Positions 1 through 64,000 of a stretch of DNA of 64,000 bases are shown one piece after another. The stretch is from Microthyrium microscopicum (Eukaryota): assembly GCA_010405405.1 (NCBI GenBank), contig MU004237.1, positions 534,191 to 598,190 of the forward strand. The letters are read 5' to 3'. The notes below the pieces were generated by a model. The model was not told the DNA's origin and made no database searches. It worked only from the letters and a program-made list of their open reading frames with translations. Both the position numbers and the translations under genes were made by a program. How positions within the stretch are numbered: the first letter of the stretch is position 1; each line of letters opens with the position of its first letter.

Positions 1-3000
1 GGACTGAATCCACAATGCGACTCACCTTATACTTTCACAGTACTGCGGTTGTGTCTGGAGCACGCAATGGCAAATGCAGCGAAGATGGCAGGCGGTCGCA
101 ATTGACTTGTAGTTGGGTAACTCGGATGTTGGCGCGGTGGGATTGTGGTTGAGTGACGTTGGAGTGGGAGCACTCGATGATGCGGGCTAGGCGTCGGAAT
201 ATTTCAGACGCAACGTAACTAGAGTCTGCAATTCAAACTCGAATAGGTTAGCAAGCTTATCGTAGAATATAAGAAAAAAATAACACGACGTCTAAAAGTC
301 CGAAAGTGCAGGCTGGGCAGTGGATCTTCTTCCAAGATCTGACAGGCTGAGGCCTGGAGAAGAGAAGAGGCAGGAGAAAGGCTCGGCGTATGGTGGAAGT
401 ACAACAGGCAATTGAGCTGGCGGTTGCACCAAAATGGTTCTCTCGTTTATGCGTGGCTGCAGGAAGAAGTGATAGAGCGCTCTCGATGGCAATGAACAGG
501 CAGCGCAAGCGATGGCAAACGGTGGGCCGCGGCGAGGAATGGAACCGAAAGGACCAGGGACAGAGAGAGGATGGTGCGAGGAAACTGACCTGGTGGAGCG
601 GTAGCAATCGGGATTGTACGAGGGAGCGATGATAATGGCGAGAGCAATCGCGTCTAAGAAGTGGTGGTGGTGAGCGAGGTATAGAATGAAGCGTGGGTGT
701 AGATAGTTGCGTGAGGTGTAGTTGAGTAGTGGTAGAGAGGAAGCGGTGAGAGTGGTGGTGGGAGAGATGTGGTTGTTCAGAGGCTCCGGTAGGCTCTGGG
801 TAGTCTGGGGTCCAGTAAAGGCAAGTGCGCTTCGTGAAGGTGGAAGGCACGAAGGGAAGGGTCTGAAGGGTCTGAACTCTGAAGGGTCTTGGCTAATTCT
901 GACGAGCTGCGGGGGTCGCTTGCCTTGAACTTTTCCCCAACTTCCCTAGTTCTTGCCTTGCCTCTCGTCTTCTAGCGCTGCAAAGAGTGCCAATCCAGAA
1001 GGAAAGCTTTGTCGCTCTTGCTGAATTTTAGTCTGGGTTCTGTTGTAACTTCCTAGGAGGGCAGTCGCGGCTACTTTGTCGATCACTGACGGCAGTCGCG
1101 GCCCGTCGATGCTTCTTTCAACAACTAAATCTCCCAACCACGTTGAAGTTCTGAACCACAAAAGAGATCAAGCGCTGGCTTTATCACTTTGACTGGTTGC
1201 CACACGAGTAGAGCCTCACAATCTTCAGCCTGTCGAGGCCGTCAACTAAAAGAAAAAAGGCAGACTCACCACTAGCACTGGTTCCTGAATCGGGCGGCGA
1301 ACAACTCTTCTCGAGAACGTTCTGGTGCGACTGTCCAATACTTCTATCCCCTTTGGCCCCAATATCGTCTCTGGATAAATCCTACGGATGGCAGTGCTTT
1401 GCGCCAGATTATTTGTTGGAAAATCGGCAGCACACTCGTACGAATTGCGCTTCCCCCAGCCTGATTGGGATCTGTGGCCAGACCCTTTTCAGCTGTACAG
1501 TGTACGTATTCGTTCGACTCTGCCAACTATCTCCTATGATTGGTTGGGAGCCGCCGACGACTCGACTTTCTTGCGCGAGTTTGAATGCTGCACGACAGAT
1601 AGCCACCGTCGAAACAAACTCGCTTTGCCTCGGTGCAACGCTTGTTGTTTCTTGACAATGAGACAAACCAAACAGTTACCCAGCGATCTGGTAATGCCCA
1701 CTGTATGGATTGAAATGTTTCGAGGCTTGAATTCGTTGGAATATTTGGCACGTGTAAGATGCTCAAAAGAAAGATGTGCGAGACGCTATGTACACCGCGG
1801 GATCCGATTGAACGTGGGACTAATGTAGACTGCAGCCTTTCAAGTCAGTAATTGTCCAGTCAAAACCCTTCCCGGTCAAATGTGTGGGGAAAGCTTGCTC
1901 AAGCTCCAAGAATGCGGGACAACTGACAGAATGTTGAAAACCAACAACCACTTTCGTTCTTGGTTGAGTAGGTATGGTATGCTGATACAACCGCTTGGTA
2001 GTCAAAAAGTGATCTATGAGAAGAAGATTCTCTGATCGGAGTCGAAGCTTCGTTCGGTTTCCGCGGGAACAGTGGGAAGAATGCGGCTCCCTATATGTCC
2101 CTCAATAACGACGAGAGTGAATCAAGTCCGTGCCAAAGAACGATGCCAATTATCCAGCGAAAAAAGACCAGGGCCACAGACAACTAATATCGTGGAATCT
2201 TTCTTCAAATTCTATGCGACAAGCCTGCAATATCAACTGCTGAGGTAGCTAGCCTAGCTGCAATATCCAGCCGCTTGCACGCAACCTAGTCTTTCTCCGC
2301 AAATTATTCGATGTCCTTCTGGATGTCCGAGGAACTCAAAAGCGGGAGCCAGGGTGTCCTACTCTTCTGCGATGGTTGCGGTGCAATATCAAAGACCTTG
2401 CCCCACTAGCCGCTTAGGTACAGGTAGCCGAAAATTGCAATGAGAGGCTACGGCGGTTACTTGATATTAACGGCTTTGATGCCCTTGCAGATTTGCAAAA
2501 ACCTGGGGAAGGGGTGGTAGGCGAAGGATTCCTTCTTCTTCTATGGAGGCGCGATCGTCCAACCAAGGCCGGAAATTGTAACTGGGAACGGCAACAGTAA
2601 TCTTGTCGGGATGGTTTAGTTCCATGAAAATCTTAGGAGAGGGGTTGGTAGTGAGAGATCAAATTTGGATTTTAAAAGAGTCTGATCTTTATTGCAAAGA
2701 AGCTTAAAGGCAATGACCCGAAAAGGAAATGAGAAGAAGAAATTAAAATAGTATCAAATCATTCACTTGGTTGGCTGCTCGTCCTTTCTTAAATAAGGCC
2801 AGGATGACTACGAGGTCACAGCCCAATATTTCCAACTTTCTTTTTTCTTGCTAGAGAGCAACATAGTTTTTTGTCTTAGAAAGATGTGTCTGCTTAGCTA
2901 TTTCACATCCTAGCCGTATTCAACTGTGCCGGACCCGACCGAGCATCAGCAATCGAATGATGGCTGAAGTGAGCACACCCTTTAGTCTACAGAGCCATGC

Positions 3001-5041
3001 CTACCGAAGCATAGAAAGGCCGGAATTGGTAACGCAGAACAGACCAGGTCTTGTTCTGCCCAACGATGGGGTCAGCTTACCAACGAAGGGTCTCAGGAAA
3101 GACGGCACACGCGTCACCCCAAGTGTCGACTCATACTGTTCTACTAACACTAATCGCGAGGCTCAGTTGCGACCCTGAAGTTGACAAGAATGGTAGAAAG
3201 CCAGACTCTGGTGCAAGGATGGTGGTAAAAAGTTGGCGGGGTGTCTTGTGCGACGCAAGTGTTTTTTGGAACCGGGACAGAGCGGAATGTATTGTCAGAT
3301 GGGCACTTTTGAAGGGAGCATAAGATGGGGGAATTGTAGATGGAGACTGGGGAGGGGATGGCAAATGCACCAATCGACCATGTTTCTGATGCACGATCGA
3401 GAATGGTATGGTGGGCGTAATAGCGCCATCAGGCTCCATGGTGTCAGGCTTTATTGGCTTAGAGATCGAGCATACTTCTAACTTGGCGTAGAGGATGGAG
3501 TAGTTCAAGGGAGGCCTCGCCCAGAACCCGCATATACATAGCATTGATGGGATTGGCTTGGCCCTGCAGGCGACAGATTTGCTTCCAGCACAACATGTCT
3601 TTTTGATGTTGCACTGGGATTACAAGGTTCAATACATTTTTGCCGGCTGGGTAGTGGTTGATCGATGCATTTCTCTTACCATTTGGGTGGTTGAGAACAC
3701 GACATTTGATGGGTCCTCTTTGGAGCTTCGCACGCTTCGCAGGCTGTCGCAAAACGTTTTTGACATGTGAAGTTGGCGCAGCACAAAGATTTTAGTAGCG
3801 TGGCCTGTATCAGTGTGGGCAAGGTGCAAGGCAGCCAGTTGGGCGCGCAAGAGGAAGTGATAGTGAAGGATGGAGTTGGCTTGATAGGTGTAGGTTCCAA
3901 GGATAGGTGAGTACATACAACAATGTTCAGACACAAAGTATCGCGCCGTTTGACCTGCGTTGCTTAGTCGGTGCTGGTTCATCAGATCCATGATGGTTGT
4001 GTTATTAAAAGCACCAATTATGGGTGCTTAGACAGCCTATCCTTGCTGGCCGCGAGGCTGGATGTTGTTGTACTTCCAACGACAAAATTTGAAATAGTGC
4101 TTTTCTTTTTCATATCGTTGAATCTGTTGCTTAGAGCTTGCAGTACTGTAGCAGATGTTGTTGGCTATAGAATTATTAAAGTATGATCATCCTCAAGAGT
4201 CAAGTGGCGATGATGACCGTTGTAGTTGATGGGAACACCAACCTGACAAGCACGCTAGAAAAGGTATCAGGCTGGATTGTACAGAACTAGCCCCCAAAAA
4301 GCTTAGTGCGGCGCAAGGGTGGCTCTTGCCCCAGCTAGCATCGCAACTGCCAAGCGTGTGCAGTGCGACTTCCCTTTCAGACAGGACGACTCCTGCGCTC
4401 TCGCTCAAACTCACCATCGTCAAGTTGGTCCATCCAATTCAGAGCTCCACACCATCTCAAATCCAACCCCCGCTCTCTACAACAATATTTCCAATTCTTT
4501 CTCCACCTCCTACTCTACGAATTGCCCATTTGGTCTCATCGCCCAGCCTATTCTCCCCGCTTTTGCCCGTCGAAACTTGGAAGCGTTTGCCTCTATCCAT
4601 CCCTTTACGTCTGCCTAGTGCACCTCCTCCACCATAATACTTCGGCGACTACACTTCCCGTTCAGACTACATCGCAAGCCACCACCTCCATCTCAAACTG
4701 TCTTGATTCCTCTTTGCTGTTCAGGTCACTCTGCTCGTGCGCCTGCTGTTCGAGACATAGTAGTACACAACCGGCGTCCTTATTTCTCCGCTGTGGACCT
4801 TGCAGCGATATCCGCTACTGCACCGCGCCCGCACAATCTTGAGTAACAAGGGTTTGAGCTTGTTGCCAACCTCTACCGGAGGCCTGGAATCTACTTGGCC
4901 TTGAAAGGCGACTATCATATCTGGCTGCCTATCGCAAGGCTCCCTTTCCTGTTGGCTTGACAGCCGTACTACACCTGTCATTGTTTGGCCATATCATTTC
5001 CCTTGATCGCTGCATCACATTACTCCTCGACTTCTATACCA

Positions 5042-6793
5042 ATGGCTTCGCAATCGTTCAGAGAATCCCTAAACTCGTTAGGCTGGTCCCGGAGAGATCC
5101 AGACACCCCAGTCAACACTAATGCCTCAACACCCATTCTTGGAAGGATCCAATCATTGAACCCATTTGGCAATCGTGGCTATGTTCAGTTGCCTACACAT
5201 GACGGTCCCGGTGCACCATTGCCTGCTCCAAGTCGGCGAGAGGAGGAAGAAGGCTGGTTTGCCCGTAAGTATAATTCCTCGAGGCACTTTCGCATTCCCC
5301 ATCGCATTGGCTTAGCAAGCCATGAGATTGCTGTCCAAGACCATGTCTGTGAGACCATCACCTGCACAAGCTCAAGTTCCAATGTGACCGAGCTCAAGTT
5401 CCTGCGTAGACCAGGCTGTGTTCATGCGGCCTGCGCTTAGCCAGATTTCCTCCCCCTGCATTGCCATGTTTCTCGCTCTCTGTTCCAGATGCATTTGCGA
5501 GCCTTGCTAATACTGACTCTTTGCTTTTTCAGTTAGTCGATGGGATCGACTTTTAGTTTTCGGCGGCCTCAATGTGGCAGCAGCTGTCATGTTTGTCATC
5601 TGTTTTGCACTGATGCCTACGGGTTTGCTACTCGTCCGACCGCGCAAGTTTGCTGTCTTGTAAGTGAAACCTTCAATTCTGCCTCCTGTTACCATTTTCT
5701 CGAGAATTCGAGTCCCAGTCCTCGACATCGACCTAGGCTTGCTTGAACCAGTTTCCAACTTCTAGCTGGCTTGTAAGTTCAAAGGTTGAGGTAATGAACT
5801 TGAATGGCGCTAAACGATCATGGGTTACGATCCGCTCGTATTCGTGCCGCTCCCCGCCCGAGTCGCCTCAAACCTACTTGTAAGCCACCCAGTTTCCACC
5901 TGCTTGCCGTGTAACAAGAATAGACTATGTTGCCGGCAAGATGGTGTAAACTGTAGGACTAGTATTCGCCTTCTCATACATTTACCACGATTTCGTCATC
6001 ACTGTACTTGGGAATGTGAAGCCTTGTAGATCGTTACTAACAACATTGTGTAGATGGACGGTTGGTTCAGCACTATTTCTAGCTTCATGGGCAGTCATGA
6101 TGGGACCGATTCAGTATGGTAAGTCACGCTCACTTGCTTGCTAGACTTCAAGTAGCTCGCAGACTCACCATGGCCTGTTGCATTGATTCTGGTTTTGGCC
6201 CAAATGGGTCAATGTCAATCCCTGTCAGGTCGATATGGCACTATTGATAGGTTCCATGATTGAGGTTAACACACCATTATTATAGCACTCCATTTATTTT
6301 CGGGGCCCAGATTGCCATTTACAGCAGCATACTTTGGCTCGATAGGCCTCACGCTCTGGTTTTCAATAGGTGTAAGTTGTCTTTCCTCATTTCCACTTTG
6401 TCACTCACCATCAGTAATTGTTTACTTGTGCACATTGTGTACAAGTCTGACCATCATTGATGCCATGACATTCCGTTCTGACACGCCATATTCGCACCCA
6501 CTCTACTCTTGACCGTCCCAACCACTCTGATCCAGAAATTGTCGCTTCATTATGTTTCTCGTCCTCTCCGTATCCGATACTTCTCCAACCCCAACAAGAA
6601 ACCCGCTAACGTTTCCCGTCCGCGTGACGGTCAATAGCTTCACAGCACTTTCCTGACTCTGATTGCCTGCATCTTCCAAATATTTGCCTTGCTTTGGTAC
6701 TTGGTGAGCTATTTCCCCATGGGCTCAACAGGCCTGCGATATGCTGCCGGCTTTGCTGGAAATCGTGCCACGGCATGGATGAACGGCTCGTGA
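5042..6793 (+). CDS. SFT2: SFT2/Got1-family tetra-spanning Golgi vesicle-transport protein
   Basis: Five exons joined in frame (5042-5264, 5533-5659, 6054-6118, 6286-6371, 6638-6793) give MASQSFRESLNSLGWSRR...EEEGWFALSRWDRLLVFGG...RPRKFAVLWTVGS...GPRLPFTAAYFGSIGLTLWFSIGLHSTFLTL...WYLVSYFPMGSTGLR. This is a characteristic fungal Sft2 sequence, and all introns are GT..AG. Confidence 0.93.
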
Positions 6794-9213
6794 ATCAAAG
6801 GCTAGAGATCATGATAACAGAACATCTTAATACAACGAATTTTCCTAGCATCCATGGCGCTATATCGTTGATGTGTTCCTAGCATTGCCGAAGATTCGAG
6901 CTTGATGTTGGAGACTTTTGCGATAGGCTCTTGCTATCTTGATCACTATTCAGCTGGTCGAGCGCGAACTTGCATGTCTTCCAAACTATTGCTCAGCTTC
7001 CGCTAGCAGTCGATGACTAGAATGTCTGCTACCATACGCGTTGTACGCGCAAGTCATGCACTGCCTGCTTCAGAAACGCGTTTCCGATCTACGAATATCG
7101 AATAGCATGAATGTCCGTTCGTACCCGACTCCAGAGCCTGAAGAAGCCTACCATGACGCCATGATATATCGCTGAGTCTCAGAGAGCAACATTTATAATC
7201 AAAGTCATGCTTTTCTGAACCACAAAATAGCCTACCCGGCCTGAGCCAGCCTTGCATGACAACTCCAAAATCCCAGTTTGCACCAATGATCCACGCAACA
7301 CTTGCTAGTTCACTATGCTCACTGGCCAGTGGCGGACGGTTGCGGACGGTTGCTCGCCCCGCGAGATCCTAGCTGGTTGTGCTATACTGACAGGCTTCGA
7401 CAAGGTTTACAGACAATGGCGAAGACTAGAAACTGTCGCAATTACCCTTTTGATGCTGGCGTGGTATAATGCTTGGATCAAACTAGGATATGTTGAAGAG
7501 ACCAGTCACTGTACGGGAAGTGGGCATGTCTGCAGCGATAGGAGGCATTACACCAATGCCGTCTTGGCTACTATATGAGACTTTGATGTGCCTATCGTGA
7601 GGGTTCCAGAGAGCTGGGGAGAGCTTGGGCCCGTGATATGTCCGGCTGATCTGTAAACATGCCGACTAAGACAGGCAATCGGGGTGGTGAGTGGTGAGTA
7701 GGGCGGGTTGGTTAGATCCCAGTCTGCTTTGCGCCTTGGAGGGGTAAAACTTTAACTATTCAGAAATCTGGAGATGTTGGTGGTGGGCAAAGTTGATCGT
7801 TGACTTGCACGATGATCTACGTTATGTGCAAATGGACGGTCGCAAGGGTTGATGTGATAGACAAACCTACCGGCTCATTTTCCTACTGGTTCCACGACAG
7901 GAACTGGTGTCTGGGCTCTTGCGATGATCTTGTAGGATTCAGAAATTCTCCGCATTGCGAGCTATCAGGCTGTGTTCAAGGAACAAATCACAGGTGAAGA
8001 GAGCGCGGATGCAGGGTGGGAAGCTTGCAATTGTTTGCTGCAAGTGGCCTGTAGGTGCATTGTGCAGAATGCTAGTGCAGCTCGAGCATGAGTGTTTTAG
8101 CTTTCTGCTGAGGCATGGCGAGGGTTCTAGGTAGATCATTGCGGGACGGGAGGTTGTTGTAACTCCATGGAAGGAAGAGCTTGGGATCATGAGAAGTGGG
8201 GCAAAATCAAGATCTTGATGGTGGGGATTTTGATGGGGCATGGTGGCGAGTTGGCTGAGATGGCTCTCATGGATTTCTTTGTCGCCGAGGTCTGAATTGA
8301 TCGAGGGTGAAGTAGTATTGAAGGTGAGTTGTGCTATGATTGAAATGATTCATTGGAAAGGTTCTCACTAATGGTTTTGGTACTAGGAATAGATTATTCA
8401 ACTCGAGCTGTTGATGTTTTACACTTGTCCTCAGGTGATCTTCATCTTGGTGTCATTATTAACAAGAATAATCGGCACAGAATACTGAACAAAATGAATA
8501 TGGACTGCTGAAAATGGTTACAACTGGAGTCTCCAGCAAAGTAATACCACATATAATTCCATGCCAGTCTTGCGCAAGAACGAGACTACTCGACTATTTT
8601 TAGGAGTTTCATTAATTGTCAAAACGATCCCATTGAAAAAAATACAGTTTCTCAGGTGAGTTATCCCATATCTTCAACACGAGAGCAGGTTTTTTCTATA
8701 CCAATGTTTAACGTGCTTAACAGACGCAATATCTACTATCTCCTAACTTCCTACTAGTCTCTGCAGGTCGGTATTGGCCAGCCGAAGCCCTTCAAATCTA
8801 CATCAAGTCCAAAAGCACCAATGACAGGGCATCATTCATCTCGATGCTTGCTTCTCAATGCTTCAATGAACGGTGTCCAAGAGCCTCATTGCTGGCGCAC
8901 GGTGACCAACGGGCGAATTGCTGGTCCTTTGCGGCCGATACATGCCCCTTATACTACATCTTACGGTCTCTTTGTCCAATACTTTGCTCTGAATGAGCTT
9001 CCTATAGTCCTTTCCCGGTTATGACCTGGTATTCAAATTGCAGGTCCCACCGCTAAGGGCCGATTTGGACTATATACCTACTAAAGAACGACAGCCGAAC
9101 TCCTAAATTAAGTGCGAGCCTGACTGATCCGCCACTGTGGTACATATCTTCACACCAATTCAATCAAAATATGTCTTTTCTTACACCTTTCGTTTTGCGT
9201 CGCTGTTGTCGTC

Positions 9214-11253
9214 ATGGGAGTTCGGTTTCTATTATCAGTGTTACCTCTGGTTGCTGCGCTCCAGCATCTAGCAGAGTAAGTATTTGAATACCTACTCATC
9301 TTTAAATCCTGTACTGACATTTTCAGCCCTCCCGCTCCTGCTATCGCAGCCCCAGCTAGCAAAAGCTATGAGTACATTGTCGTTGGATCAGGCGCCGGCG
9401 GCGGTCCACTCGCAGCTCGTCTGGCACAAGCTGGCAAACGCACACTACTCATCGAAGCTGGTGACGACCAAGGCGACAATATAAACCAGGCCGTTCCCGT
9501 CTTCCACGCCTATAGTACTGAAGATCCATTGATGAGTTGGGACTTCTTTGTCGAGCACTACAAGGATGAGAAGCGCCAGAAGCAAGACGACAAGTATACG
9601 TACGTGACAACGGAGGGCAAGTACTATGTTGGCAAGAACCCACCACCAGGCGCGAAGCCCAAGGGAATTCTATACCCTCGCAGTGGTACTTTGGGTGGAT
9701 GTACGGCACACAATGCGCTCGTTAGTGTAGCGCCTCACGATGCAGACTGGAGTCTTATTCAAAACATGACTGGCGACGATTCATGGAACCCAAAGAATAT
9801 GCGCCGCATCTTCGAAAAGATGGAGAATGCTGTGTATGCCAGCAAAATTTCCTCAGGACATGGACACAGTGGATGGCTGACTCTAAATTTGTTTGACATT
9901 TCGCAAGTTGGTCTCCGCTTCAACCTTCTAGACGTCAATCTGCTGGAAGTGCTCTATGGTGCCGCCAAAGTTACCGGCAGTGGTATCGCTTCCTCGCTCG
10001 GCAACCTTGTTGGCCTCTTACAAAGTGATGTCAACAGTGCTGCTCCCAGTCGGGAGACGACTGAAGGCATGTGGGCTATTCCACTAGCAGTCAAGAATGG
10101 CAGACGTACTGGCTCTCGGGATTTTATATTGGAAGTTTACACTGCCAAAACTGCGGATGGCAAACAGAGGTATCCTCTCGACATTGCATTGAATACATTT
10201 GTGACCAAAGTCACTTTTGGTACTAATGGCTCCAGGCCAGTGGCTAATGGTGTCGAGTATCTCAAGGGACAATATCTGTATCGAAGCAGTCCCAAATCTG
10301 GCAAGAACTCTACTAGTACCAGTGGCAGATTTACCGCAGAAAAGGAAGTCATCCTAGCCGCTGGTACATTCAACACTCCACAACTCCTCAAGCTTAGCGG
10401 TCTAGGACCAAAAGAAGAGCTGCGAAAGCACAATATCTCCCTCCTAGTCGATCTTCCTGGCGTTGGCAAGAATCTTCAAGACCACATGGAAATCGGCATC
10501 ACCCACACACTCCCCAGTGGCAACACTTTCAAGATCATCTCCGACTGCAACTTCAACCACGCTCCCGGTGACAAGTGTCTGGAAGAATGGGCCAAGAGCA
10601 GCACCGGTATCTACTCCGCCTCCAACGGCTTCCCCGCCGCCGTTCTCAAAAAGACCTCCGTAGCCGCCGAAGATCCAAACTTCGGCCACATCTCCGACCT
10701 CTTCCTCTTCGGCGGTCTCGCTGCCTTCCGCGGCTACTACCCCGGCTACTCCAAAGACGTGTACCAGCACGGCAACTGGACCTGGGTCGTGCTAAAAGCC
10801 CACACAGCCAACAACCACGGCACCGTCGAGTTACGCTCCGCAGATCCACTCGACCCACCGATCATCAACTTCAACTTCTTTGATGCAGGTGACCCAGCCG
10901 CCGGCAAGCGCGACGTACAAGCCATGGTCGAAGGCGTGAAACTCGGCCGCAAGCTCAACACGGCGGAAGTCAGCATGGTCGACCAATGGCCTGGCCCTAT
11001 GGTGCAAGATGACAAGGGGCTGGAAGACTATGTCAAGAACGAAGCATGGAGTCACCACGCGTCGTGTACGGCGGCTATTGGCGCAGACAATGACAAGAAC
11101 GCTGTGTTGGATAGTAAGTTGAAGGTGCGTGGAGTCGATGGGTTACGTGTAGCAGACGCGAGTGTATTTCCACGAATCCCTGGTTTCTTTGTCGCGATTC
11201 CGACGTACATGATTGGAGAGAAGGCAGCGGAGTCGATTTTGACGGGCAAATAG
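9214..11253 (+). CDS. Secreted GMC oxidoreductase (AA3 / choline dehydrogenase-like)
   Basis: Signal peptide MGVRFLLSVLPLVAALQ, intron 9276-9326, then FAD-binding YEYIVVGSGAGGGPLAARLA, YPRSGTLGGCTAHN, EVILAAGTFNTPQLLKLSG, catalytic-His region WSHHASCT and VRGVDGLRVADASVFP. Confidence 0.93.
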
Positions 11254-14021
11254 TGGCGGACTGAGGGAATCATTGTAGAGAAAATGTATCATTAGACCTA
11301 AAGCAATATTGTAAGGAGGAATGTACATTGACTTCCATTTTCGTACTGGTACCGTACTGCATGCTTGCATAACAAAACCACGCCGACATGCAATGGTATT
11401 ACGAAGCAACACGGGCACACGAAAGACATGTCTCAGCAAGTATAGCGGTCAAGCCCATAGACATCTGTGGGGGTGGATGAAGTAAGCAATACTCGACAGT
11501 GTTCTAATCTGGAAGCTTACCACCGAAGAATTCAATCTAAAATATGCATATCAAATTCCAGTGCTCTATATCATCATTTCACTAGTCTGCGAATCCGCAA
11601 AGCAACACCACGACCAAAGCTCTTCATAGCTGTAAAGCTTTCACCAATCCGCAGGCCAGCATATCGCACATGCCGGAAATTTGATATGCCGCTAGAACAG
11701 TATCAAAAGGCACAGGACCGTGGTTCGCAAATCTTACATGTTGAAAGCTAACCCGGATCCTGCCATTCCCTGGAATCTACAGGCCAGCGGCGATCGCCGA
11801 ACACGAATGTTGGATCTGGGGTGTTTCAAAAGCTAACTCTACGAATAGAAGAATATGCAAAACTTGTAGTGATCCTCATCTCGAAGACTACCCCGCGTTC
11901 TTCTGTCTTGCGGTGTGAACGACCGGGCGTGATGCATTGTTCGGGGCGGGTATCTCATGTCAGCTTTCCGCCCTATCAGCCTTGCGACATGTTCTATGGG
12001 TGGTTATACAGCATCATTGACAAGCTTGTTCGGGAAGTCGTGCCGTGCGAAGGGCATTTGTTGGATTAGAGTCTAGGATACGATCACGATAGTCGATGGT
12101 GTGGTATTCTATACTGAATCCTGATGGGATTGAATTGACCAGTCTGAATGTGCGATGCGACTTTTGCGCCGCGGCAGCACAGCATTCCCGGTCGATCCAA
12201 GAGATGATGTACACAGAGTAGCAGCCGGGAAACCGCGATCCGACGATATTGCGAGATGGCAAAGGATCGATGTTTCCAAATAAGATGGTATAAATACGAC
12301 CATGAATGAAGTTGCGATATCTAATTAAGGAAGCAGCACCGCTCGATTGACGCGGGCTGCCAAACTGCTGGAAAGTACTTGTAACACAGCCTTCCATAAT
12401 TGTTCCTTCCGCGTCCCTCAATATTGCTTCCCCTGTACATCTCGGGCAACTAGCATCGGCCACTGGCATCGGAAGAGAGGTGTCTCCGAACTTCTAATCT
12501 CTTTTGTTGACAAACAGTGATATTGAGCAAGAGGGACATGCGGGAAATTAGCGGTTCCAAAACACTTACCCAGAAAACGTGCGGTCGCAAATACCCGCGT
12601 TTGAAGGCTGCGAGGGCAATCCAGTTGCCTTGTCACTCTGCATGAATGAGCTCCTCCAACCGAGCTCGTGTTCATGCTGGTTGTGCAGAGTGAAATGTCT
12701 TGCAGCTAATGCATGCACATATCAGCCTCTCAGGAGGCACAGCGCAGCAAATTACAGCCATGTGCCATAAGACTAGGATATCCGAGAACTGCGAAGCAGC
12801 TGCAAGGAGGGTGGGAACGTTGAAACCAGAAACAGGTCGTACATCCTGTGCAGTCGTTGTTAGTCATTGTTTGGATTTTTTGGTATGGTCTGGGTCTGTT
12901 TTTGTGTAACAACAACCGTTTTCGTGGAAAGAAGGGACGGGTAAAGTGAAAATGCGGAGTAGGAGCTGGATCAGTAGAGGGAATGTGCGTTGCGGGCGGT
13001 TGATTACTTGATCCTGGAAGGAATTGTAATAATGCAGGAGCTGAGTTTATCGTGATGTTAATATGGGGCGATAAGCTGTCTTGGAATACAGATTGTCGGT
13101 GCTTGCGATTGGATTTGGTGAACTTGAGGTTCTATTCGATCAGAAACTTGATTGAGATAAGGTACTTTGTGGTAAGTTGCAAGCGATAAGAAATTGAGTC
13201 TGACAAGGAGCATAGCTTGATGTTGATAAAATTTACGAAGCAATTGAATTTTGTCCTGGGCAGGGACTGAATGCAGTGCTTATGCGACAAGAGTTCTCCA
13301 CTTCAGCTGCTTGATCAACGACGTGCAAGAATGTACTGGTTGAGATGTAGGTAGGAACTCAGTATATCCCATACTGCAAAGAGTTGCAATTTCCCAAGTT
13401 CAAATAAGGGGAAATGTAAACAAAAACCATTCAGGGGCTGCTTTCCCTTACTTCCTCCATTGTCTCCTATCTCAATCAAGAGAGTTGGGTTGACATCTGC
13501 ACGGATTGATGCGTGCGTTGAATTGATATTGTAAACGGTTATCTAACCTTATATCTTACCTTATATCTTCTTGAATTTCCGAATGGTTGTATCCTACTTG
13601 GTGATCAAAACCTAAAGTCATACATGGAGCACAGCTTCAGTTAATCAGTACTATAACACTGCCGCTTCGCGACTTCCCTAGATCCTTAAATGACATGATG
13701 GTTCCTAGCTGTAGAAGTCATGTTGACTCGTCTAGATTGGAAGGAGTTGTCGAGTCTTGGTTGTTTACTATCAGTACGGTAGGCGCAAGTCAGCTCGCCA
13801 AACCCATTGGTATTCTAGTCTCCAGCTTCTCTTCGTCTTCTCTTCTTTTCAACTTTCTTCCATCCTCCATCATAGCGCCATTACCACTTCACAGCATCTC
13901 ATTACTCTCTTTCATTGCTGTGTTTCTTTATTTCCATTGCCCTCATCTTTCTCATCTTTCTTATTTCTCTCTCCCCTTTTTTGGCAGCACTTCAATTTGC
14001 ACTTGGCCAGGCATCACCGCA

Positions 14022-16347
14022 ATGGATCGTAGCAATCCTCGCTCTCGCCATGGACGTCAGCAACCTCGAGATCCAGCTGTTCAAGTTGTTGAGGTTGAGG
14101 AGCCGGCCCCAGCTGCTACAGAAACTCAAGTTGTAGAAGAGACTGCTCCTCCACCCGCGGCCACAGAGCAAACACAGGCCGCTGCGGACCCACAGCAGCA
14201 CGTTGACCAGTACGAGAGTCAAGAAAAGCCAAAGCGAGCGAACCGTTGCAAATGGCTCTGCTGTGCTGCTTTGCTCGCAACCCTTCTTGGTCTCATCCTC
14301 TTCTGTGCCATTTTCTTTCCTCTCCGAAAAATGATAAAGAAAGGACTACAGAAGCCCAACCCACTCGACAATCACTACAATGAAGGCGGCATGCCATACA
14401 ACGATGGACGATACAATGAATGGTTTCACAACAAATGGTAAGTGTTTTGTGTATTCATTCGAGCCAACCACTGACTGATGATCTTTTCGTAGTGTCAAGG
14501 ACGGTCCCTTTTTTCCTGCCGTTCAGTCTTGGCTTGAAGTTGAATCAGACGAATTCCTTCGCGTGAACAAACTGAATGGCCTCACAGTTGTCATGGACTC
14601 GAACGAATGCTCCTGGGGAAGATCATTCAAGCTGCCTATCGACTGGCCAAATCCGCTTGCGACACCACAGCCAGATCTAATTGACCCGCCCAAGGCTCCC
14701 ACACCGGTCTCACAGGACATTTCTGCAGCCGCCCCAGCACCGATTTTGAGTACACCTGTCCCCACTCAGGTCATCCAAATTGTTGAAAGCCTTCCCGTTC
14801 AGCTCCCTGATCAGAAAATCACCCTTGTTCATCCTGATGAGATTCAATCGATTTTGAGCCATCCGGAGCAGTACTCCGTGGAGGAGGTCAGAAATGCCCT
14901 GCAGCAAGCGCTAGATGGCTTGGGAGAGACGAAATTTACCATAACGAAGCAAAATGTACCTCGGCAGCCTTCTGGTCTGAACATCTTCAATGATCCTGAC
15001 AAGCTTTTATCGATAATGAGCCATCTGGAGGATTACTCGGTTGAGGAGCTCAACGAACTAGTGCAGCAAATGGTGGATAGTTACCGAGAGATGGGGTTCA
15101 CCATATCAAAGCGAAAGAGCCTTCAGCAACCACTTGGGCTCTCAAACCCAGCCCAGTCTGATATCAGCGACCAGACTCTGGGCGATGAGTTGGAGGATGT
15201 CAAGCAGGATGTGGAGTTTGCCAAAGAGCAACAGGCGAGACTTGAGAAACTACTTGAGTTCTTAGAGGCAACCCGTTATGATACCAGCAACCAGCCTGAA
15301 GCCGACAAGATGGAGGATGCCGTACAACAGATGGAGTTCACCCTAGAGCAACAAATGAACCTTCAGCAACCGCTTCGGCTGCCGAATACAATCCAGTCTG
15401 GTACCAGCGATCAGCGCGAAGCCGACGAGCCGCAATCCTTCCGAGATGCTCGACCAATCCCCGGTCGACTCTCAAGACATAGCCGAGCTGCATCCATCAA
15501 AAGAGCCACCCCTGAAGGCGAAGAGCATCAACCACATACTGATGTAGTGCCGGCCTCATCTGTGAACAAACCTGCTCCAAGCTCGTGGCCTTTTGCCTTG
15601 CAAACAGATTTCGACCATTTCTTATGGAGATCAAAAGACGGACAGTTCAAGCTCGCCGTTCTTTCGCCGAAGAAGTCCTCGTCATCTACCGACTCGAAGA
15701 TATTCCAACTGTTCGCCAAGCGTCTTTACACAATACATGAGTCCAAAAGAATCATACAAGACCATGAGAAGATGCAAGACCGATATCTATGGAGCGGTTT
15801 TCATCGAACTCCAAAACTCCTGGACCGCGTGAAGCCAGCTGATTTGGACGAAATAGATGTTGAGGGCATTACGAGACCAAAAGACTCTCACAAGTGGGCT
15901 CTTACTTACAAACAGGTTAACGAGTCGGGAGATGTACTCAAGCAACTTACTCACTCGACCGACAAGCTTTCCGCATATGGCTTTGATCTCCTCGATAGTA
16001 AGTTCCAGCTCCCTAAATACTATCCGCTCGGCCGAGACTCTCCAGCATTCGGCATGCCCCTTCACACAGGCTACTTGCATCTATTTGGCAATGCTTGGCT
16101 CTCCACTGTCACCGCTGAAAGTGCATACCAACAAGACACGCTCCGTCAACAACTTGCTGGCCACCAGGGCAGTGAGCTCAAGATCGTCCATTTCTGGGAT
16201 CACCCTAAAGGCACAGCCGGAAACGTCAAAGACAAATCCTTGTATATCGTGCCTGATTTCAGAGATCCCGAGGCCATGTGGACACCTCCTGGCAATGCCA
16301 GTCAACACATCAAATACCCAATTTCCCGGGGTCTGCCTAAAGAGTAG
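14022..16347 (+). CDS. Orphan single-pass membrane protein with degenerate internal repeats
   Basis: ATG at 14022; hydrophobic segment WLCCAALLATLLGLILFCAIFFPL. Intron 14438-14492 (GTAAGT..CTGAC..TAG) joins in frame to the 594-aa ORF ending at TAG 16345-16347. No recognised family. Confidence 0.7.
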
Positions 16348-18083
16348 CAGTCCGTTCACGCAGATCCCGACTGGTCCAAAGAAGCGTTGGAGAAGGTTTT
16401 CAAAGTACCCACCGCAGCCACCGATTTGACCTTTGTGTAAAGAAACCGCTGCACCTATACATACATACCTCCTGTACCCTTCTTCTGTAGTCCTTGGTAA
16501 ATCAATCTAATTCTTAACCTCATTTCCGATTTGTTGTATCGTGACTTGTAGACTCACATCAGTGCGATAGCTACCCGTGCATGGTCTCCGACAATTCTTC
16601 GGTCATGCCAGCTCTTCCAAGGCTTCCAAAGATCATGGAGTTGTCACATCCATTGGCTTCTTACCTGATGGCTCCGCAAGTCTACGGCATTCGTCTTCTT
16701 TTCCTTGTCTTATGATCAGCCAGTCTCTGACTGTGCTAAAGCCTTAGTTGGCCCTGTCGTGGCCGTAAGACGTGACCTCGACTGATACGACCATTGGCTG
16801 TTGGCGAGCAATCATGCGACTATAATGATGAACGCCCTCATGTTGAGTGCAGTCATGTCGTCAGTGTTGCGCTCGTAATCCTGGACTAACAAGACTGTTG
16901 ATTTTGCAGGATGCTTCAGCATTGTTTACGATGGTTTCGTGAGGAGTTTTACAACTCAGATGGCTCAAAGGCTCCTTCTCATGTCCAAGACGATAGTAGG
17001 CATCTTCAAGGTCGCGCTGTACTTGGCCGTACATCTGTGTATTCTCTCATGCGTATTCTTCATTGAGCACAATGTTTTTTGCACCTCAAACCACGCGCTC
17101 ACCAATGGTGATGTGTGCGGCCACAACTCCGAGACATCACATGTACAAAATATTGGGACGTACATGTGTTCTTTTACCCATTTTTGAGTTGTACGTTCAA
17201 TGCTTAAACAGAGAATTTACAGAGCGAAATCGTCATGGCAAGTAGGTAGCACTGAGATCATGGTCGAAAAGCATCCCCGCGCCTCCCAGGAGAAATCCAA
17301 GTTTCCAGGACAGAAGCTTACAGCATATCATACAGGTAAAAGTTTTTCAAATGAAAGAAGAAGGATTGAAGTTGGACGAAAGTTGAGCTATCGACATACA
17401 TAAGCGCCCGCCACGTGATGACGCGTGTGGAGTTGCTTTTTGTGGCGCGTAATTGACGCGTGCCTAACTTATGCCATGCTGAAAATAGCATTATGGATCA
17501 TGGATTATTAGAACTTGTCTTGTTCAAGGACAAAGGTGGAATTCAGAGAGCGCATATTGGTTGATCTTCTCGTTGTTATACTGCTTTTTCACAGCTTGCG
17601 CATCTTTGACAGCGGGCTAGTTGTTTGATACTTCTACACAAGTAGCTTTGCCCCTTTTCCCCAAAAAGACATCGAGTACTTCGCCGCAACGCATTTAGAC
17701 TTCTTTTTTCCATCAACCTCAGCTCAAGCGTGAAAAGCTTTCAGTCCTTGGCCGACTACTAAAAAGACTTCACCCCCAAAGTCACACTAAACTCCAGTAT
17801 TAGCCTCTAAATTGCTGTGGTCAGTCCCTGCATAGTAAGCTCACCTTGGATTTTGCTCCATCTCACCAGCTAATGTGGGCGCAGTGGATGCTACATCAGC
17901 TCAACGAGCGAGACGTTTAAGAGACTTTATAGAACGGGCTCGGCATCTGCCTAGAGTTACATTTTAAATCATTCGAGCAGGAGCGATTCTGATTGAGAAC
18001 AACCAAACTCAAAATCAAAGATCTCGTTCTTCTTACCATAAGCATCGCCAATACCTTGAGCGGTATCAGTTTTGCTGGCCATC

Positions 18084-19065
18084 ATGAGCGCCTTGTGAGT
18101 ATCGGGTTCTCTGACAACATACAAATAACTCTAATCATCGTGGCAGACCTCCTAGACTTGATCCGATAAATGCGGATTATTTGATCATTGGTTATGTCAA
18201 CGCAAGCCATCACCAATACGCAAATAAATCCATTCGACTTCAGTGCTACCGTCCTGGGTACACCGCAAAATATGGTCGAGGCGAGCTCAGTCTTCAAGGC
18301 CTAGATTCTCATCACTGGGTGCACCAGGAAGTCGATTTCGAAAGAGATGTCAGCTGGTGCGCAGGCTGTCATCTTCCATCGCCAAATGTCACTAAGCGCA
18401 TGCTACCAGCCGGCACAATCCTCGCCGCACGACAGCGTCGAGCACAGAAAATGAGAGCGGCCAGAATATGGTCAAGACTCACGAAAAAGGAAAACCACGT
18501 CGAACTTCCCAACAGCCCACACACTTTCGAAGAGGAGCAAAAGTGGGAACAAGAGCAAAGAACAGATCCGGAGGCCAACAGATTCGCCCCTGGCCCTGTG
18601 AAGAAAGCGGAAGGCGGGGATGTAGACGACAGTACGCATAGTGTCATGAGCAACAACGACGACCATCCTAAGAAGACAGGCAGTGTACGGAAGAGAAAGA
18701 ACTCGAACGCCAGCAGCGCCAGCATAAAGAAGGCTCGTGCTCCGTCTACTCATCGCTCCATATATGATCTCGCCGCAGGCGAGCGTCAGGATCCCGGCGA
18801 CCTCCGTCGTTCTCTGGCAGTCAGTCCGGTTACCGTCGAATCAGCACCGACGAAAGTAGTCGCATATAGACTGCCTCCATCACTTCTACAACAGTTCGAT
18901 CACACCAGTGGGGCGCATAATCATCCAATCCAACGTGCATCGGATGGGCGCGAGATACTCCCATATGATCGATTCGACATTGAGCTCCGGTATCCAAAGG
19001 GGACTTCGCCTGGCTCTCAGCTCGGCGGAATAGATCCATCACGGTGGTTTGCAGAGTTCAATTGA
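18084..19065 (+). CDS. Hypothetical protein, possibly nuclear (RKRK...KKAR)
   Basis: ATG at 18084 (MSAL) and intron 18095-18146 (GTGAGT..CTAAT..CAG) splice in frame into the 294-aa ORF. Another intron lies in the 5' UTR (~17836-17884). Confidence 0.65.
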
Positions 19066-20435
19066 GGCGGAACGCTGGCGTTTTATTGTTTACCTAGAGA
19101 CGGTATTCTCAGAGAACAACAGGTTGTTAATTTTGTTATATAGATATTGGATACCCCCAAAAATAGGTAGTTATAATTCACCACATTCGGTCGATATATG
19201 TGCACTTCTCGCGGGCAAAGGAAGCTAATGCAGCATTTTGCCGTCGCTTGACTCCATATATAGACAACAAATTATCGGGGGAAATTTGTTGATAACCGCT
19301 TAACTGTCGAGTTTTCCGTCTTCAAACAACTGCATTCTTTATGTCATCGAAATTTGATGATGTTAGAATGCCAAAAGTCAAGGCATCTTCTACCAAGTTT
19401 GAAGGGAGTCCATAGTGCAGCCATTGATCCTCATTTTCTGGCCAGGCGCGTTATGTCTAGGATTGAACAAGCCAGAGTCGCGCCGCGCTTTGGGGACAAA
19501 TGAATATGTGTGGTCCTAAGAGTAAAGCATGATATAGAAGTCATCGATCGACTGCCACGCAAGAAGAAGAAACCCCTTCATCAAATTCGTCTTTTTATCT
19601 TATTTTTGTTTTGACTATAGACATCCTCCTGTTGTTACTAGAATACTCTCAATCTTTATATCATAAATGTCCCGTTTTCAAAGAAGATAGAATCTATCTT
19701 ATCATATAAAGCATTATGAACGAGTAATGTGTCAGTGAATGCGGTGCGAGAGCGAGTCTGCGATACGAACGCGAGCTTGTTCAAGGCCAGATCATTAGCC
19801 ACGTCCAAGCGTCGTTTTGGTATTTGCCCTGGACTCACATCTGATTCTAAGGTCATATATACTGTGAGGACAAACTACGTATCTTATCATATTTCAGCTT
19901 AGGCATCTAGGCAAATGATGGGCGGCTGTGAGGGCGTTTCACATCTAGAATATACTTTTGCCTGTTAGGATTAAACACATGAATCGATCTATGGCGAGTT
20001 GAAATGGTAGATACTAAGCATTCACGTTAGGTATTCATGCTGAAGTAGTCCGGCTAGACACAGGTCTCGGTCCAAACCCTACGGCGTTTTGTTGCATACA
20101 ACGGCCCTATAGTTAAAATATCTTTTCCGTGGGCCTAGAACAACTGAGCTCAACAAACGAATTGTAGACGACTTTTAATTTATTTATATGACCGTGAGTT
20201 GTACCTGAGTCGTCGCTTATGCGTCCAACTCCAGCCTTGACCGGGAAAGAGTACTTATTCTTCCAGGTTAACCGGAGCTTTGACAGATTTCGCTTCCTCC
20301 TTTAGAGGCGACGATGGCAAATACTTACCTTCTTGGAATATCTTCGTAGGTCAAGATCGTTTTGGCACAGGACAAGCCATCAATCAAAATCCTCAGCTAC
20401 CTAGATTTGGGCGATAATCACTGCCACCAGTATCT

Positions 20436-22474
20436 ATGACAATGGCTAGCTTTCACGTTATATACCAAGCACTGGCCATTTGGACCCTGATCATCTCTCT
20501 ATGTGGCGCCAAACCCACCACCGCAGCGTCAGAGACCTGCGATGAAATTGCCAAAGCCATAAACAACAACGTAGGATATCCAGGGGAGCCAGGTTACGAC
20601 AAAGAAAACAGGGACTATTACAACAGCGGACTGTCAGCATTAGGACCAGCTTGTATCGCCTTTCCAACTTCTGCCGAAGATGTCTCCAGTATTGTCAAGA
20701 TTCTTGGGAAGCGAGAAGGTGTTCCATTTGCCGTCAAGAGTGGTGGACACTCGCCAAATCCTGGTCATTCCAGCGTGAGTGGTGGCGTTTTAATTGCCCT
20801 CAGAGAAATCAAAGGAACCAAATTCGATAAGGCTAAATCTATTGCTTATGTCAAACCTGGTGGCCATTGGTGGGATGTTATGAAAGCACTTAACGGGACA
20901 GGTCAAATGATTGTTGGTGGTCGCTTGGGAGTTGTTGGTATTGGTGGGTACCTTCTACAAGGCGGAGTGTCTTTCTTGAGCGGACAGTATGGATTGGCAG
21001 CGGATGTAGGTGGCTTAGTTGGACAGTCTTCGTAACGGCTTGCTAATACGGCCCAGAATATTGTCGAGTATGAGACAGTTCTTGCCAACGGATCAATTGT
21101 CAATATCAATCAAGAACGACACAAAGATCTTATGACAGCAATGCGAGGAAGCGGATCACAATTTGGTAACGAAACACCTCAGTCATGAACAATAATTTAG
21201 ACTACCTAGGAAACTGATTAGTTTTGCAGGAATCGTGACAAAATTTGCGCTCAAAACTTATCCTGTATCCAAATACTGGGTGGGACTACGAACTTACAAT
21301 TGTACGCGCGAACAATACCTTGAGGCTTTGCAGGATTTTATGGCCAATCTTGCAAATCACCCAAAAGCATCGACACTTCTCCCTGGTGGCTCTCCGGGTT
21401 TGGGCAATAACGCACTTCTGGGTAGCATCTTTAAAGGTCTTGGAAGTTTGAGCTCATTGGCAGAAACTTTTGGCAGCAAGCCTAAAGATGTACCCAAAGT
21501 CCAACGAGATTCTACTAAGAGTCAGGATATGATGGCGATAGAAAGCATAATGGGCACATTCTTCGGCACTCATCTGTTCGACTATGAAAAGGCTGGCGCT
21601 CAAAACTATATGGACCGTAGCGCTGCAAACTCCACACCATCCCTTTTCCCTGTTCCACTGCTCTATGACGGTTGCAAGCCACCATCCGACGCTTTCGGAA
21701 AGAAATTCGCACAGCTTCCGATGATATCAGAAGTTGGCAGTATAGTTGACTATGCGACAACTGTTAGTGCACCAAGTCATTAATTGAAAGTCCCGCTAAC
21801 ATCTATTCAGATTTCTGTGTCTAATCAGATATTCGAATACTTCTCGACTCCTACTTCATTCAGAGTATGATCCGCTTCCACCTCCAAGTGCAAGCTAACT
21901 TGATATGACAGACATTCACCTTGCCCATAATACCTCACAGACCATATTTCATTGGTGAAGTGGAAGACCTCTTCTATAATGTCTCCATGTCCTGGCTCCC
22001 CAAGCTCAAGAGCATAGGATCGCTGGGCTTGGTTTATCAACCATTCCCACATTCTTTCGGAAAACACGCCGAAGCAAGCGGAGGTAATGCAATGGGACTC
22101 AAAGGGAGTGATCATGATCGTTTTGTACTCGAAATTCCAGGAGTCTACATTAGCAGCGCTGATGCGCCAACAATGCAAGCCTGGGGTAAAGATTTCACAG
22201 ATCGTTTAGCAGCGCTCGTGAAAGACATCACTGTAAGGATTATATTTCACACTTGTATGACGCATTACCTGACGTTTCCCAGGTGAAATCGAAAGCCGAG
22301 GGCAAAATTGTTGGAGAATACAATCCGCTGTTTATGAACGATGCCGGTACGGATCAAGAAGTTATTGGAAGCTATCGTGACTCTCAAAAGTTCGCTGCGC
22401 TTCAAAAAGAAGTTGATCCTTCTGGCCTCTTCGCGAAGAGAGCAGGCGGTTACAAGTTTGCAACTTTAGTTTAG
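20436..22474 (+). CDS. Secreted FAD-linked oxidoreductase (BBE/VAO-type, FAD_binding_4)
   Basis: Signal peptide; PACIAFPTSAEDVS; FAVKSGGHSPN (covalent-FAD His); VGGRLGVVGIGGYLLQGGVSFLSGQYGLAADNIVEYETVLANG; MRGSGSQFGIVTKF; C-terminal FMNDAG...QKEVDPSGLF. Five GT..AG introns restore the frame. Confidence 0.92.
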
Positions 22475-22719
22475 CAAAGATAGAGTATAGATTATACAAA
22501 TAATGCATTAGACTCATTTTTATTACCGACCGTTTGTCCATTTGTTATCATATTCAGAAGCAATTTTCAAGACTATGAGAATCATTATTCAGAGCGTCGT
22601 AATCATGGCATAAGCCGGAATTGTCATTCTCTCCAAGAATGTTGGAGCTATCATAAAAGGGGCATATACTGACATAACGACATTGACCTTCGAAGCCTAA
22701 ATCCAGAGTCTCAATCCCA

Positions 22720-24570
22720 TCAAAAGTTAATCTCTGGCGTACGCGACTTGTACAGTATTTCCGCATTCTGATCCAGAACTCTTTCATTGGACTCGGGAAG
22801 TGGATTTGCTGGTCGGCCATCGATAAATTTCCAGTCGAACTTCATCAACAAGTGTGCAAAAATAAGTTTGATCTCGTTACTCGCAAAGAACCGTCCTGGA
22901 CAAGAATGCTGGCCATGGCCAAAACCAGCGTGTTCAGAGCTTGTAGTCACAAATTGGTATTTGTTGGCATTCCCAGGCTGGTTTCGGAGGTTGAGGAATC
23001 TCCGTCCATCGAATTGGTCTGCTTGTGGATAATATTCTTCAGACTGCATATGCAAGCTTGGGAAGAATACCCGTGTTCGCTTGGGGATGACTGTGCCGTC
23101 TTCAAGCGTTACAGCGTTCTTAGCATATCGAGTGATGAAGACTGAATTTGGCTGTTAGCTTTAATTCAAGCAGCGCGCATAAGAAACTTACGATTGCTGA
23201 GCACATTGAGTCTTTGGCTTTCTTTCATCACGCTGTCCATCAGTTTCAACTTGTACAAGGTCGTCTTTTGCCAGCTGCCATCTTCGGTATAAGCGTCAAT
23301 GATCTCTTGTCGCAGTTCTGGAATCAGTTCTGAGTGTTCTATAACATCATACATGAGGTGTCCTAATGTATTTGAGGTTGTGTGAATGGCAGCAAAGGTC
23401 AGAGAGAGCTGAGCACCAACATAGTCGTAATTAGGATCGCTTTTAACCACATCATCCAGCCAGTCTATCGTGTCCAATTGCTTGGGTATCTTCTCTCCTT
23501 TGGCCAATGCCGCTGCACGATTTGCTCTGCGTTTGTCAACTTCTGGCTGGATGATCCTTCTCGCTAGATTGTTGGTTCTTTCGAGGCGTTTGACTGGAGG
23601 TAAAAACGGATATACAATGGGTCGCAGTATAGAAGGGGTAAATCGCATGGCGTAAGATGCAATCATGGTGTCGATCGTAAAGTCTTTGCCGACTCTTATC
23701 CATTCGGCGTCTCGGCATAGAGGCGCACCCAGGAAAATTCTGGAAGAGACTTGAGAAATAAGTGAAGTGAGCTCATCAACGAATTTGGTTCGGGTCCAAT
23801 CTGCAAACGTTGTCAGCCAATTTTCTCGCAATAATTCAGGGTATTGACCTTTTGTAGCCGGCCAACGCTCAGGAATGGCAATATTATTTTCTTCATTAAC
23901 CTAGACCGTAATAAGAAGTGAAATCTTAACACAAGGCAGGACACTATACCGGTTCCGTTATCAATGCTTAAAGAAATTAGCAGGCGTTTTCCAAGACATC
24001 AGGTTGGATGATCTTACCAAGACTAGGAGTGAGCTTCTTGTTGATCATAGTCTGAAGACTGTTTGATGTAGCCGATACTCTCATGGGTTTGAACGCAGGA
24101 TAGCTTGGGAAAAAGTCCTAGAGTTCGCTGTGAGCTATCGTCCAGAGTGTATTATTTTTTTGAGATTACCTGTAACGCTGCACCGGTCATATCAAGATCA
24201 GGATTGTTCCGGATTTGATCGAATTGCTCAATTGGAAGAACAAGTGCCGGGCCAGAGTGATATGGAATTTGAAATGGCTTGTTTTTGAACTTGAATTGTT
24301 AGATGTGCTCGAAACGATTACTAAATGACATACTTGCTTAAAAGCAGCTTCCACAGCACTACGTCCTCGGATGGCAAAGGTCATCTTCGACTTGAAGTTG
24401 AACAGGTCAACCTTTTCTTGGCCAATGATAGGAAATCCTCCCGCAACGGGAGTGGACTCCTTCCATAGGGTAAAAATGGCATGAGCAAGAAGCAATGCAA
24501 AAATACCAAACCCTGTGAGAAGGACAGTTTGTAGGGTGATACCAGGAAGGATATCTGCCTTGAGCAGCAT
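22720..24570 (-). CDS. Cytochrome P450 monooxygenase (ent-kaurene-oxidase-like fungal tailoring P450)
   Basis: N-terminal TM anchor, I-helix FAAIHTTS, K-helix ExxR (KESQRLN), FDGRRF and heme motif FGHGQHSCPGRFFASNEIK. Multi-exon, including a 17-nt microexon at 23950-23966. Confidence 0.93.
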
Positions 24571-27500
24571 GATGGAAGTAGATATGGTAGTTTTGTGATG
24601 CACTTGAATAGTTGAATTGTTCAAATAGCCGGGTGCGACCCAACATCAATGGCTAATGGCTATCTTATATAGAAATTACATCAAACGTCCCCGCTTCCCA
24701 GTGGAATGGTAGAGCCAAGTTTTAGGTCTCAATTGGCATCGAATTAAGAACTACTTTGCCCTCGAGGATCGTCCCGGTGCCGTTTGCTTGAGCATATTAT
24801 CCGTCCCGAGTGGTCGTGTACAAACTCTTCCGGATGTAATGTGGTTGTGAGCCGGATTGAGCAAGCAGTGAGAAAATGAGAGAATTGGTCGGCAAGGTCA
24901 ATATCCGGGGCCGAGAGACCATAACTTGGGGTTGGGAACACAAGAACTTGAAAAGAGCATCATTCATGTAGATCCTCCACCTGATGAACCTGGGAAAGAC
25001 TTCGAATATGTACACTTCTCCCGGGTAAACATCATTGCCAATCTTGCCAATAAGTGCGGTTACAGGACGTCGGGGCAAAGTTTAAATCCCGCTAATAATG
25101 CAAGACCTCGTTAATCTCTTGTGCTCATGATAATTGTCTCATTCTGCTTCTGACATACCTGTGATATTGTAGTTTAGAACACTCAAAAGAACTGCTCTCG
25201 GCTCTCGGATTGCTTTGATTATTTACGCGAATGCGAAAATGTTGACACTAAAGTACAACTACACGACGGTTTGAAACATCCCATTCCCGATCATGGTAAG
25301 AAAAACATTTGTGAGCCCTCCAAGATCTGCCATGATGATACTTCACGGGGTAAACAATCAATTCTATTGGAACAGATCTCGTTGAAGTCAATATGTTCTT
25401 GATAGGAAGTAGGATCCCAAAGTTACCGATTAGCAAGTATAAAGTGGCATAGAGACGGCTGATAGATCTTATAGACAAGGTTTACAATTCCAAGCAGAAA
25501 TCGTTACCGGTAGTTAGATTCATTTGATGGAAATCAGTGTTTAGAATTATCAATCATTCGGCCTTGGAGTTTTGTAAGATACCACCATAATCTGGTCGAG
25601 TAAATAGCAATGTTGGATACGTACTGTTTACATCCTAGTTCAAATTGTTACCAGAACCTGGCTTAGATTCTAGTGATAAGCCCACATGTTTATTCCAAAT
25701 CCACGTTAGGAGATTAATATCAGCTGCTTGAGCCTATGGCGCAAATGCACGAGATTCAATGGAATTTCGAGAAAGATTATTCCTGAATATTCAGGTCAGC
25801 CAGGATCTTAGAAAATGATCCGATCTTATGGCGAATCGTATAATTTCCGATCCGTTGTTTTCCAGTCCTATTCCGAGATCATTGGCTGTTATTGAGTTTG
25901 TTGATTGAAGTCTCAGCCACCAGGTGTGCTAACCTGGAGCGATGGATTCGAGAATCACACTGATGAAACGTGAGGCGGGAGTAGCACAATTTCTTGGGAG
26001 ACGTGGAACTGGAATTATCTTAAAATTTAGTGCGATAAGAGTAGGATTAGTCAGATGGCTATTGCTCAAATGACAATCGAAGTGCAAGACTGTATATGTG
26101 CATCTTATGAATTGTAAGAGAAGATCAAACGATCAAGACTTGCGAGATGCTCATGGAAAAATAAACTTCAAAGGTCTCTGCGTTGGTATTCAAACTTGAA
26201 CTCTCACAACAACAACAACTTAGCTCCACGAGATAGGTATACAATTGAGCTGTTTCGATTCCCGACTATAAGGTTGCTGATCGTCGGCACTAACTAATCG
26301 GAGCTTTTCTTGGTGGGCTAGAAAACCGAAAGATCGTGTCCAATCTGCTCAACCCACTCCATAACTCCCCCAATCTGCACTACTCCGTGATGATGCGGCA
26401 AAATACGCCTCATAAGTCCATTGAGACCGCGAGGCCAGTCAAGCTTGGAACGATGTTATGGAGATCAAATCGTCGCCTCAAGCAAAAGCAACTAAGACAT
26501 AATATACGTGATAGTATCGATTGAATTGGAGCAATTTTTTGACTGGAGACATCAACTCGGAGCTGCTGATATAAGACAGCACAAGTATGTATGCAACGTT
26601 ATTGCTGACAAGTACACCGAGCATAGCAAGTAGTTGATCGTTTGAGATGTCAAAAAGATGTTGCTTTTTTCTTTTCCACGCGGCTGAAAGGATCAACGAT
26701 GCAGGAACTTCCAGGAAGACCCCTCAACTACAAAAACAAATCAGGGAAAATAGCTGTTGGAACTCAGGGGTAGAAAGGAACCCTTTAGTTTCCGCGCCGC
26801 GCTCCCGTACGGAGAAGCCATAAATTTACCGTCTTTACCACATGCCCACACTAAAATCCATGAAATGTTGGGGAAAGCCTGCCGCAATCCTGGTCCAGAC
26901 GATGAGTGGGTTGAAGAGGATTCAGCCTGTCATACCGCGATGCGGCATATCGATAACCATTGTTATGCACGTCTTTCCCTGAGTTTGAAAACGGAACAGC
27001 CTTTGACACAGAAGAAATACAAATCGGGGGCATACCAATTCTGGAAGGCAAACAACTGTAACTCGGCTGTAACTTGTTTTTATACATGTCTTTTGAAGCG
27101 ACGTTCGGCAATTGGTGAACAAGGAATATTGAACCAGGACACCCAGCAATAACGTTGGGCCGTTGAGGTTTTCATGTTTCTCCTTACAGGGAGGTTTTAA
27201 CGAGATAAGGGGAGGAAACGAGATGACATGCTTTAAAGCCAGAGGTATGATTTCCAATTGATCATGTCTATGACATTGCTCTGGTCAATAATCAAGTACA
27301 CTCAAAGTTATCACACTAATTGATGGTGTGAAGTTGTCTGGGACCGAAGTCATCCAGGTACCGCTATAACGAGTGCTTGACAAATTGCTTTAGCATCCTC
27401 TCCCTTTCTAGCAAGAAGGGAGGGTATGCATATGTTTTTGATGCATGAAGGCGGGGAAAGATGCACAAATGCCACGTTCAATCCCATGAGCGACAAACTC

Positions 27501-29118
27501 CCTTGCTGAAGGAGTTGTTTTTCTGGCCTGAGCCGTTTACCAGGTCCTTGATCAACTGCGCTGGACGGGGGTTTTGGGGTGGACACTGGAGTGAGGCCAG
27601 GCCCTTGTTACCATGTGTCGCTCAGCTATAAAAAGTATTGGTAAACGAGTAAGGTTAATTTCCGTACTTCTCCGCGTTCAAAGCATCGAATGCGCAATAC
27701 ATTCGATATATCATCTGCATCATCTTCACTAGTTGTTGGCATATCGATGAAGACTAGAGTTTGTGTAGTCAGACATGGGCAAGCGACAGACTGATGAATA
27801 CAGCCTAAATCGGGGATGCTATCGCGTTCCTAGAATTTTAGCATCTGCATCGGCTCCTTCAGCCGGGGCCTGCATGATGCACTCCCTGCTTGATGCGTGA
27901 AGCATGCAACTGTGACTAGCTTTCAAGGTTCCTGCGCCAGATCAAAAGTCGGAATACTGCTTGTTCGTTTTCTTTCAAGTTTCGTTTTGCAAGAATCATC
28001 TTTCTCAAGCTTCCAGCAAGATCCAAGGAACAACGATTTGCGAGCATCCAGACTCCAGGATTGATAGGTCATAGCAGTGTGACAGCTGCGAACGGACTGC
28101 TGAACGACGCGAGTGCTGTGGGCAAATTGGGGTCACTGTGAGCGGTCACCAAATGAGCGAAAGAGGACCAGTCGTTTTACCAATTGGGCGAGGCGTGGTA
28201 TCGAATTTAGCCCATCAATCCTCCTTAAGCCAAAGTGCAGCCACTGTGAGTGTGCGATTGCCTGGTTGGTTTTTCTACTGAGTACTCTGGATTTCTGGAA
28301 GACTAGGCACAAATATTATAGCCTATCAATGATTTTTCCCGAGTTGATTTCTGCGTCTGCCGTGCTCAATGGCTCCATGTACTGGATATGAAAAACGAGG
28401 AGGTTGGATAGGATAAAATGTCGAGTCGAGAAAAGTAAGACAAATGATATGATATCCAAAGCTTCACGGCACTCTGGGATGTTGAGCCGTTGAGCAACTT
28501 GTGCTAGGAAAGTGACAACCAACGGATTCCCCGTGACGATCAATCTGTCAGGGACGGTCAGGGACTGCACAGAAAGATTGAAGCCTCTTTTTTGAATTTT
28601 CACCAGGATCTGAGCTCGCCTGGGCCGTCGGGCGCTCATGGCTGTAAGCCACAACCGCCTTGGTCTCCGCAGGTTGGTCCACTCCGTGCCACCTGCAGAG
28701 CTCGGGAAAATAGTCTTGCGTTCCCTTCATTGATATCGCCCAAAACGTACCTTGTAGGGGCCGCCTAGTCTTCCTATCTTCTGCTCCTTTCCTTCTGGTC
28801 TTCCTTTCGGAGCTTTACTTCTCTGCTGTGTTCCTTCCTCAACATCTCACTCTTTCAATCTTTGAAGTTTGGTGACACCGGATTGTCGACTTCAATCTTT
28901 TCTCAGGGTCGCTCACAGTTCTGATAGTTCAGCTAGAGCTTCATTTGGTTCCACTAACAAGGCCCTGTCACTTCAATCTCTCACCTGCTACGGCGGTGTT
29001 AGTCTTTAATTTCTAACCCATATCCTTACCAGCGTATATCACCACCAGGATATAGCTTTTGGTACATTGCTCGGCATCCTTTGATCTTATAATACTTCCA
29101 CCAGCTTTTATAATCACA

Positions 29119-32069
29119 ATGGCTCCATCGCTAAGTCTCCGACCACGCAGCACAATGGGGGACAGACCTGGTACTCGCGACCATGGTGAGCCAAGTCTGG
29201 CGATCCCAAGTCGAACTTCGTCTTTGCACTCGAGAATTACTCAACCCATCACTGCCCCGCAAAATGTCAAGCCCGGCCAGCGAGTGCCGAAAACCCTCAC
29301 TCATGCCTACATGGTTTGTGGTGTTGGTCGAGAACCATCGCAATGGGTGCGAGCTCCTGCACCAGCACAGGGAAAGATTGGACACATGAAAGGAGCTGTT
29401 GGCCAATTTTGGCTTCCGGAAATCTTGGGAAGCTCTCCAAGACTTGAGCAGGACAATGAGATTGCACGATCGCTTCATGCTGCCATGAGAGTAAGTTGAA
29501 TGTTGAGTTGTTGAAATTGAGTTTGCACTAACCTCAAACCTTAGGCGTGCTTTCCTCACGATGTCGAGATCTGCACAGGAAGGAGCCAACCACATTGCGT
29601 TCACCACACATATGTCCTCCAGCAGGATTCATCGCATACACTTTACGGCATTGCCCTACGAGTATGGTCAAGAGCCGATGAGAAGAGAGCGGAGACCATT
29701 CGCGATCTTCGCAAACGGACGGAGCCGGACTTTTATGACAATGGAGACGAGACCTACTGGATCCCATACTGCTTGAGTTTTCTCTCGAGATATCCTCTAT
29801 ACAATCTTCTTGGTGACTATCTCCGTGGAATGTGGATCCACTGGAACAAGGCCACCAATCTATTCCATGCCGAAGAAGTCTCCCGAATCTTGAGCTTCCC
29901 AGCTCCACGATTGAACGACCTCGTTCGGATCGACATGAAGGATTATGCTCTTTGTTATCAATTCCCTTCATCGCCAACTGGATTCCAGAACTTTGCCATG
30001 TGGCCCCTCTTCACCTGCTTGTCGATTCCTAACATCGTTGGAGTCATTGAAGCTGCAGTTTCTCCCACTCGCCGCATCATCTTCATCAGCCACTACCCAG
30101 CAATGCTTACAATTGCAGCTGAGACAATTCGCTTCTGCGTTCGTGTCTACGAGTGGAGCGGTCTCTATGTTCCAGTCGTACATGCGCGCCACGTCCAGGA
30201 TCTGGTCCAAGAGCCTGGCCCATATATCTTGGGTGTTACTGCAGAGTGCCGCACTCTGTTCACGGCTCCAAATGACGCCCTAGTTGTTGATCTTGACCGA
30301 AACTTTGTGCTTACATCCAGCCCACCATCCGCATTTACAGCTGGTCAGCGGACCAAGATGATTAACCGTTTGAGCAACGCTTTGAGCGGAGAAGTTGCTC
30401 CTTCAGGTGTTCCTCAGCATTTGCGATCTGCTTATGGTGGAGGAAAGCTCATTCCTGCTGGTCAAATCATTGTCATGCGTGGTGAAGTGGATAGTATCCA
30501 AGACCCAGAATGGTGGAATCAGGATTCTGTTATGGGTGTAATGGACCATGTTTGCGAGAAATTGGTAAGTCATTCTCTCAGCGGTTCAACTCATTCTAAC
30601 ATTTCTAGGGTCGAAACAGCGGTCTCAAGGCCATCTTTGGTGGTTCTCAAAAGAAGCCACTCATGACCAAGGTATCAATGCGTCATCTCAATGAGATTGT
30701 TCGTGAGCGCAATCAATACTCACGAGACGCCATGGAGGCCTGGCAAGACTTTATTAACCTCAAGAGCCGTATGGATATGGAGCTCACCAAGGTTAGCAAG
30801 CGCAATAACTTCCTCGTCGAAGAACTCGAGAGCTGGAAACAACAATTCCTTAAATTCCAGGCCTTCGTCGAGCAACTCACCAAGGAGACTCAAGATCTCA
30901 AGATCAAGATCGAGAACCACAAGCGGGACAACCGTCGCCTGACTACTCTCATCGACCAACAGAAGGACGATGCTGCTCGTATTTCTACACGTCTTTCTGG
31001 AACCGAGAAGCAAAGAGACGATGCCCTCGAGGCTCTTGTTCTCCAGCAAGAGATTGCAGAGGAACTCGAGCGCGAGCGCAAGCGCAACAAGAAGGAGCTT
31101 TCTGCTCTTCAACACACCAACTCTACCCTTACCCGCCAACGCGACGAGGCCCAGCGTGTTGTACTTCACCTCCGTGCTCTCATCGATGGGCAGGCCCACC
31201 ACATGGAGCACATTGTCAAATCACTATCAACAGCCCCCGAGCTTTCCGAGTACATCGAAGAAGGCTTCGAGGAAGACGAGGAGGAAGAAGTCGAAGAGAT
31301 TTCTCGCAACGGCAGCATTTCCGAAGTATCCGAACCAAAGTCCGATGAGCAATTCCGTGGCCCTTCCCGCTCCTACAGCCGGGCCTCTACAGTAGATGGT
31401 AAACACCTTGATGGTGAAGACGTCTCCCCTGATATGGAAGACCGGCTTCTAAATAATCCAGTGGCACGTAACCGCCTATCCACTCTTAGCATGGCTGATG
31501 TCGCTGACCGACATCTGCGTGATAAGACCGATGCGATCGCCTACATCATCCGCAACATCAGCGAGCAGTGCGCCGCCGCCGTCGAAGGTCTCGAACTCGC
31601 CCGCAGCGCTGCAGACGACGAGAATGGCTCCGAAGTCGACGAGACGAATCGCTCAGGTGGAAAGGCGCCAGCTGGCACTCTTCGCAAGATGCACTCTGCC
31701 CACCGCCACGACCGTCAATCCTCAACAACTTCCTCCGCCGTGCCACCATCATCACAAGGCTCAGACTATGGTGATGACCACTCGTCAGTGTATCTAGGTA
31801 CCAATGGCCGTGGAGGCTCCGTGCCACCTACTCCTGATCTAGTACACCACCGATCTGGCACCAGCATGAGCATGACATCAGCCAGCACCACACCAGACCG
31901 CCAAAGTCTCCAACACTATCCCAAGGAAGAGCCCGATGTGCCCACCCGCGTCGCCGAAGCCGACGAAGATGTCGAAGAGATCCATCGCGACGAAGCAGCC
32001 ACAAAGTACTCCAACGACGTACGGAGAAGCACAGGCACACGCGTAACCGTCATTGGACGAACGCACTAA
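29119..32069 (+). CDS. DENN-domain protein (putative Rab GEF) with C-terminal coiled coil
   Basis: Exons 29119-29490, 29545-~30565 and ~30610-32069. uDENN/cDENN-type motifs CFPHDVEIC...LYGIALRVW, YWIPYCLSFLSRYP, RRIIFISHYPAMLT, WSGLYVPV, PGPYILG and LVVDLD, followed by a long heptad-rich region. Confidence 0.88.
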
Positions 32070-32949
32070 ACACCCATTTCTTCCACCATGGCGGCTCGCT
32101 CTACGCAGAGCATGATATGTTTAATTAAGCGGCTTTACGTGGCGTTTTGGAGCAACTCAGCGGAATTTGATTTTTGCTCTTTCCGAAACCAGCTCCCCCA
32201 CAAAACCAACCTACCTCTGAAACAAAAAAGAAAAAAAGATCACTGATGGCTTGTTCTACAAAACGTATTTTCCTAGTGTTGTTATTCAACTCCTGTCTCT
32301 CTGCCTGCAGATCCTGTAAACTTTTGCGGACCTTGTACCTCTTTATTCCCCATTTTGCAAATATACCTTCTTCATGACACCCAAGTTTATTGGATTGGAG
32401 GTTTCTCACTTGTTCGGTTGGTGTGGCTCGGAGATCCTTTTTAGTATATAGTTTAGTAGTTAGTCTGCTCTCGATAGGAGATGCGATCTGTCGGGCTTAC
32501 TGCCTGGAAATGAATCTCATATATATACAATATACTTGTTGTTCTCATGGTGACTTGCTTTGGTGCAGAGCCCGTAACTCAAAAGTAGTATTTCTTCAAG
32601 TGACTTTTTATTGGGTTTTCCAGCAATATCAGGTCTAACTCGAAGGTGAACTTATAGAAGTAACTATCAATCTTATAACCCCATTCTATCCTTTGAGTAT
32701 AGTGAAAGAATGCTCAACTGGAATCACAGGTCATTGAACACTGACTTTGCGATCAACATGCATATAACCTGCGCCCATCTATCTATCAACCTGAGCCAGC
32801 CTCATCGTCCGCCAGACACAACACATATCGTGGCTCATTCTTCAAACACTTCTCCCACACAATCTTCATACCCACCAGAGCCAAAGGAAACCACATACTC
32901 CCCCAACAAACTCCGCTACATCATATCAGCAAACCCACAATCCACCAAA

Positions 32950-33546
32950 ATGGCCACCAACCAACCAATCCCAATCCCAGAAACCCACACACTCCTCTCC
33001 CGCCCAACCGCCTGTCTCGCTCTCGAAATGACCTTCCTCGTCTTAAATCTCCTCTTCATCATCATCCTCCTTCTCATCTCCGCCCGTCAAACCATCACCA
33101 TACGCGCACTTCTCGCCCGTCTGGACAAGACTGAGAAACTCACCAAATACATGCTACATAGCGCTCTGCCGAAGAGCTCTGAGGGCATGAGGGATGAAGG
33201 GAATGAAACGCTTTCAGGTGTGCTAAGTGGCCTGTCACTCGAGCGGCCGGTAGTCTACATGTTGCATCTAAGCACGAGCACGGGTGCGTATGAGGTACTG
33301 AAGGTACAACTCCTTGGTGGTGAGGAGGCGGAGGAGGTGGCAGATATGTTGTTGGATGGATCTGTGGATGGAATGGAGGAGACGGAGAAGAAGTCAGCGG
33401 AGCTGGATGAGAGTGACAAGGATGATGGCGAGAAGGCGAAAGATACTGAGGTCAAGCCGGTGAAGTCCTTGACAAAGACTGGGAAGGGTGATGTCGCAGT
33501 TGTGACGGAGGACAATTGTCCAAAGTGTACTTCTTCTCACTCCTGA
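32950..33546 (+). CDS. Hypothetical single-TM protein with acidic C-terminus
   Basis: ATG in an AAAATG context at 32950; TM FLVLNLLFIIILLLISA; 198-codon open frame. Confidence 0.6.
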   Translation: MATNQPIPIPETHTLLSRPTACLALEMTFLVLNLLFIIILLLISARQTITIRALLARLDKTEKLTKYMLHSALPKSSEGMRDEGNETLSGVLSGLSLERPVVYMLHLSTSTGAYEVLKVQLLGGEEAEEVADMLLDGSVDGMEETEKKSAELDESDKDDGEKAKDTEVKPVKSLTKTGKGDVAVVTEDNCPKCTSSHS

Positions 33547-34134
33547 GTTGTCTTATGATTCCGCGCTTGGGGAAGAAGCCGATTCAACTGAAGATGTTAG
33601 CTTGTGGAAAATGATATAAATGTGTAGTATGACTTAGGTACCTTACCAAAGATGATTAGTGGCTTGATAGAATCGTATCTGCTAAGGGCAAATTTTGTCC
33701 GCAAATCAAGTTCGCTTTATGACATAGTTGATTCCAGTTGAGATGTCTTGCCGATCCGCAGATACATAAACCGTGTATCTAATCATCATCTTCTAGACGC
33801 ACCCGCCACATACGCGATGATTACAATCATACATCGTCAAGATCCCACTATCTGCAGCAAAATTATCGTAATTGCATGTTTCGTTTTCAGTTGAAGGAAT
33901 AGCCAGATCTGATAAGAGGTTGCTGTCGCGGAAACGGTGATAAGATGGGTTAATGAAAAGTGTACTGAAAACGCCTTGGGTCGAAAAAGTGCATAATGAA
34001 ATGGGACCTGCATGAGAATGTTGCCATTGGCATCAGGTTTTGCAAGCATCATGTCAACCATAATCGTAGCTACAATAATGGTCTTTCTTGGTATCTTTCA
34101 TTTTTTAGCTACCTACGATACATGCGCTTCATAC

Positions 34135-35296
34135 CTATTCATCGTCGCCAAAGAATACCTTGACGCCCTCGGGCAGCCAAGCATCACCGCAGACCTTGAA
34201 GCGGCCAGTGAGGCTGTTGATGCTCTCCATCTCCTCGTCAGTCAAATCCCAGCCATCGATCTCTTGGTTGGCGAGGATGCGAGATTCAGTGACGGATTTG
34301 GGAATGACACTGGTACCGCGCTTGAGACCCCAGACGAGCCTATTTAATGGTTAGTGATGACTTATAAAGGGTTAAGCGGGTCAATGGAAGCATACAATAT
34401 CTGTTGAACGGTCTTGCCCTTCTTTGCAGCGAGAGACTTGAGATGCTCGTCCTTGTAGAGAGGAGAGTCGGTGGAACCTAGGCAGGAGTAGGCGGTGACG
34501 TGGATGCCTTTTGATTTGCAATATTCGAGATACTTTGGTCTGTGTGGAGTTAGTAAACGAGTGGTGACGAGAACGATTGGGGGGCTTACGATGGGTTGTT
34601 GGGATGAAGTTCGATCTGGTTGACTGCTGGCATGACCTTGAACTCAGGAAGTGCTTGAATGGCTTCGAGATGCTTGATGCCGAAGTTGGATACACCAAGA
34701 TTACGTATCTTGCCAGTGCCGACGAGCTTTTGGAGCTCGATGCTTTCTGGTGTCAGTCCACGATTATTGATTGCTTTGGTATAACATACTAGGTCTTCTT
34801 GTAGTCCCAATCAGAAAGATGCTTCTTCAAGTCGGAAGGATCAGTAGACGAAGGCCAATGCTACAATCATGTCAGTTAATGAACTATCAATCGAATCACT
34901 AAACATACCATCAAATAAAGATCAACATATTCAACACCCAAGTCCTTCAAGGAGGTATCGATACCCTCCTGGACACGCTTATGCCATGGGTTGTCGAGCT
35001 TGGTGGTGATCCAGATCTCCTCACGAGGTACGCCAGAATCCTTGATTCCAAGACCAACTTCCTTCTCGTTGCCATAGGCTAGAGCAGTGTCAATGTGACG
35101 ATAGCCGTTCTTCAAGGCAATCTTGACAGCATCACGGACTTGTCCTGGAGCGGATTGCCATGTGCCTGGCTAGTGATTAGTGTCAGACCTTCATACACTG
35201 GAGGCGGGGCATACCGAGGCCAAAGGCTGGAATCTCATCGCCGGTGTTGAGCTTGAACTTCCACTTGGTGTGGTCGAGGTTGTTGTTGGATGCCAT
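34135..35296 (-). CDS. Aldo-keto reductase (Gcy1/glycerol dehydrogenase-like)
   Basis: LNTGDEIPAFGLGTWQS, GYRHIDTALAYGNE (catalytic D/Y), IWITTKL (K), DLYLMHWP (H), GVSNF, NQIELHP and IPKS, ending FFGDDE*. Four introns. Confidence 0.94.
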
Positions 35297-36819
35297 GGTG
35301 ATTGATCTGAGTTGTATGATGCGATTGGTTCTTTGTGGTTTGAATGGAATTGAGGTCTGTCGAGAGATGGAAGCGAAGAGACAGTTTGGTTTTAGTAGCA
35401 TTCGATGTCAAGCAGATTTTTCTGAATGCTTTTAGTCCGACAGGTTTAGAGGCAAACAAACCGTTGTCCGATATCGTCATGACATGTCTGTGGTGGCATT
35501 GAGGGGCAATTCCCCCACCAATGGAAGTGACTTCATTTGGCAGGGAATGAGGCTGTTGAAGCTTTAATACATGGGTTCGATGATGCTTGGAGTTGGAGTT
35601 GACGGGCAAGGATAAGGCGGGTTCAAATGTTGCCGGTACCATTCCCGAAAATACCGTAAATGAAGTTGGTGATGTCCATGTTGTTGAATTTGATAACATT
35701 TGGAGCTTCAAATTCTTTTGCTGTTTCAATGATTGATGTTCCGCCAAGCAATTTCCCCAACTTTGCAAGTCTTGTCGCGCAACTTCATTTGATCCACTAT
35801 TTACGCCAAAGGCGTCGATGGTACCTCTTAAAGCCAGCCTCATCGTTCCTCTCCTTTTCAATCCAATTTCTGCCCCGACAAAAGTCCCCAAGCATCCATC
35901 TTTTAAGCATTTCAGAAAACCTGAAACACACGATGCAGTAGTCGCGATTGCGATTCATCTGCATTCTCTGGAGTTGGTACTGCATTCCTCATCACCAAAT
36001 CTTCATCCTACTACTCCTTTTCGACATCGGCTTATCATGATATCGTGGCTCGTTTCCCAGATATGATTCTAGATTATTGATCCGTCTCTTTTGCGAACTT
36101 GATTCAAGGAAAATCGTCAACCTTGAGTCTTGGCCCGCTCAACCATAGCGTTGCTATCAAATACTACCAGAGTTACACGACGATGATCCATATCAGTCGT
36201 GAGGTATCTCACTCAAATATCATTGAACGATCTGACCTGTTACCTAACACTGAATATCACAATCAACATCATCAACTCTTGTACGCCTCAGGCCCCAAAA
36301 GACTCAATACATCCCTGACTCGTCCAAGCCCAACACCAATTAGCCTCTCCCCAATCCCAAAGAAGTTAAATGTCAGTACAACCGCCAATTGACATGTCAA
36401 GTGGCGTCCATATTTTACAGCCAAACTCCGTCAATCTTTGGAATCTCAAGCTCTTCCGACTCTCCGACAGCCTGATCGTCCCACACAAAACTTGTCAACC
36501 ACATGGAACCAGCAACACCAAACGGTAGCGCAAGCCTCCTGAGTCCGCCCCAAGCTGTCAAAAGTCATAATAATCGCGTGCATGTACTGTAACGCGCCTG
36601 TAGTGTGTAAATATAACAGTAATCCGCAACGCCATTCTTGGCAAGAACTCTTTCTCCCTTCTCTCTTCATTCTCTTCCTTGTGCCTGGCTGTGTCTATAG
36701 TCGCTCGTTTGAATTTTCAACTACATTCGTTAATATCAAAGTCACACGCTCGTTAAACATCATACATTCTTTACTACCAAACCAACAAGTACATACACTA
36801 CATAAAACACATCGCAAAA

Positions 36820-37350
36820 ATGAAGCCAACAACCCTCCTCCTCGCCTTCGCAAGCACCACAACCGCAACATTCTGCCTCCTTGGTCTCCCCGACCCCTTC
36901 TTCCCCTGCCCATCCAAAGCCGCCGACCCTCTCCCCATCTCTCCAGCTCCAGCAGCACCAGCCGCGCCAGCAGCCCCAGCACCAGTTGCACCAGCACCAG
37001 TAGCACCAGTGGCATCTGTTGCACCAGCACCAGTCATCGCCCCCTCCGCACCAGCCGTCCCAGTAAAGGCCACCACCTCCGAGCCCGCAAAGACAACCAC
37101 GACAGCGGCGGCAGGAACGAGCACCGGTACAGCAGCAGCCTCGGTTAGTAGCAGTGCGGCTAGTGATACGTTTGTTACGGCGACGCAGACGTATATGGTC
37201 AGTGGGAAGCCGTATTTGAGCGCGAATGGAAGTGCGTTGACGAGTCCGACTTTGGCGGTTTATACGCCTGGTGCGAATGCGGCGAATGGGAGAGGGGTTG
37301 GGTGGGCTGGTCTTTTTTTGGCTACGCTTGGGGGTGCTGTTTTGGTGTAG
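36820..37350 (+). CDS. Small secreted Pro/Ala/Thr-rich, probably GPI-anchored cell-wall protein
   Basis: Signal peptide MKPTTLLLAFASTTTA, PAA/PVA repeats, and a C-terminal omega-like NAANG followed by the hydrophobic tail WAGLFLATLGGAVLV. Confidence 0.85.
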   Translation: MKPTTLLLAFASTTTATFCLLGLPDPFFPCPSKAADPLPISPAPAAPAAPAAPAPVAPAPVAPVASVAPAPVIAPSAPAVPVKATTSEPAKTTTTAAAGTSTGTAAASVSSSAASDTFVTATQTYMVSGKPYLSANGSALTSPTLAVYTPGANAANGRGVGWAGLFLATLGGAVLV

Positions 37351-37373
37351 GGAATGTGATTACGGGATGCGGT

Positions 37374-37418
37374 GGGGATGATTGGGAAGATGGGGATGGG
37401 GATGGGGATGGGAATGGG
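37374..37418. repeat. GGGGAT-type simple repeat in a 3' UTR
   Basis: Run of ggggat/gggaat units directly downstream of the 36820-37350 gene. Confidence 0.7.
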
Positions 37419-37653
37419 GTTCACTTCGTGTATATGGTATTAATTGTAATGTCTGTTAGTTGGTTGGTGGTTAGAGGTTGATGAGTGAATGGAGCTTACT
37501 GCGATTTGAGTTTTGTGGTGTTATGATTGTATAGGTGCTATTGCAAACTGGCGATATGTGTTTGATTCCAATGGCTTCCAATTGACTCGCATTCCTAGCG
37601 AATAGCATTCAAGCAGCTTATCTCTCCATCGTATGACATATACCATTCAACAT

Positions 37654-39309
37654 CTATGCTGAGCTCGCCGGCGCAGGTGTCTGTCCACCAGCAGCAGCAT
37701 TACCGCCCCGTCCGCGTCCTCGTCCTCTAAATCCCCGTCCTCCTCTCGTGGTCTCTCCATCCTTTCCACCTCGCCCACCACCCCGAGCACTATCACCAGC
37801 CGCCGCCGCACCCACTCTAGCCGCTCCACCTCCACGCGGTGCGCGCTCCTTATACTCGCTGACTAACACTGTTCCCTTTGCAACATCAACTTTGCCCTTG
37901 GCAATAGCCGCCGCAAGTCCAGTCGATTCGGCAAAGTCCGCGTACGCGATACCCTTGCGCTTGTCGATTTCTACGTGCGTTACAGAGCCGAATGCTTCCA
38001 GTGCGGTGCGGAGGACTTCTTCGGTGATGCCTTGGGAGGGGTTGGCGTGTTTGAGGAAGGCGCGACGACCTGCTGGCGCGGATACGGTGGGTATTGTCGA
38101 AGCTGTAGCTGGTGTGGTAGGAGTGGTCGTTGATGTAGAAGCAGCAGGAGGAGCTACCGATGGCGGTTTTGCTATGGTAGGAGGTTTTTTGAGGATGGTT
38201 AGTGGTGGTTTAGGCGGATCGTCAGTCTTTGGAGGGTCTGCTTTTGTGTTCTTTGATGGGCGACGATCGCGAGCGCGTCGCTCGGGACGGGGAGATCGTG
38301 TTTGCTCGGAGGTCTCTGGAGTTGATGTTTCAGAGGCCGAGTCGTGCTTAGGTGTGGTGACAGTAGTAGAAGCGGTGTTTTCGTTGCCAGCTTTCGGACC
38401 ACGTCCTCGTCTACTTGAAGGTCCGAGTCCCAGATCCCGCTGTATTTTGGCCGCCAAGTCGAAGTTAGCGACAGGTCGCTCCTTTCGACGTTCTGACCGC
38501 GTTGAAGTAGCTGGAGACGGAGAGGCCTTTTCAGAAGTTTGACTTGAAGCTGCAGAAGCCGAGCTAGCTTGTCGGTTGAGGACTTTGACTGCTTCCTTTG
38601 CGGCCCGGTCTGGCTTGGTCAGTTTCTTTGTCTTTTCCGGTGATGATAATGATGTTTCGCCTTTGCCTTTTCGTTTCTTACCACTATCTCGCTCTTTGGA
38701 CTTGGCTCCTGGCTTCTCCTGACGGGCCTTCTTCTCACGGATGTGCTCTATAAGCGGTGTAGTAGTGATTTTATCTTCCTTGTGTGGTTCTAGCTCCGCG
38801 TGTGGTTTGGATAGAGGATTCGTGAGACTTTCCAAAAATTGGATGAACTCCGGATCCTGATCAATGGTCCCTTGACGAGCATCCCGTCTCTTCCTTGAAG
38901 CCGGGACTCTGTTGAATGGTGCAAATTCGACAGATGGAGGTGCAACAAAGACATTATCAGAGGTTCTCATCACGTTTTCAGGATCGACGAAATTAGCAGC
39001 CTGCACTGCTTCCGACAAGGCAGCAACATGGACTTTATCGGTGAGGTTCATGTAGACTCGAGTTTGTCGAGCATGCTTGGTACGATCCTTGGACGGTTTG
39101 CCTTCCCGATAGTTGATCCAGTCCACTCTTCCGGCACCAACTTTCCATTCTGGTCCGATCATTTTTTCAAACTCTGATATTGGCATGCCAGGAGGAAGGC
39201 GGCGGATAACTACTTTAAGACGCGGTTGATTTGCTCGCTTGCTTGGAGGTTTGGTGGGTGCCGCAGGCCCAGTCGTTACGGTGGCGAGGTTTATGATACC
39301 GTTAGACAT
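37654..39309 (-). CDS. UPF3: Nonsense-mediated decay factor Upf3 (Smg-4/UPF3 domain, C-terminal RRM-like region and RGG tail)
   Basis: RLKVVIRRLPPG...VDWINYREGK...PPSVEFAPFNRVP...DARQGTIDQDPEFIQFLESL...TTPLIEHIREKK is the fungal Upf3 signature. Intronless; first ATG at 39309 (the ORF track start is a TTG). Confidence 0.9.
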   Translation of the reverse strand: MSNGIINLATVTTGPAAPTKPPSKRANQPRLKVVIRRLPPGMPISEFEKMIGPEWKVGAGRVDWINYREGKPSKDRTKHARQTRVYMNLTDKVHVAALSEAVQAANFVDPENVMRTSDNVFVAPPSVEFAPFNRVPASRKRRDARQGTIDQDPEFIQFLESLTNPLSKPHAELEPHKEDKITTTPLIEHIREKKARQEKPGAKSKERDSGKKRKGKGETSLSSPEKTKKLTKPDRAAKEAVKVLNRQASSASAASSQTSEKASPSPATSTRSERRKERPVANFDLAAKIQRDLGLGPSSRRGRGPKAGNENTASTTVTTPKHDSASETSTPETSEQTRSPRPERRARDRRPSKNTKADPPKTDDPPKPPLTILKKPPTIAKPPSVAPPAASTSTTTPTTPATASTIPTVSAPAGRRAFLKHANPSQGITEEVLRTALEAFGSVTHVEIDKRKGIAYADFAESTGLAAAIAKGKVDVAKGTVLVSEYKERAPRGGGAARVGAAAAGDSARGGGRGGKDGETTRGGRGFRGRGRGRGGNAAAGGQTPAPASSA

Positions 39310-40039
39310 GGTAGTGGTTAATGACAAGAGTCAAGACTAGAGTTTGGTTGGGTATATTAATTGATAGTGGATGTTCTTCAAACAAGCGGAAGTGTGGTGA
39401 GTTAGATGGTGAGGTATTGTAGCAGTGATATGGTCAACTAGGCCGAGAAGTCCCGGCGCCGCAGAGGATGAATCGACTTAGATGCCGTTTTAGGAAAGTG
39501 TAGGTAAGGTGTTGGTGGGAAGGAGGTTTCCAGGTCTCCCGATCAGTTCCTGCTCTTTATACCATAGTCAATGAGGTGTTTGAATCTTCCAAACAGCGGT
39601 CTTGCCTTTTTGACGAAATTCTACCAAGATCTAGGTTTTGTTGGACCTGATATAGCTGATCTGGGTCCCTTAATGAAGAAAGAGACACTCAAGCTTGGTT
39701 TGCCCTAGCCCTAGATATACGGTACGTCCACATGGCTATTGCCGCAACCGCCGACTTGCACTGCGTCTAGATGCACCGTGAGATGGCAATCTTCAAACTC
39801 ATTTCTGATCCTCCAGCAACTCGAAACACCCTTCTGTAATACTCTTTATTTTTTCGCTCTACCCGCATCACCGAGACGCCCCACTACTCATCTCCATTTC
39901 AAACCATCTTGGAGCTTTCGACACCAGCTCTTTCCGCCTATCTCCCACCACCAACCCCTATACAACCCGTAATACTAATCACTCCACCCCACGATACCTC
40001 TCAAAGGCACTATCTGTCCTCGGAACACTTTGATACACC

Positions 40040-41537
40040 ATGACGAAAGATTCGGACGTTCCACAACCCGGCCCGGCGCGATTAAGCAAGGGCGCAGGCC
40101 CGGATGAATGGCTAGAGCAAGCAAAGCAATGCAAATATCTCCCCGAGGCTGATATGAAGCGATTATGCGAAATTGTAAAGGAGTGCCTCATGGAAGGTTA
40201 GTAGCCGTCCACTTGGATCTGCGCATTGGTTTGATTTGTCATCTAATCACTTGCGGCTACAGAATCAAACATACAACCCGTACAAACACCCGTAACAATA
40301 TGCGGCGACATCCACGGCCAATTCTACGATCTTCTCGAACTCTTTCGCGTCGCTGGCGGCATGCCGGATAACCGGCCGCCGGTTGAACCCGTCAAGCCAA
40401 AGTCATCAGTCATAAACGCAGCAGATCTGGAACCACCGAGCACGATAACGGATCCCAAGGCCAGGCGGAAGATGAAGCGCCGATTTCAGAGCGATACAAA
40501 CTATACTGGTCCGTCACCAGGTGAAGATGAAGATGGCGAAGAGGTTGAAGACGAAGACGATGAAGAAGCCACACGAGGCAGAAGTCGTAGTATACAAAGC
40601 AAGAAGAGCACAGAGTCACAAAATAGCGATGATGTGGAAGTCGTAGGACCAGATGGCGTGTCATCTAGCGGTACGATTGGACGGCAGAACTATATATTCC
40701 TTGGCGATTTCGTGGATCGAGGATACTTCAGTTTAGAGACGTTCACACTATTGATGTGTCTCAAAGCAAAGTACGTCCGTCACGACTTTGATAAGTATTG
40801 ACAGCTAACATTTCATGCAGGTATCCGGAACGAGTAACACTAGTCCGCGGCAACCATGAATCGAGACAAATCACCCAAGTCTACGGGTTCTACGAAGAGT
40901 GTCAAACGAAGTACGGCAATGCATCTGTATGGAAAGCATGCTGTCAAGTTTTTGATTTCCTCACATTAGCTGCCGTAATCGACGGCAAAATTCTCTGTGT
41001 GCATGGCGGTCTCAGTCCAGAGATTCGTACACTCGACCAAATACGAGTGGTGGCGAGAGCACAAGAAATACCTCATGAGGGTGCTTTTTGCGACTTGGTG
41101 TGGAGTGATCCGGAAGATATTGACACTTGGAGCATATCACCCCGAGGCGCTGGCTGGCTTTTTGGAGAGAAGGTCGCGATGGAGGTAAGGTTCACCGTAC
41201 ACTCCACCGTCCTCGTTAGCTAACTATCCCAGTTCAACCATGTCAATGGCCTACAACTCATTGCTCGAGCTCATCAACTCGTCAACGAAGGATATAAAGT
41301 CAGTAGCGTCGAATCAGCCACATTCTACAATGCTAACGTATCCAGTACCACTTCAAAGATAAAGATGTCGTCACAGTCTGGTCCGCTCCAAACTACTGCT
41401 ACCGCTGCGGCAACGTCGCCTCCATCATGTCACTAGGAGAAGACCTCGACCCAAAATTCACAATCTTCTCCGCCGTTCCCGAGAATCGCCGCGCCGTTCC
41501 TCCAGGTCGCAACACGCGCGGTGACTACTTCTTGTAG
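40040..41537 (+). CDS. SIT4: PP6/Sit4 serine/threonine protein phosphatase catalytic subunit
   Basis: GPDEWLE...[87 protein letters not shown] and terminal GDYFL*. Four introns; closely matches the Sit4 sequence pattern. Confidence 0.95.
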
Positions 41538-42509
41538 CCCAGGAAACGTACCACTCCCGCCGCTCCCTCTGCTCCAGCGACCACCACACCGACCAGTTCG
41601 GGAACTCGTGGTGCAACTAGCAGCGCAGGCACTGGGTCGATCAACAAGATGCTTGGTGACTTATTTGGCGATCCTGCTGCTGCAGACGACAATGACGACA
41701 CGCCAGCAGCTGATGAGGACGCTTTCAGCCACGCCAAATCCAACTCTTCGCCCTTCATATTCTCACCCGGGAGCCACTTCCTTTAATTACCAAGTAACCG
41801 CGACGGATTCTCAGTCATCAAGCACCCAGGCGTCGAGCTTCCTAGTCGTTGGTCCTTGTCCGGTGGGCTTTAGCCGTTGGGATTCCGTAGCTGTAAATGA
41901 TTTTGTTCTCCAAGACTTTGTACATTACTTCTTCCATTCACGACGCAATAACATGTACTAGTGTGTGGCTTAATTTGCGCGGACTTATTCATGATTGTTG
42001 CATATGATGGCTCATGGGTTTAGAACTTGTTGTGTGTTCTCATGGCAAGCATGATTAGTATGATTGCTATAGAATGATTACCTTTTGACTACACTTTGTT
42101 CTGTGCCTGGAGCTTCTCACTTTCCACTAATCATGTAATAGGATAAGCGTGTAAACTATGTACTCTATGTTAGTAGTGACTGTGTGATTCAGAGTCTGCA
42201 AGTCAGGAGCTCACCATGGCGCCGTCCTAGATTTGCAGGTCTTGAACTTTATATCGCATTTTCGAAAAAAGATATCAGCCACTCAACCTCAATTGCAACG
42301 CTTGTAACATCAATCAATCGAAGGAATCAAAGGTGAAGAACCACCCGGCACTTTTTTAATCGAAAAAGAGCCAGCATCGACATATAAACCAGCAATAAGA
42401 CTATATCTCCACAACCACCGCCTAGAAACTTTTACCAAAAAAACGACAGCCGTTTTTCAGGCATTCTTTAACCCTGAAACAATAAAAATTCCTAAAAAGG
42501 AAAATGCAA

Positions 42510-42766
42510 AAAAGAAGTCGCCCATCAAAACTCCAACCACAGTACCACAACCAAGACTGTATTCCAATACCGCCACCCCACAGCAAAAGACTCTCTGCTC
42601 GATTACTCGACTGAAGTGTATCTTTCAGTGCTTAGGGACGCCTTGCATCGTGGGTTGCCCACACGAGAAGGCTGTCCTTTGCAGGGTTCGAACCGGGCAA
42701 TCATTGGTCGAAAGATTGGTAATGAAATTGAATGGAGAAAAGCTCCTTCAAAACCATGACAGCAAG
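42510..42766 (-). ncRNA. Signal recognition particle RNA (7SL/SCR1-like, Pol III)
   Basis: Minus strand begins with a fungal Alu-like GCUGUCAUGG, has an internal B box GGTTCGAACC (42685-42694), a helix-6 stem with GCAA tetraloop (CGUGUGG-GCAA-CCCACG) and the helix-8 SRP54 motif CAGU-CGA-GUAA-UCG-AGCAG, and ends at a T6 run (42508-42513). ~255 nt, with a TATA-like element ~28 nt upstream. Confidence 0.88.
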
Positions 42767-42898
42767 CATTAAATTTCCGGACTTTTGAAAATATACTAGC
42801 TTTGTAAAAGCGTTTGCAATATTGGGAGATACTTCACCTTGCCTTGCTTGCTTGTTATTTTGTCTTTCTTTGGTTCTACATTATCTTTAATAGCGATT

Positions 42899-43797
42899 AT
42901 GTTTACTTCTCTTTCGCGTTTTGTCAATAATGCTGGTTTGTTCCACCCGTTCTTATCTTCTCCTCCAAATTAACGCGTCCCATAGCTGGTCTTGAGAAGA
43001 CGCTGCGAATTGCTCAATCTCTCCTTTTGATCAACGTCAGTCTATCACTAGCCGCCACAGGCAAATCATCATGGTCTTTAGCACTTTCACATATCGCCGT
43101 TTGTAAGCTGCGCCTTGTCCCGCATTGCCTGTCTCCCGCTAAATCTTTGCAGCGCGTCGCTTTTTCCGCCTACTGCGATGGGTTGACTGCTGGGCCAATG
43201 CGGAAGCAACTTTCAATGATCAGAAGTCAAATACTTTGCACAGGGTGGTGGCGACAGCGAAATGGAGTCTGCTGGGCATTTATTTCTTCCTTGAGATGTT
43301 CGCCATCGTAAGTAGCACGCGTCTCAGTTGACGGCCAAAGCTAAAGTAAGCGCAAGACGAATGTCTTAGGCGCTACCACCTATTCCTGGGGTCGCCCGTT
43401 GGAAATCGAAGCAAATAAGTTCTGGGTCTATGGTCTCGGCGCGTCAATTATTCTGTCGCTGGTCGATCTAGCTACTCTGCCCAGCGCGCCAGTACCTAAC
43501 AAAGAGACTGTTCAGGCACTCAACGAAAAGGGTGATAAGAATAAGACCACTGTACCGGAGAAAAAGGAGATAAGCGCTTCACCGGGCACAAATTCCCAGA
43601 ACCTCATGAAACAGCTGGTAATTGACACTTGCGATCTTGCGACTCCTGGTACTTTGATCGGCTGGATTCAGATAGATCGAGCGTATGTGGGAGCTGCCAT
43701 GTTCGTCAGTTCTTTGCTGGCTGCTACGGATATCTGGAGAAATGTCCAAGCTGCTAGTGTTCCACAGCGAGCACTTGCCACGAAAGGAAAGAAATGA
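42899..43797 (+). CDS. PEX11: Peroxin-11 family protein (Pex11B-like)
   Basis: Spliced product MFTSLSRFVNNAAGLEKTLRIAQ...SRRFFRLLRWVDCW...KWSLLGIYFFLEM...EANKFWVYGL...KQLVIDTCDLATPGTLIGWI; three GT..AG introns. Confidence 0.82.
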
Positions 43798-43993
43798 GCC
43801 AGATCTTCGAGTTTGACAGGTAGTACCATGTTGATGTAAAGCTCGATTTGCATATGCTATTGTTATCTAACCAAAGTTCTATCAAGTCAATTTCACATCT
43901 GTATATACATATGAATTGTAATGGAGGAACGCCCTGAAAGACGTGTCACACCAATAAGTCCTGACGGTCATCCATCGAAAAGAGAAAATGTCC

Positions 43994-44307
43994 CTAAAGG
44001 AGCTGATCTGCTAGCAATGTCAACCAGTATTAGTGGATTAGTACATACACGCCCATAAAAATAACAAAAAGACTATCAACTCCGCGAGCGTAAAGTGCCA
44101 CGCCAGTCTCATCCGCCAGATGTTGTCTCCCGGTGCCAAAGGAACTACTAACGCCTCAATGAAAATATGCGCGGCCCAGATGACAAGGAGACACCCCCAA
44201 AAGTGGCACATGTTTGAAGAGAAAGAGCTATGCTCAGCATTCTCTGAGCTGAATGACCGAGGGTTGTTTTGTGTGGCATTGAAGTTGAACTCAAATCTCC
44301 CTACCAT
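43994..44307 (-). CDS. Small two-TM protein, family member A
   Basis: ACACAATG start; MVGRFEFNF...HSSF followed by two hydrophobic segments. Probable 41-nt intron at 44008-44048 (GTATGT..TTGAC..CAG). Confidence 0.55.
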
Positions 44308-44898
44308 TGTGTTTAGAGAATTTTCTTGTAGGTTGATATTACGATGGCAAAGAGGAATATGCTTAATATGCGGAACCAGTGTTGATATGGCTTTACAGCC
44401 TGTGGTCTAGGTAGTGTTTTGATCATAAACCAAGAGCGTCACAACGCGGAGTAAAGATGTTGCTGTAATGATACTACGGCAGTGATACGCTGGCAGTCTA
44501 CAATTAGCACAGTGATTTTCTACTATCATATGAGCAGTTGGTTCGTTGTTCGACGCAAGAGGGAGATTCTTAAGACTTCTCCATCTTGCAAGGTCACAGG
44601 GTACGCTTGCGGTCATGTTACGATGTCAAGTTAAAGATCATAATTAGGTAGTGATATGAAGGATGGCCATATACTGTAGTATCTAATTCTTTGTCTTTTC
44701 AATTCTAGGAGCATTACAACTTGACGGCCAAATTTTCAACATACTAAACGTTCGAATGAGCTGATCTGAGTACAGCTTAAGAAGTGCGCTCTTCGTCAAG
44801 GCGAAGTACACGTACTTTCAGTCCCAAGCTATTCAGCTCTACTACCGTAAGTTCATCACCCGCCATCATCATTAAAGCATTATGATGAGTGAGTAAAA

Positions 44899-45204
44899 TC
44901 ATATTAAGGCAGACAGTATACATAGAGCAAAGATGCAAATATTGTCATGATTATCGGGAGCCATAGTCACAAAAATCCAACCTAACGCAAGCTGTACCAT
45001 CATGGCGAGGATCATAGTTGCGCTTCCAGCAATTGCAATCATCATGACTGCCTCCAAGAGGTATCGACTAGTGATTTTCTGGCGCATGAGATATAGAGTA
45101 GCTAGCTTACGGCGCAAGAAAGAGGTATGGGCCATGTGTTCTTGGTCAGATGGCGAAGACTTGCCATTTACAGCTTGTTCATTAGGGGTGAATTTACCGC
45201 CCAT
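44899..45204 (-). CDS. Small two-TM protein, family member B
   Basis: MGGKFTPN...HTSFL followed by hydrophobic segments; TATA-like TATATAG ~190 bp upstream; resembles members A and C. Confidence 0.5.
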   Translation of the reverse strand: MGGKFTPNEQAVNGKSSPSDQEHMAHTSFLRRKLATLYLMRQKITSRYLLEAVMMIAIAGSATMILAMMVQLALGWIFVTMAPDNHDNICIFALCILSALI

Positions 45205-45867
45205 AATTCAGAGGAGTTCACAACTTGCCGTTGCTTGTTGGGTGCCAACAACAAGCGCGCTGATTATGAGGAGGGCAGGGCAGTAGGACTCCGCATAACC
45301 TGTAGGAAGGAAGTTTTATCTCCGCCGGTATGAATAACTTAATGATTTAGGGAAGATACATTGATGCCTTCACATGCTCGTGGCCCTCACTGCTATATAT
45401 CAAGCGAAAGGAAAGCTCTGTCGGTTATTCTTGCTCAAGATATCCTTAACGTAGAGATATCACAACTGTGAATCATATTAAAAAACAAGTAGTGTTATCC
45501 GGTGGACAAAATGATTTTGTGCTCCTTTCTGCTCTGCTGGCTCGCAACGAGCAGTGATTCGCAACGTGTTATATTTCATTTGAACATAACAATATTTCCA
45601 AGTTTGAACGCCCTTTATGCTAAACAAAGCACTTGATAATAGAGCCTTGTCTAAGGGAGCCATCACAACCAATGCGGACGGTTTAACTGTTTTGTCTGTT
45701 CTTTAGGTATCATCATATCATGTTTACAAGCTCTTCATTGCCAAGTGGACATCTTGAGCCATGTATAGTATGTGCAGATCAACAAAATGGTATGTAAGTG
45801 CTATCTTTGATGAATTCTTTTGATATGCACCATAAGTGATCTTCATTATGGGGTTTGTCTGACGATG

Positions 45868-46710
45868 CTAAAGACTGCATAGTTTTTCAATAAGGTCTTC
45901 TTCACCCGGACCACACACTGTCAGCAGATGTCCCCTGTTGCAAGGCAGCTTTTGATGCCACCATCCCGGTTCAATGTTTACCGTCACATTCGACAGCCCG
46001 TAAGCCGTTAAAAGCTTACAGAGTTGCCGTAACAGGCGTTGCTGTCTGGACGAACCAAAAAACCACCATGAGGGAGGACGTGTTAGTTCGTCGAACCAAT
46101 GATCGCCACCTAGGGGCTCCCACGATGCGTTGAAGTTGAAAGTGATATTCAATCGTTGCAAATTGAAGTTCTTGCAGATGAGGTGCAAGAGAGCGCAGAG
46201 ACGTTCCCAATCATCCGTTGGCTCGCTGTGATTTCTGCTTGGAAAATCACTGCTCTCATAGTCCACGCAGATATTTCTTACCAGGTACAATCGCTCTTTG
46301 GGGACCGATTTAAGTTCGCGGAGAACTTCAAAAGCAGAACCAGATAACCTGAAGAGATTTTGTCGGTAATATATCTGCAAGGCCTGCTCACGAATGCTGC
46401 TGTCTACTGCGAATAGAGCTGAGCTATGAAGAGGATTGTATATACAGCTGCTCGAGTGTTTGAGAGAGGTGGTCATGCAATAACAGCCGCTGTCAGGACA
46501 CTCGGGACAATCGGGACGGTTCAGGGATTTTGTTGCTCCACATTGTCTATCACAGGTAGAGAGAGCTTTGAAGTTTCCGGAGATTGGAATCCCGGGGCTT
46601 GCTGGTCTAGAGTCAGCAACAAGCTCTGTTTGAACAAGAATCATGGACTGAATCTCAAACGGCAGTCGTGTAAATGCAAAGAAACTCTTCGGTCCGGCAA
46701 CTGAAGTCAT
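45868..46710 (-). CDS. F-box-like hypothetical protein with Cys/His-rich insert
   Basis: 280-aa ORF with N-terminal FxxLPxEIxxMIL motif, C/H cluster CDRQC...CPECPDSGCYC...HSSSC, and LFAV...IREQALQIYYRQNLF, typical of fungal F-box-like orphan families. Confidence 0.75.
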   Translation of the reverse strand: MTSVAGPKSFFAFTRLPFEIQSMILVQTELVADSRPASPGIPISGNFKALSTCDRQCGATKSLNRPDCPECPDSGCYCMTTSLKHSSSCIYNPLHSSALFAVDSSIREQALQIYYRQNLFRLSGSAFEVLRELKSVPKERLYLVRNICVDYESSDFPSRNHSEPTDDWERLCALLHLICKNFNLQRLNITFNFNASWEPLGGDHWFDELTRPPSWWFFGSSRQQRLLRQLCKLLTAYGLSNVTVNIEPGWWHQKLPCNRGHLLTVCGPGEEDLIEKLCSL

Positions 46711-47363
46711 CGTATGGCTGTGAAAGCTCAGAAGACTTCGTGCTAGACCTCGATACGTATTGACGAGGCGAAAAGATGAGATGGAAACAGTGTAAAATTG
46801 GGTGTGTCCGCGAGAAATAGTGGTGGCTGATAGGAAGGTGAGCGATATTTCGGTGCTGTAACAAGCCTGTAGTGAGGAGCGAGAAGCCTTTTATGCTGTT
46901 ACAGCTCGGAATATCTGGGAGACTTAGGTATATCTAACCATGGCAGAGTATGCGCTAGTGTACCAGTTTATACAAATTTTTCTCCTTGCGCTAAGAGTTG
47001 ATATAGTAGCCTTTATATGTAAATCCAACTCTGTCCATAGTTTCCCTCGCGTGTACTTGCTGAAAGTCATCTTCTGAGGTTGTCAACTACGAGACAAAAT
47101 GGATTCGATGGCTTGAATTAACTCTGTGGCTCCCAGTGGCACACTTTATTATGGTGACCTTTATTCCTTAGAGACGATGTCAAGATACTGACCTTTTCTC
47201 AATTACAAAGGGAGGTATAACATGTATTATCTACCATCATTAGTGTTAGCCATACTGTTGGTAAATTCGTGTCATCTATTTGAACCGTCATTCGGAGGGC
47301 TGCGGGTAAGTGCATGAAGATTTAATCTGAGATTGATATACATCTCAGTAGCATTGGAGACTA

Positions 47364-47658
47364 TCAGTCCATCAAGAGGAGATAAGGCCCTGCAAGATAT
47401 GGTCAGCGACGATTCATCATGAGCGTGAGCCTTCCGCATACATGCCACTACCAGGATTATGAAGAATATGTAGTCCTCGTCTCGAATGTGCCACTGCATT
47501 TCTCGCTCTACCCAGCCAGCGAAGAGCACAAACATAGCGTAAGCAGCGCACATCATAAGAAACGCACCCAGAGAGGCGAATGTGTTTGAAAGGAGAGGGC
47601 TATGATCGAAATCCGCTGTGTGGCCAGTGGTGAAATTCATGGAGTATTTTCCGGCCAT
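47364..47658 (-). CDS. Small two-TM protein, family member C
   Basis: MAGKYSMNF...HSPLL and two hydrophobic segments. A clear 52-nt intron at 47390-47441 (GTATGC..GCTGAC..TTGCAG) gives the C-terminus WPYLLLMD*. Confidence 0.6.
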
Positions 47659-48746
47659 CGTTTGAATACTTACCCGGAAGCTGCTTGATTTGTGGCAGAA
47701 TTGTCGGTGTTCGGCGAAAGAAATGCAATTAGCGTAATTATATGTTGACAAGATTTTGAGTTCTGCAGTGTAGAGCGAATTCCCCATGGTCCTATAGGAT
47801 TAGAAGATCAGGTAGTTGTGTATTAGTGCATATTCCTACGGCGACAGTCACTAGCATACATTAGCTAGAATAACTGTGCCTAGCAATTCTGTTTCGTCAG
47901 ATGAATGTTTGTTGTAACATTAAAGAAGCAACTATATAGTAATATGCCATGGAATTAACATGAGGTTGGTTTTGTTAGATTTCATCACTACCGCTGTAGA
48001 GGCTCGGTATGTACCGGTTTTCAAATCATTTCTCTCCTTACCTATAGTAAATGTATCCTGTCATGAAGTCTTCATTCGCTGCTGAACTTAGGCACGTTGT
48101 GCTGAATCGTTCGCAAGCACAGGTGAAGGTCTGCGCGAATGCCCTTATACTTGATACGCCACATATTTGATTACATGGCGTGTAAGATTCACCATCAAGT
48201 CTTTGAAGACTTTTCAGAGTGCTTAGATCTAGATTACTACGAAGGCCTGAGCACAATATTTCCAAGCCAACTGATGGACAAAATCACCGGCCTGCCCTTT
48301 ATTAACTTCAATGGCTCCCACCATCGCTACTGATCAAGAGGTGCTGTAATTCTATGGCATTCGATACATTGTGGTAGCCTGAACGCTATTTATGGCGTTT
48401 GACGCACTCGATAATAGAGCGTGCTATGCGGGAGCCATCGAAGTGGATGGAGGCACGCCAATTATTCTGTTTATCGGTTGCAAGGCTGAGGAGACGAATA
48501 AGGCTGTGCTACGCCAGAAAGGGGCTAGCGTGATGTGCCTTATTCTACAGCGCTAGTGAAATCATCGCTGCACGCAGGGCTGCGAATACTTTCTGTCGAT
48601 CAGTAACTCGCGTTATCCTGCTCATCGTAAATAACGTCCTTCCAACTAGTATTCAAAGCCAGCATAAACATATCCGTCGGAGCTCGCAATTCTATAGATT
48701 TAATCGGCAGTCAAATCGGCGTGCCTTCCAAAAGTCTGACGAGGCG

Positions 48747-51226
48747 ATGGACTCTGGAGTGCTGGGAGATCTCTGTAGTGTCTGGTTTGTCGCGCTGTAA
48801 CCTATCAAAACATATCAAAATAGCTGACTTGATGCAGTCATACCGAGCAACCAAAGTATCGTTGTCCAAGATGCTCAACTCGTACTTGTAGCCTGGAATG
48901 TTCTCAGCGCCATAAGAAACGAGCGCCATGCTCTGGCGTTCGAGATCCAACGGCATTCATCAAAAAGTCTGATCTAGCCACGCCCCAGGGAGTGGATCAC
49001 GACTACAACTTTATAAGTGGCTTGGAGCGCAATCTTGAAAAGTACGATCTTCGCAAAATTCAGCCCAGATATGGGTACGGGCAACCAGACCAGAAAGCCA
49101 GACGCGAGCAAGCGAAAGTTAACAAGACGAATCATGAGAGGAAGAAATTCCTAGACGCTAGTAGATCATCGGGAGTAAAGTTACTGCGCGCTCCAGCAGG
49201 AATGCAACGCGCGCTAGATAATAGTTCCAGGGTGCTGAAAAGGTAAACTTCGCGACGTTGAAATTGCCATTAGAGCATCTTGCTAACCGATATCAGAGAC
49301 ACTAGATCTTCTGTAATTGTGTGGACAGTTGAGTGGCTCTATGAAGATGGGTCGAGACGCTTGAGAGGCTGTTATTCCAATGATCCACTGCATATCGCCT
49401 TCCAGGCGGCTGCAGAGGACTTAGCCTTGGTCGAACCTATATGGAACAAGCGTAAACGATTCCACCTTTCGACGGAAGCCGACGTTGCGCCGTCTGCGAA
49501 GAGGCCGTCTCTTGCAAAAACATCAGACCAAAACCATGTTCCAGTACTCAACGCAGGCTCGCCCATTGTCGATAAGGTGGGAAAAGGATTGGTTGGCCTG
49601 ATTGACTATCCGAGCTCTGATTCAGAATCACAACGAGATAATATCATGCCATCAAAAGAATTTAACACCACTGCCGACGGCGACACTTTAAGGATTTCTG
49701 ATACCAAGAGGCAAAGCGACATGGACGCTGATTTGAAGGACCAGACGGCTAACTACGTCCCGGAGATAGAGACGTCTCATTTTGAGCCGGGCACTATATC
49801 ACTCAGAGCAGATCCTACTGGTATAGATGTAGGACTAAAGAAAGCAAAGATCGGCAGGACAGAAGATATACAACTGACTGCAGTCTTTATTGCTGGTGTG
49901 AGCGATATACCGGGAGAACAAGGAACTACTTCTTTGCTGGCCAATACAATTGCGAACCAGCAACAAGCGGAGGACGCGAACAACTCCCAAGCTGTACAAA
50001 GCGAGACACCCAATATCCCGAATACACTACCACCTATCACAAAAATACTGAAAATCACCGCAAGCAACGCTATCATTGACACAGATAGTATAGCAGCCGT
50101 GAATGCTGAGATTGAGATGTCAGAAGCGACTGAAAACTCGCCGCAGGCCGCCTTGACACCGTTTGAACATATTTCGGACCGCAAGATGCTGGAAGCGGAG
50201 CAGGCAACTGGGGCCACCGATGTCAGTATGGACTTTGTTCAAGCAACTATGCTTCTACCGGAGACTAGCGTAGAGCCGAACAACAATGAACCTGAACCGG
50301 TAGGGACTGTGACAGAGGACCTCATGGAGACCTCAGATGAAGTCTTCAGGACTAAGCTGGATCCTTTAGAGGTCGATAATGAGATGCTAGATGGTGACAA
50401 CGAGAACTCTGGTCTCAAATCCCATCCTGTGGAGAACGTTGTGGATAGCCTCGTCCACATCTCAGAAGAACCAAAGCATGAAGCCGACAAATCGGAAACT
50501 GAGCCTGAGGTCGTCTCAGCAGATATCGAGATTGAAGGAGAAGGACCTACAGAAATGCCTAGTGGTATGCCAAATACATCCACTGTTGCTCAGGAATTAC
50601 TGCAATCGGCTACAAGTGCATCGAGGATCGAAAGCGAGATCGATTCGGCCACATTAGTGGCGAAAAGAAACGCATTGAAGACGAGAGCTGACGAAGAAAG
50701 CCTTCTAGCGATGGAGGGTGACGCAAATTTGCCAGTCGGAACGCCTGGCACATTAAGGCTCTCCGTAGATACACCCAAGGTACCCACAAAGCCTTCAACC
50801 GACATCGCAGAGGACTCCGCCCAACTAAAGCCAGAGCCACAAGAACAAAAGGCCCGGCATGCAAATCTCATTGCGCATTACCAGTTTTACCTCCTCAAAC
50901 CACGGACTAGCAGCAAAAAGAAAGTCCTGATTCCAGTCAACCCCAAGAGAACAATCCAGGAGATTCTCAAAGGTAAAGCAGTCCTAGAGTTTCCGACATT
51001 CCACATCTTCCAAAAGCCTCTTGACCAACTGCCGGATGAATTCATTCTGGAGAAGGATTATTTTGTTGAGCTTGCAAAGCAGGAGGAGGAAATGCATGCT
51101 TTAATCTCGTCGATGGATTTGCCTGATCTTAACGCGATCAGCGCAACTGCTGGAGCGAAGTCACGCGAGGTTGTGAATCCGGATGATATTATTGCGCAGC
51201 TGCGACGAGATGTACAGGGCACATGA
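48747..51226 (+). CDS. BCD1: Box C/D snoRNP assembly factor Bcd1 (zf-HIT) with very long acidic insert
   Basis: Spliced N-terminus LCSVCHTEQPKYRCPRCSTRTCSLECSQRHK...CSGVRDPT...DHDYNFISGLER; PAGMQR...WTVEW; C-terminal FYLLKP...LKGKAVLEFPTFHI. Confidence 0.88.
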
Positions 51227-51333
51227 GAAACATGATCGATATCGTTTTGAATACTCAATACTGCTGTAGTATAAACACTTGTATAAATAACGGAACACTA
51301 AAGCGACATCGACTTCGATATCCCGATCGCTAT

Positions 51334-53656
51334 TCATGAATCAAACAACCTCATGTCAGCCACGTTGAATTTCATGGGACAACAGTCATTGCCGCACTTG
51401 TGAATCGTTTTATCCTGTCCCATTTCGGTATGGACATTTGATAGAAATGCATTTATGGATGTTGATTTGTTAGCTGATGCTGATAGATCGAATTTTGATA
51501 TCTGGGCACCATAATCCTCCTCAAAATCGATGAGATTTGGTAGCGTCGATGTGTCAGGGAGGCAGATCAGCGACGATGGATCCATCGAACATGAACTCGA
51601 TACATCCGCATAATCTTCATTCATAAAGGTCGTATCTATCGGCCCCCGCGATACACCGGAGACGCCGGAGAGATTGTCGAGGTGAAATGAAGAATACGCA
51701 ATCCCCTCTCGGTCAGGTTCTGTACAAAAGAGGTGTGGTATTTCCATGTCGGAGGCTCTTGTGCTGCAAGATTGAGAGTCTGCCAGCATATGAATAGCAT
51801 TCGAAGATGGGGATGAGGCCCTTGCAAAATGATTATCAGTTACATCAGATCGCGCCATGTGTTCTTCATATATATCTGTTGTAAACCAAAGGTCGGGATT
51901 TTGCTCGAAAACGCCAGCAGCAATGGTATCTTGGAGCGACTGGAGTTCTTGCTCTAATTGATCTCGATCATCTGAATGAACGGGATCAGGCTCTGTACGA
52001 TCAATATCCACGATTGTGTCGTCAGCGGTATGGTCCACAGGTAAGAGCTCGTCGTTAGGCTGGTCTATTGCAAATTTGCGCTTGCCGGCTTTGGTTGAAC
52101 TGTGAGATATGTCCGAATACTGATCGCAGGCCACTTTTAAAGAATCTAGGAAGATTTTTATAACGCTTCGACTGTTTGCCCCAGTAGGCGGTGTTTGTAA
52201 ATTCTTTAGATCATCTGGAAGAAGTTTTTCCAAGGTAGTTTCAAGCTGAGGAAGACAGAAACGTAGGAATTCTTCCATGAGCGGCTTTCTACAGGCTTGA
52301 TGCACGTCGAAATCTACGGCACAGTTAGAAACTCTGTAATCCTCAGTCTTAACAAGCCTAACGTGCACACTTACGCGGACATGGGATATTGGCCTGACTT
52401 GTACCCGGGAAAAGGATCAGATATATTGCTCTCCATTTTTGATCTTCGCTCAGACCCTTCAATCCTTTTTTTGATCGCAATTGTTCTTTCACTTGTACGC
52501 CGAAACCATGATTCAGATCCAGCCTACGTCGCTGGCATGGTTCCTCATCTTGTTGGTGATTGGCGAGTTCAAGTTCTGTGACGAATCTACTCGAACATCG
52601 ATGACATAGAATACGATAATGAACTCGGTACAAATGTTCTCTGCTATTGTTTAGCTATCTGTTATGGAGTTTTGAAAGAGATACGTACTTCATTCTATGG
52701 GTGTCAGGCCAGCTGGCACTACTGCAGCCGTCATCATGAAAGAAAGCATCACTGTCGTGCTTAAAATAGGGACAAGCGTATTTGGGAGCATCTTCACGTA
52801 AGTTTTGTCTCTTGGGTCGCTTGTCTGTGTGGTTGTCCTCATCATCACTACCTTGTTCTTCGTCTTGCTTCTCCACCGGAGCTGAGCGTTTGGTGCCCGC
52901 GTTCTGCTGACTGTTTAGCGCTGGTAACTTATTTGACTGTGAGGATGAATTCGAAGCTTTTGAACGAGTGGACTCCTTAGAAGAACCGGACCTTTTATCG
53001 GCGACTACCCGAATATAGGCTTTGAAGTGTTCAAGTGCAAGCAGAATTGGGTCGGGAAGAGGTGGTCTAGATAGAAAATCGACACTCAGGTTATCCGAAG
53101 AGTCTATTAACGTTGCTGGCGTATCGAATGCCTTCAAACGGGATACTGGGTCGACGGCCTCAAAAGTGGTATCTCTTGATTCGTCTGAGCTATCCGAGGA
53201 TGGAGTACTGGTAGATTGAAGCTTTACATCGAACAGGCCAGAGTCAGAAGCAGAATTTGCATCTGCCGTAGTGGATTTCCAGGTCTCATCAGATTGCTTG
53301 TCTTCCGAGAGGGTAAGATTTCTGGGGTCATGCGAATCGATGGATAAGCTTTCCAGACTTTTTGGCGCAGAGGTCTGAACGTCAGTTTGACCCAACTCAT
53401 CCGACTTGAAAGACTCATCAGAAGGAATATTACTGTGCAGATCGTCGATTCTTTCTTTCAAGGAAATACTGGTGGAGTAGCTGCTCGTCGCATCGTAGAT
53501 ATGGCCACAGGAAAGACATGACGGAGTGTTCGCTAGCAATCCATTGTCTGCTCCGCATTTACAGCAATACCAGACCGCTTCTGCGTCTCTGGCCGAATCT
53601 GTGCTACAGTGGCACGCCAATGTGTAGCACAACTGTTGTGATCCATTCGCTTCCAT
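51334..53656 (-). CDS. Fungal C2H2-like zinc-finger protein with N-terminal zinc-ribbon-like motif
   Basis: Three exons; KYACPYFKHD...C...WP...MKEHLYRVH...CHRC...F...LANH...C...KWRAIYLILFP; N-terminal WYCCKCG...CLSCGH. Confidence 0.78.
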
Positions 53657-54452
53657 ACCTCAGTAACAGCTCTCTCGACAACAACTTTCGGTCTCGCTTA
53701 GTGGCTCCAACAGAGTATATTGTGCGTTAAATCGGATCAACAATCTTCATAGAGTTGAATGACGTTTCACAGCTTGCGCTTGCTCACCAAGGACAATTTA
53801 AAGAGGCCGATTGATAAGACCATTACAACCATTCGCTTGATATACATCTTAACTTAACGTGCTCACAGAGTGGCAACGGGAAGGCCCCATCGTCGGAACG
53901 CCAGACTGCGCGTTTCAAGAGCTTGGTACTGACTATACCGCTTGCGTAGCTCTGCATAACTTCAAGGAACCCCATTGGCGTAGATAGCTTACTCCTCTAC
54001 ACAAGTATTTAATTGGGTGCTGGCCTCGGTGCAGTTACTTTGTGTCACACACAGAGAGTGAACACTTGGGAATTTAGATCATGCATTACAAAAACTTGAC
54101 TTGAAAAGTGATATTCTTAACGGACAACAGGATGGGAAATACCCGAGCAGCACCCGCGAACTGTGATGTCCCTCGAATGTGTTATCGTTGTAGAGGGGTG
54201 TTGCAACTAAGCACTGTATCATGGAGTATCGATTAGCAGTATTGCATCATGCAAATTAGAGAGCTGGTGGTGGACATTAACGCGGATGGTTGTTAACGTG
54301 AACTTAGCATTCTTTTGACCAGCAATGTGGAAGATACATTCTGATGACCATTGATCCTCGACTTTATCACGGAAATTTGAAGCGAGAACTGGAATTTGGA
54401 AGTAGGTAACTTGTATCAGAACGCAACACGGCAAGGAAAGAAACAATCTAGC

Positions 54453-55349
54453 TCAATCCGTAGCGGCTACAGACAGAAACTTGAGAATGACCTCTAAAGC
54501 AATTCCTCTACGCATCCCATTTTTCGTGTCCCAGCTCGAATGAAGCCCAACCAATTCACCACTGGTCTGACTAACTAAGGGAGCACCACTATGTCCCCAA
54601 TACGTCCAACAGTTGTGCATAAGTGCGCCAATCTCAGCATTATCATGAGCATCTTGACCACTAGCTAATCCGCGAAATTTACCTATACTTATATGTAATA
54701 CATCAAAGCCAGTCATTTTGCTTTTACAAACGCCTTCCAGTTGTTCACCGGCAGGGTGACCAATACAAACCAGCTTCTCGTGAAGTTTCGGGCTTGCTTT
54801 GGAAAGCCTGATGTAGGGAAAATCATAATCACCACCTACTGATACACCCCAGGGCTGAGATGCTGTTATTTGGAGCAGAGCCAAGTCTCTTTTCCAGTCG
54901 AAGGAAACACATCTAGCTTGGACCAAGATTCCAGCTGCGAATATCAAGCAGTGAACCTCGTCGCTATCATACTCCTCAGGAGTCTCTGCAAGGCAGTGGG
55001 CGCAGGTAAGTAATAGTCCCGTGGGCGATATACAGACGGCTGTTCCCGCCTGTACTTGAGCGAATGCTAATGTTGCTCGGGTTGCATTCTTCACGTTTGG
55101 TGTTTCCCTGATTTTTAGCAGCTCCTGCTTGGAATTTGCGATTTCTAATTGCTTCTTGGTTAACCCGGTTGATTTACGCGACAGGTGGTTCGGTAGGGGT
55201 TTAATCCTCTGTTTCGATGTTTGTCGTACTTTCGAAGCGTACTCGGCTATCTGGACTGCTATTGAAGATATTTGCGGCGAAGGCTTAGTTTGGTGAGCAG
55301 GTAGTCGCTGTCTTGTGCGACGTGACGAGACTGGGACTTCTGGTGGCAT
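54453..55349 (-). CDS. Intracellular trypsin-like (PA clan) serine protease
   Basis: Catalytic triad contexts LLTCAHC (His), RDLALL (Asp) and TYWGHSGAPL (Ser); basic N-terminus without signal peptide; intronless, 298 aa. Confidence 0.85.
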   Translation of the reverse strand: MPPEVPVSSRRTRQRLPAHQTKPSPQISSIAVQIAEYASKVRQTSKQRIKPLPNHLSRKSTGLTKKQLEIANSKQELLKIRETPNVKNATRATLAFAQVQAGTAVCISPTGLLLTCAHCLAETPEEYDSDEVHCLIFAAGILVQARCVSFDWKRDLALLQITASQPWGVSVGGDYDFPYIRLSKASPKLHEKLVCIGHPAGEQLEGVCKSKMTGFDVLHISIGKFRGLASGQDAHDNAEIGALMHNCWTYWGHSGAPLVSQTSGELVGLHSSWDTKNGMRRGIALEVILKFLSVAATD

Positions 55350-55520
55350 CAGAATTCTTTCTTTCTTTCTTCACAAATTGGAGCAGTACAACACTCAAAA
55401 CTGGTTGCAGGTCGAATTCTTTTATATGGGCACATGATTACAAAGAAAAGTCCACCAACAAAGGTCTTTAAGTGTGCACCTACTACTATATACTGGTTTT
55501 GTATTATCTGTATGGTATAG

Positions 55521-55740
55521 TACCAACGGCATGGCAAAATAAATGGGGTACTTCCATCAACTCTGATGGCTACCACCAGCGCTGCTAGCCAAAAGGTGCT
55601 TCAACTCCCATCTTACCTAATGAATATTCCCATTCCGAACACTCTTAAAGGCAAATGAAGCACTCGATAACACAGCGTAGTGTCTGGGTGCCATCAGGGT
55701 TGATGGGAGTACGCCATTTATTTTGCCATGCCGTTGAGTA
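55521..55740. mobile_element. MITE-like inverted repeat element
   Basis: Arms of ~57 bp (55521-55579 and 55684-55740) are near-perfect reverse complements around a ~105 bp non-coding spacer; both outer ends are TA. Confidence 0.55.
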
Positions 55741-56831
55741 CCTGTAATTCAGCGTAGATTGTTTCAAGGGTTTTTGATCATCTCCAAAGTTGATTTGTAT
55801 ATTCGAGTAGGTTTTGAAAACCTTAAATACATCAAGACCTGGGTGGCGATTCTGATTGTGCTAATGTGGAAAGTTGTTTTAAAGGCATTTGCCAGCTGCA
55901 GAGTTTAAGCTTTGTAAGGGATGCTCGTGATATCATTCTGGTTCAAAATCCAGCACTCAGGCAATTTGGCAAGAGGATATCGGTGTCGCCGCAAGGCTGA
56001 CGCCACAAGACATAAACAAGCCCCTTTTCAAATGAATATCCCTGCAACTTGGGAGGCGCCACTCAAAAGGTACAAAGCGATTGTTCATATTTTATTACTT
56101 GAACGCTATTCCACCTACTGTATGACCTTCAAAAGGTTATCTACTATAGATACCTTGAGACTTAGTGAGTGCTTGAGGTAATTTCAATGTCTAATATTGT
56201 GACTTCTCCGTCAAACCAAGGTTTGGAACTAAAAGCAGGGAGCGTTGTGACTTACGGTATGAGAGACCTTTTGGATACCGTCGTAGTGCTAGAGCACTGT
56301 CAAGGGAGAAGCTCACCACTGTCTAGCTGTTTTGAGCGTCTAGAACATACTAATGGTTGTTTGTCGCTTTTCTGTTTCAAGCACTTCAAGACGCGATCGT
56401 TCAAGCGAGATAGTCATTGCCAATTGGAAATGGTTGGAAATGCCATGTGCTTGGATCTCGTGGCAGGGTCCACAATACCCGCTTTCTGAACAGATCTAGC
56501 CAGTTTGGGTAACGCTTTGAGACTATCTCCCGCGCCAGAGGGCTTTTCTTTCAACACCACTCGGTTTTTTGACGATGCTTCTTCTTCTGCCGTCAAGGGG
56601 AAGTCCTTTTCGGGTGCCCACACTGGCAGGCTGGAATCTGGATTGGCGCTTAAGCGAGGTACCGTTCATCTTGCATTAGTAGAGGTACTTATTGACCTCT
56701 TTGCAATGGGCTAGCCGCGTTGCAGGCCCAAGGTGTGATTCATTAAGCAATGTTTACCTCCATCGGAGTTGCTGTTTTTAGCATTTCGATTCCTCTCCTT
56801 GTGCGTTGATTTTTCTTGTCACTCCTTTGTA

Positions 56832-59800
56832 ATGCGCTCTTTTCTAGGCACGTTGGTTGCCGTACCACTCGTTCATGCACTTGTTGGCTCAATCGGCCCA
56901 CGAGATTTCTACCAAGCTCCAAGATTGGAAAGTAGCGGCATTGATAAACGAGCTCAAACTTGCGGAAGCAATGGATACGATCTGAGCACCAAAGCTTACT
57001 TCTACTCATCTGATGCCGCCCTTGCTACTTCGAGTGCCTGCGGCGCTCACTGTCTTGCTGATTCTAAATGCTTGAGTTTCGCGATTGGTAAGTTCTCCTC
57101 CGTAAAATGGGCTTTATTGGTTTTCTATGAAATAACTATAATTCCAAAGCATCTGTTGGCTCCCATATGATTACATGGCTACCGCTGATGTTCATGGCCA
57201 TTGATTACGAGTCTCGAATTGATTGCTCATCTTGTGTTGGAACGACCCCATAGAATGACTTCTACTAACAGTCTCAGGGAGTGGAGCCTGTCTTCACTAC
57301 ACTGTGGCAGTGTAAGTCTTCCCACTAATTTGTGGAAATCTCGTCTCAAATCTTCATAGAGCCGGCAATCTAAATGCGAATGCTGCTAGTCCATATGCAT
57401 TCTATGATAAAGCCTGCACGGCGCCATCGGTCACTTCTTCAAAACATTCGAGCTCTGTTCCCGCTTCCATTTCGCCTTCAAAGTCAAGCTCCAAATCGAC
57501 TACTATTTCGCCTTCCGGAGCATTATCATCAAGTGTTTCTCAATCTTCAACTTCCTCCGCCCCGACATCCACCGCGTCTTGTGGGCTCAAAGGCTACGAT
57601 CTAAATAAACCTAATGCGGCATATGCGACCACTGCTTCAGCATCCCGCAGTCTAGCTGGCTGCGCGGCCTACTGCAAGACACAATCGGGATGTTTGAGTT
57701 TTGCATTCTCCAGCAGCATTTGCTATGGGTATAAAAAGGCCCTTGCTGGAAACTGGAAAGCCGATGCATCTTCGCCGTACTTGTTCTATGATATAGGCTG
57801 TGCCGCCGCGTCTTCTTCAGCAAGCACTTCATCCCACTCTTCAACGTTCAGTACTCTCACGAAAAGTGGATCGTCTTCTTTGTCGTCCAGCAGCCAGTCA
57901 GCGTCAAGTTCAATAACTTCCAGCGCTCAATCGTCGTCTACAATTTCCGGGGTTCCCTCCACAACGTCATCGTCGATTGTTACATCTAGCGCGCCAGTCT
58001 CATCAACAATTTCAAGTTCGGTGGAGACCAGCAGTCTTCTATCTTCCATTTCGAGCTCAGCATCCTCTTCAAGCTCAGATATTAGTTCGGCAATAAGTTC
58101 GGTCAGCTCATTTGCTACGCCAAGCAGTTCCGACACCAGTTCCTCTGTTTCAAGCTCCGCAACCTCTTCAAGTTCAGATATCGGTCCAACATCAAGCTCA
58201 ATAAGCACATCTGCTACGCCAAGCAGTTCCGATTACAGCTCATCCGTCACAAGTTCAGATATCAGCACTTCTTCTACGAGCTCGGCATCCTCTACAAGCT
58301 CCATTGACAGCTCTTCTGTAGTAAGCTCAGCAGTTTCTTCCAGCTCCGATGCCAGCTCTTCTACCACGAGCTCTGCAACTCCCAGCAGCTCCGAGACTAG
58401 CACGGTTACTAGCACCTTGTCCAGTGCTACATCCAGTGCCATAACTTCTAGCTCCGACATAAGCTCGTCTGCTTCTAGCTTCGACATCAGCTCTGTAACA
58501 AGCACTACAGTTTTAAGCAGCTCTGAAGCTAGTATCTCGGCCAGTAGCTCGGATACCAGCAGCTCTGCCACTACATCCTCCCCTACGTCTTCACTCGACG
58601 TCTCTAGCTCAGAAACTTCTTCCGATGCCTCTAGCTCGATCACGAGTACAGCGTCATCTAGCAGCGTTGCGTCAAGTTCGTCGGAAGATCTTCCATCCTC
58701 CACCGAGAGCGGTGTGTCGAGTTCTGATGTTCAAAGCTCATCTACATCAACGAGTGCATCATCCTCCACCGAGAGTGTAGTATCAAGCTTGGACTCGCTC
58801 ACGGCGTCGCCGACTAGCGCAACATCAACAGTCTCAAGCAGCATTTCTAGCAGCTCGGCGTCCGCATCAGCCTCATGTGTACCAGTCTGTCCATTGGGAT
58901 CGGTGACATCTCCGAACTGCATAAACAAACAAGACGACGGGAAATGTTTCAATGGGCAAATTATAAATTGTGGCACTTGCCAAACATCGACTCCAGGCAG
59001 AAAACGATCACCATCGCTTTGTACGGTGACTTTTACACCTCCAGCCTGTGTTGGCAGTAGCTTGTCTAGTGCTTCTGTTTCCTCCTCATCCAGCGACTTG
59101 CCATACTTTAGCACTTCATCTATATCAGTCACTCAAATTCTATCGGTTCAGTCGTCATCATCCACGGTCTCTAGCCAACCAGCAAGCATCACTTTGACAC
59201 TTTCTAGTGTAGAGTCAAGTTTTGCTTCAACTCCTGGTGCTTCTTCATCTGATAGCACTTCCTCGACCGATAGCTCGTCATCTTCTTCCAGTGACGTTAT
59301 GTCGTCTACAAAGTCTTCGAGCGCATCTTCTACTGACACGAGCCTGTCAATTTCAGACACTTCGAGCACTTCGAGTACCATAACCAGTTCAACTTCGTCA
59401 TCAGATATGCCAAGCTCTACCAGCTTTGTGCTACCATCTAGTACTGACTCGTCCAGCACATCGTCTAGTGAGACCATTTCTTCAGATGTATCGAGCTCTA
59501 CTTCTTCATCAGACTTCGCATCTAGCACGGACTTGTCATCCTCGTCTTTCGTGGACGTCAGTTCGTCGTCAAATATGCCTAGTGCCTCGGATATATCAAG
59601 TGCAACTTCTATTGAATCTTCAAGCACCAGCATTTCAGCATCGTCATCGGATATAGCTACTTCAAGCTTAATCAGCTCCACTTCTACAAGTTTGCCTTCC
59701 AGTACCGACGCTGAATCGTCGTCTTCGTCACTTTCCAGTGATTCCTCTACATCTTCTGAAGCTTCATCTTCTACATCGTCAACCGAGAGCTCTTCTGCCT

Positions 59801-61485
59801 CAGACTCCGCCTCCTTGGTGGTTTCCTCTACGTCGTCTCTAGAAACATCCTCTATGATTTCCTCTTCAGATGTGTCTTCAACGACGTTGTCATCTGAGAT
59901 TTCATCATCTATTCCTGCGACAGCTACGGTCTCGACAACTAGCATGAGCTCAGATGTGCCCAGCTCCTCTGATACATCCAGCTCAGTCAGCAGCTCCGCA
60001 ACGTCGAGCAGCTCCGATATATCGTCCGCAGTATCATCCTCTGATATCTCTTCGCTAACAAGCTCCGCTTCATCATCCGAGGTCTCTTCTACTGTATCGT
60101 CTTCCGATATCAGCTCGGTAACCAGCACAGCATCCTCTAGCAGCTCATCGTCGGATCTGCTGAGCACTAGTAGCAGCATATCAATCACAGCCAGCAGCAG
60201 CGCCAGTAGCACGCTCATCACTTCAACGTCATCCGAACTACCAAGCTCTGCTAGTTCTTCTACACTAAGCACTCTTTCTTCTACGACCTTCGCATCTTCA
60301 AGCTCAAGCAGCTCAAGCCTAAGCAGTTCGATGAGTTCAAGTGTAGCATCGTCGTCCTCGTCGTCATCTTCATCGTCACCATCTGCCTCGGTGGCGCCAT
60401 TCAATGCTGGTCTGATTACCAATGGTAACTTTGAGGGCTCCGAAGATCTCTGGACTGGAAGTAGTGCTACAAAAGCCATTGTAAGCGGGACGTCGCAAAG
60501 CCCTGCTTACGGAGGCAGTTCAAAATATCTCCAAGTTTCATTACCAGCGACTAGCACCACAAGTACCGTTGTTCGCCTGGGTTACATCGCATTCCCTACC
60601 GTTATTACCGGTTCTGGTATCAACGCATATAGCTATTCGGCTTACATTCGAAATAGCGACCCCACCAATGGATGCTTTGCGGACTTGCTTTTTGGTGCTG
60701 TTGACTTTGGAAAAACATACTTCAACAACGGGCCAAACTGGGAGCTGATACAGACTACCTTGAGGCTCAGTGGTCCCAGTTCTGTTGGTCCAAGACTCTA
60801 TTTCTACTGCCCAGCCAACGTAGCCGCCACCTTTTCAGTTGATAATATCTCATTGCTTCAAGTACCACTTCCTACGACTATTCAACCACTTGCAACAGCC
60901 TTTAGCAATAGCGCACCAGCTGTATTCCCCCCTGTCGCTCCCACTTGTGGTCAAGCCATTATCAACGGTGGTTTCGAAACAGGAACGTTCGGCACCTACA
61001 CTCCACCAGCGCCGTGGTCAATGGTTGCATCAGATTGGATGATTTACTCGCTTTACACTACTTACAAGCGATCAGGCGTTCGAGCAATACTATTTCAACT
61101 GCCTTCTAGCATATCTGCCTATCTCGCGGGCACTCTCGTTGATGCCGAGATGACACAGGGTTCTGTCACAGTTTGTCCCAACACTGTGTATCGCTATGAC
61201 GCATATTTGGCCATGCTTTACGCTGCTGCGCCTCCTTCATGTCAACTCAAGCTCAAGATCAATGGAGTGGTTGTGGCTGCAGGAGCGCCTGTCTCTTACT
61301 CCTCGACAAGGCCATATGTAGGAACAACGTCCTATTACCAGACAGGGCCAAGCGAAACGGCAGTCAAGCTGTCAATTGCAGTCAGCTGTTCCAATGGTGT
61401 AGTAGCAGGTGGTTACGGGATACAAGTTGGTGTTGATGATGTCTCTTTCTTCCCGGTTACTTCTGCAAGCCAGCTTCCTTCTTAG
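56832..61485 (+). CDS. Large secreted Ser/Thr-rich mucin-like protein with two Apple/PAN-like Cys domains and two C-terminal CBM-like domains
   Basis: Signal peptide MRSFLGTLVAVPLVHA and a KR site; two copies of CGxxGYD...CxxxC...CLSFA...SPYxFYDxxC; very long Ser-rich stalks; C-terminal ITNGNFEG...VDNISL and CGQAIINGGFETG...VDDVSF. Two N-terminal introns. Confidence 0.85.
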
Positions 61486-62122
61486 ATTTACACTATCGAT
61501 GTGGTAACTGGATCAAGGTTCAGTTCATATAATTGTAATGTATAAGAAACTGCAGACGAAAATGCAGTATATTTCATGTTATTGAGAAGATTATAGCTCT
61601 TCCTCTACCTACTTACCTAATGCGTCTCAATAGAGTAGCCCATCTGCACACACTACAAATTTGGCCAAACAACTCGCCAGGAGTCTCCTGCTATCGCTCA
61701 ATAAAAACACTAGTGAAAGCCGGAGTTACTGACGCAAGTTGACAGGTATTTACTACACATTCTATATTGTGATCACACATGCAAGAGCAGAGGTAAAACA
61801 GCAAGCTTTTCTGAATTTTGACTGGCTGAACCGAAGCTGTGCCTCAACGCCTCAATTGTAAAACCTCGAGTCTAGACCCTCTTTTCCTGGTCAGGCATCG
61901 TGACCTGACACGAATGGTTGTACAGATGCTTTTTCCCAGCGCTATGCATAATTCAGGGACGGCGCTTAATTCGATAACATTGAACGAGGCAGTGTTGGTA
62001 ACCATCATAGCCTTAACTCATTCTCGAAATCCAAGGAAATTCAAGACTTTCTTAAAATGCTTATATCTAGAGCTTAATCTTTTACACATCAGATCATAGT
62101 ATACTAATACCACGCTCTGCTT

Positions 62123-63233
62123 ATGATGAAGTTCCTCCCCATCCTGTTCGTTTCCCTCGCAAGCGCCATCTCCGTTTCGAACTTCACCGCCGCAATTCCT
62201 CAATGCATCGACCCAGCAGGCACACAGCAATGCATCGATAAATCCAATGTAGGAATCCTCTCAGCATGTGAAGCCGCCTGCGGCTGCGGCGATGCCTTCA
62301 CCTGTGGCTTTGGAAGCGCAGACTGTGTCCTGGCATGTGGTTGCGCAGCTTTTCAGGGGGTAATCAATTGTATGGTGTCGAACTGTTGGAATAAGGTTCG
62401 TAGCGCCCTTTAGCGTATACTTTAATGCCCTGTGCTTATGACGGTTTGTATGAGAGTTTGTACGATGAGGCTGATGCGAATAGGTGTATTCATGCGAATA
62501 TCAGCAATTGCTTATTGATGCGGCTACATACTGTCCAATTTCCACGCCACTATACTTCCCATTCTTTGGGGCGAAGGTTGACCAGCCGGGTTCATGTTCA
62601 TGTGCGTTGACGGATCTTTGGGCTAGTCAACTTGTTGCGTCGAATGCGGAGACTACTTGTTTGAAGAATAACTTCAAGCTTGGGACTGAATGTTCTTGTT
62701 GTGCTGCCGCTGGTGTGACTTCGGTGTATGTATTGGCCTACAGACCATTGCACTGTGACCAGAGCTGACCTCAAAAATACAGATACTACGATCTGTGCAA
62801 TACTACCGCCCCTGAAGTGGTCAGGCCGATTGTGGGATCAATACCTTTCAACACTTTCTCGACTTGCGATGCCACTCTATCTAATATCAACTGCTCAGAT
62901 GTCCAGCACGGGCTTCCAGTTGCTGCGCCTGGTTTGTTCAAAAGTAGTCTACAGCCAAATGGTACTGCTAGAACATTCTCAAACCAGGCTGGCACGATGA
63001 CGGTGCCGCCATATTCATCAACTACGGCATGGTATTTCTTAGGAACTGCCAAAGGTGCAGTGACCGCTACAGCTTTTCCATATAAAGCGGGCGCACAAGC
63101 AAGTGGATCCATTAGTGCAGCTGGAGGAACTGCAGGAGGTGGCAGCAAGTCCAATAATGCTGCTTCTACAAGACTTGGAAACCGCGAATTTTGGCCACTG
63201 GTTTTACTGGTGGTGACTTTATATTTCCTATGA
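62123..63233 (+). CDS. Secreted Cys-rich, probably GPI-anchored protein
   Basis: Signal peptide; three exons give >20 Cys, including CWNKVYSCEYQ and GSCSC; C-terminal SNNAAS followed by hydrophobic FWPLVLLVVTLYFL. Confidence 0.85.
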
Positions 63234-63764
63234 TGCGAATTGTAGATCTCGCAACCTTCCGCCTCGTTCTCTCTTTTATCTCATGGCACCCCCTTTCGTC
63301 TCATCTTCACATCACCTCCAAAAAGGAAAAGCCCCCAGCCACGAAGGCTGAGGACTCTACCTCTCTCTTCTCCTCCCATTCCATCCCAACTCGCAAGCAT
63401 CGAAAAGGAAAAGCAAACAGCCCGCCAGGGACTAAGAGCTCATCCTCCACATCGCCACCCCAGGCACAACACCAACCCGCCAATCTCAAGCACAACACCA
63501 ACTCACCAATCTCAATCACAACGCCAACTCGCCAATCTCAAGCACGATCTCCCCCGGTCCGCGGCAAACCGCATCCCGACGAACACCGGCCCACGACCAC
63601 TGGTTGAGTATACCTTTGCTTGGCCCCACATCAGGTGACGTCCTGCCAGTCGCCGCATCAAGATCAGAGACTCCCTGCATTACAGGGAGGAAGCTACCAA
63701 GCGCAAGGCCAGACGCATCGCTGCGGCCCGCCAGACAGATGCAAGACGCACCTCGCTAATCTGC

Positions 63765-63828
63765 CCATCGCTGGGGATGCGAATGTATGTCCCTGTCCAT
63801 CGCTGGGGATGCGAATGTATCTCTGTCC
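63765..63828. repeat. Two-copy 32-bp tandem duplication
   Basis: CCATCGCTGGGGATGCGAATGTAT occurs at 63765 and 63797, each followed by a similar ctgtcc tail. Confidence 0.8.
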
Positions 63829-64000
63829 CTGCTCTGCCAGCGGCAACTCACTGCGGCCCGAGAGCCTGCATGGCGTCCATCAATGGTCTTTGTCCTTTTC
63901 ACCCCGCCTATGGTGAAGAGGAAGAAGTTGTGGAAGAGTGTGAGAGCAAAAGGCTTTAAGGTGAACGAATTTGCAAGATGTCTGCTTTGGGATGGGAATG

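Follow-up and report, generated by a model that had tools for sequence, protein, structure and literature searches.

A coding-like, in-frame stretch behind the stop codon in a fungal gene for the PP6/SIT4 phosphatase and the possibility of an extended isoform

Few known regulatory tails are as conserved as the C-terminal YFL of PP2A-family phosphatases, whose terminal leucine is the site of methylation. At the locus described here, contained in a window of 64,000 nucleotides (the whole stretch of DNA that was analysed), a phosphatase gene of this family is followed by a frame that stays open for 82 further codons and finishes, once more, in Phe-Leu. The original prediction had read this arrangement as a hidden second C-terminus, and its coordinates and peptide proved exact: GDYFL, the TAG at 41535-41537 with C as the next base, 82 codons, GSHFL, and the TAA at 41784-41786 (Table 1). 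The question that this locus raises is whether the stretch is translated and, if so, how ribosomes would get past the stop. At a probability of about 0.4, the favoured reading is an extended isoform that is minor or conditional, a plausible longer form that would be made by one route or another past the TAG.

The identity of the host gene is supported by both its domain and its C-terminus. The Pfam family PF00149 (Metallophos; calcineurin-like metallophosphoesterase) was detected in exon 2 (E=1.5e-7) and exon 3 (E=5.5e-23), and the protein ends in the characteristic YFL, so that the predicted product is a PP2A-like phosphoprotein phosphatase of the PP6/SIT4/Ppe1 subfamily. Its best relatives are Dothideomycetes proteins annotated as PP6, ppe1, or SIT4, from which the fungus itself appears to be a Dothideomycete. 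The four introns of the gene, all GT..AG and 47-66 nt long (n=4), are skipped by one contig of 1985 nt with 0 mismatches, and each of the four holds a CTRAY branch site 13-20 nt from its acceptor. Among the 120 orthologues listed, 88 end in YFL at this same position, while the remaining 32, gene calls from metagenomes or assemblies, contain no [DE]YFL, and their printed ends look truncated or intron-reading; an extension past YFL is found in none of the 120. The main product of the gene is the canonical 428-aa enzyme ending in GDYFL. A reassignment of TAG as a sense codon was ruled out, with ORFs of up to 1389 codons free of TAG and 6 of the 13 long ORFs closed by it. No tRNA genes were found in the window.

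The stretch behind the stop is part of the messenger. A single spliced transcript contig spans 39816-42011, thus including the 82 codons inside the mRNA, and covers 474 nt beyond the TAG and 225 nt beyond the TAA. Polyadenylation before 41786, which would have spoken against an extended isoform, is not seen, as the contig continues to 42011. All its junctions are canonical, the TAG is intact, and the base at 41536 is an A, with 0 mismatches, in a consensus which drops minor variants and which is the only transcript evidence. Assembled contigs of this kind hide minor edited or alternatively spliced forms, as well as transcript ends and strand, and the uncovered region at 42023-42426 is uninformative.

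Table 1. Positions, within the window, of the phosphatase gene, of the stretch behind its stop codon, and of overlapping open frames
Feature	Position	Strand	Details
PP6/SIT4-type phosphatase gene	40040..41537	+	428 aa, five exons
PP6/SIT4 exons	40040-40196, 40263-40770, 40821-41184, 41233-41298, 41346-41537	+	from the spliced contig
Canonical stop TAG	41535..41537	+	after GDYFL, then CCC; TAG also in the assembled transcript
In-frame open stretch, 82 sense codons	41538..41783	+	predicted tail rich in Ala/Ser/Thr/Pro/Asp/Gly, end GSHFL
Core of the coding-like signal	41550..41740 (about)	+	from sliding windows
Sole in-frame ATG of the stretch, codon 39	41652..41654	+	possible start of a 44-codon downstream ORF
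Closing TAA of the in-frame stretch	41784..41786	+	from the sequence
Remaining 3' UTR in the contig	41787..42011	+	GC drops from about 0.54 to 0.37
Frame +1 open frame, 174 codons	41437..41961	+	weakly coding-like only in its tail, 41740-41961
Minus-strand open frame, 85 codons	41525-41782	-	from the ORF scan

The openness of the frame is, by itself, ordinary and not beyond chance. Shuffled versions of the stretch remain open in 7.7% (mononucleotide) and 13.4% (dinucleotide) of cases, two other frames are open across it too, and 8 of 32 orthologous loci carry an in-frame post-stop frame of at least 50 codons, two of which, at L005 and L007, have 134 codons and identical printed extensions. The Phe-Leu end is rarer, being shared by 18 of the 4569 ORFs in the window (0.4%), a feature chosen after the fact; we take the HFL end not to be a PTS1 of the SKL type. 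The second xFL might have arisen through a duplicated last exon, but this origin was rejected, since the protein local score of 21 lies below the shuffle mean of 24.9 and the comparisons of the DNA (p=0.41) and of the tail only (p=0.17) gave no more. Tandem or triplet repeats were likewise discarded as a source of periodicity (the stretch has no more than 2.4 copies of a 9-nt unit, at 41554-41575, and a single weak inverted repeat). So was a protein gene entering the region on the minus strand: the conserved downstream element is an SRP RNA gene, and no Pfam family was found for the minus open frame at 41525-41782.

What clearly sets this case apart from ordinary long post-stop frames is a test of codon usage and of the RNY pattern, a measure independent of species; both were derived within one genome and not from cross-species substitution patterns. 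The impression that the stretch reads like coding sequence, voiced in the original prediction, is borne out by a signal specific to the SIT4 frame. With a codon log-likelihood ratio of 0.27 per codon, the stretch ranks first among 341 ORFs of the window, the ranking set consisting of stop-to-stop ORFs of 60-150 codons, and none of 1500 open shuffles attains its codon score. On codon usage, frame 0 scores z=4.4, whereas frames 1 and 2 score -1.3 and -2.4. True genes show this same pattern of a high frame 0 and negative others: their in-frame windows gave a mean z of 2.97 (sd 1.99), against a mean of -1.36 in the +1 frame. A z of 4.4 was reached in 0 of 906 non-coding null tests (maximum 3.18, sd 1.04), and the score of the stretch in 0 of 25,043 windows outside long ORFs. 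The RNY fraction is 0.45 (z=4.2), against z values between -2.0 and +2.0 in 30 orthologous post-stop regions. Within the window, all 13 other post-stop regions score negative, with a GC content of 0.38-0.48 versus 0.58 for the stretch.

The signal begins within about 15 nt of the TAG, and codons 1-66 together give z=4.39, while no coding signal is found in the last 16 codons, 67-82, which include GSHFL (z=0.19). Synonymous-codon choice, at -0.024, is slightly lower than the gene average of 0.040 (sd 0.055) in a test without power, and places the signal at the level of amino-acid type rather than of codon bias.

The tail is specific to the lineage. Among the orthologous extensions of at least one codon, none of 31 ends in FL and none resembles the 82-codon tail, and at the 32nd locus, that of the closest relative (L001, 89% identity in the last and most conserved exon), the gene ends in TAA directly followed by TGA, with no extension. 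Stops or frameshifts in orthologous 3' regions with no codon-level conservation had been named beforehand as evidence against an extended isoform; such conservation is indeed absent at the distances available, the comparison set being 32 orthologous metagenome loci, so distant that a genus-level feature would fall outside them. A tblastn comparison of the tail with 80 loci gave a best E of 5.6. No homologue of the tail emerged from a word-based search of longer proteins (0 matches among 2055 candidates), no credible match from phmmer against 1.84 billion representatives (libraries from which the species and its close kin are seemingly absent), no Pfam family at E up to 10, and no usable match from the ESM Atlas. 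The phmmer match P0121, a protein of 2052 aa with eight weak matches of 39-45% identity over some 31 residues, was dismissed as a repeat-summed chance resemblance; its repeat is presumably an ankyrin repeat.

The original prediction had proposed three ways around the stop, namely leaky readthrough, UAG-to-UGG editing, and an alternative 3' splice site. In the case of readthrough, a CARYYA-type context after UAG is of the leaky type. The context here is UAG CCC AGG, which is not the fungal UGA-CU either, and no stimulatory structure accompanies it: a stable RNA structure is absent downstream of the stop, where 41535-41660 folds worse than shuffles (z=+1.04). In the available portion of PMC4207609, the leaky fungal context is UGA-CU, and swapping UGA for UAG in it lowered readthrough. 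Among the marks of readthrough, the in-frame coding signature is present, in this genome only, while a leaky context, an RNA structure, and cross-species conservation are absent.

Editing of the A at 41536 likewise gains no positive support. The preference for U at -1 and G at +1 of the edited A, described in the accessible text of PMC11156358, is matched by TTG TAG CCC. However, the contig, in which minor forms would be hidden, carries an A, and in the minimum-energy fold the A of the UAG is paired on the 3' side of a stem of 4 bp and not in a hairpin loop; this fold does not outperform shuffles (z=-0.17), so the pairing is weak evidence. According to the parts available of the same 2024 review, the reported cases of editing are confined to Sordariomycetes and one Pezizomycete (Pyronema), and Aspergillus nidulans and Botrytis cinerea showed none. 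Neither there nor in a search of the literature, as far as the texts were accessible, was a report of A-to-I mRNA editing in Dothideomycetes found, the class being mentioned only in other contexts. In the Fusarium graminearum list of 403 stop-loss genes, as available from PMC13123824 and searched by words, none is named SIT4, PP6, PPE1, or serine-threonine phosphatase, although some rows are unnamed and could hide the Fusarium SIT4 orthologue.

The third way would join the donor at 41299 (or 41185) to the AG at 41536-41537, so that the tail would follow directly on exons 1-4 in the product. The spliced contig confirms the phase-0 donor at 41299 through its junction 41298->41346, and the arithmetic of the frame fits, with exon 4 ending at 41298, both sides in phase 0, GT..AG kept, and a pyrimidine-rich run ahead of the acceptor. 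Nevertheless, CTRAY, present in every real intron of the gene, is absent from the 42 nt upstream of 41537, the intron would measure 239 nt against the 47-66 nt of the real ones, and the contig, a consensus in which minor forms are invisible, uses the canonical junction only. The product would also lose the last 63 conserved residues of the catalytic domain, including a conserved segment of 11 residues, and would presumably be unable to fold, all of which makes this splice form very improbable. A scan for in-frame introns that would remove the TAG yielded no candidate with both a good donor and a branch site; its multiple-of-three filter is valid only for donors in exon 5, and the donor at 41299 was judged by hand together with the branch-site check.

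Besides the extended isoform, the coding-like stretch could be explained in other ways. One of these is chance, where an ordinary GC-rich 3' UTR would owe its openness, its composition, and its FL end to coincidence and to the scanning of many genes. The openness expected from composition, the two other open frames, the long post-stop frames common in orthologues, the choice of the FL end after the fact, and the lack of both conservation and a homologue are all in keeping with it. Composition nevertheless fails to explain the frame-specific signal, which no open shuffle, null test, or window outside long ORFs equals and which lies, among the three frames, in the one continuous with SIT4; chance is an improbable account. 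Similarly small is the likelihood of an independent downstream ORF, in which the ATG at 41652 would start a 44-codon peptide through reinitiation or a separate short transcript. This ATG has an A at -3, and the signal is stronger in codons 39-82 (z=3.81) than in codons 1-38 (z=2.26). However, codons 1-38, which lack an ATG, are coding-like too (p about 0.01), the in-frame position with SIT4 would be a coincidence, and phmmer gave no homologue. Reinitiation after an ORF of 428 codons is inefficient.

The main rival to the extended isoform, although itself somewhat unlikely, is an untranslated relic. A local rearrangement would have swapped the original 3' UTR of SIT4 for the 3' end of another gene, so that a disordered C-terminal coding part with its own UTR and terminator would now act as the SIT4 3' UTR, by luck in frame and still open. 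Several observations are consistent with this: the coding signature is lineage-specific and missing from the 30 orthologous post-stop regions, the transcript extends far past the TAG but much less past the TAA, and the stop would be bypassed without any supported route. The 3' flank is, moreover, rearranged: the SRP RNA gene lies on the minus strand here, at a distance of 970 nt downstream, and on the plus strand in the closest relative, at 370 nt downstream, while the upstream neighbour of SIT4 keeps its synteny in at least 11 loci. A switch of frame would also be expected of a decaying fragment with one indel, and a weak hint of such a switch exists. The signal of frame 0 is lost after about 41740, and the tail of frame +1 (41740-41961) has a codon z of 2.4, an RNY z of 1.25, and a 6.4% chance of openness, versus a codon z of -1.8 for frame +1 within the extension. 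Against such a switch stand that same RNY value and the 1.9% of null tests that reach z=2.4; at 41740-41958, frame +1 has no Pfam family and no homologue. Neither phmmer (1.84 billion representatives) nor the two word-based searches, Pfam, or the Atlas revealed a parent gene or homologue, which is weak evidence because these libraries seemingly lack the species and its close kin. Three separate accidents would have to coincide for the relic, namely a breakpoint no more than about 15-20 nt from the stop, the correct frame (1 in 3), and the FL end (0.4%).

A translated tail, by contrast, needs no extra coincidences for a signal that starts so close to the stop and runs in the SIT4 frame, and the rarity of the FL end among the ORFs of the window also speaks for the extended isoform. 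In this proposal, the first 200 nt or so of the SIT4/PP6 3' UTR would be true coding-type sequence in the phosphatase's own frame, and a small or condition-dependent fraction of ribosomes would pass the UAG, either through near-cognate decoding of UAG-C or through stage-specific editing of UAG to UIG. The product would be a PP6 isoform with an acidic and probably disordered tail of 82 residues. The long isoform of the original prediction keeps its coding signature and its place within the mRNA, while none of its three routes finds positive support.

Its rationale in the terminal leucine is less strong for PP6 than it would be for PP2A, although the canonical end is YFL as in the rest of the family: PP6 holoenzymes of human cells were unaffected when methylation was lost (PMC8630191, in the portion available). 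The terminal FL of the tail may offer a second methylatable leucine, or the tail may be destabilising, by analogy with Fusarium stop-loss extensions. The stronger claim, that UAG bypass yields a second, conditional PP6/SIT4 isoform whose tail restores Phe-Leu and thereby two alternative methylatable C-termini, is quite unlikely. If a hidden isoform did exist, burying YFL under 82 residues with a new FL end would constitute a new switch of PP6 regulation, the first case of C-terminal recoding among PP2A-family enzymes, and a test case for recoding, by readthrough or editing, in a fungal class without a documented example. If editing of UAG to UIG were the route, stop-loss editing, so far reported from Sordariomycetes and Pezizomycetes, would gain its first case beyond these two classes. 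A captured relic, on the other hand, would mean that a rearrangement can bring existing coding sequence into frame beyond a stop, as raw material for a later C-terminal extension.

Among known systems, the peroxisomal isoforms of fungi and animals made by readthrough of UGA-CU(A G), as portrayed in the available part of PMC4207609, resemble the proposed isoform in that a hidden in-frame extension adds a C-terminal signal. They differ in their context, which is UAG-CC here, and in their short extensions as opposed to a tail of 82 aa; unlike in those cases, neither context nor tail is conserved across species here. The readthrough extensions of Drosophila and mammals (PMC3840789 and PMC4132726, from the sections accessible) share a coding signature that runs in frame past the annotated stop, although theirs comes from codon substitution patterns across species and this one from a single genome. 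With the PP2A, PP4, and PP6 catalytic subunits, carboxymethylated at their C-terminal leucine (PMC8630191, same portion), the gene has the canonical YFL end in common, and the hypothetical tail finishes again in FL; unlike their ends, GSHFL would lie 82 residues further out, and its methylation is hypothetical.

The comparison with stop-loss editing in F. graminearum is drawn from those parts of PMC13123824 and PMC11156358 that were available. The Sordariomycetes in which such editing systems operate differ from the Dothideomycete-like lineage of this locus, a class without reported editing. In FgDBF2, FgMOB1, and FgCDC14, the extensions measure 11-27 aa, against 82 aa here; in the F. graminearum cases, the UAG sits in a hairpin loop instead of being paired in a weak fold, and the editing was established by RNA-seq, whereas the single assembled transcript of this gene has an A. 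Long, disordered, and compositionally biased stop-loss extensions are nevertheless documented in fungi (PMC13123824, in the text accessible). As in FgDBF2, FgMOB1, and FgCDC14, the stop here is a UAG with a U before the A, and, as in the F. graminearum cases, the predicted tail is long, biased, and probably disordered, unconserved in primary sequence, and attached to a conserved signalling enzyme.

The stretch of 82 codons that follows the stop codon of SIT4, a PP6/SIT4-type phosphatase gene of Microthyrium microscopicum, is strongly coding-like, and the probability that it is translated as the tail of an extended SIT4 isoform is put at roughly 40%. The SIT4 protein ends in GDYFL, followed by a TAG (41535-41537), after which the same frame runs for 82 codons to a TAA (41784-41786), with GSHFL as last residues. 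On re-reading the sequence, the coordinates, tail peptide and splice-phase arithmetic of the original prediction all proved correct.

The SIT4 model is confirmed by a 1985-nt contig from X1, the one public transcriptome run carrying DNA of the window, which is placed at 39816-42011 with no mismatches and has all four GT..AG introns exactly spliced out. Since this spliced contig runs through the tail to 42011, the mRNA extends at least that far, and the tail lies inside the SIT4 mRNA. Pfam Metallophos has matches in exons 2 and 3, and annotated PP6/ppe1/SIT4 phosphatases from Dothideomycetes head the database relatives (exon 2 identity of 60-68%, a figure that takes in a variable insert), so that the host would be a Dothideomycete-like fungus without a close relative in the searched libraries.

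Features of the SIT4 locus (window positions)
Feature	Position	Strand	Description
Upstream neighbour	37657-39330	-	558-codon ORF
5' leader	39809-40030	+	SIT4 frame open for 74 codons
SIT4/PP6 gene	exons 40040-40196, 40263-40770, 40821-41184, 41233-41298, 41346-41537	+	428 aa, sequence-derived model
Frame +1 open frame	41437-41961	+	174 codons; overlaps the SIT4 end, the entire tail and 175 nt beyond
Signal recognition particle (SRP) RNA gene	42508-42765	-	Rfam RF01502 Fungi_SRP, 111 bits, E=2e-26, full length

Exon 2 holds a charged, acid-rich segment of about 100 residues (~40360-40690) between the metal-binding motif GDIHGQ and GDFVDRG, which is presumably an insert relative to canonical PP6; the SIT4 length that includes it is common to Dothideomycete orthologues of 413-426 aa. 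A 33-nt acidic-repeat sequence at 40522-40554 matches an unrelated abundant contig. The 5' leader is C-rich, with a GC skew as low as -0.65; its open frame, closed by a TGA (40031-40033) two codons 5' of the ATG, has no coding signature, its codon-usage score against shuffles (z) being only 1.7.

The openness of the 82-codon frame is not unusual by itself. At the local composition (GC 0.58) it is expected in 7.7% of mononucleotide and 13.4% of dinucleotide shuffles, two further frames are also open across the tail region, and the in-frame stretch after the stop of orthologous loci ranges from 0 to 134 codons, with at least 50 in 8 of 32. These loci (L001-L033 minus L023, whose match ends short of the C-terminus) are the best-ranked of 80 metagenome loci encoding a SIT4 C-terminus, L034-L080 lying outside the post-stop analysis.

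The codon content was scored with a table trained on 13 long ORFs of the window. In the SIT4 frame (frame 0) the tail reaches 0.27 bits per codon, which exceeds SIT4's own exon 5, leads the window's 341 stop-to-stop ORFs with lengths of 60-150 codons, and is matched by none of 1500 open dinucleotide and none of 1500 open mononucleotide shuffles. Under a model without stop codons, the tail's score is attained by none of the 25,043 windows that lie clear of ORFs with at least 100 codons, and each of the 13 training ORFs is followed by a region with a negative score. For the tail, z comes to 4.4 in the SIT4 frame and is negative in frames 1 (-1.3) and 2 (-2.4); true in-frame windows have a mean of 2.97 (sd 1.99) and the +1 frame of true genes a mean of -1.36. 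This score is well calibrated, with a mean of 0.06, sd of 1.04 and maximum of 3.18 over 906 tests on non-coding windows. The fraction of RNY codons, a species-independent measure of periodicity, is 0.45 in frame 0 (z=4.2), with values of 0.12 and 0.22 for the remaining two; in 30 orthologous post-stop regions the RNY z lies between -2.0 and +2.0. The original impression that the tail reads like real coding sequence is thus borne out. The signal is located at ~41550-41740, both halves contribute (z=2.26 for codons 1-38, z=3.81 for codons 39-82), and it resides in codon types (Ala, Thr, Ser, Pro, Gly, Asp), synonymous-codon choice being uninformative. Tandem repeats, considered as a cause of the periodicity, do not account for it. 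The only other locus hinting at a coding-like tail is a distant orthologue, L029, with an acid-rich 65-codon in-frame post-stop frame (2597-2791, GC 0.64) of borderline RNY z (1.96).

As far as the available relatives show, the tail appears to be lineage-specific, since no homologue was found in database, Pfam or Atlas searches and no relative shares the extension. None of the 120 orthologues listed extends past YFL: 88 end there, and the other 32, which contain no [DE]YFL, are metagenome or assembly gene calls whose printed ends look truncated or intron-reading. Neither tail nor UTR has a tblastn or blastn match in the 80 metagenome loci. The frame conservation and retained terminal FL proposed as a check in related species are not seen at the evolutionary distances covered, as none of the 32 loci has an FL-ending extension; the closest, L001 (last exon 89% identical), has a TAA and then a TGA. 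The SIT4 stop is TAG in 19, TGA in 7 and TAA in 6 of these loci, many of which are interrelated and do not form an independent count. Comparison ruled out the tail as a copy of SIT4 exon 5.

The conserved element downstream of SIT4 is the SRP RNA gene. Its homologue in L001 is on the + strand, ~370 nt past the SIT4 stop (about 3030-3340), so that relative to SIT4 the gene in the window points the opposite way, and in tblastx at least 11 metagenome loci keep the upstream neighbour in synteny with SIT4. One lineage has therefore undergone an inversion that broke the DNA somewhere between SIT4 and the SRP RNA gene. A separate X1 contig covers the latter from 42525 onward.

With such an inversion, capture of foreign coding sequence by the SIT4 3' UTR becomes credible, and the tail would then be a relic. 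This origin, the main rival to translation and judged somewhat less likely, would explain why the tail is lineage-specific and agrees with the rearranged flank. It also finds a weak hint in the frame +1 open frame, whose final 74 codons (after ~41740) are weakly coding-like (z=2.4), as fits a decaying fragment; however, their RNY z is only 1.25, a z of 2.4 is reached by 1.9% of null tests, the segment is open by chance in 6.4%, and the whole frame yielded no family or homologue. Capture further demands, as coincidences, a breakpoint within ~15-20 nt of the stop, the right frame and an FL ending, seen in 0.4% of ORFs, and no parent gene is known. Translation as an isoform would account for the SIT4 frame, for a signal that begins directly behind the stop and, should the tail be functional, for the FL end; its standing is lowered by the lack of a supported mechanism and of conservation. 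Chance, compatible with the ease with which such frames stay open, is hard to sustain against a calibrated z and a signal located in the SIT4 frame, and is improbable; a separate downstream ORF starting at the ATG at 41652 is about equally so. The proposed alternative acceptor at 41537 is indeed in frame, but its use is very improbable: the 42 nt upstream hold no CTRAY branch site, present 13-20 nt from the acceptor in all four real SIT4 introns, the intron would measure 239 nt versus 47-66 nt, and 63 conserved residues would be lost. The sole junction there in the assembled transcript is the canonical 41298->41346.

The two other proposed routes gained no support from comparison with known systems. 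Excerpts of PMC4207609 give UGA-CU as the known efficient context for readthrough in fungi, with less readthrough when UAG took the place of UGA; the SIT4 context is UAG CCC, and the 126 nt that begin at the stop form a poorer fold than their shuffles do (z=+1.04). For A-to-I editing, excerpts of PMC11156358 and PMC13123824 describe UAG as the preferred fungal target and hundreds of stop-loss sites in Fusarium and Neurospora. Those of PMC11156358 document editing only in Sordariomycetes and one Pezizomycete, with none found in A. nidulans and B. cinerea; no report for Dothideomycetes was met in the literature excerpts, which name the class only in other contexts. The A of the SIT4 UAG is paired within a weak local fold (z=-0.17), and the assembled contig keeps the TAG, minor edited or alternatively spliced forms being beyond what contigs can exclude. 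By word search of the supplement on 403 Fusarium stop-loss genes, some rows of which are nameless, none of the named entries is a SIT4, PP6, PPE1 or threonine phosphatase. The literature searches turned up no recoded C-terminus in the PP2A family, and the matches listed for SIT4 with readthrough deal with tRNA modification, with transcription termination or with other, unconnected matters. The boldest part of the original prediction, the tail FL as a second methylation site, is weakened, both because the final 16 tail codons, GSHFL included, are without coding signal (z=0.19) and because, according to the abstract of PMC8630191, PP6 holoenzymes in human cells do not depend on methylation.
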